Shown here: positions 1 through 64,000 of the stretch, one piece after another
Numbering within the stretch: position 1 is the stretch's first letter
Layout of the letters: each line of letters starts with the position of its first letter
DNA from: Gemmatales bacterium
GTDB lineage: Bacteria; Planctomycetota; Planctomycetia; Gemmatales; HRBIN36
Assembly (NCBI GenBank): GCA_041640595.1
Contig: JBEPZY010000005.1
Coordinates: 273,160-337,159 of the forward strand
Length of the DNA: 64,000 bases
Direction of reading: 5' to 3'
Made by a program: the position numbers and the translations under genes
Notes under the pieces: model-generated
Database searches by the model: none
Seen by the model: only the letters and a program-made list of their open reading frames with translations
Told to the model about the DNA's origin: nothing

Positions 1-1411
1 CAGCAACGGTCTGGAGCTAAAACAGAAGGTTGCTCCGCCAGTCGCAAACGGGCACTGGCTCCTGGACAAAACGCATGCCGACCCTCAGGCACGCCGGGTA
101 TTGGCTGTATGGCATGACGGCGTGCAGGAACACGTCTTTGCCATAGATTTTCCCGCACCGCGCTGGCGTCTGCCAGGGTTCAAAGAGGGAATGGACGCCG
201 GCTACCTGATCGGTTTGATCATCTTTGCGGTGACGGTGGTCGGCTACACTGCCTATGGTGGATTCTGGGCAGTTACCTGGACGGACGTGCTCGAAGGATT
301 GGTCATGTTGATAGGAGTTGTGGTCATGGCGATGCTGGCTTTGCGTGCCGTTCCACCCTTGGAAACTGCGACCGGTACCCTGACGGGATTGGCAGCCGCC
401 ACCGCACGCTTGCAAACGTTGGATTCCCAATTGACCCAGGCACCCGGACCGGGGCAATTTCTCCCTGGAACTCTGGCCGTGTCGTTTTTCCTGATGTGGT
501 CGCTGATGGGGCCTGCTCAGCCGAGCACGATGGTGCGGCTGATGTCCTTTCGCGACACTGTAAGCTGGCGGCGAGCCCTGTTCCTGATGGCCATTTACTT
601 CAGCATTGTGTACGTTTGTCTTCCGATCATCTTTGTTTGTGCTCGGGCCATTTTTCCGACAGAATACGTCAACCGCATCGGTAGCCGTGGTTCTGCGGAT
701 AGCATCATGCCGGCGATGATTCGCTATCTCACCGCCGATCGCCCCTGGCTGGGCGGATTGTTGCTGGCGGCACCGTATGCGGCCATCATGTCCACCGTGG
801 CTGCTTACTTGCTGACCATCTCCTCCAGTCTGGTGCGCGACCTGCTGCAGCGAAGCCTGGGTCGCGAAATCTCGCGTGGCGTCCTGCGCAGCATCAGCTA
901 TACGACGACGGCCTTGATAGGCGTGGTGGTGTTTATCGGGGCTCTCAATCCGCCGGAGTTCCTGCAATACATCATCGTTTTTACCGGTTCGGGACTGGGC
1001 TGCACTTTTCTGGTGCCCATGCTGATGACGCTGTACTGGCGGCGGGCAACGAAAGTCGGCGTGTTGCTCGCCATGCTTGGCGGTTTCGGCGGAGTGTTCT
1101 TCTGGTACCTGGCCGGCTGGCTCGAAGGGCACGCACAATCGGCTCTGAAACACTATGCCGAGACCCTGGCGCATGCTCAGCACGATGTCGGTGTCGTACC
1201 GCCGCCACCACTTTGGGCCGAATACATTCAGACCTATCTTTCGTGGCTGCCCGGCTGGGGTCGGCCTCGCGTGGATCGCTTCACGCCACTGTATCCGTTC
1301 GGATTCGACCCGCTCGTATGCGGACTGCTCTGTTCGATGGTGGGCGGGGTGCTGGGCAGCTTACTGACCCGACCCGATCCGGAGCTGGTTCGCCGGTATT
1401 TTCCGGATTAG
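1..1411 (+). CDS. Sodium:solute symporter (SSS family, PanF/PutP-like), 5'-partial
   Basis: Frame open from base 2. Motifs YTAYGGFWAVTWTDVLEG and AAPYAAIMSTVAAYLLTISSSLVRDL; many TM segments. Confidence 0.88.
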   Translation, partial: SNGLELKQKVAPPVANGHWLLDKTHADPQARRVLAVWHDGVQEHVFAIDFPAPRWRLPGFKEGMDAGYLIGLIIFAVTVVGYTAYGGFWAVTWTDVLEGLVMLIGVVVMAMLALRAVPPLETATGTLTGLAAATARLQTLDSQLTQAPGPGQFLPGTLAVSFFLMWSLMGPAQPSTMVRLMSFRDTVSWRRALFLMAIYFSIVYVCLPIIFVCARAIFPTEYVNRIGSRGSADSIMPAMIRYLTADRPWLGGLLLAAPYAAIMSTVAAYLLTISSSLVRDLLQRSLGREISRGVLRSISYTTTALIGVVVFIGALNPPEFLQYIIVFTGSGLGCTFLVPMLMTLYWRRATKVGVLLAMLGGFGGVFFWYLAGWLEGHAQSALKHYAETLAHAQHDVGVVPPPPLWAEYIQTYLSWLPGWGRPRVDRFTPLYPFGFDPLVCGLLCSMVGGVLGSLLTRPDPELVRRYFPD

Positions 1412-1809
1412 TCATTAGCTCAGACGCCGGAAACTCAACGAGGGCGATTCGTTGCCAGTACGGTCGCAGTTGGTGATCGCGGCGGTTTCACGATTGCACA
1501 AATCGGGCGACCGCACAAATACTCCGGCAATGTGCTTCGTTGTGGGTGGTGTATCGCGATGCAGTGCCTTGCGGTCGGACGACCAGGCAGCGGTTTGCGC
1601 ATAGCATAACAGTGGCGATGCTGGTGATTGTAGTCCTTGTCGCCAGCGAAACTTTCGTGCCAGCTTCGGCCAGAAACGGCGACCACGACCGGCACCAACA
1701 CCACCAAACGACTGGGTGCTGATAACAACGCCATCAAAGGCTTGCGGAAAACGGGCCTGGTGCATCTGGGCCGAAACAAACGAATCAGGTCGGCACAACG
1801 AGAACAGCC

Positions 1810-2835
1810 ATGCGAGTGGCTTTGACAGGATTTGCGGGAAGCGGAAAAACCACCCTGTTCAGGTGGCTCACCGGGGTCCAGCCTGATACGGCAGCGGGTG
1901 TACGTGGCCAACTCGGTGTAGCTCGCCTGCACGATGAGCGCTTGCAATGGCTGGCGGCACAGGCCCATTCCCGGAAAGTTACCCCTGCGACTCTGGAGTT
2001 TCTCGACGTGCCCGGACTGGTCAGTGAGGATACCAGAGACAATGCCCGTCGTCTGGCCACATTGCGAGAAGCCGATGCATTGCTGCTGGTGCTGGCCACG
2101 TTTCGCGAAGAACCGCTTGCCGAGTATCGCCGGTTGCAGGCCGAACTCACTCTGGCCGATCTGGAAATCGTGAGCAATCGCCTGCAACGGTTGGAAGCCC
2201 TGAGTCGGAAGGGGCGCTCCGCCGCTGAACGCGAGGCAGACGAACGAGAACGCGGACTGTTGTTGCGGTTACAGCAGGCGCTGGAGCAGCAGAACCAGGT
2301 GACGCTTACGCCGGAAGAAAGCAAATTGGTTCGCGCCTTCCAGTTGTTCTCGCTGAAACCGCAAATGGTTCTGCTCAACACCAGCGAGAGTTTACCCGAA
2401 AGCCGCTTGCCTGCGGAGTTGCTTCGTCTCAACCCGCCACCCCTCGCGGTGCCGGTGCAACTGGAGTGGGAACTCAGTCAGTTGCCGGAAGCGGAGCGTG
2501 AATCGTTTGCTCGGGAGTTGGGACTGGAACGTCTTGGGCCGGATGAGGTGCTCAGGCGGATTTTTTACGGTCTGGGACAGATTGTCTTTTTCACGATGAA
2601 TGAGGAAGAATGTCGGGCCTGGCCCATTCGCGCTGGCACACCGGTCGTGCAAGCCGCAGGCACTATCCACAGCGATTTTGAGGCCGGTTTTATTCGCGCT
2701 GAGGTCATCCCGTTTCCGGAATTGCGTAAGTCAGGTTCGCTCAAAGAAGCGAAAGCTCACGGGTTGGTGCGGTTGGAAGGAAAAACCTACACTGTACAGG
2801 ATGGCGATGTCATTTACATCCTGGCCCACCGCTAG
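1810..2835 (+). CDS. ychF: YchF/OLA1-like Obg-family ATPase (DUF933 C-terminus)
   Basis: P-loop GFAGSGKTT, DVPG, C-terminal AGTIHSDFEAGFIRAEV...RLEGKTYTVQDGDVI. Divergent, possibly a paralog. Confidence 0.82.
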   Translation: MRVALTGFAGSGKTTLFRWLTGVQPDTAAGVRGQLGVARLHDERLQWLAAQAHSRKVTPATLEFLDVPGLVSEDTRDNARRLATLREADALLLVLATFREEPLAEYRRLQAELTLADLEIVSNRLQRLEALSRKGRSAAEREADERERGLLLRLQQALEQQNQVTLTPEESKLVRAFQLFSLKPQMVLLNTSESLPESRLPAELLRLNPPPLAVPVQLEWELSQLPEAERESFARELGLERLGPDEVLRRIFYGLGQIVFFTMNEEECRAWPIRAGTPVVQAAGTIHSDFEAGFIRAEVIPFPELRKSGSLKEAKAHGLVRLEGKTYTVQDGDVIYILAHR

Positions 2836-2982
2836 ACCGCAGAACAGCAGCCCAGGTTTGTCAAATTGTTGACACCAATACATTCCAGCATCTCAGTATC
2901 GTGGCCGCACCGCTAAACCAAAGGGCCGCCGTATGCGCTTGTGGAAGCCCTGTCGGCCAGTTTGTTCGCCTGCCACGCGCGC

Positions 2983-3022
2983 AAAAAAGAACCGTGGGCT
3001 TGGGCCCACGGTCGCACTTTTT
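2983..3022 (-). terminator. Intrinsic terminator between convergent ychF and methyltransferase genes, possibly bidirectional
   Basis: Hairpin ACCGTGGGC-TTGG-GCCCACGGT with AAAAAAG on the left (U-tract on the minus strand) and TTTTT on the right. Confidence 0.7.
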
Positions 3023-3158
3023 GTCGAGCAGATTCCAGCGCTCACTGACGCCCAGCGGTTAGCTGAGCCGTAATAGTTTGCCCGCGCTCTTCTGGTTGCA
3101 ATGTGTGTCAGGCAAGCTCAGATGCGAAAGTTGGGGGCTTGCGCCACGTTGCCCCGTG

Positions 3159-3767
3159 CTAGTTGCTCTTGTTTTTCGGCTTGAGCGGGATGGTGTACAG
3201 GTAAATGGTGCGTTCGAAGCCATCGGCATTGACGCGTTCGACCTTGTCCGGTTCATAGCCCGGAATCTCAAAGGAATGCGATACTACGCGCGTACCGGGC
3301 TTCATTTTCTGCAACTGCGGCACCAGCTTTTCGTTGAGCGAAGTGAGCAGGTAAAGGGTAACTACCGTGGGCGGCGGAATTTTATCGTCGATGCCTTTGG
3401 CCAGGTCCAGTGTGAAGATGTCTTTCTGGACGATGGTGACGAGGTTTTCCACACCGTTTTTCTTGACGTTATCGAGGGACTCTTTGACGCGTTGTGGGTC
3501 AATGTCCACGCCCACACCGCGGCAGCCGTATTGCTTGGCAGCGGTGACCACAATTCGCCCGTCACCACAGCCGAGATCGTAAACCACGTCCGCCTTGGTT
3601 ACCTTAGCCAGTTCGAGCATCTTCTCGACTACCGGCTGGGGAGTGGGCACGAAAATCACATCCGGCCGCCGCTCCTGTGCCGAACCGCAACTGAGCAGAG
3701 CCGCTAAGGTGACTGTCAGGCCGGCAATTGCCAGACCAGACATCCCGCGTTGCATCGTCCGTCGCAT
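3159..3767 (-). CDS. Class I SAM-dependent methyltransferase with N-terminal signal or lipoprotein-like segment
   Basis: FVPTP...VVYDLGCGDGRIV...GVGVDID. Start chosen at MRRTM behind GGGAGG RBS. Confidence 0.85.
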   Translation of the reverse strand: MRRTMQRGMSGLAIAGLTVTLAALLSCGSAQERRPDVIFVPTPQPVVEKMLELAKVTKADVVYDLGCGDGRIVVTAAKQYGCRGVGVDIDPQRVKESLDNVKKNGVENLVTIVQKDIFTLDLAKGIDDKIPPPTVVTLYLLTSLNEKLVPQLQKMKPGTRVVSHSFEIPGYEPDKVERVNADGFERTIYLYTIPLKPKNKSN

Positions 3768-3985
3768 GGAAGCACCTCCCTTGTTTGGTTGCCACGACTC
3801 TGCGGCCCCATGCCGCATTAGTTCCTAACATAGCCAATGCGCCGCTTGCCTTCAATATGCCCTGCTGAAAATCTACCTTGCTGGTGATTTTTGCAGCGCC
3901 AATGGGCTGCTCAGGCTGGTTTACAATAAACTGATTGCGCGTGCTGAGATGGAAAGTATCCACCTGGTGGTCGAAGGAGCAGGTC

Positions 3986-4960
3986 ATGGCCGAGTGCACA
4001 CCCCGAATGGCCCGGCGAGAATTTCTGCGAGCCGTAGCGGCGACAGCGACAATGCTCGCCTCGCGATCCGCCCAACCTGGGTTCGGTCAGGAACAATCGC
4101 CGCCCAGAAAACCAACGCAATTTCAGATTGCGTGCATGACTTTGCCTTACAGTGCCTTTCCGTTAGCGCGAGCGTTGCAGGGAATTAAGGCAGCCGGGTA
4201 TCGCTATGTCGCCTGGGGCACCTCGCACAACGAAAACGGCAAAAGTGTTCCGGTGATGCCTGCGGATGCTCCGCCGCAACGCGCACGCGAATTGGCTCAG
4301 CGTTGCCGCGATCTCGGATTGGAACCGGTGATGATGTTTTCTGGCATTTATCCCGATAATCCGAAAGCCTACGAAGTTCTGGCCCGGCGAGTCGAACAAG
4401 CCGCGGCAGCAGGCATTCCACAGGTGCTGACTTTCAGCAGCACCAGTGGCGGAAATCGTCCAGCCTTCATCGAAACCTTGAAGAAGCTCGGGCCGATTTG
4501 CCGCGACCACAACGTCCTGATCGTGGTCAAGCAACATGGCGGACTGACAGCGTCGGGCGAGCTCTGTCTGGGCATTATTCGTGAAGTCGGCCAGGACTGG
4601 ATCAAAATCAATTACGACGCAGGCAACGTAATGGACTACCTGAACATTGATCCGATTCCCGACCTGCGTAAATGCGCTGAGGAAGTGCGGAGTTTTTGCA
4701 TCAAGGATCACCGCAATTTCCCGAAGGACGAAGATTGCGGCCCGGGGTTCGGCGAGATCGATCACTACAAGCTGCTTTACGAGGTGGCCTGGACTGGTCG
4801 GGTGATGCCCCTGTGTTGCGAAAACATCTCTGCCCCACTGTTGCCGCGACCGAAAACTCCTGAAGGTGTGGACGACCTGGCTCGTCGAGCACGCGAGTTT
4901 CTGGAGACCGTGATTGCAGGTCTGCACAGCCTGCCGACCCCGGCTCCGAAGAAGCCCTAA
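3986..4960 (+). CDS. Tat-exported sugar phosphate isomerase/epimerase family (xylose isomerase-like TIM barrel) protein
   Basis: ARREFL Tat motif; NYDAGN, CIKD, GPGFGEID; AAGGAG RBS. Confidence 0.75.
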   Translation: MAECTPRMARREFLRAVAATATMLASRSAQPGFGQEQSPPRKPTQFQIACMTLPYSAFPLARALQGIKAAGYRYVAWGTSHNENGKSVPVMPADAPPQRARELAQRCRDLGLEPVMMFSGIYPDNPKAYEVLARRVEQAAAAGIPQVLTFSSTSGGNRPAFIETLKKLGPICRDHNVLIVVKQHGGLTASGELCLGIIREVGQDWIKINYDAGNVMDYLNIDPIPDLRKCAEEVRSFCIKDHRNFPKDEDCGPGFGEIDHYKLLYEVAWTGRVMPLCCENISAPLLPRPKTPEGVDDLARRAREFLETVIAGLHSLPTPAPKKP

Positions 4961-6585
4961 ACGCGGTAGCCTTGCCACGAACCGTGTGCAAAACGGATCA
5001 AAAAGGCCAGGCCGCGAACGACAAGGTCGCTCACCATCGCCAGCCAGGCACCCAGCAACCCCAGTTGCCAGTCCGGTCCGGTCAACCAGTAAGCCAGAGG
5101 AATCCGTATTCCCAGAAAGCCGACCCAGGTAAACAGCACGGGTACCCGCGTGTCGCCGGCACCACGCAGCGCACCCGTGAAGATAATGCACGAAGCCAGC
5201 ACCGGCATAGCGTAAGCAATGAGCCGCAACACAGGCACGCCCGTGTGAACGATCGGTTCTTGCTCCGGATAAGGGCAGAAGAGACGAAACATCGGTTCGG
5301 CCAGGAGGTAGAAAACCAGGCCCATAACGCACATCACCCCGCAGCCGATTCCGAACGCTGTCCAGCCACTTTTCGCGGCACGCTGCGGACTACCGGCACC
5401 GAGCGACTGTCCTACCATGGTCATGGCCGCGGCAGCAAATGCCCCTCCGGACAGATAGCCCAGCGCTTCCCACTGAATGGCGATTCCGTGAGCGGCACTG
5501 GCGACCATTCCCAGCCGGTTCACGATGCTCAAAAACCATAGTTGCCACACTACTACCGAAAGGCTGTCCACGCCGGCAGGGATACTGACTCGGAGAATGC
5601 GAACCATCAGTTCGGCCTCGATGCGGAAATAACGACGCCGCAAACGCAAGCCAGCCCGCCCGTGTTTCAGTACCAGCAATACTGCCAGTGAACCAAGCAC
5701 CTGACTGCACGCGGTGCCGACTGCGATGCCAACGAATCCCAATTCCGGAAACGGTCCCCAGCCGAGGCAAAATGCCCAGCTGAGTGGTAAGTTGATAATC
5801 GCCACGCCCGACAAAACCCACATTCCGGTTATGGTGTCGCCAGCGCCTGCCAGGCAGGCTAGACCCACGGATTCCACCATCTGCCACGTGAGCGCCAGAA
5901 AGATCGGCCGAAGATACGTTGCTGCATAAATCGCAGCCTCCCCTTGCAGTCGCAAAACCTGTACCAGCCAGTCTGTAATGAGCAGTCCGGCCACGCTCCC
6001 GGCCAGCCCAAAGGCCAAACCCAGCAAGATCGCCTGGTGTGTGGCGCGATTGGCTTGCTCCCATTCTCCCGCGCCAACATGCCGTGCCACCACAGCCGTT
6101 GCACCGACCGATACCAACACAGTGAAACTGCTCAGGAACCAGCTCAGATAACCGGCCGTGGTTTGTGCCGATTGGTAAGCGACCACGCGTAACCGCTGCT
6201 GCTCAGCTTCGCGGATAAGCCAGGCCGCCACCAGTCGCGAACTCAAATCAGGGTGTGCTTGCAATGCCAGCGCCCGGCCGTAGCGGGCCTGATACTCCGC
6301 CCAGTGCGATTCCGACATGCCCAGAAACCTGCCGGCAATCAGCCGATCCGACAGCGATACGGCCAGGGTCAGGAATTGCTGCACCATGACTGGCAAGGCC
6401 AGTGCCAGCGTCCAGCGCCAGAGACTACGCTGGAGCACAGCCAAGCTGGTACTGGATTGTGCGGATGCCGAGTGTTCGGGGAAATCGGAGTCCGATAATG
6501 CCGAGTCTGGCTTCGTCGCGGGGGAATCCTGGCCATCGGCTTGCAGGTTCATAATCGTGCCTTTGCGAGTCTTTACGCTGACCAT
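4957..6585 (-). CDS. MATE family efflux transporter
   Basis: LALPVMVQQ, GAGDT repeated in both halves, SAAHGIA, about 12 TM. Start uncertain. Confidence 0.88.
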   Translation of the reverse strand: MVSVKTRKGTIMNLQADGQDSPATKPDSALSDSDFPEHSASAQSSTSLAVLQRSLWRWTLALALPVMVQQFLTLAVSLSDRLIAGRFLGMSESHWAEYQARYGRALALQAHPDLSSRLVAAWLIREAEQQRLRVVAYQSAQTTAGYLSWFLSSFTVLVSVGATAVVARHVGAGEWEQANRATHQAILLGLAFGLAGSVAGLLITDWLVQVLRLQGEAAIYAATYLRPIFLALTWQMVESVGLACLAGAGDTITGMWVLSGVAIINLPLSWAFCLGWGPFPELGFVGIAVGTACSQVLGSLAVLLVLKHGRAGLRLRRRYFRIEAELMVRILRVSIPAGVDSLSVVVWQLWFLSIVNRLGMVASAAHGIAIQWEALGYLSGGAFAAAAMTMVGQSLGAGSPQRAAKSGWTAFGIGCGVMCVMGLVFYLLAEPMFRLFCPYPEQEPIVHTGVPVLRLIAYAMPVLASCIIFTGALRGAGDTRVPVLFTWVGFLGIRIPLAYWLTGPDWQLGLLGAWLAMVSDLVVRGLAFLIRFAHGSWQGYRV

Positions 6586-6630
6586 GGCAGCATTTTTGGG
6601 CGAGCAACCTTATTGTGCGAGGATGACTCC

Positions 6631-7017
6631 ATGCCCATCAAGACCAAACGCTGGAACGATCCCGTGGAACCGGATGACGGCTTCCGCTTGCTCATCTGCC
6701 GTTACCGACCGCGTGGCGTTTCCAAACAGGAGGAGACGTGGGATGCCTGGTGGCCCGAATTAGGGCCCAGCCGCGAATTGCACGCTGCCTACTGGGGCAA
6801 ACAGGGCCAGCCTATTTCCTGGGCTGAGTACCGCCGCCGCTATCTCGCCGAAATGAAGAAGCAGACCGATCGCTTAAACCAGCTGGTCGAACGGTTGCGA
6901 CACGGGGAAACGATAACGCTTTTGTGTTCGTCGGCGTGCGTCCATGAACAACGGTGCCACCGCTGGCTGCTCAAGCAGTTGCTCGAGAAGATGCTCGCAG
7001 GCAACAAAACCAGTTGA
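6631..7017 (+). CDS. DUF488 / YeaO-like protein
   Basis: DDGFRLLICRYRPRGVSK...WWPELGPSREL...ITLLC...CHR. Confidence 0.85.
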   Translation: MPIKTKRWNDPVEPDDGFRLLICRYRPRGVSKQEETWDAWWPELGPSRELHAAYWGKQGQPISWAEYRRRYLAEMKKQTDRLNQLVERLRHGETITLLCSSACVHEQRCHRWLLKQLLEKMLAGNKTS

Positions 7018-7110
7018 CCGTAGCGACACGACAGCGGCAGTTCTGGCGTGTTAAAGCGTCGCCGAGACTGCATCTTTTCGCATCGGTCAGTTATAGCAGG
7101 TCCGTTCCTG

Positions 7111-9057
7111 CTACGTCGGCTCATTGAATTTGCTTCTGGCAAGCCGACGCATTTTCGGACCAGGTGTGTTGTGTGGGGAAATATGGCCCGGCCAGGTGCT
7201 CGTTCCGGAGATTATGTAAAAGACAAAAAGAATTGCCAGCAACGCACCGAACAGAGCCCCCACAATCGCGTCTGTAGTCGTGCTTCTCGTGAAAGGGCCG
7301 AGAAAAGCAGATCGTGCAGCACCACACGCGGCGCCCAACAACGCCGCGACAACCGGTGCCAGGATTGCCGACCAGCCAAGGTTCACCCACCGGATCGGCC
7401 GTTGCCAGGCCCATTCCGCCAGCATCAACAGTTGCCGGGATTCCCATCCCAGGTAACGGCGTTGCAATGACGGACCGAGTTCGGCCCACAGTTCCACCGG
7501 CAATTGAGGTGTCTGCAAGCCTCGCTCCTTGCGCAAGCGAGACAGCAGCCATTGCAAATCGCGCAACTGGGCGGCGGAGAGTTTTTCCCACATCCGGCTC
7601 TGGAGGCAGCGCAAGCGGGTCAACAGTTGTCGTCGCGTTTCGTGCAGCCTTCGGCGAGCTTCGGCCACCGGACGGAAGGCGCTGGCTGCTTGTTTGACCC
7701 GCGCCAGCCACTGCATGCGTTCCCAGGTCGGCTCGCCGTCGGGCAGCACTTTGAGCAGAGCGCTCGGTGCCTGGTCGGGATTGTGCAAGAGCCGATTCCA
7801 GATCACATCACGTATTCGCGGCGTAATCCCAGCAGGCAAAGGGGCATTTTCGACTTCCTGACGCAGGGAGTCGGCATGCGCTTCCGCTTGCTGCAACCGC
7901 TCCAGACAGGTGCGCAATTGCGGATGCGTTCCACGACGGACCTGCAAAATCGCTTCGCTGATCGCCAGATATTGTTTCTGCAAACTCGCCAGTTTCTCCG
8001 GTAAGTTCGGCAAATCAGCATCCGGAGCGTAATCGCGGGACACTGCTGGCAAAGATATGTCACTCTCGCCCGGAAAATCATTTTCCTGGACGAGTTCCAC
8101 GACCGGAGCCACGCTGAGCCGGGCTACCAGTTCGCGGACAAACGCGCCTGCCGACATGGGTCGCGCTTCGGGGTTGGGCGAGAGAGCGAGGCGGAGCCAG
8201 TCGTGTTCGCATGGCAAAAGTCCTTCGACATGAAAATCGCCTCGCTGTTGCCGCTGCGCGATTTCGTGGGGATCATCTCCGAATGGAGGTCTCCCGGTGC
8301 GCAGGTGGACATAGGTCGCTGCCAGACCGTACACGTCTATAGTCGGATGTAACTGCCGCGGCTGGGCAAATGCTTCCGGCGGTGTGTAACCGAATGTGCC
8401 AGCACCGCTGTGAGAAACAACACTGAGTCCGGCGAGTTTCAATAGTTCCAGGTCGCCCACTTTCACTTGCCCGCCGACCAGGAACAGATTGTGTGGTTTG
8501 ATGTCGCGGTGATAGATGCCGCGAGTGTTGAGAAAATCAATTCCCTCGGCTGCCTGTTCCAGGTAACTGAGCAGTTCGTCCAGAGGCAAACCCTGCTGAC
8601 CTGCCTGCTGATACGCACGCAGACGATCGGCGAGCGTGCCTTCTTCGGCCAGCTCCCAGATGGTCACCAGGTGCCCCAGCACCAGTTCATAGGCGATCAG
8701 CGTCAGCAAATGTGGATGACCGCCCAAACGCAGCAGCAGTTGCACAGCTTCCAGTTGCCGAGCAGCCACGGTGCCGTCGCCATCCACGGGGTCGAGATTG
8801 ATTTTGACCGCACGCGGAATGCCATCTACTTCTTCGCGGTAAACGACAGCAAATCCGCCTCGGCCGATTTCTTCGTTGAGCTTCCAGCCATACTGCTGCC
8901 GCAACGTATCCACTACTGCGGAGAAACCGCGAATGTTGCGACAACCGGGCCACGTTGACGGTGGACTCGCACTGTTTTCACCTGGAATCGAATCCGGACG
9001 AACATCTGGGCGATTAACTCCATCCGGAGAGGAATTCTGCTCGACCTGATCATCCAT
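7111..9057 (-). CDS. Hanks-type serine/threonine protein kinase with helical region and two C-terminal TM helices
   Basis: IGRGGFAVVY, AVK, HRDIKPHN, GTFGYTPPE, DVYGLA. Start at MDDQ behind GGAG. Confidence 0.88.
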   Translation of the reverse strand: MDDQVEQNSSPDGVNRPDVRPDSIPGENSASPPSTWPGCRNIRGFSAVVDTLRQQYGWKLNEEIGRGGFAVVYREEVDGIPRAVKINLDPVDGDGTVAARQLEAVQLLLRLGGHPHLLTLIAYELVLGHLVTIWELAEEGTLADRLRAYQQAGQQGLPLDELLSYLEQAAEGIDFLNTRGIYHRDIKPHNLFLVGGQVKVGDLELLKLAGLSVVSHSGAGTFGYTPPEAFAQPRQLHPTIDVYGLAATYVHLRTGRPPFGDDPHEIAQRQQRGDFHVEGLLPCEHDWLRLALSPNPEARPMSAGAFVRELVARLSVAPVVELVQENDFPGESDISLPAVSRDYAPDADLPNLPEKLASLQKQYLAISEAILQVRRGTHPQLRTCLERLQQAEAHADSLRQEVENAPLPAGITPRIRDVIWNRLLHNPDQAPSALLKVLPDGEPTWERMQWLARVKQAASAFRPVAEARRRLHETRRQLLTRLRCLQSRMWEKLSAAQLRDLQWLLSRLRKERGLQTPQLPVELWAELGPSLQRRYLGWESRQLLMLAEWAWQRPIRWVNLGWSAILAPVVAALLGAACGAARSAFLGPFTRSTTTDAIVGALFGALLAILFVFYIISGTSTWPGHISPHNTPGPKMRRLARSKFNEPT

Positions 9058-9263
9058 AACCAAACTCCGTAGCAATCGCCAGTTCTGGCCGATTCGCTCG
9101 TCCGACCTGGCAGAGAGCCTTTTACCCCGTACGCTCTTCTTGGTGTCATTATACCGCCCGGCCGACAGGATTGCCGCTTCCTGGCCGGCGACTTCGAAGG
9201 CGTAACGTTGGCCGGGAAATGACGCACCTGACACCCTCGCTTCAGGATAGCGCGGGGCGTTAT

Positions 9264-10964
9264 TCAGTAACCGGCGGCGTAACCGTCCTTGCGATATTCA
9301 CTGCCGCCCAGGAGCGTACCGTGTTCCCAATCAATAAGGATGCCCTGATAACCGCCACCATTTCTGGCAACTCGCCGCACTCGGTGACCGCGCCGCTGCA
9401 GTTCTGCCACGACGGTCTCAGGAATCCCTGGTTCGGCCAGTACGGTACCGCCTTGCGGATCGCCAGGCCGACCGGTCGGCGTCGCCGAACCAACATGCTC
9501 GATTCGGGGTGCCTCGCCGGCCGCCTGCACGTCCATGCCGAAATCAATCAGATTCACCAGTATCTGCACCTGCCCTTGCGGTTGCATATCGCCACCCATC
9601 ACGCCAAAGACGAACCACGGTTTTCCATCTCGCGTTACCAGGGCAGGAATGATCGTGTGAAACGGACGTTTGCGCGGTTCGAGCCGATTGGCATGATGTT
9701 CGTCCAGCGCAAATAAGGCACCACGATTCTGCAAGGCGAACCCCAGTTCTCCGGGCACCAATCCCGAACCAAAACCGTAATAATTGCTCTGAATCAGCGA
9801 GACGCAATTGCGGTCTTTATCCACGACGCACAGGTATATAGTGTCGCCCGAACGAAGTTTGGCATCACCAGCGGGAATCTCAGTCAGAGCGCGATCCCGA
9901 CGAATCAACTTGCGGCGGGCATCGGCGTAGGGTTTGGAGATCAACTCCGCCAGCGGGATCCTGGCGAATTCCGGATCGGCGTAATATCGGGCACGGTCGG
10001 CGTAGGCCAGTTTCTTCGCCTCGATGAACAGGTGCCACCAGTCGGCACTGTTCGGTCCCAGCGATTTCAGATCGTAACCCTCCAGAATGTTCAGCATTTG
10101 CAGTACAGCAATCCCCTGGCCCGGCGGAGGCAACTCCCAAACCTGATAACCGCGATACGTGGTGCTGACGGGTTCCACCCATGTGGACGTATGTTCGGCA
10201 AAATCCTGCAGCGTAAACAGTCCGCCGACCCGATCCGAATAGGCGACGATCTCTCGAGCAATGCGACCACGATAAAAAGCGTCCCGACCTTTTTCAGCCA
10301 GTTCGCGGTAGGTTTGCGCCAGGTAGGGATTGCGGAACAGCTCCCCTGTGCGTGGCGCTCGACCATGGGGCAGGAAAGTTTTGCTCGCTTCCGGTGAACG
10401 CTGTAACAACGGCTCCGCGGCCCGCCAGTAACCGGCAATTACCTCCGGCACGGGGAAACCCTGTTCGGCGTAGCGAATGCTCGGTTCGAGGAGTTCGGCG
10501 AGCGTCTTAGTGCCGAATCGTTTGCGCAATTCCTCCCAGCCATCCACGCAACCGGGCACCGACCAGGAAAGCGGTCCTGTTGTCGGAATTTCCTGGTAAC
10601 CGTGCTGTTTGAACCAGGTAATAGTGGCGCGGGCCGGTGCACGACCGCTGGCATTCAAGCCGTAGAGTTTCTGCGTTTTTGCATCCCAGACGATCGCAAA
10701 CAGATCACCACCAATGCCGCACGACATCGGCTCCATCAATCCCATGGCGGCGCTGGTGGCTATTGCGGCATCTACAGCGTTCCCGCCACTTTTGAGGATG
10801 TCGAGGCCAATCTGCACGGCGAGCGGATGGCTGGTGGCCACCATGCCGTTTTTGGCTACCGCTACCGAACGTCCGGATTTCCCGGCGGGAATTGCTGCTC
10901 GTTCTGCCGCCAATAGTACCGTTACAGCGAGCGTCGCTGCGGTCAGTAGCAGGGTCGTTTTCAT
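9264..10964 (-). CDS. ggt: Gamma-glutamyltransferase
   Basis: GGNAVDAAIA, GIGGDLF, DTIYL (nucleophilic Thr), KRPFHTIIP, GVMGG; signal peptide. Confidence 0.93.
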   Translation of the reverse strand: MKTTLLLTAATLAVTVLLAAERAAIPAGKSGRSVAVAKNGMVATSHPLAVQIGLDILKSGGNAVDAAIATSAAMGLMEPMSCGIGGDLFAIVWDAKTQKLYGLNASGRAPARATITWFKQHGYQEIPTTGPLSWSVPGCVDGWEELRKRFGTKTLAELLEPSIRYAEQGFPVPEVIAGYWRAAEPLLQRSPEASKTFLPHGRAPRTGELFRNPYLAQTYRELAEKGRDAFYRGRIAREIVAYSDRVGGLFTLQDFAEHTSTWVEPVSTTYRGYQVWELPPPGQGIAVLQMLNILEGYDLKSLGPNSADWWHLFIEAKKLAYADRARYYADPEFARIPLAELISKPYADARRKLIRRDRALTEIPAGDAKLRSGDTIYLCVVDKDRNCVSLIQSNYYGFGSGLVPGELGFALQNRGALFALDEHHANRLEPRKRPFHTIIPALVTRDGKPWFVFGVMGGDMQPQGQVQILVNLIDFGMDVQAAGEAPRIEHVGSATPTGRPGDPQGGTVLAEPGIPETVVAELQRRGHRVRRVARNGGGYQGILIDWEHGTLLGGSEYRKDGYAAGY

Positions 10965-10983
10965 GGGGGGCACTCTTTCGCAG

Positions 10984-11388
10984 TTAGCGGTTGCAACCTT
11001 CGGGGAAAATCGGCACAGGTTGTCGTCCGGAGGGTGTCTCGGCTATGGCGACATAGACCACGTCGGCTTCGGTGACCTTAATCATGCGTCCGTCGCGTTC
11101 CACTTCGACATCCACATGCATGGTGATGGAAGTACGGCCAATCTTGAGCAGTTGTGTCCAGTAGTTGACGACGTCACCCACCAGGACGGGATGGTGGAAC
11201 TCAACGCGGTTCATGGCCACGGTGACCAGTACCGGAACATGGTGAGTCCGACGACTGATCTCCCATTGTGCTCCGATCGCCCCTGCCTGATCCATCTGGC
11301 TCAACAACACGCCGCCAAAGATCGTCCCGTGCGGGTTAGTATCTCGCGGCATCATCACCGTCTTGAGAGCCAGATAGCGATCGGCCAT
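10984..11388 (-). CDS. Acyl-CoA thioesterase (hotdog fold, YciA-like)
   Basis: MPRDTNPHGTIFGGVLLSQMD, VGDVV, GRTSI. Confidence 0.9.
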   Translation of the reverse strand: MADRYLALKTVMMPRDTNPHGTIFGGVLLSQMDQAGAIGAQWEISRRTHHVPVLVTVAMNRVEFHHPVLVGDVVNYWTQLLKIGRTSITMHVDVEVERDGRMIKVTEADVVYVAIAETPSGRQPVPIFPEGCNR

Positions 11389-11440
11389 GCTCAATTGCCA
11401 CTAATATGGCGAAATCGCCACCGTTGCGGCCCGGTTGACG

Positions 11441-12799
11441 TTAGACGAATTTGGTTCTGCCGGGCTGGGCGACCGGGGCTACCGGTAGCGGTACGTCCCA
11501 ATCGTAGCGGGGCGGCGAAAGGTCTTCCTTCGAGTTGAAAGCCATGTCCCAGGTGATCACTTGCCCGGTATAGGCGGCCATGCGGCCCATGATGGCCAGC
11601 AGTGTGCTTTTGGCCACGTACTCGCCGTTGTTGATCGGTTCGCCTTTGCGGATGCTGGCAAAGAGTTCGTCATGCTCGGTCTGAACGGCAACGTTCGCCT
11701 TGCCGCCGTAACGCCAGGCTTCATTACCGAAGTGTAGGCTGACCCGTTCCGCACGCAATTCACCGCGTCCGCGGGTACCGGTGACATAGACGGCCACATC
11801 GTTGGCGCACCCGGCCATCTGCCGACACTGGGCAAACAACCGCGAACCGTCGGCGTATTCGTAAATGATGGCGAAATGGTCGTAGATGTTGCCGTATTCC
11901 GGCCCGGTGCGAACGATACGTCCGCCGCTGCCAATGGCCCGAACCGGATATTCGCCTTTGACCCAGCTGGCCAAATCGAGCATATGCACGTGCTGCTCGA
12001 CGTTGAAATCGCCCGACAGCCAGACGAAGTAGTACCAGTTTCGCATCTGCCAGTACATATCCGACCAGCCAGGCTGGCGCGGATGCACCCAGATCGGGCC
12101 GCGAAAATCGTTCGCCTGCAACGCCACCACATCGCCGATCTGGCCGTCTCGGATACGGCGGACGGCTTCCTGGTGTGGATAGGAATAGCGTAGCTGCAAT
12201 CCAGCCACCAGGGAAAGACGTTTTTGCCGCGCCAGTTCAGCGGTTTGCAAGAACGAGCGAACGCCAGGCGCGTCCACAGCGATCGGTTTCTCGGCGAAAA
12301 CATGCCGACCAGCTTCGATTGCGGCCCGCGCATGCATCGGACGGAAATGTGGCGGCGTGCACAGCAGCACCACATCGCAGCAGGCAATGACTTTCTGATA
12401 CGCATCCCAGCCGACGAATTGCAGCTCTTTGGGCACCTTGATTTTGCCTGCGATTTCCTCATCTTTCTGCAGTCTGGCCAGGCTCTGCTGCAGGCGATCC
12501 TCGAAAACATCGCCCATGGCGAAGAGCTGGACGTTCTTATCAGCACGCAGGGCTTGCGAAGCAGCACCGGTACCACGACCACCGCAACCGATCAGGCCGA
12601 CCTTCAACAAGTCGCTGCCCGCGGCATGAGCGAAGCGCTCGACGGTCAAAGCGGTGGCGAGGGCAGCACCAGTTTGCAGAAACTGCCGTCGCGTTGACCC
12701 CGACCATGAGCCGCACTTGTCGCATTCAGTGGCGCCGTTGGCCACACGCGACAATGGACGGTGACTTACCTCGTGGCTGGAACGTTTAGTGGCTGGCAT
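11441..12799 (-). CDS. Tat-exported Gfo/Idh/MocA family oxidoreductase
   Basis: TRRQFL, VGLIGCGGRGTGA, FAEKP, EQHVHMLD. Confidence 0.9.
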   Translation of the reverse strand: MPATKRSSHEVSHRPLSRVANGATECDKCGSWSGSTRRQFLQTGAALATALTVERFAHAAGSDLLKVGLIGCGGRGTGAASQALRADKNVQLFAMGDVFEDRLQQSLARLQKDEEIAGKIKVPKELQFVGWDAYQKVIACCDVVLLCTPPHFRPMHARAAIEAGRHVFAEKPIAVDAPGVRSFLQTAELARQKRLSLVAGLQLRYSYPHQEAVRRIRDGQIGDVVALQANDFRGPIWVHPRQPGWSDMYWQMRNWYYFVWLSGDFNVEQHVHMLDLASWVKGEYPVRAIGSGGRIVRTGPEYGNIYDHFAIIYEYADGSRLFAQCRQMAGCANDVAVYVTGTRGRGELRAERVSLHFGNEAWRYGGKANVAVQTEHDELFASIRKGEPINNGEYVAKSTLLAIMGRMAAYTGQVITWDMAFNSKEDLSPPRYDWDVPLPVAPVAQPGRTKFV

Positions 12800-13044
12800 A
12801 GCGAGGTTCCTCCCGATTGGCCGGATTATGCGCTATTGCTGTCATGCTATGGACTGGCCATCCGTGGAACAAGCGGTGGAACGGAGCGTATCGGTTTTGC
12901 CGATTACGGGCTGGTTATGACAATCAGTCCAGGCGGTAGCGAACGGGCCGAATGGAAGTTACAATAAAACCGGACAGAGAGAAAGAATGAGGCTTGGGGG
13001 CGCTCGGAGATCGGGATCGGCTCCGCTTTTGAAGAGGGCAACTC

Positions 13045-14754
13045 ATGGCGCAGATCGTGGAACTGGCAGATGAGCAGTTACAGGTTCGTCAGGCGTTGCC
13101 TGCGGAAGTCAACAATGTGCTGACCGCGTTGTGGTCCGGAGTTGCGTCGCTTGGATTAGCTCTGGCGGCTTTGCTCCCGATGATCGTTTACGACTGGTCA
13201 ACCAGCGGCCTTCTGGAATGGCTGAACGGTTGGGGCGATATGCTGGGCTGGCTGGGCGCGGGAGTGATCGTTTTACTGGTGGCCGTTTTAGCCGGTCTGG
13301 CCAGTTTGTCGTCAGTGAAAGCGCAACCACGGGGACTGAAGCTCACCAAGATCGTAGCAGTTCTGGTGCTGGTCGTGGGTTTGCTTTTGAATCTTGCGGT
13401 GCTGGTGATGATCATTCAGGGCCAATTCAAGCTGGGGCCCACGCCGATTCTGGCTGGGAGCTTGTTGACGGTGCTCGGACTATTTCCCGTGTTTCTGGGC
13501 GGGTTAACCTGGTCGCTGACCACAGTCGAGGCCGTTCAGCAATTCTTCTATCCGCCGGAAGAAGCCCCAGCCGAAGTGCCGGTCGAAGTGGCAGAGGAGG
13601 AGGAAGTCGCTCCTGTCAGCGAGGAAGACCTGGAACGATCCCTGGGTGAGTTACCGACCGGAACCAGTGCTGCCCCGCCGGTGAGCGTACCTGGTGAGGT
13701 GATTCGCGCCGAACTGGACGAAAGTTTGCTGGTGCGGGCCGAACTGGATACCGAAGCGGGCGAAATTATCCGCGCTGAGCTCGATGAACAGCGTATCCTG
13801 CGTGCGGAACTGGACGAGGAACGGTTGGTGCGGGCCGAACCAGCCACCACAACCCTGACCGGAATAACCGGCCCAACCAGCGATATTCTCGAAGCGCCCG
13901 CGACCCCGTCGGCTGTGATACCAGCGGAAATTGACATCGAGCGTATCGGCGATACCTCCAGTCGGGTGCTGGAACGCGGAGAAGTCTCGGAATCGCCCAG
14001 CGCTGTGCTGCTGACGTCGCTGCAATCCTCACCGTCACCCAGCGGGATCATCTCGGAACTGGTGGGCACCCCGACGCCCTCGCCGATACCCGGTTCCGAA
14101 CCGGCTCCTGTCGGCGAAGCTGCCAAGCCTCCGGAAGACGTGGCCCCCGCTGTTGCCGAAACTGGTGCGGTGTCGCAAGAACCGGTCTCGGAGGCGGTTG
14201 AGCAATCGGCCGAGCCATTGCCTGAAGAAGCCGCACCGTCCCCGGAAGTAACTGCACCCACGCCGGCTGAGGCTGAAGAAATTTTCTCAGCGCCACAGCA
14301 GGAGGTTCCCGGCTCGGAAACTTCTGCGGTGGACCTGGAAAAGCTGGCCGAATTCGATTTCCTTCCAGCACCACAAGAGTCGCAGGAACCGGAAACGCCC
14401 GTACATTTACCGACCAGTGAGCCGGAGGTGCTGGCCGAGCAGCCTTTGTCTGCGGAGCAACCTGGTGAACCCGGCGGTGAGATGCCGTCGGAATCGCCTG
14501 GCGAAACGCTGGAAAGCATTTCGGGCAGCGAAGTGCCCGATTCGGGCCAGGCTGCGGGCGAATTTACGGTTTCGGAATCTCCGGCACCTTCCGAGGAATC
14601 GGCGAGCTTGCAGGATGTGCCACTGTTTCCGGAATTGGCCGATGACTTACCGCCATTGATGGCCGAGCAACAGCAAGAAACTTCGACCAGCGAACCGTCC
14701 GGCAACCCACCTTCCGACGAACTGTTTCGCGGCATCGAAGAAAGCGATCGATGA
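13045..14754 (+). CDS. Hypothetical membrane protein: about 4 N-terminal TM helices and a long acidic Pro/Glu/Ser-rich tail
   Basis: 569-aa ORF with GAGG RBS; hydrophobic N-terminal 160 aa; low-complexity C-terminus. Confidence 0.75.
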   Translation: MAQIVELADEQLQVRQALPAEVNNVLTALWSGVASLGLALAALLPMIVYDWSTSGLLEWLNGWGDMLGWLGAGVIVLLVAVLAGLASLSSVKAQPRGLKLTKIVAVLVLVVGLLLNLAVLVMIIQGQFKLGPTPILAGSLLTVLGLFPVFLGGLTWSLTTVEAVQQFFYPPEEAPAEVPVEVAEEEEVAPVSEEDLERSLGELPTGTSAAPPVSVPGEVIRAELDESLLVRAELDTEAGEIIRAELDEQRILRAELDEERLVRAEPATTTLTGITGPTSDILEAPATPSAVIPAEIDIERIGDTSSRVLERGEVSESPSAVLLTSLQSSPSPSGIISELVGTPTPSPIPGSEPAPVGEAAKPPEDVAPAVAETGAVSQEPVSEAVEQSAEPLPEEAAPSPEVTAPTPAEAEEIFSAPQQEVPGSETSAVDLEKLAEFDFLPAPQESQEPETPVHLPTSEPEVLAEQPLSAEQPGEPGGEMPSESPGETLESISGSEVPDSGQAAGEFTVSESPAPSEESASLQDVPLFPELADDLPPLMAEQQQETSTSEPSGNPPSDELFRGIEESDR

Positions 14755-15057
14755 ACCGCCCAGACGGAGGTGGTATCCGCAGGGATAAGGATTTGCCCAA
14801 ACATTGGTTTCGACTGGCATCTGTCGAGTCGCCGTTACCCTCTTGTGGCATTGACTCCGGGGACGCTTAATTGCATACCAAGACCGGCAGCGCTGGACCT
14901 TCCCCGGAATCAGCTATGTGCGGGCAGACCGTCGCCTGTGCTGAAACAATAGCCTGTCAAAACGGGTATTGGCTCTCTCGGATGGTGGTCCGTCTTTTTC
15001 GGTGGCGCAGGCGGTTTGGAAATCACCGACAGCGCGAGCCTAGTTGGTTTCTGGATG

Positions 15058-16887
15058 CTAATTCCCCGCCAAGCTGGAGAATTGAACCCAAAGGCTGAGC
15101 AGTATCAATCCCCCATTCCAGTTCAACGCGAAGAAACTGTTCAGTGGCAGCGAGTCGTAACTTTCGATGCGGAAAGCATCCGGCTCAGCCAGATAGAGTG
15201 TAACATTCGGGAACAGCGGTTCGGCGATCAACTGAGCCGGGGGAATGACGGTGACGTCGAAATCGCCACCACTGAAGGCACTGATGAGTCCGCCGACCAT
15301 CGGCATCACCGACATCAGGAACTCCACCGTGCCGCGCGGGTCGGATTCTGAAAAGCCCACGAGTCGCGCTTTCCCCGATGGCAACGACGCCAGGATTTTC
15401 TCTGCTTCCGGTGACGGTTTCCAACGGCTTAGCTGGGCCAACTCGCGTCGGGCAATGACTCCCTGAATCGGTTGCGGATACAACGCCACGAACAGCCAAT
15501 CATCCACGATAGCCAGTGTCGGTATCAATGGCAGACCGAAGCCCGTAGGCGGTTGCACCTTCAGGCAAATCAGCTCCACGCCGCGATACTTGCTGCGATG
15601 GACCTGCAGCGTGAAGCCGTTGTTCTGGAATGATTTTATCTTGGCCAAAGCTTTCCGTGCACCCGCTACATTCTGTAGGTGCACACCTAAAAGAATCCCC
15701 GTGGAAAGCAGTCCGTCGGCGGAAGCGTCGGTGTACACCCAGAGGCTGTCCAGGTGCGGGAGGAGTTCCCGGAGCCATTCCAGTTCGGGCATCTGACCGG
15801 CTTTGTCGAAAAAGTCTCGGACGCTTTTGCCGGACTCTTGCTCATCTATTACATCGGCAACCGTCTGGACGATCGGCCGCAGCTGGCTTATGCCCTGCGC
15901 CAGATCAAATCGCTGTACCGTAACATCGCCTCGGGGCGATAGTGGCGGCAATGCCTTCTGGCCGCGCAGATACGGTTCGATTCCTTGTTCAACAGTGGGG
16001 AATAGCGCCGCCAGGCCTTTACGCGAACCTGGTTTGAGGTGAACGGTCAGTGTGCTCCGTAATGCCCGATCCTGGGCGCCGACGTGAAACGAGATCGCGG
16101 GGATGTCTTCCAATCCGGTGACCTCGATGACCTTGCGCCAGCCAGGCCCCAACTGGCGCAATGCCTCTAGCAATGGCTGACCGTCCACATAGCCACGCAA
16201 GCACGAGGCGTAGCCGGGCGGGAGACTGACCCGTTTAAACCATTCGCTTTGCAGCAGGCTTGGTTTTTTGCCTTCCGCGACGTCGAGAGTAAGCTCCGGC
16301 GACTCGGTGCCGATCAGCAGGAGGAGATGATTGGCTTCCGACCACCAGGAGATTTTCCAGGAGCTATCCGCGATTTGCACCTGCTGGATTTTCCGCTCGC
16401 GGAGTTGCACAGCGGTGATTTTCCAGTTGTTCGATTCAGCCACCATGCGAATCAACGCAGCCAGATGCGGTTCCTGCTTTGCCTGTTCTGGCAGGACCAG
16501 GGTGAGCTGCACTCGGCCGTCTTGCGGTTCCACCAGCTGCAAACCGAACACCAGGCCGTGAGCGTTCAGATGTTCCAAAACCGGCGGCAGATGTTTCTGC
16601 AACTGTTGCAATATCTCAGACGTCTCTGGCAAAGATTGCAGGCTCTGCAGGATTTGATCGCCTATTTTCTGCATCGCCGGCTGTAAACCGTTACGCAGGA
16701 CCTCGGCAAAAGCAGTTTTCTCCCACGTTTCGCGGTGCTTTTCCCAACCGTCGTAACGAACGTACACAGCACAACGGGCATCCAGAAAGGCCTCCGGTGC
16801 CGCGGTGCCCGCAGGCAGCGGTGCTGCTCGAATCACCGCCCAAACCAGCAACCAGGCGCCAATCACCCCCGCAATACGTCGGAACAT
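15058..16887 (-). CDS. Secreted hypothetical protein (DUF3352-like planctomycete type)
   Basis: Long ORF, AGGAGG RBS, signal peptide MFRRIAGVIGAWLLVWAVIRA. Confidence 0.7.
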   Translation of the reverse strand: MFRRIAGVIGAWLLVWAVIRAAPLPAGTAAPEAFLDARCAVYVRYDGWEKHRETWEKTAFAEVLRNGLQPAMQKIGDQILQSLQSLPETSEILQQLQKHLPPVLEHLNAHGLVFGLQLVEPQDGRVQLTLVLPEQAKQEPHLAALIRMVAESNNWKITAVQLRERKIQQVQIADSSWKISWWSEANHLLLLIGTESPELTLDVAEGKKPSLLQSEWFKRVSLPPGYASCLRGYVDGQPLLEALRQLGPGWRKVIEVTGLEDIPAISFHVGAQDRALRSTLTVHLKPGSRKGLAALFPTVEQGIEPYLRGQKALPPLSPRGDVTVQRFDLAQGISQLRPIVQTVADVIDEQESGKSVRDFFDKAGQMPELEWLRELLPHLDSLWVYTDASADGLLSTGILLGVHLQNVAGARKALAKIKSFQNNGFTLQVHRSKYRGVELICLKVQPPTGFGLPLIPTLAIVDDWLFVALYPQPIQGVIARRELAQLSRWKPSPEAEKILASLPSGKARLVGFSESDPRGTVEFLMSVMPMVGGLISAFSGGDFDVTVIPPAQLIAEPLFPNVTLYLAEPDAFRIESYDSLPLNSFFALNWNGGLILLSLWVQFSSLAGN

Positions 16888-17424
16888 GGTTTGGCCTCCT
16901 TTTTCCATCCATCGAAAAAAGAATTGTCCCCCCGCAGGCTACGGAAATGGTTGCAAATGGCAAGTGTGTCGGGTAAATTTGTCTCGACCGGAGCACGGAT
17001 CGCTTGCTTAACGGTTCAGCTCGTAGGTGTTCCACTACATCAACAGCCTCTAGCCAGATGCCGGGCACAGATCGCATAAGGTTCGGCTCGTGGCCGTTCG
17101 AATCCTGCCACACACGGAGCATGGACGAGATTCCACGGCACGGATGCAACTGCGGTATGGGTATGGTGATCGTTGCGTTGGTGTACGAAGAGTGCCGAAA
17201 TTCAGGGCCGAACTTGCATGGTGCGAATTGCTATAGCTGGGAGCATTTTTACCCTGTGCAAACCGTGGGAAGCGTTAGTTCGGCCGTCCGAAGCATTGGC
17301 GGATTCTGCAACGCTGGTCCGTATGGACCCACTGCACGCTGGCTCCGATACGCCGCGCTTTCTTGGGCGCTTTTCTTGTCGGCAATGGCTTACTGCAAGG
17401 TGGCTGGGATACGGCCACCCGGTT

Positions 17425-18606
17425 TCAATCGTCGAGGTTACTGCCGCGGGTGAGTCGCTTGATCAAAATCGTGGCATACGAACCGCGAGGCAGAACGAAC
17501 TCGAGATAGAGTTTCCTTCGGCCAGCGTTCAACTCATCATCGTCGAGGCGATGAAGCAGGTCCTGCGGTTGATAAATGGCCGGTCGCTCACCCCGTGAGA
17601 AGAAGGGCTTACGGAAGTGGCGGAGCTTGAGCTGGCGGAGCACGATTTTTTCCGCGGCGAGCACATCGGTGATGATCGGCTTCAGGGGATGGTCCTCGGC
17701 CAGTTTAAGTCGCGCACTCAGATACGGAATAGACAGGGTTCGCAAGGCCTCCTGCTGCTGCTCATTTAAACCGCGATAAAACCAGACCGGCCCGATTCGC
17801 AGCGAGACTTCGATCAGTTGCTCCGGTCGGCAATGCAGTTCCAGCCAGCGTGATAAGCAGCGATTCCACAAGTAGCTCTGGTAAGCAGCCAGATACAGGG
17901 TCTTCAGTTCCCGATGCAAACAGGCAAAGGCACCTCGAAAATCCTGCGGATGGTCGCACAAATAGGTAATGACGCTGCGAACATTGCCCCGCGGCATCTG
18001 CTCTTTGAGCATCTGCCAGTTGCCCCATTCTTTTCGCAACAATGCCTTCAGACGTTTTATCTCGCTGCGGTCATGTTCATAAGGTGCGGCCAGTGCTAAC
18101 TTCAGGGCTTCCTCGTAATCTTCGGCAATCAGGTACCGTGCGATGAAGCGCCGCTCTGGGGTTACCGAACCAAAACGCTGGTCATCGAAATAATTGGGGA
18201 CGCCTTCCTGCCGCACTTCGTCGAGAGCATCCAACGCCTGCCGGGCTTCACTACTGGACAGGTCGCGGATCACAATGCGGAAACGGTTCCCGACGACCGC
18301 TTTCGGCCCATACGGCGCAGCCACCTGCCCCAGGTAATGCAAATGGAGATGCGTCTGCCGCAAGCCGCGTTTGGGGCCGTGCAGGATGGTCAGATACTGG
18401 ACCGTCTGGGCGTGGCGATCTTTAAGCCCGCCGTAACCAATGCGCCGTCGAGCAATTTGCCATTTTCGACAAATGGCATCAATGGCTTCCGGCGTGCCGA
18501 GGGATTCTTTATCGAGACGATAGAAAGCGTAAGGCCCTTCCTGACCCGGCTGTACGGAAGTCAACTCTTCGACGCAAAAATCCTGCGGTTGTTGTTTGAT
18601 TTTCAT
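17425..18606 (-). CDS. truD: tRNA pseudouridine(13) synthase TruD
   Basis: MKIKQQPQDFCVEE, GGLKDRHA (catalytic Asp), GNRF, PNYFDDQRFG, FVLPRGSYAT. Confidence 0.93.
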   Translation of the reverse strand: MKIKQQPQDFCVEELTSVQPGQEGPYAFYRLDKESLGTPEAIDAICRKWQIARRRIGYGGLKDRHAQTVQYLTILHGPKRGLRQTHLHLHYLGQVAAPYGPKAVVGNRFRIVIRDLSSSEARQALDALDEVRQEGVPNYFDDQRFGSVTPERRFIARYLIAEDYEEALKLALAAPYEHDRSEIKRLKALLRKEWGNWQMLKEQMPRGNVRSVITYLCDHPQDFRGAFACLHRELKTLYLAAYQSYLWNRCLSRWLELHCRPEQLIEVSLRIGPVWFYRGLNEQQQEALRTLSIPYLSARLKLAEDHPLKPIITDVLAAEKIVLRQLKLRHFRKPFFSRGERPAIYQPQDLLHRLDDDELNAGRRKLYLEFVLPRGSYATILIKRLTRGSNLDD

Positions 18607-18648
18607 ACCGAATGCTACCCAGACTACAGCCGCTGCGATGTGCTTGAA

Positions 18649-18804
18649 GACCTGGTCTATCTTGTCCCCTGGACAGACCGTAGAACCGGACCGCACTCGG
18701 AGATTCCCGCTCCGAGCAACCGGCTTTTTAACGGAAAAGGCCGGGTTCGGCGGATCTGAGACCGGTCGCCCAGGCAGCCCCAGAGGTATCCACCTCCCCC
18801 GGCC
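18649..18804 (-). ncRNA. Candidate structured non-coding RNA or 5' leader upstream of truD
   Basis: Nested stems (CCUGGGCGACCG/CGGUCUGUCCAGG; CCGC/GCGG; hairpins CCGGCCUUUU/AAAAAGCCGG, CUCGGAG/CUCCGAG, GAGGU/ACCUC) starting just downstream of a sigma70-like promoter. Family not recognised. Confidence 0.5.
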
Positions 18805-18810
18805 ACAATA

Positions 18811-18839
18811 ATAATACCAATTATTTTGTAAAACGGCAA
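18811..18839 (-). promoter_or_regulatory. Sigma70-like promoter TTGCCG-N17-TATTAT with extended -10 TG
   Basis: Minus strand reads TTGCCG ttttacaaaataattgg TATTAT, in an AT-rich patch. Confidence 0.6.
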
Positions 18840-19560
18840 GGGCGACGTACAAGAAAAATACGAAATCCTCTCCTGGGTTTTGCCGATTGCCTGGCGGATA
18901 CAATGTAGTGAGAAAATACAATCGGGTTGCACCCCCACATCTCCACTGTGGGTCCATAGACATCAGCACCGCGGGCCGTGATTGCGATTGCTGCGCCTCC
19001 GCTTGTTCAGCGGTAGCGCTTACGCTCATGCTCGCGTTTCTGAGGAAAACACGACCCAGCGCGAGCGACAATCTCCTAGAAGTGGCTAACAGTTACCGCC
19101 AAGTTTCTTTGCAGACATGACCCAAGCAGCACTGTCTTCGGATGCAATCTGCACCGCTTCTGCTCGGAACGGCCGCAAATGCTGGTGAACGCACATTTCG
19201 GCGAACGGCGTTTGGTTGGGCGAGGGGGCCATTTTAGCTGCAAACCAGGCCATGTTACCGGCCATCGGTCTTGCAGTTGATGCGCGAGAGGTGTTTTTCC
19301 AGGTGCGAAAAACTCAAATAACGTTCGCCGTCGGTCTTATAGGTCGCGCGCAACATCCAGTTTGTCCGTGTTCTGGAACGGCCGCTACAGTTGACATGAT
19401 GCGTCCGCGCCATATTTTTTCTGACGACGCATTCCTGCGATAAGCGTATGACAGACTGCGTGCGCTAGCTTTGCGTGGCGGCAACTCTAGCCCGCTTGTA
19501 CCGCATGTGCGTACACTTTTGGAGTCATGCTCATGCAAACGGGAGTGAGGCTTTGGTGTC

Positions 19561-20616
19561 ATGATCATCGTGCTTAAACCGGAGGCCACCCAGGCCGACC
19601 TCGATTACATCCTGAAGCGAATCGAAGAATGGGGCTTGCGGTCACATATCAGCCGGGGGGAACACCGCACCATCATCGGTGTCATCGGGGACGAACAGAA
19701 ACTGCAAGGCCGACCCCTGACGGCACTGCCCGGGGTGGAACAGGTATTGCCCATTCTCAAACCGTTCAAGCTCGCCAGTCGGGAGTTCAAAAAGACCGAC
19801 ACAGTGGTGCAAGTGGGCAAGGTGCGAATAGGTGGGGGCTGGCTGGCGATGATTGCCGGGCCGTGTGCTGTGGAGAATTACGAGGTTCTCGATACCATTG
19901 CCGCTGCGGTCAAAGCAGCCGGAGCCAACATCCTGCGAGGCGGTGCCTTCAAGCCCCGCACCAGTCCCTACAGTTTCCAGGGATTAGGCGAGACCGGACT
20001 TCGCATCCTCCACGATATCGGCAAAAAATACGATATGCCCGTGGTTACCGAGGTCATGGATCCGCGTCAGGTAGAACTGGTGAATCGTTACGCCGATATG
20101 TTTCAGATTGGCGCTCGCAATATGCAGAATTTCGATCTCCTGCGGGAAGTGGGCCGCACCAACAAACCCGTCCTGCTCAAGCGGGGCATGAGCGCTACCG
20201 TCAAGGATTTGCTTCTGTCGGCAGAGTACATTTTGTCGGAAGGGAACCATCAGGTCGTATTGTGCGAACGCGGTGTACGCACCTTCGAGGATTCAACTCG
20301 CAATACGCTCGACTTGAGTGCTGTGCCCAATGTCAAGGGGCAAAGCCACCTTCCCATCATCGTGGATCCCAGCCATGCAACTGGCCGACCCGATTTGATC
20401 CCGGCTATGGCTCGCGCGGCCGTCGCTGCCGGGGCTGACGGTGTGCATATCGAGGTGCATTGTGCCCCGGAAAAAGCCCTGTCCGATGGCCAGCAAGCAC
20501 TTCTGCCTTCTCAATATGCGGAACTGATGCGGGACCTGCGTCGCCTGGCCGAGTTGTTCGGCAAATACATTGGCCCCAACGATGCCGGCGAAATCTCTTT
20601 CGACGGTGGCCAGTAA
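19561..20616 (+). CDS. aroF: 3-deoxy-7-phosphoheptulonate (DAHP) synthase, type I-beta with N-terminal regulatory domain
   Basis: [46 protein letters not shown]. Confidence 0.95.
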
Positions 20617-20704
20617 CCAGCGATTCGGGAACGATGGCGCGTGGCCGCGGTCGGCGGCACCGGTCAATAGTGGCCAGTGATCAGGAGCCGGTGACTGGCG
20701 ACTG
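20606..20704 (+). repeat. Degenerate GTGRYCA heptamer repeats between aroF and tpiA
   Basis: GTGGCCA GTAACCA GCGATTC ... GTGGCCA GTGATCA GGAGCCG GTGACTG GCGACTG. Confidence 0.55.
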
Positions 20705-20751
20705 GCATTACGGGGAGCGAACAGGGGATCGTTAGCAGGAGCAATAGCGCG

Positions 20752-21510
20752 ATGCGAAAAAAACTGGTGGCCGGCAATTGGAAGATGAACACCACCCGGC
20801 AAACGGCGACGACGTTGGTGCGCGAACTGGTTGCCGAAATCGGCCAGGAAACACGGCTCGACGTCGTCGTCTGCCCGCCGTTCCCGTACCTTCTGCCGGT
20901 ACGCGAAGTCCTGGCGGGTAGTCGTATCGCGCTGGGGGCACAGAATGTGTTTCCGGAGGCCAAAGGGGCGTTTACCGGCGAGGTGAGTCCGGTCATGCTC
21001 ACCGACTGTGGCTGTCAATGGGTAATTGTCGGCCACAGCGAACGCCGTCGAGTGCTCGGCGAATCCAACGAATTTATCCGCCGTAAGCTCATTGCCGCTG
21101 TGCAACACGGGCTGCAGGTCATTCTCTGTATTGGCGAAACCAAGGAAGAACGACAAGCCGGGCAAACTTTCGCTGTCGTCTCAGCGCAGCTGCAGGAAAG
21201 TTTGCCGGCTCTTTCGTCGGCGCAGCTTGCAGCTGTGGTCATTGCTTACGAACCGGTTTGGGCCATCGGCACGGGGATCAATGCCACTCCCGAGCAGGCT
21301 CAGGAGGTGCATAGCTATATCCGCGACTGGCTCGCCAGGCATTGCGGTTCGGAAATCTCGCAAACACTGCGGATTTTGTATGGCGGCAGCGTTACGCCTG
21401 CGAATGCGCCTTCGCTGCTTAGCCAATCGGATATTGACGGCGTGCTGGTCGGTGGAGCGAGTCTGCAAGCGCGGGACTTCCTGGCTATCGCCCGTGCGGC
21501 AATTCCGTGA
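20752..21510 (+). CDS. tpiA: Triosephosphate isomerase
   Basis: AGNWKMN, GHSERR, AYEPVWAIGTG, YGGSV, LVGGASL. Confidence 0.97.
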   Translation: MRKKLVAGNWKMNTTRQTATTLVRELVAEIGQETRLDVVVCPPFPYLLPVREVLAGSRIALGAQNVFPEAKGAFTGEVSPVMLTDCGCQWVIVGHSERRRVLGESNEFIRRKLIAAVQHGLQVILCIGETKEERQAGQTFAVVSAQLQESLPALSSAQLAAVVIAYEPVWAIGTGINATPEQAQEVHSYIRDWLARHCGSEISQTLRILYGGSVTPANAPSLLSQSDIDGVLVGGASLQARDFLAIARAAIP

Positions 21511-21651
21511 AGTTTTTTCCAAAATTTTGCTTGAAAAGAGGCCAGGCAATAACTACAAATCAAGCCAGGGGTAACACCAAATCCGGTGGAAGCGCGGGCG
21601 GCTTCTCCGGTCTTGTGCTTTTCGCGAGCCCAATGCAAAAGGAGAATCGCT

Positions 21652-21789
21652 ATGTTCGACCTGCTCGACAGACTGGTGCCACGCTGGGTGCAGGACAACT
21701 TCTGGATCTTCTTCTTCGTGGTCCTCGTCCTCTTAGTCGCCCTCATCGGGCTGCTTATCTATCTGCGTAAGCAACAGGAAGAAGAGTAA
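21652..21789 (+). CDS. Small single-TM protein (45 aa)
   Basis: AAGGAG RBS; MFDLLDRLVPRWVQDNFWIFFFVVLVLLVALIGLLIYLRKQQEEE. Confidence 0.75.
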   Translation: MFDLLDRLVPRWVQDNFWIFFFVVLVLLVALIGLLIYLRKQQEEE

Positions 21790-22130
21790 GCCCTCGTTGC
21801 GACCACGAGCAATTCGGCCAGGCGGAGCGAGGACGACCCGGACTCGCTCTGCCTGTCTTTTTTGTGCTCGCAAGCTGAGGTTGTGCCCGCAAGGAGAGAT
21901 TTGCCCGACCGCTGGCGGTTGAATGCTGATGCCCGCATCTGAACCTCGCCGCAGCTAAACGGGAAGGATGCACGCGCAATTGTGACGCAGGCCGCATCTG
22001 TTAGCAGTCCATTCTGAGCGGTCGTCAGCTTTTCGACTATGTCGGTCTTCTCAGTTCTGGCTGGCCCAGGAAATCGTGCTCTTGGACAGCGTCCTGCAGG
22101 ACCGCACGGCAACTGTTTGCGAGCGTCCTG

Positions 22131-23282
22131 CTATCGAAAAGCCGGTCGGCGTGTTTTCAATTGCTGCTTCATTTCGTCCCAGTCGGCCACGGTTGCTTGC
22201 ACATGCTTTCGTTGCCCGGCACGCCAGACCGTCAGACGCACGGTCGTGCCCGGCGGTGTATCGCTGATCAGGTTGATAAAATGATTGCCGTGTTCGATGA
22301 CCTGGCCATTGAGTTCCAGGATGATGTCGCCTGGTCGCAAACCAGCTTTCTCGGCTGGCGTTCCTGGCAGTATTGCTTCTACCAGAGCGCCATCGGTGCG
22401 TTCCAGACCGATGCGTAATGCCTCGGCAGGTTCGATGGCACTGGCTACCTGCACGCCCAATGCTCCTCGAATTATCCGCCCTTTCTCAAGCAATTCCAAG
22501 GCGATGCGGCGAAAGAAATTGCTGGGAATACTGAAGGCGATGCCGCTGCTCGAGCCGCTCGGCGAGGCGATCGCCGTGTTGATGCCGATCACTTCTGCGT
22601 TCAGATTCACCAGTGGCCCCCCACTCGAACCAGGATTTATGGAAGCATCGGTCTGGAGGAACTCTTTGATGCGGATTCCCTGGCCCAAACTCACCTGACC
22701 ACGATTGCGTGCGGAGATGATTCCGTGGGTTACCGTCTGGTTCAGCCCGAACGGACTGCCGATAGCCAGCACCCACATGCCAACCTCCATGCGGTCACTA
22801 TCGCCGAGGACTGCTACGGGTAAATCTTGCCGTTCGCCCAGCGAAAGCAACGCGACATCGGATTCGGCATCTCCCCAGACCCGCAACGGTCGCAACACAC
22901 GCCGATCTGCCAGGTGAACGACGATCCGCTCCGGTCCGGCATCGGCAATGACATGGTAATTGGTCAGCACGAATACATCCGGCCGACCCGGCAGGCGTGC
23001 CAGTACTCCCGAACCGGATTCGTCTTCGCTGCCACGTTCACCACCTGGTCGCTTCGCTTCGACATATACCACGCTGGGACACACTTTTCGTGCCACCAGT
23101 TGAAACCGTTCTGCAATGCTCACCAGATCGGTAACGGTCAGGCTCGCCCCTGCCGACGGTTGTCCAGTGCCGGGCGTCGGTGGGTCGGAAGATAATGGGT
23201 TCGCCCAGCTGAAGAGGAGCACACCGCTCATCACCCAGACTGCAGGGGAAATTCTCCAGGTTCGCGTGGCTCTGCTCAGCAT
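22131..23282 (-). CDS. HtrA/DegP-like trypsin serine protease with one PDZ domain
   Basis: LTNYHV, DVAL, QTDASINPGSSGGPL, PDZ (TPAEKAGLRPGDII). Confidence 0.92.
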   Translation of the reverse strand: MLSRATRTWRISPAVWVMSGVLLFSWANPLSSDPPTPGTGQPSAGASLTVTDLVSIAERFQLVARKVCPSVVYVEAKRPGGERGSEDESGSGVLARLPGRPDVFVLTNYHVIADAGPERIVVHLADRRVLRPLRVWGDAESDVALLSLGERQDLPVAVLGDSDRMEVGMWVLAIGSPFGLNQTVTHGIISARNRGQVSLGQGIRIKEFLQTDASINPGSSGGPLVNLNAEVIGINTAIASPSGSSSGIAFSIPSNFFRRIALELLEKGRIIRGALGVQVASAIEPAEALRIGLERTDGALVEAILPGTPAEKAGLRPGDIILELNGQVIEHGNHFINLISDTPPGTTVRLTVWRAGQRKHVQATVADWDEMKQQLKTRRPAFR

Positions 23283-23829
23283 GCTTCCACTCCGATGGGG
23301 TGTCAGGGTGGCCTTATCTGGTTCTGTCTGGCCATTTGGTCTTGAGGCTATCGCGTGTCGGGGTTCAGTCCAGGCTGCGTTTATTGTGCCGTTTTGAGGC
23401 TGGCTTTGCCGCTGGCATCATCGGAAGACCGAAGCGGTTGCAGGTTCTTTGTTCCATTCTGCGCTGCCATTTTCCCGCCGGGCTATTGCCGCGCGAAATG
23501 CAGCCATCTCGGGGGGTGGTTTCGCCTCGTCAAACTCGGTTTTGTCCGCCCAGTTTTTCCCATCGGGGACGTAATGATGGCCAGCTACGGGTCTGAGCTT
23601 GAATTCTTCTGCGAAGGCTGTTGAGACACTGCGGAACATCGTAGGAGCCAGAAACGGGTCGGATCATGCTCGTCGGCTTGCTGGGAACAATTCCCGGCCC
23701 ACCTCGGTTTGGTTACGAACTGCGGTAACGTGGACGAGATACTGGCTCATTGGCCTGTTCGCCCTTTCTCTTATAGCATGGTAAATACAAGGGGTGAACA
23801 CGCATACCAGCCAGTACAGGAGTCCAGCC

Positions 23830-25137
23830 ATGAGCCGAAACGCATCCATCCTGAGTCGCCGGCAATTCCTGGCAAGCGGTGCCGCTGCGATTAGCGTTCC
23901 ATTCTTTGTCCCAGCGCGGTCCCTGGGGCTGCAGGATAAGGTTGCACCCAGCGAACGGATCACGGTCGGGGTCATTGGCACGGGTGGTCGGGGCGTCGCT
24001 CTTATCAACATGTTCCTGAACGAAAAGGATGTGGAAATCCTGGCCGTTTGCGACGTGGATGCCCGCCAGCTGCAAAATGGTTTACAAGCCGTTCAGAAAC
24101 GCACGGGCAAGAAATGCGACGCTTATAAAGATTTTCGCCAGCTGTTAGAACGCAAAGACATAGATGCGGTGGTGGTAGCGACTCCGGATCACTGGCATGG
24201 GCTGATTAGCATTGCCGCTGCCCGTGCGGGCAAGGATATTTACTGCGAAAAACCGCTGGTCAATTCCGTGGTCGAAGGACGGGCTTTGTGCAAGGCGGTC
24301 TCAGAAAACAAACGCATTTTGCAGACCGGCAGCCACGAACGTTCGACGCCGAGTGTGCGGTTTGCCTGTGAACTGGTGCGCAACGGGTTGATCGGCAAGG
24401 TGCACACCGTGCGCATCCATCTGCCGTGCAGCGACGGCCATCATCAAAAGGCCCGTTCCCTGACCTCAATTCCCCCGGAAGAACCGGTGCCGGAGGGATT
24501 CGATTACGATTTCTGGCTGGGCCCAGCTCCGAAAGCCCCATATACGCCGTTACGCACACATTTCTGGTGGCGTTTCATTCTCGCCTACGGTGGTGGAGAA
24601 ATGACGGATCGCGGCGCTCATATCATTGACCTGGCCCAGCTGGGATTGGGAACGGATGATACCGGCCCGGTGGAGATCGAGGCTCGGGGCATGCAGAATA
24701 AAGGCAGCCTCTACGATGCGTTCTGGGATTACGAATTCACCAATGTTTACGCGAATGGCGTGCGGATGATCGGTTCGACAGCGACACCTCGCGGTTTGAA
24801 ATTCGAGGGAACCGATGGGTGGATTTTTATCCACATTCACGGCGGCAAACTGGAAGCCGAGCCTGCTTCTCTGCTGAAGACCGACGCCTCCAAACTGAAA
24901 ATTTCCCTGGGTCGCAGTCCTGGCCACGTGCGTAACTTCCTCGATGCGGTCAAATCCCGCAAAGAGCCGGTTGCCCCTGCCGAAGTCGGCCATCGCACCG
25001 CCACTATCTGTCATCTCAATAACATCGCTATGCGTTTGGGCAGAAAATTGAAATGGGACCCGGTTTTAGAGCAAACGAACGATGCTGAGGCTAACAAGTA
25101 TTTACATCCGCATCTTCGCGCTCCCTGGAAGCTCTAA
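23830..25137 (+). CDS. Tat-exported Gfo/Idh/MocA family oxidoreductase
   Basis: SRRQFL, GVIGTGGRG, ATPDHWH, YCEKP; AGGAG RBS. Confidence 0.9.
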   Translation: MSRNASILSRRQFLASGAAAISVPFFVPARSLGLQDKVAPSERITVGVIGTGGRGVALINMFLNEKDVEILAVCDVDARQLQNGLQAVQKRTGKKCDAYKDFRQLLERKDIDAVVVATPDHWHGLISIAAARAGKDIYCEKPLVNSVVEGRALCKAVSENKRILQTGSHERSTPSVRFACELVRNGLIGKVHTVRIHLPCSDGHHQKARSLTSIPPEEPVPEGFDYDFWLGPAPKAPYTPLRTHFWWRFILAYGGGEMTDRGAHIIDLAQLGLGTDDTGPVEIEARGMQNKGSLYDAFWDYEFTNVYANGVRMIGSTATPRGLKFEGTDGWIFIHIHGGKLEAEPASLLKTDASKLKISLGRSPGHVRNFLDAVKSRKEPVAPAEVGHRTATICHLNNIAMRLGRKLKWDPVLEQTNDAEANKYLHPHLRAPWKL

Positions 25138-26089
25138 GCTTCCGCCAGCCCAGCAATGCCGGTGCTGCGAAACCTAGTGCTGCAAATGTGCCGTGCCACT
25201 TTCGCATTTGCGGGATGTCCAGTGTGTGCACTGTAGCATGGAAGCGCACTCCATATAAGGCGGCAAGTACCATAGCGGGTGCAAGAGCAAGACCGGCGAA
25301 GCCTAACAAAGCAGCTGCCCACCGTTCTTGCCGATGACGATAAGCCGCCAGCAAGTGCCCCATCGCCATCAATAAGCCGACCAGGCTCAGAAACACAGCC
25401 GCTATACTCTCCAGCCAGGCATGACCAAGCAAGTGTGTGGTGGTTATTCCAGCCGCGACTAAAGGCACGCCTGTGAGCGTCCCGATCGCTGAAAACTTCG
25501 TCCATAAGGCGGGCTTATCGCTGACCATCAGACCTGCGATAGTTGGCAACAGATATCCCGCGTAATGGAAGTGGATAGCTGTCAGCAGAACAATGTCTGC
25601 CTCGAAATCCATTGGCCGATAACCGATGCGGTCGCATAACATCCACACGCCGCCAATGACGCTAAAACTGGCCCCGATCGCCAGGCACCAGTTCAACCAG
25701 GTGCGGCAACCAGGATTCGCCAGGGTTCCTAAGCTGAAGGAAGCTAACAATACCAGCTCCAGGCACCACGGTATTGCGGTCACCAAGGCCCAGATCCCTG
25801 AAGCAAAACACTTATAGGCAACTACGAGACTAAGCGCGGCCGGCAACTGCAATCCATGCAAGCCTCGCCATAGCCAGCCATGCCAGCCGTAAGCAAGAGG
25901 CACGAACCAGCGGAAACTTAGTGGCACGAGCAAGAGCGTTGCTAATAGAAGTAACATTTCTCCCCATTGTCGGCCGGTCGGTTCGGGCAATCGCATAATC
26001 AGTACGGCCAGCCAGACTAATACACCCGCTATAATCCGTACAACCTGGCCGCTTTCGCTGGTACAGTAATTCAAGTAGCGAACGAACAT
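25091..26089 (-). CDS. YndJ-like membrane protein
   Basis: Multi-TM; IVLLTAIHFHYAG and IPQMRKWHG motifs typical of YndJ. Start uncertain. Confidence 0.75.
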   Translation of the reverse strand: MFVRYLNYCTSESGQVVRIIAGVLVWLAVLIMRLPEPTGRQWGEMLLLLATLLLVPLSFRWFVPLAYGWHGWLWRGLHGLQLPAALSLVVAYKCFASGIWALVTAIPWCLELVLLASFSLGTLANPGCRTWLNWCLAIGASFSVIGGVWMLCDRIGYRPMDFEADIVLLTAIHFHYAGYLLPTIAGLMVSDKPALWTKFSAIGTLTGVPLVAAGITTTHLLGHAWLESIAAVFLSLVGLLMAMGHLLAAYRHRQERWAAALLGFAGLALAPAMVLAALYGVRFHATVHTLDIPQMRKWHGTFAALGFAAPALLGWRKLRASREREDADVNTC

Positions 26090-26190
26090 AGCAGTATCTC
26101 GCGGCAAAGTTTAGATGGCGACGGCTTGAATTTGACATTCCCAGAGCCAAAATATATTCAACCCGATTGCAGAATCCAGGGAGCGGTCTC

Positions 26191-28851
26191 ATGCGCTGGC
26201 GATATGGTGTAAGCGGTTGGCTGAGTGCAGCCGTCGGCTTATTTGCATGCATTAGTGCGATCTTTACTCAGACCCAGACACCGTCTCCATCGGTTCAGAT
26301 AATTCTGCGTCCTCAGGCGAACCACGAAGAGACGATTAAGCAGCTGCGCGTCCTGGGTTTGCGGGGTGAAATGCAAATGGCTCCCCGTGTTTGGTTCGGA
26401 TACCTTCCGCAGGAAAACATAGGGCGTGCTGGACAGTTGCCGGGTGTTTATATGGTTACATTGCAGTCAAGCGCGCCCAATCGGACAAGCCCCGACCATT
26501 ATCATGTACGCTTCCGCGTCAAACTGGATGCTGACTCACGGGCACCTACGCAGCGGTGGATTCAATACCAGGAGCTAATCAAACATCTTCAGCAGGTCGG
26601 GTTTGAGCAAGAGCCGCTGAAAGCGGAAGAATGGCGTTATAACGATATTCTCCGTGGCAAACTGCCAGCTAAAGCCGTTCCCACCTTGCTTAACATTAGT
26701 CATGTTCGCACGATAGTATTGATACCATCTGGCTGGGGTGCCACCCTTGAAAGTACCGAGCCGGTACTGGTAGAAATCTGGCTGACAAACGGCTTCGATT
26801 ATGACCGTCAGCAAAGAATACGCCGACTGGCCCGGGAGAGATTGGATAAACTCGGGTTTGTGCAAGCGATCGCTCATGATAGTGAGTTCGGCATGCGATT
26901 GTTCGGGTGGCTGCCAGCTAATCGGGTTTTTGCTTTATTAGAGCCAGCTCATGAGCTGGAAGAGCCAAATTATGCAGAATTGCCTTTGCTGCGTGCCCCA
27001 AACTATATTTCGCTTTTCCACTTAGCCGAGGTGTTGACTCAGCCGGGGAAACTTCAGCCTCCAAAAGTTAGTCAGCCTACACCTGGATGGCCAGAAAAGG
27101 TAACGCCGGAACTTAAACTTAGTCCCGAAATCCTGTCTCTAATTGGCCAGGCTGGAGGGAACAAAAAGCTTCATCGGGTCGAACTAATTTTCCGCGATAT
27201 TAGTAACGCATACGAACTTTTCGGTCGTGTACGATCGCTGGTTGAGTCGGCAGAATTAGAAGGCAGTTTAGGGCCTATACTCTGGGTTCGCCTGCCAGTG
27301 GGTGATATACCGAAACTGGCGGAATTACCCGAAATCTCCAGCATACGCCTGCCCCAACCGCCTTTAGATATTGGGCAGGGAACTCAAGGTCAGCGCCGCT
27401 TGCACTATGTCAGGCTGGGTGAGTTTCGCCCTATTCACAACTCACCTGCACCTTTGTTACGTTATCGGGAGCCTTTGCGCGTTGCCATTCTGGGTACCGA
27501 TTTCCGCGGCTGGGAAAATCGTCGAGGGCGAACATTGCCGGCGGAGACTTACCTGGTGGACTATACACGCTGGTTCTCGCCAGATTTAGAACCAGCTCCT
27601 GCTCCTTTAGTCTCAGATGCAGGACTAGCGATCGCTGAGGAGATCTCGAGGATTGCCTCTGTGCAGGAGCTTTATTTAGTGCGTATCCGCGAGACTGCTC
27701 CCTATCAAGTGGCGGAGGTGTTGCGACGTATAGATGGTGTACCCGAGATGCCGGTTCTTATACGACAGCGTCTGGCGGACATATCATTACAGGCCAGTGT
27801 ACTCGCTGAGGAAGAACGCAAACTACGCCTGAGCAAACAGCGACTATTGTTTGATTTGCGCTTAGACGATCCTGCATACTGGAAAAAACGCGACGAGTTT
27901 TTACAGATGGAGAAGCATTGGCAGGCCCGGAAAAGACGGCATAGCGAGTTAGTCTATCGTGTCAGCGAGTTTCTTGACCTGGAACGCCGGTTGATGAGGG
28001 CTAATACTGTGGTAGTTGTTCCCTGGTGGCGTGACGGCTATCCCACTTCGCCGGATGTGCGGCCCGGGTTGCGATGGTTGCCCGAACTTAGGTCTAAGCA
28101 TGTCTCCTATATCCAGGTGGTGCCCGAACAGAGCGAGGGCGAATGGTGGGGCTGGTGGCGCGATCGAAATAACAACGGTGTTATGGAATTTCGGAACCTG
28201 GACCTGCCTCGCTATGTTGAGCTCAGGCCGGAGGACTGGCCCTACCGGCGTGCCAATGTCTGGCCGCGGAACGTATCGGCGGAACTGAACTGGCTAGGTT
28301 GGCAAGCTTGGCCTGAACAAGGCAAGGGCGCAACGATGCCCGCGCGGGTCGCTTCCGCAGGTTTGCCACCCCAGGCGACGATTCAGCTCGTCGTGCAGTG
28401 GCGGGAGGCTCACGATCCCCGCTGGGCCAACGCTGAGGAAGACTTTTACAGAAAACCGCTGACCCCGATGGTAGTGGAGGTATTGCAGCCACTCGTCGGC
28501 AGTGATGCTGCGTTACCCCAGGACCTGTACACCATCGTGGCCCGGTCAGAGGGATTGCCGGAGCGCGTGGAGAACCACTCGCGCTATGCGATCTACGAAC
28601 TGCGACTGCAATTCCGCACAGGTAAGATGCCGGAACGATATGCGGTGCGTTTGCGAGGCAATCCGCCGACCAGTACGGCCCCACCGGGAATCAGCCAGCA
28701 GCGAGCGGAAGGTCAGGAAATCTGGTTGCGTCTGTCAGCGGAAGTTGTGGAACAGCCCTTACGGCAACAGGGAAGAGTGGTCTGGCTGACGCCGGGCGAA
28801 ACGTTTACGCTCACCGAGCCATCTCCGGCCACTAAGCCAGGCGAGCAATAG
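26191..28851 (+). CDS. Large secreted hypothetical protein with degenerate subtilisin(S8)-like region
   Basis: 886-aa ORF with signal-like N-terminus; RVAILGTDFRGW...LP, WWGWWRDRNNNGVMEF. Confidence 0.65.
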   Translation: MRWRYGVSGWLSAAVGLFACISAIFTQTQTPSPSVQIILRPQANHEETIKQLRVLGLRGEMQMAPRVWFGYLPQENIGRAGQLPGVYMVTLQSSAPNRTSPDHYHVRFRVKLDADSRAPTQRWIQYQELIKHLQQVGFEQEPLKAEEWRYNDILRGKLPAKAVPTLLNISHVRTIVLIPSGWGATLESTEPVLVEIWLTNGFDYDRQQRIRRLARERLDKLGFVQAIAHDSEFGMRLFGWLPANRVFALLEPAHELEEPNYAELPLLRAPNYISLFHLAEVLTQPGKLQPPKVSQPTPGWPEKVTPELKLSPEILSLIGQAGGNKKLHRVELIFRDISNAYELFGRVRSLVESAELEGSLGPILWVRLPVGDIPKLAELPEISSIRLPQPPLDIGQGTQGQRRLHYVRLGEFRPIHNSPAPLLRYREPLRVAILGTDFRGWENRRGRTLPAETYLVDYTRWFSPDLEPAPAPLVSDAGLAIAEEISRIASVQELYLVRIRETAPYQVAEVLRRIDGVPEMPVLIRQRLADISLQASVLAEEERKLRLSKQRLLFDLRLDDPAYWKKRDEFLQMEKHWQARKRRHSELVYRVSEFLDLERRLMRANTVVVVPWWRDGYPTSPDVRPGLRWLPELRSKHVSYIQVVPEQSEGEWWGWWRDRNNNGVMEFRNLDLPRYVELRPEDWPYRRANVWPRNVSAELNWLGWQAWPEQGKGATMPARVASAGLPPQATIQLVVQWREAHDPRWANAEEDFYRKPLTPMVVEVLQPLVGSDAALPQDLYTIVARSEGLPERVENHSRYAIYELRLQFRTGKMPERYAVRLRGNPPTSTAPPGISQQRAEGQEIWLRLSAEVVEQPLRQQGRVVWLTPGETFTLTEPSPATKPGEQ

Positions 28852-28979
28852 CGCCAGGTGGTTTTCCCTGTCCAAGGGTGGACAGTGCCGACACCATCGC
28901 TATATTAGCGACACAGAACGTGGCTCGGTAATACAGGCGGTCAACAACCGCGGTAACCGCAAAACACAGGAGGCTCGCT

Positions 28980-29600
28980 ATGCCGTATCCCTTTACCTTG
29001 CCGCCTTTGCCATATCCCTACGATGCCCTGCAGCCGTACATCAGCAAGGAGACGATGGAATACCATCACGATAAGCACCACCAGGCTTACGTGGATAACC
29101 TGAACGCTGCCTTGAAGGATTACCCCGACCTGCACAAGCTGGAGATAGACGAGCTCCTGCGGCAGATCAGCAAGGTGCCGGAAGCGATTCGCCAGGCGGT
29201 GATCAACAATGGTGGTGGGCATTACAACCACACCATGTTCTGGGAAATCATGAAGCCCGGCGGAAGCAAAGAGCCGAAAGGTGCTCTGGCAGATGCCATC
29301 AAGGCTCTGGGCGGTCTGGAGCAGGTCAAGCAGATGGTCAATGATGCGGGCTTGAAGCGGTTCGGAAGTGGCTGGGCCTGGCTGGTTGTGGATGGTGGAC
29401 ATCTCAAGGTGATCAGCACGCCCAATCAGGATTGCCCGCTGATGAACAACCAGTATCCCGTGCTGGGTGTAGATGTGTGGGAACACGCTTATTACATTGA
29501 CTACCGCAATCGTCGCGGCGACTATCTGAAGGCCTGGTGGAACGTGGTCAACTGGGACGAGGTTGCCAAGCGCTTCGACGCTGCCACTCGCGGCAAGTAG
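28980..29600 (+). CDS. sodA: Fe/Mn superoxide dismutase (probably Mn type)
   Basis: LPYPYDALQP, HHDKHH, NNGGGHYNH, FGSGWAWL, NQD, DVWEHAYY. Confidence 0.96.
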   Translation: MPYPFTLPPLPYPYDALQPYISKETMEYHHDKHHQAYVDNLNAALKDYPDLHKLEIDELLRQISKVPEAIRQAVINNGGGHYNHTMFWEIMKPGGSKEPKGALADAIKALGGLEQVKQMVNDAGLKRFGSGWAWLVVDGGHLKVISTPNQDCPLMNNQYPVLGVDVWEHAYYIDYRNRRGDYLKAWWNVVNWDEVAKRFDAATRGK

Positions 29601-29763
29601 GCCGTTGAAACTGATTGCTCGTGGCGTCTCCTGGCGGTTGGCTGGTGAAGACGCCGATCCCCGACGAGCTTCAGGACAGTGAACATGTCTTCACCAGGAC
29701 GGCGAGTCGCAGGTGGCATGGGCAAGCAAAAGCCGTCTGGAAGCTCGGACAGTTAGATTGAAT

Positions 29764-29797
29764 AAAAGCAAACAGGGCGGGGAATAACCCCGCCCTG
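29764..29797 (-). terminator. Intrinsic terminator downstream of the porin remnant
   Basis: Minus strand CAGGGCGGGG-TTATT-CCCCGCCCTG-TTTGCTTTT. Confidence 0.75.
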
Positions 29798-29822
29798 CCT
29801 GGCGAATGACCAGCGCGAGGAA

Positions 29823-30473
29823 TCAGAACTCCCAGATAATGTCAAAGGCGGCTGTTTGCTGGGATTTCTCCTGAAGGTCGTTGAACGGCCTGGTTTTGTC
29901 GCTCCAATCAAAGCGGATTTCTGGGCGGATTCGCAAGTTTTTATACGGTTTGTAGGTCAGCCCCAGGGTAATCTCGTGAAAGCGGTCGGCAAAGCCAGTA
30001 CGGACGCCGTCTTCGTCGTTGTAGATTTCTGCGCGGAAGCCCAGAATCAGTCGAGGATCGATGGTGTAAAAGAGGTACACGGCACCTTCTTGCCAACGGG
30101 CCGTGCCACCACCGGGAGCCGCATGGGATTCCCAGGCTGTGCCGAAATTCAGCCCGACTTTCCACTGATCGTAGGTGCCGAATTTGCGAATCAAATCGTA
30201 GGTGATATAGGTTCGAAGATCGTGGTTATTGTTGGGCAGCTCCGGACCAACCATCCAGCTAATGTAAGCGGTGGTTCGCTGGTCGCAAGAAGTATATTTC
30301 AGCGAACCATGCCAGGAGGGGCTGTCATTGTTATCTTCGAACACCACATCCCAGCCCCGCACGATGCCGTTCATCAACTGCAAGGTGTCGCCAAGATACA
30401 CGGTGAAGGTAATTCCTGTATGGGTGAACGGCCCAAAGAAGAAACCATAGGCGCGGGAGTAGAAGTCCGTCAA
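29823..30473 (-). pseudogene. C-terminal part of an outer-membrane beta-barrel porin (BBP2/DUF1597-like); N-terminus and signal peptide missing
   Basis: DFYSRAYGFFFGPFTHTG, GWD, TLGLTYKP, IRPEIRFD, terminal aromatic WEF. No signal peptide or N-terminal strands in frame. Confidence 0.65.
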
Positions 30474-30630
30474 AGCTGCTGCTTGCATGCTATGCAATAT
30501 CGCCCGTATCTTGGGCGTTCTCATTCGCTTGCCGAGGACGTTTGGTGGCCCCCACCCGAGCTAGCACTTCAACGTAACGTCCAAAATGAAACAGACTTGT
30601 GAATGGAAGGGGATGTGTTATTTCCTTTGG

Positions 30631-30646
30631 CGGCACAAAGGTAGCG
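30631..30646 (+). promoter_or_regulatory. Candidate sigma54 (-24/-12) promoter for amtB-glnK
   Basis: CGGCACAAAGGTAGCG: GG-N10-GC, close to the TGGCAC-N5-TTGC consensus, about 90 bp upstream of amtB. Confidence 0.5.
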
Positions 30647-30733
30647 AATTTCGTCGCCAAAAGAGTGAAAAGGCGAACAACGGGTACAAGTGAAAACCGA
30701 ACCGGCTCGTGCTGGGCCCAAGTCGAGGAGGTG

Positions 30734-32497
30734 ATGAAATTGATTGGCTGGCAGTCCTCTCCCTTGCGGCTAATTGGGTTATGTGCCCTGGCGGCTTTGT
30801 TTTCGTGGGCTCCGTTACTGGCGGAGCAAGCTCAGCCAGGCTCGTCCGAGAAACCGGCTCAGGAAATTCCTTCGACCGCTGAGTCTGCAACCAGCGAGGC
30901 TCCGAAAATTGATGCCGGGGATACTGCCTGGATGATTACTGCCTCCGCGTTTGTCATGTTGATGGTGCCGGGACTGGCCCTTTTTTATGGTGGTATGGCT
31001 CGAAGCAAAAACATCCTGGGAACCATGATGCAAAGCATGGCCGCTTTGGCCGTCGTTGGTGTGTACTGGATTTGCCTGGGCTACTGTTTGGCTTTTGGAC
31101 ACAGCAAGGGCGGGCTTATTGGATTTAGCCGTGATTTGATCTGCCTGGCGGGAATCAAGCCGGACGAAGTTCTGCCCAACGGCACCATTCCGATTTATGT
31201 TCACGTGATGTTCCAGGGAATGTTTGCCATTATTACACCGGCACTTATCAGCGGAGCCATAGCTGAACGGGTGCGCTTCTGGCCGTACTGCTTGTTTTTG
31301 GTGTTATGGAGCACGTTTGTTTACTGCCCGCTGGCGCATTGGGTGTGGGGGATGAACTGGTTTGGCCCTGAGCCGACGCTGCGGGAAAGTGGAAAAGATG
31401 CGGTGGGTTGGCTCGGAAAAATGGGGGCTTTGGACTTCGCCGGTGGCACCGTGGTCCATATCGCTGCGGGTTTCTCTGGTCTGGCTGCCGCTTTAGTGCT
31501 TCGCAAGCGGATCGGCTATCCCGAACTGGCCATGCATCCGAGCAGCATGGTGCTGACGCTTTTTGGGGCCGGTCTATTGTGGTTTGGATGGTTCGGATTC
31601 AATGGCGGCAGTGGTTTAGCCAGCGGCAGCCTGGCTGGCTCTGCTTTTAGCGCTACACAAGCCGCCGCTGCTGCGGCCGGACTCAGCTGGATGCTGGCCG
31701 AGTGGATTCACAAAGGAAAAGCCACCGCCCTGGGTTTATCGTCCGGCATCGTGGCCGGTCTGGTGGCAGTTACGCCAGCTTCGGGATTCGTCACCATGTC
31801 GGGAGGCTTGATTATCGGCCTTCTGGCGGGAGTGATTTGCTACATCGCCGTCTCGCTCAAGCCCATGTTCGGGTATGATGATTCGCTGGACGCATTCGGC
31901 GTGCACGGCGTCGGCGGATTTCTCGGGGCACTGCTCACCGGCTGCTTGTGCACCAAGCTTGTCAATGCGAGCGTCCAAAACGAAGGCTTGTTCCTCGGTG
32001 GTGGCTTTACTCAGGTTGGCATCCAGTTGGAGGCGGCGGCAGTGGCAGCAGCTTACTCCTTCGTTGTCAGCCTGGTCTTAGTGAAAATCGTGGACCTCAT
32101 AGGCTTGACCACCGATCCCGAATCGGAAGTGGTCGGCTTAGACCGCACGGAACACGGCGAAGTGGGATTCTATCTCACCTCGGCCCTGGAAGAGCTTCCG
32201 CTGACGGGTGCTAAAGAACCTCGCCCGGCTACCCAGCCTCCTGACGGTGTGGGGCGGTTTTCTCTGGTGGTAGAGGGAGTTGAACCGCAGCGGCTGGCTG
32301 ATGCCTGGTCGGAACTTTGTCAGACCGGCACGGTTCCTTCTCCGGAATTCAAACGTGTCTATCCGTTCTTCACGACCATGCAGGCCAATCGCTTCCGTTT
32401 TCGTGGCGGCAATCCCGAAACCGTGCGCGAAAACCTGGAACGCCTGCTCCGCTCGAAACTCGGCGACGGTCAGATTCGGGTCCGCGTCGAAGCGTAG
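30734..32497 (+). CDS. amtB: Ammonium transporter AmtB with N-terminal signal and C-terminal extra domain
   Basis: PGLALFYGG, FQGMFAIITPALISGA, DFAGGTVVH, LWFGWFGFNGGS, DDSLDAFGVHG; GAGGAGG RBS. Confidence 0.95.
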   Translation: MKLIGWQSSPLRLIGLCALAALFSWAPLLAEQAQPGSSEKPAQEIPSTAESATSEAPKIDAGDTAWMITASAFVMLMVPGLALFYGGMARSKNILGTMMQSMAALAVVGVYWICLGYCLAFGHSKGGLIGFSRDLICLAGIKPDEVLPNGTIPIYVHVMFQGMFAIITPALISGAIAERVRFWPYCLFLVLWSTFVYCPLAHWVWGMNWFGPEPTLRESGKDAVGWLGKMGALDFAGGTVVHIAAGFSGLAAALVLRKRIGYPELAMHPSSMVLTLFGAGLLWFGWFGFNGGSGLASGSLAGSAFSATQAAAAAAGLSWMLAEWIHKGKATALGLSSGIVAGLVAVTPASGFVTMSGGLIIGLLAGVICYIAVSLKPMFGYDDSLDAFGVHGVGGFLGALLTGCLCTKLVNASVQNEGLFLGGGFTQVGIQLEAAAVAAAYSFVVSLVLVKIVDLIGLTTDPESEVVGLDRTEHGEVGFYLTSALEELPLTGAKEPRPATQPPDGVGRFSLVVEGVEPQRLADAWSELCQTGTVPSPEFKRVYPFFTTMQANRFRFRGGNPETVRENLERLLRSKLGDGQIRVRVEA

Positions 32498-32571
32498 GTG
32501 TTTTGAATAACCTCTAACTCATTAGCAGCGGTAGAGCTAGCGGAAATTTAGTCCTCGCAAGGGAGCCGAAG

Positions 32572-32925
32572 ATGAAACTTATTGTCGCAATCATCCGACC
32601 GGAAAAGCTGGACGAAGTGCAGCGAGCTTTGAATGAGCGGGATGTTTACCTCATGACGGTCAGCGACGTACGCGGTTGTGGCCGGCAACGGGGCTACACC
32701 GAAGTTTATCGCGGTACGGAGATGCAAATACGGCTGCTGCCGAAATTGAAACTCGAAATTGCGGTCAACGATGCATTCGTCGAGGCCACGATTGAAGCCA
32801 TCGTTCAGGCGGGCCGCACGGGCGAAACTGGAGCGATCGGCGACGGCAAGATTTTCGTATTGCCTCTGGAAGACTGCGTGCGCATCCGCACGGGCGAGCG
32901 AGGACCGCAGGCGATTGGGCCGTGA
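32572..32925 (+). CDS. glnK: Nitrogen regulatory protein P-II
   Basis: AIIRPEKL, GCGRQRG, EVYRG, RTG...IGDGKIFV, RIRTGE; adjacent to amtB. Confidence 0.93.
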   Translation: MKLIVAIIRPEKLDEVQRALNERDVYLMTVSDVRGCGRQRGYTEVYRGTEMQIRLLPKLKLEIAVNDAFVEATIEAIVQAGRTGETGAIGDGKIFVLPLEDCVRIRTGERGPQAIGP

Positions 32926-33343
32926 AGTTTTACTGTTCTTTGCAGAGGCTTGACGTACGGCGCCGGGCGCAGCACTATGAGCGCATGCTCAGTAAGCGAT
33001 AAAGGCAACCCGCGAGGCTGGCACTGTCTGGGCAAGGCGCTGTGAAGGTACGTAGTGCAGCAACGCTGTCCGAAAGGGGATAACCTCAGTTCTACCAGGT
33101 TGCGAATTGCCACGTTTGCCGTGCAGCCAACGCTGGCCTTGAGGGCACCGTGTTAGCGATTGGCAGAAGCCTTGGCGGCTCAGCCAGGTGCGTCTGTTAT
33201 CTAATTATTAGATGCGGTTAGGAAGCTGGCGGGTTGGAAAAGTGTAGCGGTCGGCTTATATCCCGTTGGACGCATATAATGCCAATGCAAAAGGCGATAT
33301 GCTGTGGAAGTATGACGCGACGATCATGGAGGTTAACCGAGTT

Positions 33344-34492
33344 ATGCCCGTAGCGCAGGAGAGCTTGCAGGAAGTGCTCGATCGCCATAGTGCAATTGGC
33401 GAGTTGTGGCGAATAGAGCAAGGGCGAGTTCGCTGTCTAGCCTGTGGTCATCGCTGCCTGATTGGTGAAAGCAAGCGCGGTATCTGCCGGGTGCGCTTCG
33501 TTCGCGACGGAAAATTGCAGGTACCGTTTGGCTACGTGGCAGCCTTGCAATGCGATCCGGTGGAGAAAAAGCCCTTTTTCCATGTTCTTCCCGGCAGCCG
33601 GGCCCTGACTTTCGGCATGCTCGGCTGTGACCTGCATTGTGCATACTGTCAAAACTGGCTCACCAGTCAGGCCCTGCGCGACCCGGCTGCGGGAACACCC
33701 ATTCACCCTGTTTCCGCGGAGCAATTGGTGGATCTCGCTGAAGAATGCCGGGCCCGATTGATCGTCTCCAGCTACAACGAGCCGCTGATCACCTCCGAAT
33801 GGGCGTCGGCAGTATTTCGTCTCGGCACGGCGCGGGGATTTTTGTGTGCGTATGTATCCAACGGCAACGCTACACCGGAGGTCCTGGATTATCTGCGTCC
33901 CTATGTCGCCGCTTACAAAGTTGACCTGAAGACCTTTCAGGATCGCCATTATCGCCAACTTGGCGGCACACTGGAACGTGTCCTGGAAACGCTGCGGGGG
34001 TTGGTCACCCGAGGTTTCTGGGTGGAGGTGGTGACGCTGCTCGTGCCTGGCTTCAATGATTCCCGGGAGGAACTGCGGGATATCGCCCGGTTTCTGGTCA
34101 CGCTGAATCCGAGCATACCCTGGCATGTGACCGCGTTTCATCCCGATTACAAGATGCAGGACCGGGATGGAACCACGGTGGTACAACTGCGTCAAGCGGC
34201 CGAAATTGGCGTCGAGGCGGGCCTGCGATTTGTCTATGCGGGTAATCTACCCGGCCAGGTTGATCCCTGGGAAGACACACGCTGTCCGCAGTGCCGCACC
34301 ACCTTGATTCGCCGATATGGTTTTCGTGTGCTGGAGAATCGGCTCACAGATCGCGGTCATTGTCCTGAGTGTGGTCAGGCGATTCCGGGCATCTGGTGCT
34401 GGCCCGTTGGACAGGTAAATGGTCAAGCCACCAAGGTTCCTGATTCAGGAGCGGATTATGTTTCGGCGGGAAGTCGAGATTCACTGCGATAA
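33344..34492 (+). CDS. amrS: AmmeMemoRadiSam system radical SAM enzyme
   Basis: CLACGHRC...GICRVR, DPVEKKPFFH, GCDLHCAYCQNW, SYNEP, AFHPDY, C-terminal CxxC pairs. Confidence 0.88.
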   Translation: MPVAQESLQEVLDRHSAIGELWRIEQGRVRCLACGHRCLIGESKRGICRVRFVRDGKLQVPFGYVAALQCDPVEKKPFFHVLPGSRALTFGMLGCDLHCAYCQNWLTSQALRDPAAGTPIHPVSAEQLVDLAEECRARLIVSSYNEPLITSEWASAVFRLGTARGFLCAYVSNGNATPEVLDYLRPYVAAYKVDLKTFQDRHYRQLGGTLERVLETLRGLVTRGFWVEVVTLLVPGFNDSREELRDIARFLVTLNPSIPWHVTAFHPDYKMQDRDGTTVVQLRQAAEIGVEAGLRFVYAGNLPGQVDPWEDTRCPQCRTTLIRRYGFRVLENRLTDRGHCPECGQAIPGIWCWPVGQVNGQATKVPDSGADYVSAGSRDSLR

Positions 34493-35093
34493 TGTCCGGG
34501 TGGCGGGAGAAATTACCGTGCCCGAAGCGGCAGCGGGCGTGGTAGTTTTCGCCCATGGCAGTGGGAGCAGCCGCTTCAGCCCGCGCAATCAGTACGTCGC
34601 TGGAGTATTGCAAACTGCGGGACTGGCTACACTGTTGCTCGATCTGCTGACCGAAATGGAAGCGCAGGATCGGCAAAAGGTTTTTGACGTGGTCTTACTG
34701 GCGCGGCGATTACGGGCTGCAAAAGCCTGGCTGGCGGAGCAACCGCAGACCAATCAGCTGGCCTGCGGTTATTTCGGTGCCAGCACCGGAGCGGCTGCTG
34801 CACTGATTGCCGCTGCCCAGGAACCGACCGGTGTGCGAGCGATAGTTTCGCGTGGTGGCCGACCTGACCTGGCCAGCGATTACCTGCCTCTGGTGCAGGC
34901 ACCAACTTTGCTCATCGTGGGCGAACGGGATGAGGTCGTGCTCGAACTCAATAAACAGGCGGCTCAGCGCTTGCGTTGCCCCTATGAGATATACGTCGTT
35001 CCTGGAGCAACCCACCTGTTTCCCGAACCGGGGGCGCTGGAAAAAGTAGCCGAACTGTCGCGTGATTGGTTCTTGCGGCATTTCCAATCCTGA
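34458..35093 (+). CDS. Alpha/beta hydrolase (dienelactone hydrolase-like)
   Basis: FAHGSGSSRFSPRN, GYFGASTG, SRGGRPDL, GATHLF. Confidence 0.88.
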   Translation: MFRREVEIHCDNVRVAGEITVPEAAAGVVVFAHGSGSSRFSPRNQYVAGVLQTAGLATLLLDLLTEMEAQDRQKVFDVVLLARRLRAAKAWLAEQPQTNQLACGYFGASTGAAAALIAAAQEPTGVRAIVSRGGRPDLASDYLPLVQAPTLLIVGERDEVVLELNKQAAQRLRCPYEIYVVPGATHLFPEPGALEKVAELSRDWFLRHFQS

Positions 35094-35394
35094 AATAAGC
35101 TGGGCAGTTCGTGCTTCCCCCAGCCGGAGCTGACAGCGTTGCTGAGAATAATGCCACCACGACCAATCGCTCGCCAAACTGGCCTAGGCGTCCCGCTCAA
35201 ATCCTGGCATACAACCAGTTGTGGGCTCCAACTTACGCTCCGCGCGATTTTTGACTTCCAGTTGCCTGGTAGCACTGCGCCTGATGCATGCTCCTGCGAG
35301 GACAATTTCCGACCCATCGCGCAACTTCGGGGCGATTGGAAGGCTTCCGATCACTTGCCGAGGCTAACGTATCCGACTTTTCATGGTGAAATAG

Positions 35395-36459
35395 ATGCCG
35401 GCCGAGCGACAGACTTTTCCGAACGGAAGCGCAGACCGCGAGCCTGCCACGTCGCATTTGCCGCTGTACTGGCTGAAGTGGCTCGGCGTCCTGGTGATGC
35501 TGGCGCTGACGGCATGTTGCGGTTTGTGGGTGCATCACACTTTTCTCGGCACTAATTTCCACGCAGTTGTGCCGGGCAAGATTTACCGGAGTGCCCAGCT
35601 GGAGGCGGAAACTTTAGCGGAGATCGTTCGACGTTATGGTCTGCGTAGCGTCATCAACCTCCGCGGGTGCTGCCCGGAGTTTGACTGGTACCAGCAGGAA
35701 CGCCAGACCCTGCAAAGCTTGAACGTGCGGCAGTACGACATCCGCTTTTCTTACCGAGCTCCGCCACCGGTGCCGGAACTTAGAAATTTAGTTCGGGTGT
35801 TATCGGACTGCGAAAGACCGGTGCTGCTCCATTGCCGACGCGGTGCTGACCGAACGGGACTAGCTTCGGCCATCGCACTGATATGCGAAAACGAGAGTTT
35901 GGAGGTTGCTCGGAAACAATTGTCGCCTTTTTATGGCTGGTTTCCTGCAGGTGGCCCCGAGCGATTGGCCGAGGTGCTCGACTGGTACGCGGACTGGCTG
36001 AAAAAATTGCAGCTTGCGTCAAGCCGCGAAGTTTTTGCTCTCTGGGTTGAGGAACACTATAAACCGGGACATCTCTGGGCCGAACTTGAACCACTTTCCG
36101 TTCCCGATCGCTGGCGAGTAGGGGAGACGGTAGCGGCGCGATTCCGAGTACACAATCGCAGTGATTTTTGCTGGCGGTTCCGCATTACGCCGCGTGTCGG
36201 TGTGCATCTGCGAGCCTGGCTGTTACCGGGGGACATAGAAGTGCGTGACCCGGCGGAGTTGGCTGGTTTGCCCAGCGATGCGGCGGGGTTCTTCAACACG
36301 ACCGTCGCTCCGGGGGAAAGCCTGGAGATAACGTTACCGCTACCGCGTTCCGATCGGGCCGGAAAGTTCGTGCTGCTTGTGGATTTGGTGGATGCACACG
36401 ATGGGCCTTTTGGCGTTTATGGCTCGCCCACTTTTCGTCGCTGGGTAACTGTGGAGTAA
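35395..36459 (+). CDS. Membrane-anchored tyrosine/dual-specificity phosphatase family protein with C-terminal Ig-like region
   Basis: NFHAVVPGKIYRSAQ, INLRG, active site HCRRGADRTG; N-terminal TM. Confidence 0.85.
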   Translation: MPAERQTFPNGSADREPATSHLPLYWLKWLGVLVMLALTACCGLWVHHTFLGTNFHAVVPGKIYRSAQLEAETLAEIVRRYGLRSVINLRGCCPEFDWYQQERQTLQSLNVRQYDIRFSYRAPPPVPELRNLVRVLSDCERPVLLHCRRGADRTGLASAIALICENESLEVARKQLSPFYGWFPAGGPERLAEVLDWYADWLKKLQLASSREVFALWVEEHYKPGHLWAELEPLSVPDRWRVGETVAARFRVHNRSDFCWRFRITPRVGVHLRAWLLPGDIEVRDPAELAGLPSDAAGFFNTTVAPGESLEITLPLPRSDRAGKFVLLVDLVDAHDGPFGVYGSPTFRRWVTVE

Positions 36460-36505
36460 TGCCCACAAATGATTGCGCACATTCCTGGGCCAGGCGGGTG
36501 CGAAT

Positions 36506-37570
36506 ATGTCAATGTCGCATAAGGAATCGATATCGCTGAGCCGGTGGATCAAGTTGCTCGGTCGCTGTCTGGTGGCGTTGGGTCTATTGGGCTGGCTTTT
36601 ATCGGGCCAGCGCGGGTATCAGGTCTGGCAGATGCTGGCGCAGCTGCAAACTGTCCCGTTTTTGACGGCCTGCTTGCTTTACGGTCTGGCGCAGGTGCTG
36701 AGTAGCTGGCGGTGGCAGTGGTTGGCCCGCACGGTGACGATCGAGGCACGCTTGAGCTGGTTAGTGCGGCTGTATTTTGTCGGCATGTTTTTCAATCTGT
36801 TTTTGCCGACATCCATGGGCGGCGATTTTGTGCGCAGCTGGCTCTTAGCCCGTCGGACTCAGCGGCATGAACTGCGTCATGCGGTGCTGAGTGTCCTGAG
36901 CGAGCGGCTCAACGGACTCATCGCGCTATTGGTACTGGGATGCCTGGCCAGTTTGTCGGTGGTCGGTCGCTTACCACTCTGGCAGGTAGCAGTCATGTGG
37001 AGCCTGGTACTTAGCAGCATTCTGCTGCTGGTTCTCTTGCCGATCCTGGGGAAACGGTTGGTTCGCCTGGCCAGTCTGGCCCAGGCCCTGAGCATCTCCG
37101 CCCAACAACTGCCGGTCTGGTGGCGGGCGTTTCTGGTATCGCTGCTGGTGCAGCTGGCGGCGGTCGTTCAGGTTTGGCTGGTGGCTAACGCTTTGCACCT
37201 GCATATATCGCTGGCGGTGTTGGCGGTTGTAGTGCCCCTGGTGACCGTAGCCAGTCTGATCCCGGTCAGCATTGCCGGACTGGGATTGCGAGAAGGGACT
37301 TTGATGCTATTGTTAGGGCCGCTGGGTGTGTCGGCGACGGAAGCGGTTTCCCTGGGTCTGGGCTGGCTGGCCATGCAAGGGGTAACCAGTCTGGTCGGCC
37401 TACCACTCTGGCTCACCCTGCCGGAAACCGCATCGCTATCCTCCCAGACAAGCCCTTCTGGCGAACATTCCCAGGGCAGTCGGGCATTCAGGCACGGAGA
37501 ATTCACTCATGGACGTCTCGGTGGTGATTCCCATCAAGGACGAGAAGGACAATCTGCCGTTGCTGCATGA
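36506..37570 (+). CDS. Lysylphosphatidylglycerol synthase TM-domain (UPF0104, flippase-like) protein
   Basis: RW...FFNLFLPTSMGGD...ER...IPVSIAGLGLRE. Confidence 0.87.
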   Translation: MSMSHKESISLSRWIKLLGRCLVALGLLGWLLSGQRGYQVWQMLAQLQTVPFLTACLLYGLAQVLSSWRWQWLARTVTIEARLSWLVRLYFVGMFFNLFLPTSMGGDFVRSWLLARRTQRHELRHAVLSVLSERLNGLIALLVLGCLASLSVVGRLPLWQVAVMWSLVLSSILLLVLLPILGKRLVRLASLAQALSISAQQLPVWWRAFLVSLLVQLAAVVQVWLVANALHLHISLAVLAVVVPLVTVASLIPVSIAGLGLREGTLMLLLGPLGVSATEAVSLGLGWLAMQGVTSLVGLPLWLTLPETASLSSQTSPSGEHSQGSRAFRHGEFTHGRLGGDSHQGREGQSAVAA

Positions 37571-38483
37571 CCAATTGCTGCGCGCCCTGGAACCGACCGG
37601 CTGGCAATTTGAGCTGATTTTTGTGGACGACGGCAGTACCGACGGCTCGAGCGAAGTTCTGGAACAGCTGGCGTTACAGGATGCCCGAGTCAAAGTGGTG
37701 CAGTTGACCAGAAACTTTGGCCAGACACCTGCTATGCGGGCCGGGATCGATCATGCTCTGGGCGAGATTGTGGTTACTATGGACGGCGACCTGCAGAACG
37801 ATCCTGCAGACATTCCTGTGCTGGTTGGCTATCTTCGGGAAGGTTATGACGTGGTTTTAGGCTGGCGGAAAGAGCGGCAGGATGCCCTGCTGGTCCGCAA
37901 AATTCCCAGCTGGATCGCCAATTGGCTGATTCGGCGGGTAACCCATTCCAGCGTTCGTGACCTGGGTTGCACCCTCCGGGCTATGCGTCGTGAAATTGCC
38001 CTGGAGTTGCCTCAATACGGCGAGATGCACCGATTTATTTCTGTGCTGCTGCAAAATAGTGGCTACCGCATCCTGCAGGTTCCGGTTCGCCATCATCCTC
38101 GCCGATTCGGGCAGACCAAATATTCTCTGACACGGACCGTGCGCGTGCTGCTGGACTTGATCACCGTGCGGTTTCTGCAAGCGTATCTGACCCGACCGAT
38201 GCACGTGTTTGGGCTCAGTGGCATGCTGTGCATGGTCGGGAGCTTCGTCAGCCTGAGCGTGGCGTTATTGCAGAAGCTCGTCTGGGCAGAACGGCTCAAC
38301 CGCAACCCGCTCGTTCTGCTGAGTGTATTGCTCGTGGTAGTGGGAGTGCAATTTATCTCGCTGGGGCTGATCGGCGAAGTGCTGACACGCACTTATTTCG
38401 AAAGCCAGGGAAAAACCGCTTACCGCGTGCGGCGGACAATCAACATAGCAACGGTTCCGAGCAGTCGGGCTCGCGCTGCCTGA
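37509..38483 (+). CDS. Glycosyltransferase family 2 (polyprenol-phosphate glycosyltransferase-like)
   Basis: SVVIP, VDDGSTDGS, RNFGQ, MDGDLQNDP, two C-terminal TMs. Confidence 0.92.
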   Translation: MDVSVVIPIKDEKDNLPLLHDQLLRALEPTGWQFELIFVDDGSTDGSSEVLEQLALQDARVKVVQLTRNFGQTPAMRAGIDHALGEIVVTMDGDLQNDPADIPVLVGYLREGYDVVLGWRKERQDALLVRKIPSWIANWLIRRVTHSSVRDLGCTLRAMRREIALELPQYGEMHRFISVLLQNSGYRILQVPVRHHPRRFGQTKYSLTRTVRVLLDLITVRFLQAYLTRPMHVFGLSGMLCMVGSFVSLSVALLQKLVWAERLNRNPLVLLSVLLVVVGVQFISLGLIGEVLTRTYFESQGKTAYRVRRTINIATVPSSRARAA

Positions 38484-38548
38484 GCTGTTTCGGGCTCGCG
38501 CTGGTTGAGCGGACGCAGACCGGCAAGAAAAATTTTTGCCGTTTTTTG

Positions 38549-38577
38549 GTGGACATTAGCTTTGTTGGGGAATAAAA
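38549..38577 (+). promoter_or_regulatory. Possible sigma70-like promoter for the lipoprotein array
   Basis: TGGACA-N17-TAAAAG preceded by an A/T-rich tract. Confidence 0.35.
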
Positions 38578-38674
38578 GATACGCATCAGGCATCTAGTCT
38601 ATGGACGCGCAAACCCGGCCCGGGTAGCGTGTCTGGAGTATCCCAGGGCAACACGCGAAAGGACAGGTGCAACC

Positions 38675-39007
38675 ATGAAGAAACTGCTGGCATGCTTGAT
38701 CGCGGGAGTGCTGGTATTCGGACTCGGCTGCCGCAGTGGCGAAGCTACTAAGCCGTCGCCCGCTAAGGACAAAGGCACACCAGGCAAACCAGAACCGCCC
38801 AAGACCGAACCCAAGCCTACGCCAACGCAAACGAAGCCGAAAGAAGAACCGAAGTCTCCGGACAAGAAAGAACCGGAACCTAAGAAGGAACCAGAGCCTA
38901 AGAAGCAACCAGAACCTAAGTCCGAGGACAAGAAGCCTCCAGAGAAGAAGCCCGAAGGCGAGAAGAAGCCTGGCGATGAAAAGAAGGCTAACGGAGAAAA
39001 GAAGTAG
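38675..39007 (+). CDS. Small lipoprotein, Pro/Lys/Glu-rich (110 aa)
   Basis: MKKLLACLIAGVLVFGLG-C lipobox; KKEPEP repeats; AGG RBS. Confidence 0.85.
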   Translation: MKKLLACLIAGVLVFGLGCRSGEATKPSPAKDKGTPGKPEPPKTEPKPTPTQTKPKEEPKSPDKKEPEPKKEPEPKKQPEPKSEDKKPPEKKPEGEKKPGDEKKANGEKK

Positions 39008-39151
39008 GACTGACCTCACATAATGCGAACCTGTGCAAAGCTGCACAAACGGGCTTCGCGCAATTGCTGACTTTCGCAGGACATTTGCCGGCGGAGTGGT
39101 TCCGCAGGCAACACATAGATTGGGAACCATCAAAAACGAAAGGAGCAGACC

Positions 39152-39295
39152 ATGAAGAAACTGCTGAGCGCTTTGCTGGTGGCATTGCTGGGCTTGGCCA
39201 TCATTGGCTGCGGTGGCGGTGAAAGCAAGCCAGCCGGTGGTGGCGGTGGCGGCGGTGGTGGCGGCACCCCCGGCGCTAAACCGGCCGGGAAGTGA
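39152..39295 (+). CDS. Tiny lipoprotein (47 aa), poly-Gly
   Basis: AAGGAG RBS; MKKLLSALLVALLGLAIIG-CGGGESKPAGGGGGGGGGGTPGAKPAGK. Below the ORF-track cutoff. Confidence 0.8.
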   Translation: MKKLLSALLVALLGLAIIGCGGGESKPAGGGGGGGGGGTPGAKPAGK

Positions 39296-39378
39296 CAGTT
39301 GCCTAGTCTAATTCCTGCCTTGTGAGTGGTCATGCCTGAACGACCGAGCAAACTTTTGGCCGAATGGAGCTCAAAGCC

Positions 39379-39543
39379 ATGCGCACGATTATTACTGCAG
39401 TGCTACTCGCAACATTGACGATTGCTGGCTTGGGCTGCGGCGGTGGAAGCAAGCCACCTGCTCCTACTGGTGGAGGTGGTACTGCTGCCGGCACGGAGAA
39501 TACAGGCCCGCCGGGCATCACTCCGAGTTATCCCAAACCGTAG
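39379..39543 (+). CDS. Tiny lipoprotein (54 aa)
   Basis: GGAG RBS; MRTIITAVLLATLTIAGLG-CGGGSKPPAPTGGGGTAAGTENTGPPGITPSYPKP. Confidence 0.78.
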   Translation: MRTIITAVLLATLTIAGLGCGGGSKPPAPTGGGGTAAGTENTGPPGITPSYPKP

Positions 39544-39696
39544 CCGGAATTGTGCTCGATTCGTCTCGGTCTCCCGATGTGGCCATCGGAAGGTGCTGAA
39601 CTCGTGGGCACTGGATGGCCACTCCTTGCAATAGTGGTGCCGCAAACTGGTCCTTCCGACTGCTCCGAAAGATGATTTCCCAGGAGGGAGTGTGCT

Positions 39697-39837
39697 ATGA
39701 AATATTGGCTAACGGCAATTTTAGTTGTGCTGATGTGCTGGGCTTTGGTCGGATGCGGTGGTGACAGTGGCAAACCACCACCTCCGGCGCCTGGTGGTGG
39801 CACACCTGCAACCCCAGGTACCAGTGCTACCGGATAA
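39697..39837 (+). CDS. Tiny lipoprotein (46 aa)
   Basis: AGGAGG RBS; MKYWLTAILVVLMCWALVG-CGGDSGKPPPPAPGGGTPATPGTSATG. Confidence 0.8.
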   Translation: MKYWLTAILVVLMCWALVGCGGDSGKPPPPAPGGGTPATPGTSATG

Positions 39838-40386
39838 GCGGGTCTCGCAACTGCCTGCACCAGGATTGAGAAATTCGCTTTTGCATTGCCGGGGCTGTGC
39901 TCTGCCGTGGATTAGCTAAGTGCCTCAGACAGGTGGAGCCGAAGACGTTCGACTTCACCTGAACCAAGTATGCGATAAGCAGAGCGCACGCCCCGGCTTG
40001 TCTATTTTGAGCCACGTGTATTATGCCGCTCGAATTTGGTCATCGGCGACAGATTCGTGCTTTACAGAAACGAGCATCCTCTGCGAGCGGGTTTCAATCC
40101 CACTGGTAACTCGGAAACAGGCTTGCTGTTTTTGTATTCGGCCTATTCTGCTGCACAAGCAAATGTTCAAACCTTGTCCCGTCCGGCCTTTTGCGGTCTT
40201 AGTGTTTTTGCTTAGCTGTGGAAAATTGCTTAGGGCTAGCTTCCGCGAACTGTGCTGCTTGGGGCACGAGTGTTGTGCTTATTATGACGTAAATTTCGCT
40301 GCTTGCACTATGTCCCTGGGAGAACATTGCCAGGAGTCGTAGGATAATTCCACAGGAAATTGATGAGGATCAAGGAGGCGAGGACG

Positions 40387-40806
40387 GTGTTCCGGAAGAT
40401 TCTGCTGCCGCTCGATTTGACGGATAAGCACGGCAAAACTCTGGAAATTGCGGCGAATCTGGCACAGCAAAGCGGCGGCGAGATCACGCTTGTGCACGTC
40501 ATTGAGCTCATCCCAGACCTGCCGCGCGAGGAACAGCCAGACTTTTACGAGCATCTGGAGCAGGAAGCGCGTAAGCATTTGCAGGAGATGGCCCGTCGGC
40601 TGGAAGAGCGGCGTATTCCCTGGCACATTGTCATCCTGTATGGTAACCGCGCCGATGAGATTATCACGTATGCCACCGAAAGCGGGATGGATTTGATTGT
40701 CCTGAGTTCGCACAAAATTGACCTGGACAAACCGCCAGCGGGCTGGGCCACGATAAGTTACAAGATCGGCATTTTGGCGCAATGTCCGGTGCTGCTCGTC
40801 AAATGA
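40387..40806 (+). CDS. Universal stress protein (UspA family)
   Basis: FRKILLPLD, TLVHV, DLIVLSSH, CPVLLVK; GTG start after AGGAGG. Confidence 0.9.
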   Translation: MFRKILLPLDLTDKHGKTLEIAANLAQQSGGEITLVHVIELIPDLPREEQPDFYEHLEQEARKHLQEMARRLEERRIPWHIVILYGNRADEIITYATESGMDLIVLSSHKIDLDKPPAGWATISYKIGILAQCPVLLVK

Positions 40807-40822
40807 AGCAAGGAAAACGACC

Positions 40823-41431
40823 ATGGCAGCGGGCAACTGGGCCAAGAGCCATCACAGCGCCGTGGTGATTATTCCGCCCGAAGAAGTTTGGGAGCCGATC
40901 CAGGCTTTGCGACGAAAATACGACCGCCAGATTCACCGCTGGATGCCGCATATTAATTTGCTCTACCCGTTTGTAGCCGAGCAGCATTTCCAGGAGGTAA
41001 TGCCCTTACTGCAGTCTGTTGTGGCGAAGGTACCCGCCTTTCGGCTCCGACTGGGTAAGTTCCGCTGGTTTTGTCATCCCACCGGGCGAGCCACAGTCTG
41101 GCTGGAACCGGAACCATGCGAAGCGGTGCGTGGGCTGCAAGCAATCCTGCAGGAAGTTGTTCCGCAGTGCGATGAGCTATCGCGCTTTCCACAAGGGTAC
41201 ACCCCGCACCTCAGCATTGGCCAGACAGCAACGCCAGGGGTTGAAGCGTTTGCTGGACGACTGCAAGCTCAATGGCAACCGCTGGAGTTTGCAGTGGAAC
41301 ATGTCGCCGTGATCACGCGTGGTGCGGAGGAACCTTTTGCGGTGCGGCATCGGTTGTTTTTAGCGTCCAGGAATAACCAGGCCGCCATATCGCCGGCACC
41401 GGCAGCGCCACCCGCTCACCAGAGTGTATAA
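40823..41431 (+). CDS. 2H phosphoesterase (2'-5' RNA ligase family) protein
   Basis: PHINLLYPF and PHLSIG 2H-type motifs. Confidence 0.82.
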   Translation: MAAGNWAKSHHSAVVIIPPEEVWEPIQALRRKYDRQIHRWMPHINLLYPFVAEQHFQEVMPLLQSVVAKVPAFRLRLGKFRWFCHPTGRATVWLEPEPCEAVRGLQAILQEVVPQCDELSRFPQGYTPHLSIGQTATPGVEAFAGRLQAQWQPLEFAVEHVAVITRGAEEPFAVRHRLFLASRNNQAAISPAPAAPPAHQSV

Positions 41432-42195
41432 CCGCCGTCTATTACCAGCACTGCTCCGGTCATGTAACTGGAAGCCTCGCTGGCCAGATAAACAGCGGCA
41501 GCACCAATCTCCGACGGTTCACCCAATCGTCCTAAGGGAATCTGGCTTTCAATGCGGCTGCGCAGATCGGGCATCTCGCGGAACCAGCGACGGTTGGCGT
41601 CGGTCAGGAAAGTACCAGGAGCGATAGCGTTGACCCGCACGCCGTAAGGTGCCCAGTCCACCGCCAGCGCCCGCGTAAATTGCAGTAATGCCGCTTTCGC
41701 TGTTTCGTAAGCTCGGCCATAGATGCCGCGACTGACAATTATTCCGCAAATGGAGGCGACATTGATAATGCAGCCGTGACGGCGTTCGACCATCCTGCCG
41801 CCAATCAGCTTGCAGCAGAGGAAAGCACTGGTCAGGTTCAAATCCAGGATGCGCTGCCAGTCGGCAAGCTCCAACTGCTCCGTGGCAATGTTGATGCGCC
41901 GGCCACCGACATTGTTGACAAGAATGTCAATGCGCGGGAATGTTTCGAGGATGGTCTGACAAGCCGCGGTAGTGCCGTCGGGGCTGGACAGGTCGCCGGT
42001 TATCACATCCACCTGGCGACCGGTGGTGAGCAATTGCGATCGAGCCTGCTGTAAGTTCTCCGGATCACGAGCGACGAGAACGAGATCAGCTCCGGCTTCA
42101 GCAAGTGCTTGAGCGATTGCATAACCCAGACCACGACTGCCACCTGTGACTACCGCCCGCTTGCCGTCGAGGCGGAATCGTTCGAGAATGCTCAT
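41416..42195 (-). CDS. SDR family oxidoreductase (gluconate 5-dehydrogenase-like)
   Basis: TGGSRGLG, NNVG, YETAK, VNAIAPG, IDGG. Confidence 0.9.
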   Translation of the reverse strand: MSILERFRLDGKRAVVTGGSRGLGYAIAQALAEAGADLVLVARDPENLQQARSQLLTTGRQVDVITGDLSSPDGTTAACQTILETFPRIDILVNNVGGRRINIATEQLELADWQRILDLNLTSAFLCCKLIGGRMVERRHGCIINVASICGIIVSRGIYGRAYETAKAALLQFTRALAVDWAPYGVRVNAIAPGTFLTDANRRWFREMPDLRSRIESQIPLGRLGEPSEIGAAAVYLASEASSYMTGAVLVIDGGYTLW

Positions 42196-42237
42196 GGTAA
42201 GGGTCTCCGATTTCCTGGGGGCTTCGGGAAGCACGCG

Positions 42238-43182
42238 ATGACGATTTTGTATTACGATTTGCTCTTCCGCGAACATTTCACAGGCCGACATCATCCCGAA
42301 CAGCCGGAACGTCTGGCTCGGATTGAAAACCGCTTACAGCAAAACGGTTGGCTGAACCGCTGTTTACGGGGTGACTACCAACCGGCGACGGTGGAGTCGC
42401 TGGAGTGGATTCACGAGCCGGCCATGATTCGGCGGGTTCAGGAAATGTCGGAAGCGGGAGGCGGTTACCTGGATCCGGACACTGTGGTGTCGCGGGCTTC
42501 GTACCGAGTCGCATTAGCGGCTGCGGGAGCGGCTTGCGCCGCGGTGCAGGCAGTCTTGACGGGTCGGGATAAGACAGCGCTGTGCCTGATTCGTCCTCCG
42601 GGGCATCATGCCACCCGTCGTGAGAGCATGGGCTTTTGTTTGTTCAATAACGTAGCCCTGGCTGCCGAAACTGCCCGACGCCAGTTCGGTCTGGAACGGA
42701 TTCTCATCGTGGATTGGGACGTGCATCACGGTAACGGCACGCAGGACATTTTCTACGACGATGCGGGCGTCTTTTTCTTCAGCATTCACCGATACCCGTT
42801 CTATCCGGGCACAGGTTCAGCGGACGAAACAGGCACAGGTCGGGGCCTGGGCTACACGCTCAATGTGCCGGTGCGATTTGGCACGCCTCGCCATGAATAC
42901 CATCGCCTTTTCCTGCAGGGTCTGGAACGGGCCGCCGCTGTATGCCGACCGCAACTGGTTTTAATCAGCGCCGGCTTTGATGCTCATCGAGAAGACCCGA
43001 TCGGCTCGCTGGGGCTGGAGACCGAGGATTTCGTCGAACTGACCCGCCGGGTGCAGGAAGTGGCCAGCGTTCACGCGGAGGGTAGGATGGTGAGTTGCCT
43101 GGAAGGTGGTTATCACCTGGACCGCCTGGCCGAGTGTGTCGAAGCGCATTTGCAGCAACTGGCCCGTGGTGCGGGGGCCTGA
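42238..43182 (+). CDS. Histone deacetylase family (Zn-dependent) amidohydrolase
   Basis: HPEQPER, RPPGHHA, GFCLFNN, DWDVHHGNGTQ, SAGFDAH, EGGY. Confidence 0.93.
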   Translation: MTILYYDLLFREHFTGRHHPEQPERLARIENRLQQNGWLNRCLRGDYQPATVESLEWIHEPAMIRRVQEMSEAGGGYLDPDTVVSRASYRVALAAAGAACAAVQAVLTGRDKTALCLIRPPGHHATRRESMGFCLFNNVALAAETARRQFGLERILIVDWDVHHGNGTQDIFYDDAGVFFFSIHRYPFYPGTGSADETGTGRGLGYTLNVPVRFGTPRHEYHRLFLQGLERAAAVCRPQLVLISAGFDAHREDPIGSLGLETEDFVELTRRVQEVASVHAEGRMVSCLEGGYHLDRLAECVEAHLQQLARGAGA

Positions 43183-43303
43183 AATGCGCCGGTCGAACTA
43201 CCGCTCGGCGATTACCGAAGTTGGTCAGGAGCGTGTTAGACTAATTGGAGCTGTGTAGTCGCTGCCATCGCACTTACCGTCTTCGTGGGAGCATCGAACA
43301 GCA

Positions 43304-44581
43304 ATGACACCTCCGATTCGATTTTCTCAATTGAGTCAGCGCACAGGCGATCCGCCCATCTCCTATTTCATGCAACAGGCGGTGGAAAATCGTAACCTCA
43401 TCAGTCTCGCCGCCGGTCTGGTGGATATGGAAACGTTACCAGTCGAGCAGATGCGGGAGGCTTTGCTGGCTGTCCTGAAAGAAGCAGATTCGGCTCAGGC
43501 AGCTTTGCAGTATGGCACAACTCCGGGATGGGCACCATTGCGGCAGGCGTTGCTGGAGCATTTCTGCCGGCTGGAAAACTTGCGGCCACAAGATTTGAAC
43601 CTCTCGGCTGATCACGTCCTGGTAACCACAGGCTCGCAGCAGCTCCTTTATCTGGTCAGCGAAGCCCTGCTGGATCCGGGCGACCTCGTGGTTACAGCAG
43701 CGCCATCCTATTTTGTGTACCACGGTGTGTTACAGTCCCTGGGAGCGCAGGTGCTGGCGGTGCCCGGCGACCAGGACGGAATGGATACGGAGGCGCTGGA
43801 AAGGTTACTGGCGGGTTTGTCGTTGGAACAGTTGCGGCGGTTGAAGCTTATTTACGTCGTCAGCTATTTTGAAAATCCCACCGGGGCCACGCTTTCGTGG
43901 CCGCGTCGGCAACACCTTTTCCGTCTGGTGCAGCATTACTCCCGCGAGCATCGCATCCTGATCCTGGAGGATGCTGCCTACCGTGAGTTGCGGTACGAAG
44001 GGGACGATGTGCCGAGCATCAAATCGCTTGACCGCGAAAATCGGTTTGTTGTTCTGGCCATGACCTTTTCCAAGCCCTGGGCCCCAGGCATCAAGACCGG
44101 TTACGGCTTTTTGCCTGGCGACCTGGTACAACCGGTTTTGCGTATCAAAGGGAATCACGATTTCGGTTCGGCCAACCTGGTGCAGCATGCGTTGCTTCAC
44201 AGCCTGCGCACGGGAGCCTACGCCGAGCACGTCCGTGAACTCGTGCAGCACTACCGTCGCAAGCGGGACGTGCTCCTGCAGGCGCTATCCGAATTTTTAC
44301 CTGGTGCGTGGGGAATTCGCTGGTGGCATCCGAAAGGTGGGCTGTATGTCTGGCTGATTTGCCCGCCCGGACTTGATACCGGCCCCAATGGCCCGTTACT
44401 TCAGCGTGCTATTCAGGAAGGCGTCCTCTATGTGCCCGGGGAATTCTGTTATCCTCCCGGCATGGCTGGGGTACCGCGAAATGAAATGCGGTTGTCGTTC
44501 GGGTTGGCCCGGCTTGAGGAATTGCGAGAAGGAGTAAGGCGATTGGCCCGCGCTCTGGCGGCCTGCTGGCGTGCCTGTTAG
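43304..44581 (+). CDS. PLP-dependent aminotransferase class I/II (LysN-like)
   Basis: ALQYG, TTGSQQ, FENPTG, EDAAY, TFSK..PG, MRLSFG. Confidence 0.9.
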   Translation: MTPPIRFSQLSQRTGDPPISYFMQQAVENRNLISLAAGLVDMETLPVEQMREALLAVLKEADSAQAALQYGTTPGWAPLRQALLEHFCRLENLRPQDLNLSADHVLVTTGSQQLLYLVSEALLDPGDLVVTAAPSYFVYHGVLQSLGAQVLAVPGDQDGMDTEALERLLAGLSLEQLRRLKLIYVVSYFENPTGATLSWPRRQHLFRLVQHYSREHRILILEDAAYRELRYEGDDVPSIKSLDRENRFVVLAMTFSKPWAPGIKTGYGFLPGDLVQPVLRIKGNHDFGSANLVQHALLHSLRTGAYAEHVRELVQHYRRKRDVLLQALSEFLPGAWGIRWWHPKGGLYVWLICPPGLDTGPNGPLLQRAIQEGVLYVPGEFCYPPGMAGVPRNEMRLSFGLARLEELREGVRRLARALAACWRAC

Positions 44582-44621
44582 TGCCGGGCGTCATGGGCTT
44601 GCTGTCGGTGTGGCTTGGCGT

Positions 44622-45335
44622 ATGGCGGAGCGATTTTTCTACCCGGAGCCCATCTCGACCGGAACGGTGCGATTGGAAGGCGAAGAATTCCACCACCTGA
44701 CCCACGTGTGCCGGTATCATGTGGGAGACCGGGTCGTTTTGTTCAACGGAGACGGACGCGAATACCTGGCGGTGATCCGGAATGTAACCCGCCGCTACGC
44801 CGAACTGGTTGTCGAATCGGTGCAGGAAGTGTCTCGAGAGTTACCAGCTCCTCTCTGGCTGGCTGCACCGCTTCCCAAAGGCGACCGCCAGCAATTTCTC
44901 ATTGAGAAACTTACGGAACTGGGCACGGCTCGCTATATTCCGCTCTCGACGCAGCGAAGTGTCATCACGCCGGCAAGTATGCGGTTAGAAAAGCTCCGCC
45001 GGTATGTCATCGAGGCTTGCAAGCAGTGTGGCCGGAACCGCTTGATGGAAATCGCGTCTCCGCTGGAACTCCCGACCTTACTGTCGAGCCGGGAAGTTCC
45101 TGAGCACCGTCTGATGGCAGATGTCCGCGGCGAACCGTTGCGGTGGGAGCATTTTCCAGTGCGGCAGGCCACCGTGGTGATTGTCGGTCCGGAGGGAGGT
45201 TTCACGGAGCACGAGATCGCGCAGGCACGGCAGGCGGGCTGGCAATTGGTAGCGTTAGGTTCACGCATCCTGCGAGTCGAAACCGCCGCAGTGTTCCTGG
45301 CCTGTTGTTTTTCCTGGCGGCAATTAGCGTCTTAG
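44622..45335 (+). CDS. rsmE: 16S rRNA (uracil1498-N3)-methyltransferase
   Basis: EKLTELG, EACKQCGR, VGPEGGF, LGSRILRVETA. Confidence 0.93.
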   Translation: MAERFFYPEPISTGTVRLEGEEFHHLTHVCRYHVGDRVVLFNGDGREYLAVIRNVTRRYAELVVESVQEVSRELPAPLWLAAPLPKGDRQQFLIEKLTELGTARYIPLSTQRSVITPASMRLEKLRRYVIEACKQCGRNRLMEIASPLELPTLLSSREVPEHRLMADVRGEPLRWEHFPVRQATVVIVGPEGGFTEHEIAQARQAGWQLVALGSRILRVETAAVFLACCFSWRQLAS

Positions 45336-45407
45336 CAGGAAGGTCGAGAATCCGACCTATGTCGCCGGTCATAGCGACGTGGATCGAGACGGCAAACGAC
45401 AGGCGAT

Positions 45408-46226
45408 TCAGTCGTTCCAGATGGCCGCGTCTTCGCCATCTAACCGCAGTGTCAAACACTTGGCACTACCGCCGGCCTTGAGGAACTCATCCAGAGGAAC
45501 AAGAATCGGCTCAAAACCGTGGTGCTGTAACATTTCTGCCAGGGCATCGCAGCCAGCGTTGAGAACGACATATTTGCCCACGACGACGGCGTTGCAGCCG
45601 AAGCGGTAGGCGTCGCGTTCGGGACATGCGATGAGGTGCGGTATGCGTTCGTGCAGAACCCGTTGCGCATAGCTGTCGAACGCGGGTGGGTAATAGATGG
45701 CCTGGTCGGGTGTCAGAGGGCAAAAACAAGTGTCCAGATGATAGAAGTGCGGGTTGACCAACTCCAGCGGCAATACCTCGCGCTGAATGAGGCGGGCAAC
45801 TTCCTGATGTGCCAGGCAGTCGCTGCGAATGCGATATCCGGCAAACAAAGTTCGGCCACAAAAAAGCGCGTCGCCTGCTCCCTCAAAAAACAGATTCGGC
45901 GCCAGTCGGGCGATTTTGAACCCGTGTTGCCGGAACCAGTTTTCAAATACCGGCTCTTCCCGCTGGCGCTGCGGATAACGGAAATGCGACAGGATGACCG
46001 TGTCGCGGAAAACCAGTCCAGCGTTGGCGGTGAAAACCAGGTCTGGCAAACCGGGCTGCGGGTCGAGCAATTCCACGGTAACCTGGAGTCGCAGCAAAGT
46101 TTCGTAAAGGGTTTGCCATTGCTGCTGGGCACGCTCCCGAACCGCACCACGCGACCGGCTCATCCAGGGATTGATTTCGTATTCGATGCCATAGTAATCG
46201 GGCCGGCACATCAAAATGCGAGCCAT
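45408..46226 (-). CDS. Amidinotransferase/dimethylarginase superfamily protein
   Basis: YEINPWM, PDLVFTAN, FEGAGD, YHLDTC, EFLKAGGSAKCLTL. Confidence 0.88.
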   Translation of the reverse strand: MARILMCRPDYYGIEYEINPWMSRSRGAVRERAQQQWQTLYETLLRLQVTVELLDPQPGLPDLVFTANAGLVFRDTVILSHFRYPQRQREEPVFENWFRQHGFKIARLAPNLFFEGAGDALFCGRTLFAGYRIRSDCLAHQEVARLIQREVLPLELVNPHFYHLDTCFCPLTPDQAIYYPPAFDSYAQRVLHERIPHLIACPERDAYRFGCNAVVVGKYVVLNAGCDALAEMLQHHGFEPILVPLDEFLKAGGSAKCLTLRLDGEDAAIWND

Positions 46227-46271
46227 CCGCTTCCCTCATATCTGGCCGGGGAATCGTGTGGTACAGGCATT

Positions 46272-46949
46272 TTAGGTGATCAGGCTCGCCATCCCCTGGG
46301 CAACGCCGATACGGAGGTGAGACTCCTGCACTCCGGCCTCGCGGGCTTGCTGGATGCGTTTGGTGAGCAGTTCGGCCCAGGTGTGGGGCTCGGTCAGGGC
46401 AAGCAACACCGTTGCCTCAGCGCCGGGCGATTCCGGAATCAGAGCCAGGTGGCCGAAACCAAGCAATCGTTGCCACCAGCTTTGCCGTACCTCCACTCTT
46501 GCCAGCCCCGTCAACGGCACGCTGCATTTGGGCCAGAGCCAGCCACGACGATAAACCACTTCCCGCTCGGTTACTTCCACTCGCCAGAACAGAACCCGAT
46601 AGGCCCAACGGAAAAGAAGAAACGTCCATAGCCCCGCCAGCCCTGCCCACAACAGACTGGTCACCAGCGGAGCTAACCAGGCCGGGAGGAATGCCCGAAC
46701 TTTCACAGATGCTGCAATAGCTGCCAGCGTCAGCGCCACACCCAGCACGAAACCAGGCAGCAGATGCTTGGCGTCGTATCCGACACAAAGCACGGGTAGT
46801 TCAGATTTATCTGACGGCCGCGTTTGGTGTTCTTCTTCGGCTCCGATAGCACTCGCCGGGGCCCCGATGATCACTTCCTGAGGGGAGCGAAGCCCAGCTC
46901 GGCTTTGTTCCGGAATTGTTCCCGCAACGCTTGTGAGATTTTCGCTCAT
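46272..46949 (-). CDS. Membrane protein with bacterial PH (bPH_2) domain
   Basis: Two TMs, then VTEREVVYRRGW...VEVRQSWWQRLLGFG; AGGAGG RBS. Confidence 0.75.
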   Translation of the reverse strand: MSENLTSVAGTIPEQSRAGLRSPQEVIIGAPASAIGAEEEHQTRPSDKSELPVLCVGYDAKHLLPGFVLGVALTLAAIAASVKVRAFLPAWLAPLVTSLLWAGLAGLWTFLLFRWAYRVLFWRVEVTEREVVYRRGWLWPKCSVPLTGLARVEVRQSWWQRLLGFGHLALIPESPGAEATVLLALTEPHTWAELLTKRIQQAREAGVQESHLRIGVAQGMASLIT

Positions 46950-47013
46950 GCTCAGCCTCCTTGCTTCGACCATGCGGAGCGTCCTGCGCCCGCAGTCCGC
47001 GAAAGACAAGCTC

Positions 47014-48612
47014 TCACTGACGGCTGCTTATGTATATTGCGCGCGCCAGCAGGGTGGGTAACTCCAGATGAACGTGCAGGCGATTGTCTTTGCCCTCCAG
47101 CACCAGGCGAATTTGATCCTGCTGTGCAGATGGGCCGGAGAATGTCTCCAGGATGGCTCTCGCAAAATTCTGGCTATCGGGATTGTGCCGGATCAGTTCC
47201 GCGAATTGCCGCAGGGACAATTCCACACTGCCGACTGCTCCGGCTTTTTCCTCGCTTAGCGTGGCAACGGCTTGTTGTAATGTAGCAACGCGATGGGTGC
47301 CGGCACTCAGCAGCAGGTAGTCGTCGGTTACCAACAGGGCGAGTTTTTCCTCTCCGAAAACGCGGGAGAAATTCGGGTCATCGGGGGAAATTTCCAGTTC
47401 GTGCACATTGTGACCGGCGACTTTGGCGGAGTCAAGATGCACTCGACTGCGGGCATCTTCAGGCAACACTTTGACAAGCTGGCGAAGAGCGGCTTCGAGT
47501 TTACGGCCTTCCCGAAGGCGGATGGCGATGATGGGTGTGAGTTTACCATCCTTGCTTGGGCCGTGAACAACGACTGCCAGTTCATGCAGGTCGGCTTTGA
47601 GCGTCGGGGCAATGGCCTCATAGAGCTGGCGCAAAATCGCCTGCTGGTCCTGGGGTTTTTCAGCGATGCCTTTCTCCAGCATGGCTGCCAGCTTGTCCAT
47701 CTGTTGCCGCAACGCACCATACACGGGGTACGAGAGCACCAGAGACGAGCCGGAGCCCGACTGCAAAACGCGGAATCGGCTGGCGGTTTGCTGGAGGCGA
47801 CTGACCAGGGCTGCCGTATTGCTGCCCCGCCGAAAGACCAGGTCAAGGTCCACCGTCAACTGATTGGTCTTGGTGTGCAGGTCGGCAACCAGCATCACCT
47901 CCTCCAGGTCTTCGATAGCCTGAAGGAGAACCTCGCGCACGAGCTGGGTTAGCTGTTGCCGAAGCTGATATTGCGCCTGCGTCTCATTGGGTTTGCGCTC
48001 GATGGGTTTGTCTGCAACTGCCCGCAGAAGAGCGTAGAGTTTCTTGCGAACCGCTGGCGGAATTTCACCGATTCGGAGGGAAACCGTTAGATGGTGCTGT
48101 TTCTGCTCCGGCTTGAGGAGTTGTGCTGGATCCGGCAGCTTCCCTGCCAGATGGGAGCGGTCATTGCAGATGAACGCATAGCGGTGTGCAAAGCGGAGAT
48201 ACGCGCTCTGACCGGTCGGCAACGTTATGGCCCGAACCTGGTTGGCATCCGGTTCCTGCACCTGGAAATTCAGAGCCAGCAGCAGTTGCAGGAAATCTTT
48301 TTCGTCGCTCAGCGGAAGGGCAATTACCGCTGTCGTTTGCTGGCCTGGCGCGGGCACAGTCGGTACATAAAAAACGACAGGATTACGCCGATCGAGCCCG
48401 ACCAGCCCCTTGTTGCCGGTCAGGGTGTCAATGAAGGACTCGAGCTGTTTGGCAATGTCGTCCCGACCGAACAAAGTGGCGAAATAAGCTACGCTTTCCA
48501 GTACCGCATCGGTGGAGCGCACCGAAGCAACCACCACCTGGGCTGCGACTGGACGAGCCGTCAGCCATAAAGCAACTCCCACCATCAGCGCCACGGGCCA
48601 CACTCTGCGCAT
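47014..48612 (-). CDS. Secreted hypothetical protein
   Basis: 532-aa ORF, AGGAGG RBS, signal peptide. Confidence 0.72.
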   Translation of the reverse strand: MRRVWPVALMVGVALWLTARPVAAQVVVASVRSTDAVLESVAYFATLFGRDDIAKQLESFIDTLTGNKGLVGLDRRNPVVFYVPTVPAPGQQTTAVIALPLSDEKDFLQLLLALNFQVQEPDANQVRAITLPTGQSAYLRFAHRYAFICNDRSHLAGKLPDPAQLLKPEQKQHHLTVSLRIGEIPPAVRKKLYALLRAVADKPIERKPNETQAQYQLRQQLTQLVREVLLQAIEDLEEVMLVADLHTKTNQLTVDLDLVFRRGSNTAALVSRLQQTASRFRVLQSGSGSSLVLSYPVYGALRQQMDKLAAMLEKGIAEKPQDQQAILRQLYEAIAPTLKADLHELAVVVHGPSKDGKLTPIIAIRLREGRKLEAALRQLVKVLPEDARSRVHLDSAKVAGHNVHELEISPDDPNFSRVFGEEKLALLVTDDYLLLSAGTHRVATLQQAVATLSEEKAGAVGSVELSLRQFAELIRHNPDSQNFARAILETFSGPSAQQDQIRLVLEGKDNRLHVHLELPTLLARAIYISSRQ

Positions 48613-48711
48613 GTCGTTACCTCCTGAGCCAGGGTTGTTCTTAGGTAGCCGTCAGATATTACCCCTCCCGGAGCTGGCGGGTGTCAGGAAAAACGTGATT
48701 GCAAGCCGTCA

Positions 48712-49536
48712 CTATAACCGCGGAGGCTCAGGTTGCGAAGACGAAATGGGCACATGGGGGTGCGGATGGGTCAGGCTGTGCGGCACTTCCAGACCGTGGG
48801 CTTCCATAAGTTCCGCGTCGGATAGGATTTCGCGAATGGGACCGTCGGCAACAATGCGGCCCTGGTCGAGCAAAAGCACACGCTGGCAGACCTGCAATTG
48901 AAATTCCAGATCGTGCGAGGCAATCAACCGCGTGACCTGCAAGCGGTTGAGAACAGCGATCAGGTCACGGCGACCACGCGGGTCGAGGTGAATGGTCGGT
49001 TCATCCAGGAGCAGGATTTCTGGCTCCATAGCCAAAACACCTGCCAGTGCGGCACGTTTTTTCTCGCCGCTCGACAAATGGAAAGGCACTCGGTCGCGGG
49101 CTTGTTCCAGCCCAACGGCCCGCAGTGCCTTGTCCACACGCCGTCTCACTTCCGCTTCGGGCAGCCCCAGATTGAGCGGGCCGAAAGCTACATCATCGGC
49201 GACGCTCCAGTGGATAAGCTGATCATCGCTGTCGGCAAAGACCAGACCGAGCTTCTCGGGCATTCGTCGCCGTTGCACCGGGTCTCGCGGGTCGAAACCA
49301 GCGACGCGGATTCGCCCCTGTTGCGGCACGAGCACGCCGGCCAGGCACAAAAACAACGTGGTTTTCCCTGCCCCATTGGGACCGACCACCGCCACGCTCT
49401 CGCCCGCGGCAATGCGCAAACGGATCGCTTCCAGAGCCGGAGAGCCTTCCGGCCAGCGAAAACTCATGTTTTCCACTTCTATCGCCCAGTTGTTGCCAGG
49501 TACAGCAGGCGTGTTACCGTTCATGGAGGTGATCAT
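48712..49536 (-). CDS. cbiO: ECF transporter ATP-binding component (CbiO/NikO-like)
   Basis: GPNGAGKTT, DDVAFGP, LSSGEKKR, LLDEP, SHD; His-rich C-terminus. Start uncertain. Confidence 0.85.
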   Translation of the reverse strand: MITSMNGNTPAVPGNNWAIEVENMSFRWPEGSPALEAIRLRIAAGESVAVVGPNGAGKTTLFLCLAGVLVPQQGRIRVAGFDPRDPVQRRRMPEKLGLVFADSDDQLIHWSVADDVAFGPLNLGLPEAEVRRRVDKALRAVGLEQARDRVPFHLSSGEKKRAALAGVLAMEPEILLLDEPTIHLDPRGRRDLIAVLNRLQVTRLIASHDLEFQLQVCQRVLLLDQGRIVADGPIREILSDAELMEAHGLEVPHSLTHPHPHVPISSSQPEPPRL

Positions 49537-49676
49537 ACTACTGGGGACGGAATCAACATACTGGTTCCTGCTTACTGTTCCTTCCCTGGCCTGGAAGCTC
49601 GACGGAACCAGGTAAAGCATCAGAGCCGACTTTCTGAGGCGGTGCAGGTAACGGTATCAGCCGCGGCATGACCCGG

Positions 49677-50444
49677 CTAATTTCCGAAGCACAACGCACT
49701 CAGAAACCAGGGCACCAGCCAGACAGTGCACACGACCATCGAGGCCAGGATGGTATCGCTCAACCGGGCACGCTGGCCGGGAAGCCAGCGCCATTTCCCG
49801 GTAAAGCCGCGACACAGCATGGCCTGGGCTACCCGTTCGGCGCGTTCCTGGCTACGCACGACCAGGCTTCCGACCACATTGGCGGTGGTGCGGTAGCTAT
49901 GAGCGGAAAACTGATGCCGATAGCCGCGGCTACGCAAAGCCAAACGGACGCGGGAAAATTCGTCGCCCAGCAAATATACGTAGCGCAGGCTCATGCTCAG
50001 GAGTTGCACCGCCAGACCGGGTACACGCAAAGCCACCAGGCCACGCAGCAACCGGTCTAACGGCGTGGTGGCTAGAAGGAGCAAAGCCAGTCCGCTGACC
50101 GTAACTGCCCGCGCTGCGATCAGGGCTGCCAATTCCATGCCGCGAAACGAGAAGTGAATGGGGCCGAATGTCCAGCCAGGTCCTGGCACACTGAGCGGTA
50201 ACACCGTAACCAGCAGGGCCAGGAACGTTGCCAGGCTTCCCAGCCGACTTCCTATCCAGTTCCAGGGCAGGCCAGCATAGCGCAGCCACAGCCCAGTGCT
50301 GACACAGGCCAGAACGGGAATCCGCCAGTTGTCCGCCAGCACTATCGCTACTGCCCCGGTGAGTATGGCGGCGAGTTTCCAGCGGCTGTCCATGCGGTGC
50401 AGGGGAGAATTGCCGGTAGCCCAGTCGCGCAGGGTCAGCGTCAT
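49677..50444 (-). CDS. cbiQ: ECF transporter transmembrane T component (CbiQ-like)
   Basis: SPLHRMDSRWKL, ATTP, LRY, SRG, RAERVAQAMLCRGF. Confidence 0.87.
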   Translation of the reverse strand: MTLTLRDWATGNSPLHRMDSRWKLAAILTGAVAIVLADNWRIPVLACVSTGLWLRYAGLPWNWIGSRLGSLATFLALLVTVLPLSVPGPGWTFGPIHFSFRGMELAALIAARAVTVSGLALLLLATTPLDRLLRGLVALRVPGLAVQLLSMSLRYVYLLGDEFSRVRLALRSRGYRHQFSAHSYRTTANVVGSLVVRSQERAERVAQAMLCRGFTGKWRWLPGQRARLSDTILASMVVCTVWLVPWFLSALCFGN

Positions 50445-51289
50445 GGCCGGTAGCGCTGCATCAGTTTCGCAAACACCCAGTCCACCAGCCCCGGCACGAG
50501 TCGGTTGGCCCAGACCAGCAGCTTGCCGGGAGCTGTGATCACGACTTCGTTTTTGCGCTTCACGATAGCGGTAACGATTTCACGGGCGCACTGGCTGGCC
50601 GACATACGGGAGACTTCACGCCACGGTGCACGAAATCCTTTCGATAACATGTGTTGATTGAACGGCGTGTCAATCAGGCCGGGCAGCACGGTCAGCACGT
50701 GAATGCCTTGCCGAATCAATTCCGCCCGCAGCGCTTCGGATAAGCCGGTCAGAGCGAATTTGCTGGCACAGTAATGGGCGTAACCAGGAACACCGCGACG
50801 GCCCAGCACCGAGGAGATGTTGACGACCATGCCCCCCAGTTTGCTCTCGGCCAGGTGGGGAATCGCCAAGCGCGTCAGTTCAGCGGCGGCAAAAAAATTG
50901 GTTTCCATGATCTGCCGCAGCTCTTCCGGACGGGCTTCTTCAAACAGGCCACTGGCACCCACACCGGCGTTGTTAATCAGGATGTCCAGCCCACCCAGAT
51001 AGTGAACCGTGCCGTCTATCAGGAGCTTGCGATCCTCAGGGTTGGTTACATCCATGCCCAGGGCAATGATCTGGCTGCGACCGTAAGTGCGCAATTCCTG
51101 AGCCAGACGGTGCACTTTTTCGGCAGAACGTGCCGCCAGGCTCAAATGTGCACCGAAAAATGAAAGGCGTCGCGCCAGGGCTTCGCCAATGCCACTGGAA
51201 GCGCCCGTAATAATCACGCGAGCCTGGCCTAGCCAGGTGCGATCCCAGGGGCCTGTTTCCCTTGTCCTTGCCAGCAATTTTTTCAGCAT
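50441..51289 (-). CDS. SDR family oxidoreductase
   Basis: TGASSGIG, NNAG, YCASK. Confidence 0.9.
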   Translation of the reverse strand: MLKKLLARTRETGPWDRTWLGQARVIITGASSGIGEALARRLSFFGAHLSLAARSAEKVHRLAQELRTYGRSQIIALGMDVTNPEDRKLLIDGTVHYLGGLDILINNAGVGASGLFEEARPEELRQIMETNFFAAAELTRLAIPHLAESKLGGMVVNISSVLGRRGVPGYAHYCASKFALTGLSEALRAELIRQGIHVLTVLPGLIDTPFNQHMLSKGFRAPWREVSRMSASQCAREIVTAIVKRKNEVVITAPGKLLVWANRLVPGLVDWVFAKLMQRYRP

Positions 51290-51414
51290 CGGCAACAACT
51301 CCGCCAGCCGCTACGCCGCCTCTTCGGGTTCATGTTGCTTCGAGCAACGGGCATTCTGCCGACTCAGTGCACCTGCTGGATCGGTGATGCCGGGGACTCA
51401 TTGCTTGGCTGGCA

Positions 51415-52794
51415 CTATGGCTGACCATTGGCAGGCGGGTCGCCTCGCTCAATCTGGCTGACGCGGAATTCCACCGGCACGACGGTAGTCAGCCAGAGGC
51501 GTTGCGGCTTTTGTTTGATGATGCGATCCTGCCTGCCCTTACGGAGCTGCACATGCCAGCGTAATGTGGTATCCGGAGGCAGGCCCTCCAGCGCTTCGCG
51601 GACGCGGCGTTTGGACGGGGATTGATACGCCAGCACCTTCGTTTCCAGCACCTGCCGAGCGGTCGGCATGTCGGAGCCCTCGTCGGCGTTTTTTGGGGCT
51701 GGCCAAATTTCGGAGAAGTCCTGTCCAGCAATGCGTTCCAGGGCGGCGTCCTGAACGGGGCCATAAAATCGTTCCTCGCCGATAGTCAAGAAAGTGTACA
51801 CTGCTCGACCCTCGCGCCAGGCCACGTTGAAAATTGGATCAAACGGCTGGAATACATGATCGCTGACGTTGCGGATGCGGAGGTACAGCACCAGCATCAA
51901 ATCCGGATGCGATACGGCCGTGCGGCCATCCTGAGTGCGCGCGTAAGTGACTCGCTCCAGCCGAACGCGAAGCGGCGTTACTTCGATGCCATCGTACCGT
52001 TTCGTCTCTTGCAGGGAGACTGCGCTTGCTTCCGGGGGTTGTTGAATGGGATTGATCACAAACCGAGGCCGACCGCCTACGTCGCTGGTTGCTTCTACCG
52101 TCTCCGGCAAATCTTCCAGAGGATGGCGGGCTTTCTTGTCGCGCTCGTCCAGCCAGAGGCGAAACAAAATGATGGAGAGTGCCAGGAAGGTTACCGTGGT
52201 CGGGATCAGCACTGCCAGAACCCAGAACGAAAACGGGATTCTGCGGGGCGCTTCAGGGGCAATCGGTCGAGGTCGGCGTGTTTCCTGCAGGGAGCCGGGT
52301 AACGAGGTTTCCGCCCAGGTTTCTATGCCGACGGTAGCGGATGCCGGTTCGGCTGCGACGTCGCTTCCGGCTTGGGCGTCCGGTAATGCCCGTGTACCTG
52401 CATCGTTTCCGGTCAGCCGATTCCATTGTTGCCAGGCATCAGGTTCAGGGCCAGCTGGCGTACCTGCCCCAACTGCATTTGCTGGCGATTCGGTTGGGCC
52501 TGCCGTAAGCCCGGATTCGGGTGTTTCGGAAACAGGCAGCAGAATTTCCTGCGTCGTCGCTGGCTGAGCCGACCCAGGGATAGGGCCGGGAATTTCTCCT
52601 GCCTGGCCGGTAACGCTCGGAGATGCCGGAGAACTCGTTTGCACGATCGAATCAGGCAAGATCAGTTGCGGAGCTTCGGCCGGGATTTTCAAAGTTTGGC
52701 CACAGCTGCCGCAGCGTACCTTGCCATTGCGCTGCCAGACGGCAATTCCGATCACACAACCGCAACCACCGCAGCGAAATGCCAGTATCGTCAT
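51415..52794 (-). CDS. Hypothetical protein: N-terminal zinc ribbon, disordered linker, single TM, extracytoplasmic domain
   Basis: CGGCG...VRCGSCG; TM FWVLAVLIPTTVTFLALSIILF. Confidence 0.72.
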   Translation of the reverse strand: MTILAFRCGGCGCVIGIAVWQRNGKVRCGSCGQTLKIPAEAPQLILPDSIVQTSSPASPSVTGQAGEIPGPIPGSAQPATTQEILLPVSETPESGLTAGPTESPANAVGAGTPAGPEPDAWQQWNRLTGNDAGTRALPDAQAGSDVAAEPASATVGIETWAETSLPGSLQETRRPRPIAPEAPRRIPFSFWVLAVLIPTTVTFLALSIILFRLWLDERDKKARHPLEDLPETVEATSDVGGRPRFVINPIQQPPEASAVSLQETKRYDGIEVTPLRVRLERVTYARTQDGRTAVSHPDLMLVLYLRIRNVSDHVFQPFDPIFNVAWREGRAVYTFLTIGEERFYGPVQDAALERIAGQDFSEIWPAPKNADEGSDMPTARQVLETKVLAYQSPSKRRVREALEGLPPDTTLRWHVQLRKGRQDRIIKQKPQRLWLTTVVPVEFRVSQIERGDPPANGQP

Positions 52795-52996
52795 CTTTTG
52801 CCCCGCTGATGTCACTCAAGCGCTTCACATGCCAAATTATACTTCCTGCACTCCCCGGAAGCCGATGCCAGGTCGGGTAAGCCAGGACGAGATTGGCTCT
52901 CGCATCTCCGCCGATTTACCATCAGGCCGGTCAGGCCAGAACCGATACCTGTGCTCATGGCGGGATTGGTATGTGCATCTCCGCCGGTTCGCCATT

Positions 52997-53740
52997 TCAC
53001 GAGATGGGTCCGGCAAATTCGTCCCAGGGTATTTTGCACAAAGCCTGCCAGGCGGAAGCAATCGGATCGGCCGCGTGGGGAACGCGGGCCAGGATCGGCA
53101 CTGTTAGCCAGCGGCGGAGTTCATCCTCGCAAGTCCGTTCCGCCCAGCTACCAGTCGGGACTGTAGATTCGTTGAGCACAATGCCAGCCACAGCCAAACC
53201 GCGGCGCTGAGCGGCCTCTACTGTCAACAAGGTGTGATTGAGAGTTCCGAGAGCCGTTCGGGACACAATTACCAGCGGAAGATTCACAACCGCAGCCAGG
53301 TCGGCCACCGCTTTCCCTTCGGTCAGGGGACAAAGCAAACCGCCAATGCCTTCAACTACCAGCCAATCCGCCCAGTCCTGCCAAGACCGCACCGCCGAGA
53401 CAATGGCATCAAAATCGAGGCGCTGACCGACCAATCGGGCTGCCACCGTCGGTGCCGCTGGTTCTGGAAATGACCACGGCGTAACCCGTCGAGCCCAATC
53501 CACGGAGCTAACAACAGATGAACCCCGTTCGCTTGTGGACGCGAAATGGCTGTCGCAGAGTCCCGCGGCTTGCATCAACAGGCGAGTATCGTCGCCTGGC
53601 TGACCGGGTGGGACACCCGTAGCCACGGGTTTGCAGACACCAACACGGTAACCGCGATCGCGGCACCACCGCGCCAGCGCGGCAGCGACGATCGTTTTCC
53701 CAACACCCGTATCGGTTCCGGTAATGAACCAGCCTCGCAT
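52997..53740 (-). CDS. bioD: Dethiobiotin synthase
   Basis: FITGTDTGVGKT, KPVATG, VEGIGG, LGTLNHT. Confidence 0.95.
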   Translation of the reverse strand: MRGWFITGTDTGVGKTIVAAALARWCRDRGYRVGVCKPVATGVPPGQPGDDTRLLMQAAGLCDSHFASTSERGSSVVSSVDWARRVTPWSFPEPAAPTVAARLVGQRLDFDAIVSAVRSWQDWADWLVVEGIGGLLCPLTEGKAVADLAAVVNLPLVIVSRTALGTLNHTLLTVEAAQRRGLAVAGIVLNESTVPTGSWAERTCEDELRRWLTVPILARVPHAADPIASAWQALCKIPWDEFAGPIS

Positions 53741-53844
53741 CGTGGTCGCTTTATACCCTGGTCCCGGCTGGGATAAATTTTTTCTGGACGGCCGCGTTCC
53801 GGAATCCTGGTTAGCGTGGCAGGTGTCCGGAGTTAGCGCTGGCT

Positions 53845-55338
53845 TCAGGGATTTTTGGGAGGCGGTTTATCGAAAATCGCCGGTCGGTTGGGATTGGTTT
53901 GCGGTTGGGTGGCACCGCGAGCGCGAGCGATGGCCTCTGGTTCCGGGAAACGCCCCTGGTCGTCGGTTTCCGCCAGCCACACATCCAGGGCCGTCCGCAG
54001 ACGCAACAATGCCTCGCGGTGTTCCGGTAACGGCGACTCCACAAGGTTTTTCGTTTCATGCGGATCGGTCAGGGTATCATAAAGTTCTTCCGCGGGCATG
54101 GTGGGGGCGGTGAGGAATTTTTGCACAGGCGTCAATCGCCCTTCCCGATCGAGTTCCTTCAAAAGGTTCCAAACCGGATACTGTTTCTCCTTATACCCGT
54201 TTGGCTGCAAAAACGGTCGCTCGGGCGTGTAATTGCGGATGTAGCGGTAACGGGAGTCTCGGACGGTGCGGAATCGGAAGACGGTTTCGTCGCAGCGGTC
54301 GCGGGCACCGAAGACATATTGCCGCGGTGGGTCTGCCTGTTCGCCGAGGAAAACGCGTCCCTGCATCAGCAACGGTTTGCGACCGCCTGCCAGGCTGATC
54401 ATGGTCGGCAGAAAGTCAATCGCGCTGATCAATTGCTGCGAGCGTGTCCCTGGACGAAATTGCGGCGGCATGGGTATGCCTTTGGGCCAGTAAATGATGA
54501 GCGGCACATGCAGGCCGCTGTCGTAACAAAACTGCTTGCCCCGCACGTGTGCCTGACCATTGTCGGCGAAGAAGAAAATCACCGTGTTGTCGGCCAGACC
54601 ATCGCGTTGCAGCAGGTTGAGAACGGCACCGATTTTGGTGTCGAGTTCGCTGATCGCGTCCAGATATTTCGCCCAATCCTGTCGCGTAACCGGATGGTCG
54701 GGATAATAGGGCGGGATTTCGACTTTGGACGGGTCTGCTCGCGGGGGTGAGCGAAATGGCCGATGCGATTCGTAAAAGTTGATCTGGGCAAAAAACGGCT
54801 GGTGCGATTTGAGGTCTTCCCAGCGGTCGCTGTCGAAGGGCTTGCCGTAATAAGTGAAGTTCCAGTCGGTCTTGCCAGTGCCGACATTGAGCACGGAAGG
54901 CCCTAAATCCACTCCGGCCGGAAACTGACGCAGATTGGCCGTGAAGTAACCCAGGTCCCGCATCCAGTCCGTAGCCAGACGCACACCGGGCGGCAGGGTA
55001 AACCCATCATCGCGATGACTGCGGTGATGGTGTGCGGCAATGGTCGTTTGATACATGCCGGTCATAAAAGCCGATCGGCTCGGCGAACAAACCGGGGCTG
55101 TGGTGAAACATCGCGTAAACAACATCCCCTGCTGGGCCAGGCGATCGAGATTCGGCGTCCAGACCTCTTTTGTCCCGAAGCAGCCCAGGTGCGGGCCCAT
55201 ATCCTCGGCGATGAGCCACAAAAAATTCGGTTTTCGCGTCTGACTGCCGCTGACGTCTGGTGGCCAACTCAGGTTCCACAGGATGAGCAATCCTGCCATA
55301 CCCAGGACGCTCCCAGGATTGCCAATTTTCAGCGGCAT
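53845..55338 (-). CDS. Secreted sulfatase (formylglycine-dependent)
   Basis: KPNFLWLIAED, TPNLD, CSPSR signature, DNG, VPLII. Confidence 0.92.
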   Translation of the reverse strand: MPLKIGNPGSVLGMAGLLILWNLSWPPDVSGSQTRKPNFLWLIAEDMGPHLGCFGTKEVWTPNLDRLAQQGMLFTRCFTTAPVCSPSRSAFMTGMYQTTIAAHHHRSHRDDGFTLPPGVRLATDWMRDLGYFTANLRQFPAGVDLGPSVLNVGTGKTDWNFTYYGKPFDSDRWEDLKSHQPFFAQINFYESHRPFRSPPRADPSKVEIPPYYPDHPVTRQDWAKYLDAISELDTKIGAVLNLLQRDGLADNTVIFFFADNGQAHVRGKQFCYDSGLHVPLIIYWPKGIPMPPQFRPGTRSQQLISAIDFLPTMISLAGGRKPLLMQGRVFLGEQADPPRQYVFGARDRCDETVFRFRTVRDSRYRYIRNYTPERPFLQPNGYKEKQYPVWNLLKELDREGRLTPVQKFLTAPTMPAEELYDTLTDPHETKNLVESPLPEHREALLRLRTALDVWLAETDDQGRFPEPEAIARARGATQPQTNPNRPAIFDKPPPKNP

Positions 55339-55538
55339 GCGCTATTCCTCCGATAGCTCTGGATGGTGAATCTGGTGCCGGGCGATTCGACACTTTGGCT
55401 AACCGACTACCATTGTGCTGAACCGAAACTGCAGCGACAAGACGCGATTTGCTCTAGGCGCGGCCATGATCCTGCGTTATAGCATCGGCCCGAAATGATG
55501 CCGACACAAAACCCGCAGAGTCAGGCAGGAGCGAAGAC

Positions 55539-56372
55539 ATGGTGACGCGAAAAGTATGGCTGAGCATCGCGGCACTGGCATTGCTGGGCCAGGCTTTTGG
55601 GGAGGATGCCGTTCGATTCCGCTTTCGACCCGGCGAAAGTTGGCAATACCGCGTCCAGCAAACCACGCGGGTCACCCAGACGTTCCAGGGAGAAACGAAT
55701 CTGCTGGAGTCCAGCACGGAGCTGGTGAAACGCTGGGAAGTTAAGGAAGTGTTGCCGGACGGCTCCGCCTGGTTGCAGCTGAGCATACCGGAACTGAAAT
55801 TGAAGCAAAAGCTGCCGAGCGGCCAGAGCATCGTTTATGATTCCACCCAGCCGCAGCAATCGCATGCAGCTCTGCGCGAGCAAATGGAACAGTTCGTCGG
55901 TAAACCCACGGTGCAGTTGAAAGTGGACTCGCGCGGGCAGGTGCTGGAAACAAAACCGCTGCTTCCCATTCCTGGCATCGGCACTGGAAGCGAACCGCCG
56001 TTCGGCATCGTATTGCCCGAATCCGCACTGCAAGCCGGCCAGCGCTGGCAGCGCTCGTTTCAGATTGTGCTGGAACCGCCACTGGGTACGGGCCAAAAAT
56101 ACGACGCCGAACAACATTACGAAGTCCGGACGCTTGCTGCCGAGCAAGCAGAGATCACTTTCGTGACCCAACTCAAAAATCCTCCCACCGATCCTGCGGA
56201 GAAAATCCCGTTATTGCAGAAGATAACCCGTGGCGTGGCGGTGCTGGATCGGATGACGGGGCGCGTAACCCTCTTGCGTGTCCAGGCCGGTGGCACCGTG
56301 GAAGGCCTCGAGGGTGCACCGGACAGCAAGTACGAGTTCTTCAGCGAATACGTGGAGCGTCTGCAACGGTAG
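55539..56372 (+). CDS. Secreted hypothetical protein
   Basis: AGGAG RBS, signal peptide, 277 aa. Confidence 0.72.
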   Translation: MVTRKVWLSIAALALLGQAFGEDAVRFRFRPGESWQYRVQQTTRVTQTFQGETNLLESSTELVKRWEVKEVLPDGSAWLQLSIPELKLKQKLPSGQSIVYDSTQPQQSHAALREQMEQFVGKPTVQLKVDSRGQVLETKPLLPIPGIGTGSEPPFGIVLPESALQAGQRWQRSFQIVLEPPLGTGQKYDAEQHYEVRTLAAEQAEITFVTQLKNPPTDPAEKIPLLQKITRGVAVLDRMTGRVTLLRVQAGGTVEGLEGAPDSKYEFFSEYVERLQR

Positions 56373-56617
56373 AACCAGGGGTAGGGTCAGCGCAGTTGCT
56401 TTGCCGAGACCTGACGGGTCGCTTTACACCAGTGGTGCTGTTTTTTACTGGCATGCAAATGGTGCTGGCTGCGCAGGTGCGGGCGGCCATGCTGTAACCT
56501 GCCCAGTGCCGCTGCTATTTACCGGCATACAAAATGGCGCCCGCTCACCAGCGGTGAACGCAAGGGAATCTGCGATCACCAATCGCACTGCCGAACCTTG
56601 CCCGGACCGCACCGGTG

Positions 56618-57604
56618 TCAGGAAGGCAGCAGAGATTCGACGGCAGCGCGTTCTTCGAGGAGTTCCTGCAGAGTGATCTGGAACAGCCGCTGCCCGAAGG
56701 CGTCGAAGGAAAGGCCTTCCACCGGTTGATAACGCCCCTGATTGTTCGTGCAGGGGTAGCTGAATACCAATCCCTGGGGCACGCCATACTGCCCTTGCGA
56801 AACAACTGCGGCGCTGACCCAGTCACCTGGCGGCGTGGGTTCAAGCAAGCTCTTGACGTGTTGAATGGTGGCATTGGCGGCGGAAAGGGCAGAACTGGCA
56901 CCGCGTTTTTTTATGACTTCCGCGCCGCGATTCTGACATTGTGGTACAAACACCTGTTCCAGCCATTGCCGGTCGCCGATCACTTCTTCCGCGGGTCGGC
57001 CACGAATCAGGGCATGCTGGAAGTCCACAAACTGGGTGTTACTGTGATTGCCCCAGATAGCGACACGCGTCACTTCATCGTCGCGAACACCGGCTTTCCG
57101 GGCCAGTGCACTGCGAGCCCGATTGTGGTCGAGTCGGGTCAACGCCGACCATCGCTCGGCCGGAATGTCTCGCCCGTTACGGTAAGCGACCAGGCAATTG
57201 GTGTTGCAGGGATTGCCCACGACCACAATCCGCACGTCCGAAGCAGCATGAGCGGCGAGTGCGCGACCCTGAGTTACGAAAATCTGGCCATTGATGCTGA
57301 GCAAATCCTTCCGCTCCATCCCGGCTTTCCGTGGAAAAGCTCCGACGAGCAAAGCCCAATTGCAATCGCGGAAGGCACGGTTCGGGTCATCGGTGAGGAT
57401 GATGTCGGCCAGGGTGGGGAAACTGCAATCCCACAATTCCATGGCCACCCCTTCCAGCGCCTGCATAGCCTGCGGTATTTCCAGCAACTGGAGAATGACC
57501 CGCGTTTGTGGGCCAAACACTTCTCCCGATGCCAGCCGGGGTAGCAAAGCGTAAGCCACCTGTCCCGCTGCTCCTGTGACAGCCACTCGTACAGTTGTTG
57601 TCAT
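56618..57604 (-). CDS. mdh: Malate dehydrogenase (MDH type 2)
   Basis: [40 protein letters not shown]. Confidence 0.95.
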
Positions 57605-57767
57605 CGTGCTCTCCACGTTTGTGGTGCTTGGTGATCAGTGGCCAGAAATTGGTTGCTGTGCCGTACTCTAATGCGTTATCATGGGTGCATAAATGCATAA
57701 ATAGCAAGCCGGATGCGGATCGGCATGATCGGTGCCAGACTTTCCACCGCCGTCGCCAGACGATATA

Positions 57768-59070
<1,303 letters not shown>

Positions 59071-59093
59071 AGTCCGACCGCCGGCCACGAACG

Positions 59094-59179
59094 GTGGCTA
59101 TCGTGGTCAGTGGTCAGTGACCGGTGACCAGTGGTCAGTTGCAGGAGGAGACAATGGCCGGTGGTCAGTTGCAGGAGGA
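59094..59179 (+). repeat. GTGRYCA heptamer array plus 19-bp direct repeat between gap and pgk
   Basis: GTGGTCA GTGGTCA GTGACCG GTGACCA GTGGTCA; GTGGTCAGTTGCAGGAGGA at 59131 and 59161. Confidence 0.85.
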
Positions 59180-59233
59180 CTTATTAGGGCCAAGCCTGCT
59201 ACTGGATTCACGGAGCTGACTGGGTGAGGGTAA

Positions 59234-60442
59234 ATGATGACCGGTAAAAAGAGCTTGCGACATATCAGCGACTTTTACGGCAAGCGATTCCTCATCCGCG
59301 TGGATTTCAACGTCCCCCTGGACAAAGATGGGCAGATTACCAACGATCGCCGCATCCGGGCCGCTTTGCCGACGATTCAATACGTGCTGGACAAAGGTGG
59401 TAAGGCCATCGTCATGAGTCACCTGGGCCGGCCCAAGGGGGATCCCAAAGCCGATGCGATTTACCGCATGGATAACGTGGCGAGGCGGTTATCGGAACTC
59501 CTCGACCGGCCAGTGCGAAAGACCGATCAGGTCGTGGGCCCGGCAGTGGTGGCGGCGGTCAATGTGCTCAAGCCCGGCGAAGTTCTTGTTCTGGAAAATT
59601 TGCGCTTCCATCCTGGCGAGGAAAAAAACGATCCCGAAGCGGCAGCCCAGCTGGCATTGATCGGCGATGTCTATGTCAACGATGCGTTCGGAACATGCCA
59701 TCGGAAGCACATGTCCATGTACGCCTTGCCGCAGGCCATGACCGGCAAACCGAAAGTGGCCGGTTTCTTACTGGAAAAGGAATTGCAGGTGCTGGGCCAG
59801 TTGCTGGAAAATCCAAGCCGGCCAGTCGTCGCGCTTCTGGGCGGGGCCAAGGTTTCGGACAAGATAGACTTTATTCGGGCTCTGTTGCCGCGTGTGGATC
59901 GGCTGCTCATTGGCGGAGCGATGACATACACGTTCATGAAATCGCTCGGCCAAAACGTGGGCAATTCGCGTTGCGAAAACGACAAACTCGAACTCGCCCG
60001 CGCGCTCTGGCAGGAGGCACACGGCAAGATCGTACTGCCCAAAGACCATCTCGTTGCTGATAAGGGCGATGCCTCGGCTGCCACCCGTGTGGTCGAAGGA
60101 GCAATTCCGGAAGGCTGGTTCGGAGTGGACATCGGGCCCCAGACCATCGCGCTTTACAGTTCCGAATTGCGTCGTGCCGCTACCGTCGTCTGGAACGGTC
60201 CCGTCGGCTGGTTCGAGATCGAGCCATTCAGTCAGGGTACCCGGCAACTGGCGCAGACTCTGGCTGAGATCACGTCGCAGGGAGCTGTCACCATTGTCGG
60301 TGGCGGTGAAACCGCGGAAGCCGTCGAGGCACTCGGACTCGACCAGCGTATGACCCACGTTTCCACCGGTGGCGGTGCTTTCCTCGATTACATCGCCAAC
60401 CACGGCCAACTGCCCGCCCTGGAGGTGCTGGACAACCTCTGA
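59234..60442 (+). CDS. pgk: Phosphoglycerate kinase
   Basis: RVDFNVP, SHLGRP, ENLRF, NDAFG, GGAKVSDK, HVSTGGGA. Confidence 0.97.
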   Translation: MMTGKKSLRHISDFYGKRFLIRVDFNVPLDKDGQITNDRRIRAALPTIQYVLDKGGKAIVMSHLGRPKGDPKADAIYRMDNVARRLSELLDRPVRKTDQVVGPAVVAAVNVLKPGEVLVLENLRFHPGEEKNDPEAAAQLALIGDVYVNDAFGTCHRKHMSMYALPQAMTGKPKVAGFLLEKELQVLGQLLENPSRPVVALLGGAKVSDKIDFIRALLPRVDRLLIGGAMTYTFMKSLGQNVGNSRCENDKLELARALWQEAHGKIVLPKDHLVADKGDASAATRVVEGAIPEGWFGVDIGPQTIALYSSELRRAATVVWNGPVGWFEIEPFSQGTRQLAQTLAEITSQGAVTIVGGGETAEAVEALGLDQRMTHVSTGGGAFLDYIANHGQLPALEVLDNL

Positions 60443-60744
60443 CCTTCTTTCTGACGAGCCAGGCTTCTGCGTGCCGAAAACCGGGATAATGTGCGCGGGT
60501 TCTCGCCCGTCTTGGTTTCCCATCGAGGGAATAGTTCGCAGATGGCTTAGTGTTTCTCCGCTTCTCACGCGCACAAAACCAACGCTCTGACTGCCAGCGT
60601 TTTCTACCCTTGCACGTTAAACCAACCAGTACAGGCAACTGGCCATTAGGCCCGCAACCACTGGATTATTCTCGCAGGCCGATGCCGGTGCTTTGCTTGA
60701 CTATAGGACTTCAGCGACAGATGTGCTCATGCGGTGAAATGGCC

Positions 60745-60776
60745 AAAAAGAAAGGGCGGCCTAGTCTCGACCGCCC
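60745..60776 (-). terminator. Intrinsic terminator after the FNF-repeat gene
   Basis: Minus strand GGGCGGTC-GAGACTA-GGCCGCCC-TTTCTTTTT. Confidence 0.75.
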
Positions 60777-60811
60777 ACCGCTCCACAGCTCCGTGTTCCA
60801 AGCCATCGCGG

Positions 60812-61720
60812 CTAGTGACTTTGCCGTTTGTGATAGTAACTGGCGACGGAATCCATACCGACCGGACTGGCGAGACCCACGATTCCTCCACCGAAGACGC
60901 CAACGCCGGTGCGCCGGTCGTAACCAGCTTGCGGTAGCAAGTCACCGCCAGCGAAACCAAAGCCTTTTCCACCGAAGTTGAATCCGCCGCCGAAGTTAAA
61001 CCCGCCACCACCGAAATTGAATCCGCCGCCGAAGTTGAACCCGCCGCCGAAGTTGAACCCGCCGCCACCGAAATTGAATCCGCCGCCAAAGTTAAACCCG
61101 CCGCCGAAGTTGAATCCACCGAAGTTGAATCCGCCACCGCCGAAGTTAAACCCACCGAAGTTGAACCCGCCACCACCGAAATTGAAGCCGCCACCGAAGT
61201 TAAACCCGCCGCCACCGAAATTGAATCCGCCGCCACCGAAATTGAATCCGCCGCCGAAGTTGAAGCCGCCACCACCGAAGTTAAACCCGCCGCCACGGTT
61301 GAACCCGCCGCCGAAATTGAATCCACCAACGTTCAACCCGCCGCCGAAATTACCACCGAAATTGAAGCCGCCACCGCGATTGAACCCGCCGCCGAAGTTC
61401 TGTCCCACATTCTGACCACCAAAGTTCTGTCCCACGTTTTGTCCGCCACCAGTTTGTCCACCACCAGTGTTCTGGCCGCCGCCACCCATTACCGTGCCAA
61501 ACGCCAATCCTACCGGCGGCAAACCATTCCTGGGTATGGAGCGATCCGGCGGCGTGGTCGGCAACCCAGGGCGCAACCCTCCCTGCTGTAAAACCCGTGC
61601 TACTGTGAACTGGGCTGGATTTTGACCCGCGGCTTCTTCTGACAGTGCCAACCAGCCGATGGCCAGCAAACTGCCCGCTAAGCCAATTCTCAGCAATCCC
61701 GGCAGATGTGATGCGCTCAT
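60812..61720 (-). CDS. Secreted glycine-rich protein with tandem G2-4FNF repeats
   Basis: AAGGAG RBS, signal peptide, 19 FNF units with synonymous codon variation, downstream terminator. Confidence 0.8.
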   Translation of the reverse strand: MSASHLPGLLRIGLAGSLLAIGWLALSEEAAGQNPAQFTVARVLQQGGLRPGLPTTPPDRSIPRNGLPPVGLAFGTVMGGGGQNTGGGQTGGGQNVGQNFGGQNVGQNFGGGFNRGGGFNFGGNFGGGLNVGGFNFGGGFNRGGGFNFGGGGFNFGGGFNFGGGGFNFGGGGFNFGGGFNFGGGGFNFGGFNFGGGGFNFGGFNFGGGFNFGGGFNFGGGGFNFGGGFNFGGGFNFGGGGFNFGGGFNFGGKGFGFAGGDLLPQAGYDRRTGVGVFGGGIVGLASPVGMDSVASYYHKRQSH

Positions 61721-61952
61721 AGCGTGGTCTCCTTAGCCCGCAATCGGATCGAACCAGACTGGCTCTTCAACTCCCCTATCGGTCTCGCTTTATTCTCGGC
61801 TATGCCCGGGTTTTTGTCAAGTGACAGCGGCCGCACTAATAGCACCCGCACTCGGCATATCTGTTCCACCGTGCTGCCCCTGGGGCAAGTTTTTCGCCGC
61901 TCGGGCCTAGCTGCAAGAATAAACGCATTTTTCGCGGACCCTTGCGCTGTCT

Positions 61953-64000
61953 TTAGCGGAAAGCATTACCTGCCACGTCACGAATGGATGAGCCGTTCAC
62001 GAGAACGAAACTACCGAAGTTATAGGCTCTGGCATCCCATACCTCGCCGGCCCGTAATCGGTAACCGAAATAGAGCGAATTCGTCCCGGCACCTCGCAAG
62101 TACGTTGCTTCACGCCGCTGCCCGCGAAAGACAAATTCCAGTTGGGGCCTCGGCTGATTTCTGCCAGTCAGATAGACATTTTCGTCAAACACGACTCGGA
62201 AAATGACCCAATCGCCGGGCCGATAAAGTTTCCGGGTCGGCGGCAAGAACCATAGCACCTTCGGAGGCTGACCATCTACCAGCAAATTCGTCCATCTCAC
62301 TCGGGGCAAAGTCCTTTGTACCTCGCCGCCATAGATGCTCTGCAGCTGGCCACTCAATTCGCTGCCTAGCTGTAGCTGGCGAGCCTTCGGTTCCCCCGCC
62401 GGCACCACATACCGGAACACCATCTGTCTCGTACCCAGCCCGCTCACATAATCGGCCCAGCGGAGACGATCATCCAGCCAGATGGGCAGACTCAACCTCC
62501 CGCTCGACACATTGACCACCGGCAAATCAAATTCTACTTGCACAACGATCGCCTGCCCTGCTCCATAATATCGGTAACCTTCCTCCGGCCGACGAACGCT
62601 AAGGATTCGCGCTGTTATGCCGTCAATCCGTACCAGTTCCAGGACCGTCTCTTCCAAAGCGAGGTCGGCCATGTTTCCTGACGAATCCGCAATCCTTGTC
62701 CCGTCGCCTACCAGCACCGGGCCATGCAGTCTAATTCCCGTTGCTGCGTAATCGCCCGCCTGTACCGTGTAGCGGAAGAGCAGACTTGCCGAACCGCTGC
62801 CGGAGACGTAGGCGGCATAGCGGGTCGTGCTGCCGATGGTCAGCACCAGCCGCGGCGTGCCGGTAACGTTCACCGTGTCGTCGAACTGCACGGTGAAATC
62901 GAGGTTCTGGCCAACGATGTAGGTGCCGGGAGCCGGCCCCGTCACGCTGGTAATCGTCGGAGCCACACCGTCCACCAGCACGCCACTGGTGTTCGGCGGC
63001 GTGAAACTCAGCACCGCATCGTTGCCCGGAACGTCTTTGATCGTCCCGCCGTTGAGGTCAATCGGCGATGCAACGGCAATGCCATCGCTGTCCAGGTCGC
63101 CCGATTGCACTGTGTAGCGGAAGAGCAGGCTTGCCGAACCGCTGCCGGAAACATACGTGGCAAAGCGAGTCGTGCTGCCGATGGTCAGCACCAGCCGCGG
63201 CGTGCCGGTAACGTTCACCGTGTCGTCGAACTGCACGGTGAAATCGAGGTTCTGGCCGACGATGTAGGTGCCGGCAGCCGGGCCCGTAACGCTGGTAATC
63301 GTCGGAGCCACACCGTCCACCAGCACGCCACTGGTATCCGGCGCCGTGAAAGTCAGCCCCGCATCGTTGCCGCTGGTATCCTTGATCGTCCCGCCGTCGA
63401 GGTCAACCGGCGAAGCAACGGCAATGCCATCGGTGTCCAGGTCGCCCGATTGCACCGTGTAGCGGAAGGTCAGTGTGCTCGTGCCCGAGCCGCTCAGATA
63501 CGTGGCATAGCGGGTCGCGCTGCCGATGGTCAGCACCAGCCGCGGCGTGCCGGTAACTGCCACCGCCTCGCTGAACACCACGGTGAAATCGAGGTTCTGG
63601 CCGACGATGTAGGTACCGGCAGTCGGGCCCGTAACGCTGGTAATCGTTGGAGCGACACCGTCCACCAGCACGGTAGTGGTATCCGGCGGCGTGAAAGTCA
63701 GCACCGCATCGTTGCCCGGAACGTCTTTGATCGTCCCGCCGTTGAGGTCAATCGGCGAAGCGACGGCAATGCCATCGCTGTCCAGGTCGCCCGATTGCAC
63801 TGTGTAGCGGAAGAGCAGGCTTGCCGAACCGCTGCCGGAGACGTAGGTGGCATAGCGGGTCGCGCTGCCGATGGTCAGCACCAGCCGCGGCGTGCCGGTA
63901 ACGTTCACGATGTCGTCGAACTGCACCGTGAAATCGAGGTTCTGGCCGACAATGTAGGTGCTGGCAGCCGGGCCGGTAACGCTGGTAATCGTCGGAGCCA
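61953..64000 (-). CDS. Large repetitive surface/adhesin-like protein with 115-aa beta-rich (Ig-like) repeats, 5'-partial
   Basis: Units VDGVAPTITSVTGP.AGTYIVGQNLDFTV...GTPRLVLTIGS...SGSG...FRYTVQ...GNDA with 345-bp period; frame runs off the window end. Confidence 0.85.
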   Translation of the reverse strand, partial: APTITSVTGPAASTYIVGQNLDFTVQFDDIVNVTGTPRLVLTIGSATRYATYVSGSGSASLLFRYTVQSGDLDSDGIAVASPIDLNGGTIKDVPGNDAVLTFTPPDTTTVLVDGVAPTITSVTGPTAGTYIVGQNLDFTVVFSEAVAVTGTPRLVLTIGSATRYATYLSGSGTSTLTFRYTVQSGDLDTDGIAVASPVDLDGGTIKDTSGNDAGLTFTAPDTSGVLVDGVAPTITSVTGPAAGTYIVGQNLDFTVQFDDTVNVTGTPRLVLTIGSTTRFATYVSGSGSASLLFRYTVQSGDLDSDGIAVASPIDLNGGTIKDVPGNDAVLSFTPPNTSGVLVDGVAPTITSVTGPAPGTYIVGQNLDFTVQFDDTVNVTGTPRLVLTIGSTTRYAAYVSGSGSASLLFRYTVQAGDYAATGIRLHGPVLVGDGTRIADSSGNMADLALEETVLELVRIDGITARILSVRRPEEGYRYYGAGQAIVVQVEFDLPVVNVSSGRLSLPIWLDDRLRWADYVSGLGTRQMVFRYVVPAGEPKARQLQLGSELSGQLQSIYGGEVQRTLPRVRWTNLLVDGQPPKVLWFLPPTRKLYRPGDWVIFRVVFDENVYLTGRNQPRPQLEFVFRGQRREATYLRGAGTNSLYFGYRLRAGEVWDARAYNFGSFVLVNGSSIRDVAGNAFR

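What the first reader, a model, noticed from the sequence alone, without database searches (positions are those of the whole stretch)
38675..39837. Hidden tandem array of four paralogous mini-lipoprotein genes
Seen: four co-oriented ORFs (110, 47, 54 and 46 aa), each with an RBS and a type II signal peptide ending in a lipobox (FGLG-C, AIIG-C, AGLG-C, ALVG-C). In the three tiny ORFs, which the ORF track misses, the Cys is always residue 20. Their mature parts are only 27-35 residues and start alike: CGGGESKP, CGGGSKP, CGGDSGKP (CRSGEATKP in the long one), followed by Gly/Pro/Thr tails. Signal sequences have diverged while length and the CGG-x-S-KP motif are kept, which argues for selection. 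Established: Lgt/Lsp would turn these into lipid-anchored peptides. Inference: with no folded domain, they may be a family of ribosomally made lipopeptides acting as envelope tethers, surface brush, surfactant or modification substrates.
Basis: partly seen in the sequence, partly recalled or inferred. Interest (0 to 1): 0.85.

Follow-up and report, generated by a model that had tools for sequence, protein, structure and literature searches.

The report
Planctomycete stress-sigma mini-lipoprotein operon
Four tiny, mostly overlooked genes encode lipid-anchored, unfolded peptides; relatives recur across a group of bacteria that lack the usual cell-wall genes, behind a promoter that points to one stress regulator, so they are good candidates for what keeps these cells' outer membrane stable.

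Summary
The four ORFs are real (4 against at most 2 in 1,546 control windows), and the finding is larger than reported. Genes 1 and 2 are the conserved core of an unannotated operon in Gemmatales: tandem arrays in 59 of 62 and 11 of 12 inspected loci, with mostly single copies in other Planctomycetia. Genes 3-4 were seen only in this genus and vary between strains. A promoter at 38568-38594 (GGGAATAA-N13/14-GYATC) precedes 62 of 71 loci (null 0.7). It also precedes all 32 orthologues of one ECF sigma factor, 18 of which sit back-to-back with such a gene. It matches mapped ECF26 promoters. Tails are unconserved, free of aromatics and mostly end in Lys (33 of 42). A Braun-type link to peptidoglycan is excluded: no PBP or L,D-transpeptidase was found. 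The CGGxSKP motif is not family-wide and no modifying enzyme is linked. Best reading: sigma-controlled, lipid-anchored disordered peptides that stabilise the envelope, like H. pylori HP0135. Function is inferred, not shown.

The parts
38521..38541 (+). Terminator-like hairpin with T run closing the upstream glycosyltransferase operon; separates it from the array
   Evidence: consensus scan; 4 sites found against 2.6 expected, so weak alone
38568..38594 (+). ECF-type promoter: -35 GGGAATAA, 14-nt spacer, -10 GCATC; predicted start near 38603
   Evidence: compared with the mapped S. meliloti RpoE1 promoter in PMC6180224
38603..38634 (+). Hairpin at the predicted 5' end of the mRNA; putative stabiliser
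   Evidence: whole leader z about 0; first 45 nt z -1.9; kept in 3 genomes, 2 of 12 pairs with compensatory change; weak
38675..39007 (+). Gene 1, type B: 110-aa prolipoprotein, Cys19, 92-aa Lys/Glu/Pro repeat tail ending in Lys
39091..39105 (+). Short palindrome or hairpin conserved between genes 1 and 2 in all four genomes of the genus; role unknown
39152..39295 (+). Gene 2, type A: 47-aa prolipoprotein, Cys20, 28-aa Gly-rich tail ending in Lys; the order-wide core member
39379..39543 (+). Gene 3: 54-aa prolipoprotein, Cys20, 35-aa Gly/Pro/Thr tail; seen only in this genus, variable between strains
39697..39837 (+). Gene 4: 46-aa prolipoprotein, Cys20, 27-aa Pro/Gly/Thr tail; seen only in this genus; its copy in G002 has a stop and a changed lipobox
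39930..39961 (+). Stem-loop after gene 4 without a U tract; possible 3' end of the operon
   Evidence: prediction only

Best explanation
The locus is an independent operon, probably the main target of a Planctomycetia-specific ECF26-like sigma factor that is held by a one-helix zinc anti-sigma. Steps: (1) The sigma factor transcribes its own operon and this one from GGGAATAA-N13/14-GYATC (strongly inferred from conservation). (2) The precursors are exported by Sec and processed by Lgt, Lsp and Lnt into triacylated peptides (established pathway; enzymes shown present). (3) With no Asp at +2 they go by Lol to the inner leaflet of the outer membrane (inferred from the E. coli rule, recalled). (4) There they act in bulk, not through a folded domain or a motif: a lipid anchor with a short (type A) or long (type B) hydrophilic disordered tail that packs and stabilises the membrane or spaces the periplasm in a cell that lacks peptidoglycan synthesis, as HP0135 stabilises the H. 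pylori outer membrane (inferred by analogy). The terminal Lys most simply raises stability and abundance.
For: Real and conserved. Promoter in 62 of 71 upstream regions, null mean 0.67 and maximum 4. Test anchored on the sigma factor: 32 of 32 orthologues carry the site before their own gene, and 18 of 32 have a divergent small disordered lipoprotein gene, all 18 with their own site; 12 of the 18 genomes' loci had not been inspected before and 9 lie outside Gemmatales. In G000 the array's site is the top-scoring one and the sigma gene has one too. Tails: no aromatic residue or Cys in 42 type A and 37 type B tails, 2-5% hydrophobic, no conserved tail motif. Lgt, Lsp, Lnt present. In the published T. 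immobilis proteome table (PMC8567305, supplement rows) both array members are called Sec/SPII by SignalP-5, one (VTS08334.1) is detected only in the Triton-soluble membrane fraction, and an ECF sigma and a zf-HC2 gene lie next to them. No PBP transpeptidase in 59 of 61 Gemmatales genomes. HP0135 is a 44-aa precursor with a 28-aa mature part, a disordered C-terminus and a conserved terminal Lys, not murein-linked, and its deletion causes vesiculation (PMC11768039, abstract and passages). Terminal Lys raises protein level (PMC7246954, abstract).
Against: No direct evidence of function, membrane location or abundance for any of the window's four products. The T. immobilis A/B-type member (VTS08332.1) was not detected in any fraction; its Lys-rich tail may escape trypsin MS, but that is my inference. 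RNA data are contigs only and cannot show level or strand; run X1 looks DNA-like. The window's own site was in the matrix training set, and the motif is not enriched genome-wide in G000 (48 sites against 37-59 for control spacers). A stress-sigma target could be inducible and minor instead of structural. The type C member of Gemmataceae has a conserved motif, which suggests a specific partner. The sigma orthologue was not found in 19 of 19 genomes of family f5 and in many f4 genomes, and 14 of 32 sigma loci have no adjacent lipoprotein gene. Kin are not independent, so the counts overstate.
Confidence: 0.45

Rival explanations
1. Covalent tether to a protein wall: the N-terminal lipid sits in the outer membrane and the C-terminal Lys is cross-linked (isopeptide, for example by a transglutaminase-like enzyme) to the YTV-type protein sacculus. 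This would be Lpp logic without peptidoglycan, with short (A) and long (B) spacers.
For: Terminal Lys in 33 of 42 type A (13% Lys in the preceding 10 residues) and 29 of 37 type B (35%), against 5.8% of 1,969 long ORFs and 10 of 65 larger lipoprotein-like ORFs of G000; the bias is seen in Gemmatales and not in other orders (3 of 15). G000 has YTV repeats at three loci and three transglutaminase-core genes. No known OM tether was detected in Planctomycetes (bioRxiv 2021.05.31.446380, passage).
Against: Window genes 3 and 4 end in Pro and Gly, and gene 2 of G001 and G003 has Lys second to last. No cross-linking enzyme is linked to the array. The one detected member was Triton-extractable and absent from the SDS fraction that holds the YTV proteins. 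Terminal Lys is generally favoured in bacteria, and HP0135 has it without a murein link.
Confidence: 0.15
2. Feedback signal: the lipopeptides report on lipoprotein maturation or trafficking and bind the anti-sigma's periplasmic domain to switch the sigma factor off, closing a loop whose only outputs are its own parts.
For: The predicted regulon in G000 is little more than the sigma operon and the array, since almost all other sites lie inside genes. The anti-sigma has a folded periplasmic domain that weakly resembles the C-terminal domain of MucB/RseB (Z 6.8 and 6.0, 84-88 residues aligned), a domain that binds a disordered peptide (recalled). Type C has a conserved linear motif. A lipoprotein gene beside ECF26 sigmas is widely conserved.
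Against: Types A and B have no conserved tail sequence. Type C was not found in the window's family. Z under 8 may reflect only a common fold (note). Copy-number growth to 4-5 genes fits a bulk role better.
Confidence: 0.15
3. Surface brush or variable coat: the peptides are surface-exposed, perhaps O-glycosylated on Ser/Thr, and shield the cell from phage, predators or desiccation.
For: Tails are hypervariable. Gly-tract length differs among alleles. Genes 3-4 are skipped or replaced in contigs of 3 of 4 runs (joint 39446-39888). G002 has an extra gene 2 and a broken gene 4. Type A tails are 30% Ser+Thr across the order.
Against: Window gene 2 has one Ser and one Thr in its tail. No glycosyltransferase or exporter is linked. 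Low-complexity tails vary fast without diversifying selection. Tails of 11-39 residues are short beside LPS.
Confidence: 0.13
4. Ribosomally made secreted lipopeptide (surfactant or RiPP-like) with dedicated tailoring enzymes.
For: A lipid plus a short hydrophilic peptide is amphiphilic by construction; a GT2, an LPG_synthase_TM protein and a phosphatase lie upstream in the window.
Against: Those neighbours are not syntenic, a terminator-like site and an own promoter separate them, and there is no conserved core peptide.
Confidence: 0.05
5. Classical Braun lipoprotein analogue cross-linked to peptidoglycan by an L,D-transpeptidase.
For: Small size, lipobox and terminal Lys.
Against: In G000 (95% complete) no YkuD, no PBP transpeptidase, and the only Mur_ligase_M hit reads like FolC (the FolC label is my recall). 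PBP domain in only 2 of 61 Gemmatales genomes, both weak partial hits. No LPP Pfam match. Gemmataceae are reported to lack most peptidoglycan genes.
Confidence: 0.02

Closest known systems
Helicobacter pylori HP0135 (PMC11768039; abstract and passages read)
   Same: 44-aa precursor and 28-aa mature lipoprotein (gene 2: 47 and 28), disordered hydrophilic C-terminus, terminal Lys, no L,D-transpeptidase in the host
   Different: Reported only in Helicobacter, with a conserved C-terminal sequence, in a cell that has peptidoglycan. Here tails are unconserved, genes are tandem, an ECF promoter precedes them and peptidoglycan synthesis was not found. Homology was not tested and is not expected.
ECF26/ECF207 sigma modules, e.g. 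S. meliloti SMc01418-rpoE1-ecfR1 (PMC6180224 passages; PMC7826278 supplement passages)
   Same: -35 GGAATAAA with a GTC/ATC-type -10; the mapped RpoE1 promoter has the same layout; one-helix anti-sigma with HX3CX2C at +1; a putative lipoprotein gene as the strongest target
   Different: SMc01418 is co-transcribed upstream of the sigma gene and (recalled) has a folded repeat domain. Here the targets are domain-less peptides, divergent from the sigma gene or, as in this genus, unlinked (sigma on contig C1). The ECF group was not assigned by phylogeny.
Braun's lipoprotein Lpp (PF04728)
   Same: Small lipoprotein, N-terminal acyl-Cys, C-terminal Lys
   Different: No helical coiled coil, no Pfam match, and neither peptidoglycan synthesis nor an L,D-transpeptidase was found
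Borrelia Lp6.6 (PMC2754595, passages read); Neisseria H.8/Lip (recalled); PG1828-family lipoproteins and E. coli Asr (weak NCBIfam hits below cut-off)
   Same: Small, low-complexity, abundant envelope proteins; Lp6.6 is a subsurface outer-membrane lipoprotein
   Different: No match at curated cut-offs (Asr 21.5 bits against 50; PG1828 16.7-16.9 against 50). Asr is not lipid-anchored (recalled).
Entericidin EcnA/EcnB (recalled)
   Same: Tandem genes for lipoproteins of 41-48 aa under stress-sigma control
   Different: Entericidins have amphipathic helical tails and a toxin-antidote relation; these tails are Gly/Pro/Lys-rich and gave no entericidin Pfam hit

Membership tests
Bacterial lipoprotein (Sec/SPII) | Basic n-region, hydrophobic h-region, lipobox with Cys | tested here: met
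   Sequence and my own filter, not SignalP; G-C invariant in 42 orthologues; published SignalP-5 calls for the T. immobilis members
Bacterial lipoprotein (Sec/SPII) | Lgt, Lsp and Lnt in the genome | tested here: met
Bacterial lipoprotein (Sec/SPII) | Actual lipidation and membrane location | not testable with these tools
   Only indirect: VTS08334.1 in the Triton-soluble fraction
Braun's lipoprotein Lpp | LPP domain, helical coiled coil | tested here: not met
   No Pfam family for the four proteins; no LPP hit among 42 orthologues; Gly/Pro-rich tails
Braun's lipoprotein Lpp | C-terminal Lys | tested here: met
   Genes 1 and 2 yes, genes 3 and 4 no; 33 of 42 type A, 29 of 37 type B
Braun's lipoprotein Lpp | Peptidoglycan and an L,D-transpeptidase to link it | tested here: not met
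   Not found in G000, 95% complete; PBP domain in 2 of 61 Gemmatales genomes. Non-YkuD L,D-transpeptidase families were not searched.
HP0135-like small OM-stabilising lipoprotein | Mature part under 30 aa, disordered, terminal Lys | tested here: met
   Gene 2; disorder inferred from composition
HP0135-like small OM-stabilising lipoprotein | Conserved C-terminal sequence | tested here: not met
   No conserved tail columns in alignment A9
HP0135-like small OM-stabilising lipoprotein | Vesiculation on deletion | not testable with these tools
   Needs a mutant
ECF26/ECF207-type sigma module | Autoregulated GGAATAAA -35 promoter | tested here: met
   32 of 32 sigma loci; G000 site; literature motif
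ECF26/ECF207-type sigma module | Anti-sigma at +1 with HX3CX2C and one transmembrane helix | tested here: met
   H, C, C invariant in 31 sequences; long hydrophobic helix at 98-118 in the model; N-terminus like RsiW, Z 7.4
ECF26/ECF207-type sigma module | Placement in the ECF26 or ECF207 clade by group HMM or tree | not tested
   No group HMMs available; all specific NCBIfam sigma hits are below cut-off
Entericidin EcnAB | Entericidin domain with amphipathic helix | tested here: not met
RiPP-like lipopeptide | Linked tailoring enzymes and conserved core peptide | tested here: not met

The most novel reading that the evidence does not exclude
These peptides are the missing outer-membrane tether of peptidoglycan-free planctomycetes: lipid-anchored disordered spacers of two lengths whose terminal Lys is covalently joined to a protein (YTV-type) sacculus, induced by a dedicated envelope-stress sigma factor. 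That would be Braun-lipoprotein logic reinvented on a protein wall.
Probability: 0.15. Interest if true: 0.9.

Novelty: new variant of a known kind. Interest (0 to 1): 0.6.

Why it matters
How planctomycetes without peptidoglycan genes hold their outer membrane is open: a survey of tethering systems found none of the known ones in this phylum. This work names a small conserved operon, its probable sigma factor and its promoter, with members in cultured species (T. immobilis VTS08332.1/VTS08334.1, G. obscuriglobus GobsT_17310), so the question can be tested with one deletion and one overexpression. It also offers a promoter-based handle on an uncharacterised Planctomycetia ECF system, and shows a gene family that exact look-ups partly miss (8 of 19 distinct genes looked up were not in the protein collection with the start I gave). 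If the peptides prove dispensable, the result is a tidy new microprotein family of modest importance.

Tried and rejected
Pfam gave no family for the four proteins; the 42 gene-2 orthologues gave only weak signal-peptide-type hits; NCBIfam gave nothing family-level over cut-off for the peptides. Rfam gave two chance-level hits. The sigma-70 scan found no promoter. A named-genome scan with the first alignment could not run because no stretch was conserved enough. The ESM Atlas gave only unnamed clusters under 0.9. The scan's earlier notes returned nothing. Complex prediction of the T. immobilis anti-sigma periplasmic domain with the type C peptide gave no verdict (score 0.00); this is no evidence either way. 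Foldseek gave no match at E <= 0.001 for the anti-sigma. RNA depth is higher over the array in X2-X4, but those runs were found with this stretch and are contigs, so I do not use depth; the contig starts at 38593 (X3) and 38602 (X4) near the predicted start are only a hint. A wider regulon was not found: most pattern hits in five genomes lie in unrelated genes. The class-wide profile hit 217 of 301 genomes, but outside Gemmatales many hits are generic signal peptides, so I count only inspected loci. The 5' hairpin trend across loci is modest (mean z -1.17 in 58, against -0.24 in 47 controls). Three key papers were not held (Jogler 2012, Wiegand 2020, Mahajan 2020), nor their supplements, and they may already describe this ECF group, its promoter or cell-wall peptides. 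The ECF supplement I searched is stored cut, I saw 20 of its 23 Planctomycetes passages, and the large data sheet of PMC8567305 was unreadable. Paper searches that showed no description of the family in their listings.

Full report
Observation. The four ORFs, their lipoboxes and lengths are as described. No Pfam family matches them. My SPII filter finds 4 in the region, against at most 2 in 1,546 control windows. Source names of close homologues place the organism among Gemmatales (Planctomycetota). All three congeneric genomes carry the cassette. Substitutions in the signal regions favour codon position 3, and indels within the genes in environmental contigs keep the frame. The genes are real.

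Range. A profile of gene 2 orthologues matched 93 of 151 Gemmatales genomes. A broader one matched 7 of 7 and 67 of 71 genomes of the two families. I inspected loci from 62 genomes of family f2 (19 best-scoring, 43 picked mostly for short open frames) and 12 relatives in the window's family. Tandem arrays of two or more small disordered lipoprotein genes were present in 59 of 62 and 11 of 12; one of the 11 (G007) is doubtful, and the exception in f1 lies at a contig end. Three types recur in a mostly fixed order: B, long Lys/Glu/Pro repeats (window gene 1); A, an MKK signal with an 11-39-residue tail (gene 2); C, with the motif GKNxDxDRP. Type C was not found in the window's family; genes 3 and 4 take its place in this genus. 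In other orders 17 of 20 inspected loci held a single such gene and 3 a pair. Those lacking the promoter and sigma link may be look-alikes, not homologues. Named members include G. obscuriglobus GobsT_17310 and T. immobilis VTS08334.1.

What is conserved. Across 42 type A proteins only M-K-K and G-C are invariant. The CGGxSKP motif is therefore local, and larger G000 lipoproteins start the same way. Conserved instead are composition (no aromatic residue or Cys in A and B tails) and a terminal Lys: 33 of 42 A, 29 of 37 B, 18 of 38 C, but 3 of 15 in other orders. The background is 5.8% of long G000 ORFs and 10 of 65 larger lipoprotein-like ORFs. These sequences are kin, so binomial p-values overstate.

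Regulation. A motif first seen in the genus alignment, GGGAATAA-N13/14-G(T/C)ATC, lies upstream of 62 of 71 hand-picked first genes (null mean 0.67, maximum 4; reverse strand 12). In many relatives the array is divergent from an ECF sigma and anti-sigma pair. Anchoring on the sigma factor, I took the 30 best loci of 45 matching genomes among 81 plus 2. All 32 have the site before the sigma gene; 18 have a divergent small lipoprotein gene, each with its own site; of the other 14, 2 are cut by contig ends and 4 have a divergent site without such a gene. In G000 the sigma gene has moved to contig C1 but keeps a site, and the array's site scores highest in the genome, though it was in the training set. 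The motif is not enriched genome-wide and nearly all other hits are inside genes, so the regulon looks small. The sigma orthologue was found in 6 of 7 f6 genomes and in none of 113 genomes of other classes at E <= 1e-30, and in 0 of 19 f5 genomes. The layout matches the mapped promoter of S. meliloti RpoE1 (ECF26), whose strongest target is a putative lipoprotein gene (PMC6180224, passages), and the ECF26/ECF207 consensus (PMC7826278, supplement passages). The anti-sigma has the invariant zinc motif, one helix and a folded periplasmic domain.

Expression. Twelve of 13 listed RNA runs hold part of the stretch. I laid 4 of them; all are contigs, X1 covers the 12 kb evenly like DNA, and none can show level, strand or ends. 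One X3 contig bridges 38593-39446, across genes 1, 2 and the start of gene 3. A joint 39446-39888 in three runs shows strains in which the rest of gene 3 and gene 4 are missing or replaced. Better evidence is the published T. immobilis table: both members are called Sec/SPII, the type C protein is detected only in the Triton-soluble fraction, and the A/B-type protein (matched by mass) is not detected (PMC8567305, passages and supplement rows).

Envelope context. G000 has Lgt, Lsp and Lnt, YTV repeats and three transglutaminase-core genes. It has no detectable L,D-transpeptidase or PBP transpeptidase and one Mur_ligase_M hit that reads like FolC. The PBP domain was found in 2 of 61 Gemmatales genomes, in line with the literature. 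My first idea, an Lpp link to peptidoglycan, is thus rejected. The upstream glycosyltransferase is not linked to the array in 29 relatives, which counts against a tailored-lipopeptide reading.

Mechanism. Shown: real genes, lipoprotein anatomy, processing enzymes, conserved promoter, sigma linkage, missing peptidoglycan pathway. Inferred: transcription by that sigma factor (I put this near 0.85), outer-membrane location, and function. The lack of any tail motif in A and B, free length change and copy-number growth point to a bulk role of lipid anchor plus hydrophilic tail. H. pylori HP0135 has nearly the same anatomy as gene 2, is not murein-linked and prevents vesiculation (PMC11768039, abstract and passages); Borrelia Lp6.6 is a further abundant subsurface example (PMC2754595, passages). 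I give this 0.45. A covalent tether to a protein wall (0.15), a feedback ligand for the anti-sigma (0.15), a variable surface coat (0.13), a secreted lipopeptide (0.05) and classical Lpp (0.02) remain. Terminal Lys has a plain alternative: it raises protein level (PMC7246954, abstract).

Novelty. Small disordered envelope lipoproteins and ECF modules with a lipoprotein target are known kinds. This family has no Pfam or NCBIfam model over cut-off, and my paper searches (listings only unless named above) showed no description; three relevant papers were not held. It is a new variant of a known kind. Its interest lies in an open question: no known outer-membrane tether was detected in Planctomycetes (bioRxiv 2021.05.31.446380, passages), and this operon is a testable candidate in cultured species. 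I also read passages of PMC10632474, which did not mention such genes or an ECF factor.

Noticed in passing
L053:9390-10973 (G002, minus strand): An extra, near-identical copy of gene 2 with its upstream DNA sits before gene 1 at the contig end, and gene 4 carries an in-frame stop and a Gly-to-Arg lipobox change. Recent duplication and decay, or an assembly artefact.
   Followed up: partly
L263 (G027) and L288 (G022): The same promoter motif precedes related large proteins that look like vWA/YfbK-type lipoproteins (label recalled, not scanned) in two Gemmataceae genomes; a possible third regulon member.
   Followed up: no
G000 C1:710150-710326, C2:389147-389350, C3:88160-88363, C4:239601-239816: Other solitary small lipoprotein-like ORFs of 58-71 aa in the same genome, unrelated in tail sequence.
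   Followed up: no
L064, L075, L078 (genus g4): Additional single mini-lipoproteins ending in Lys lie divergent from or beside Ser/Thr kinase-like genes.
   Followed up: no
L073 and L083 (G012): A duplicated unit of a prepilin-type gene followed by a 49-aa lipoprotein gene.
   Followed up: no
L221:2096-2821 and L119:1685-2449: The anti-sigma matches DUF3379; its periplasmic domain weakly resembles the C-terminal domain of MucB/RseB (Z 6.8 and 6.0).
   Followed up: partly
family f5 genomes: The ECF orthologue was not found in 19 of 19 genomes, yet single small disordered lipoproteins occur there; two checked loci lack the promoter motif.
   Followed up: partly
window 35395-38483: Upstream operon of a tyrosine/dual-specificity phosphatase-like protein, an LPG_synthase_TM protein and a GT2 glycosyltransferase; probably envelope glycosylation, unlinked to the array.
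   Followed up: partly
G000 C1:434325: An intergenic promoter-like site of the same pattern 81 nt before a 442-aa membrane transporter-like gene.
   Followed up: no
window 39091-39105 and G000 C8:11991: The genus-conserved palindrome between genes 1 and 2 has one other full match in the genome.
   Followed up: no
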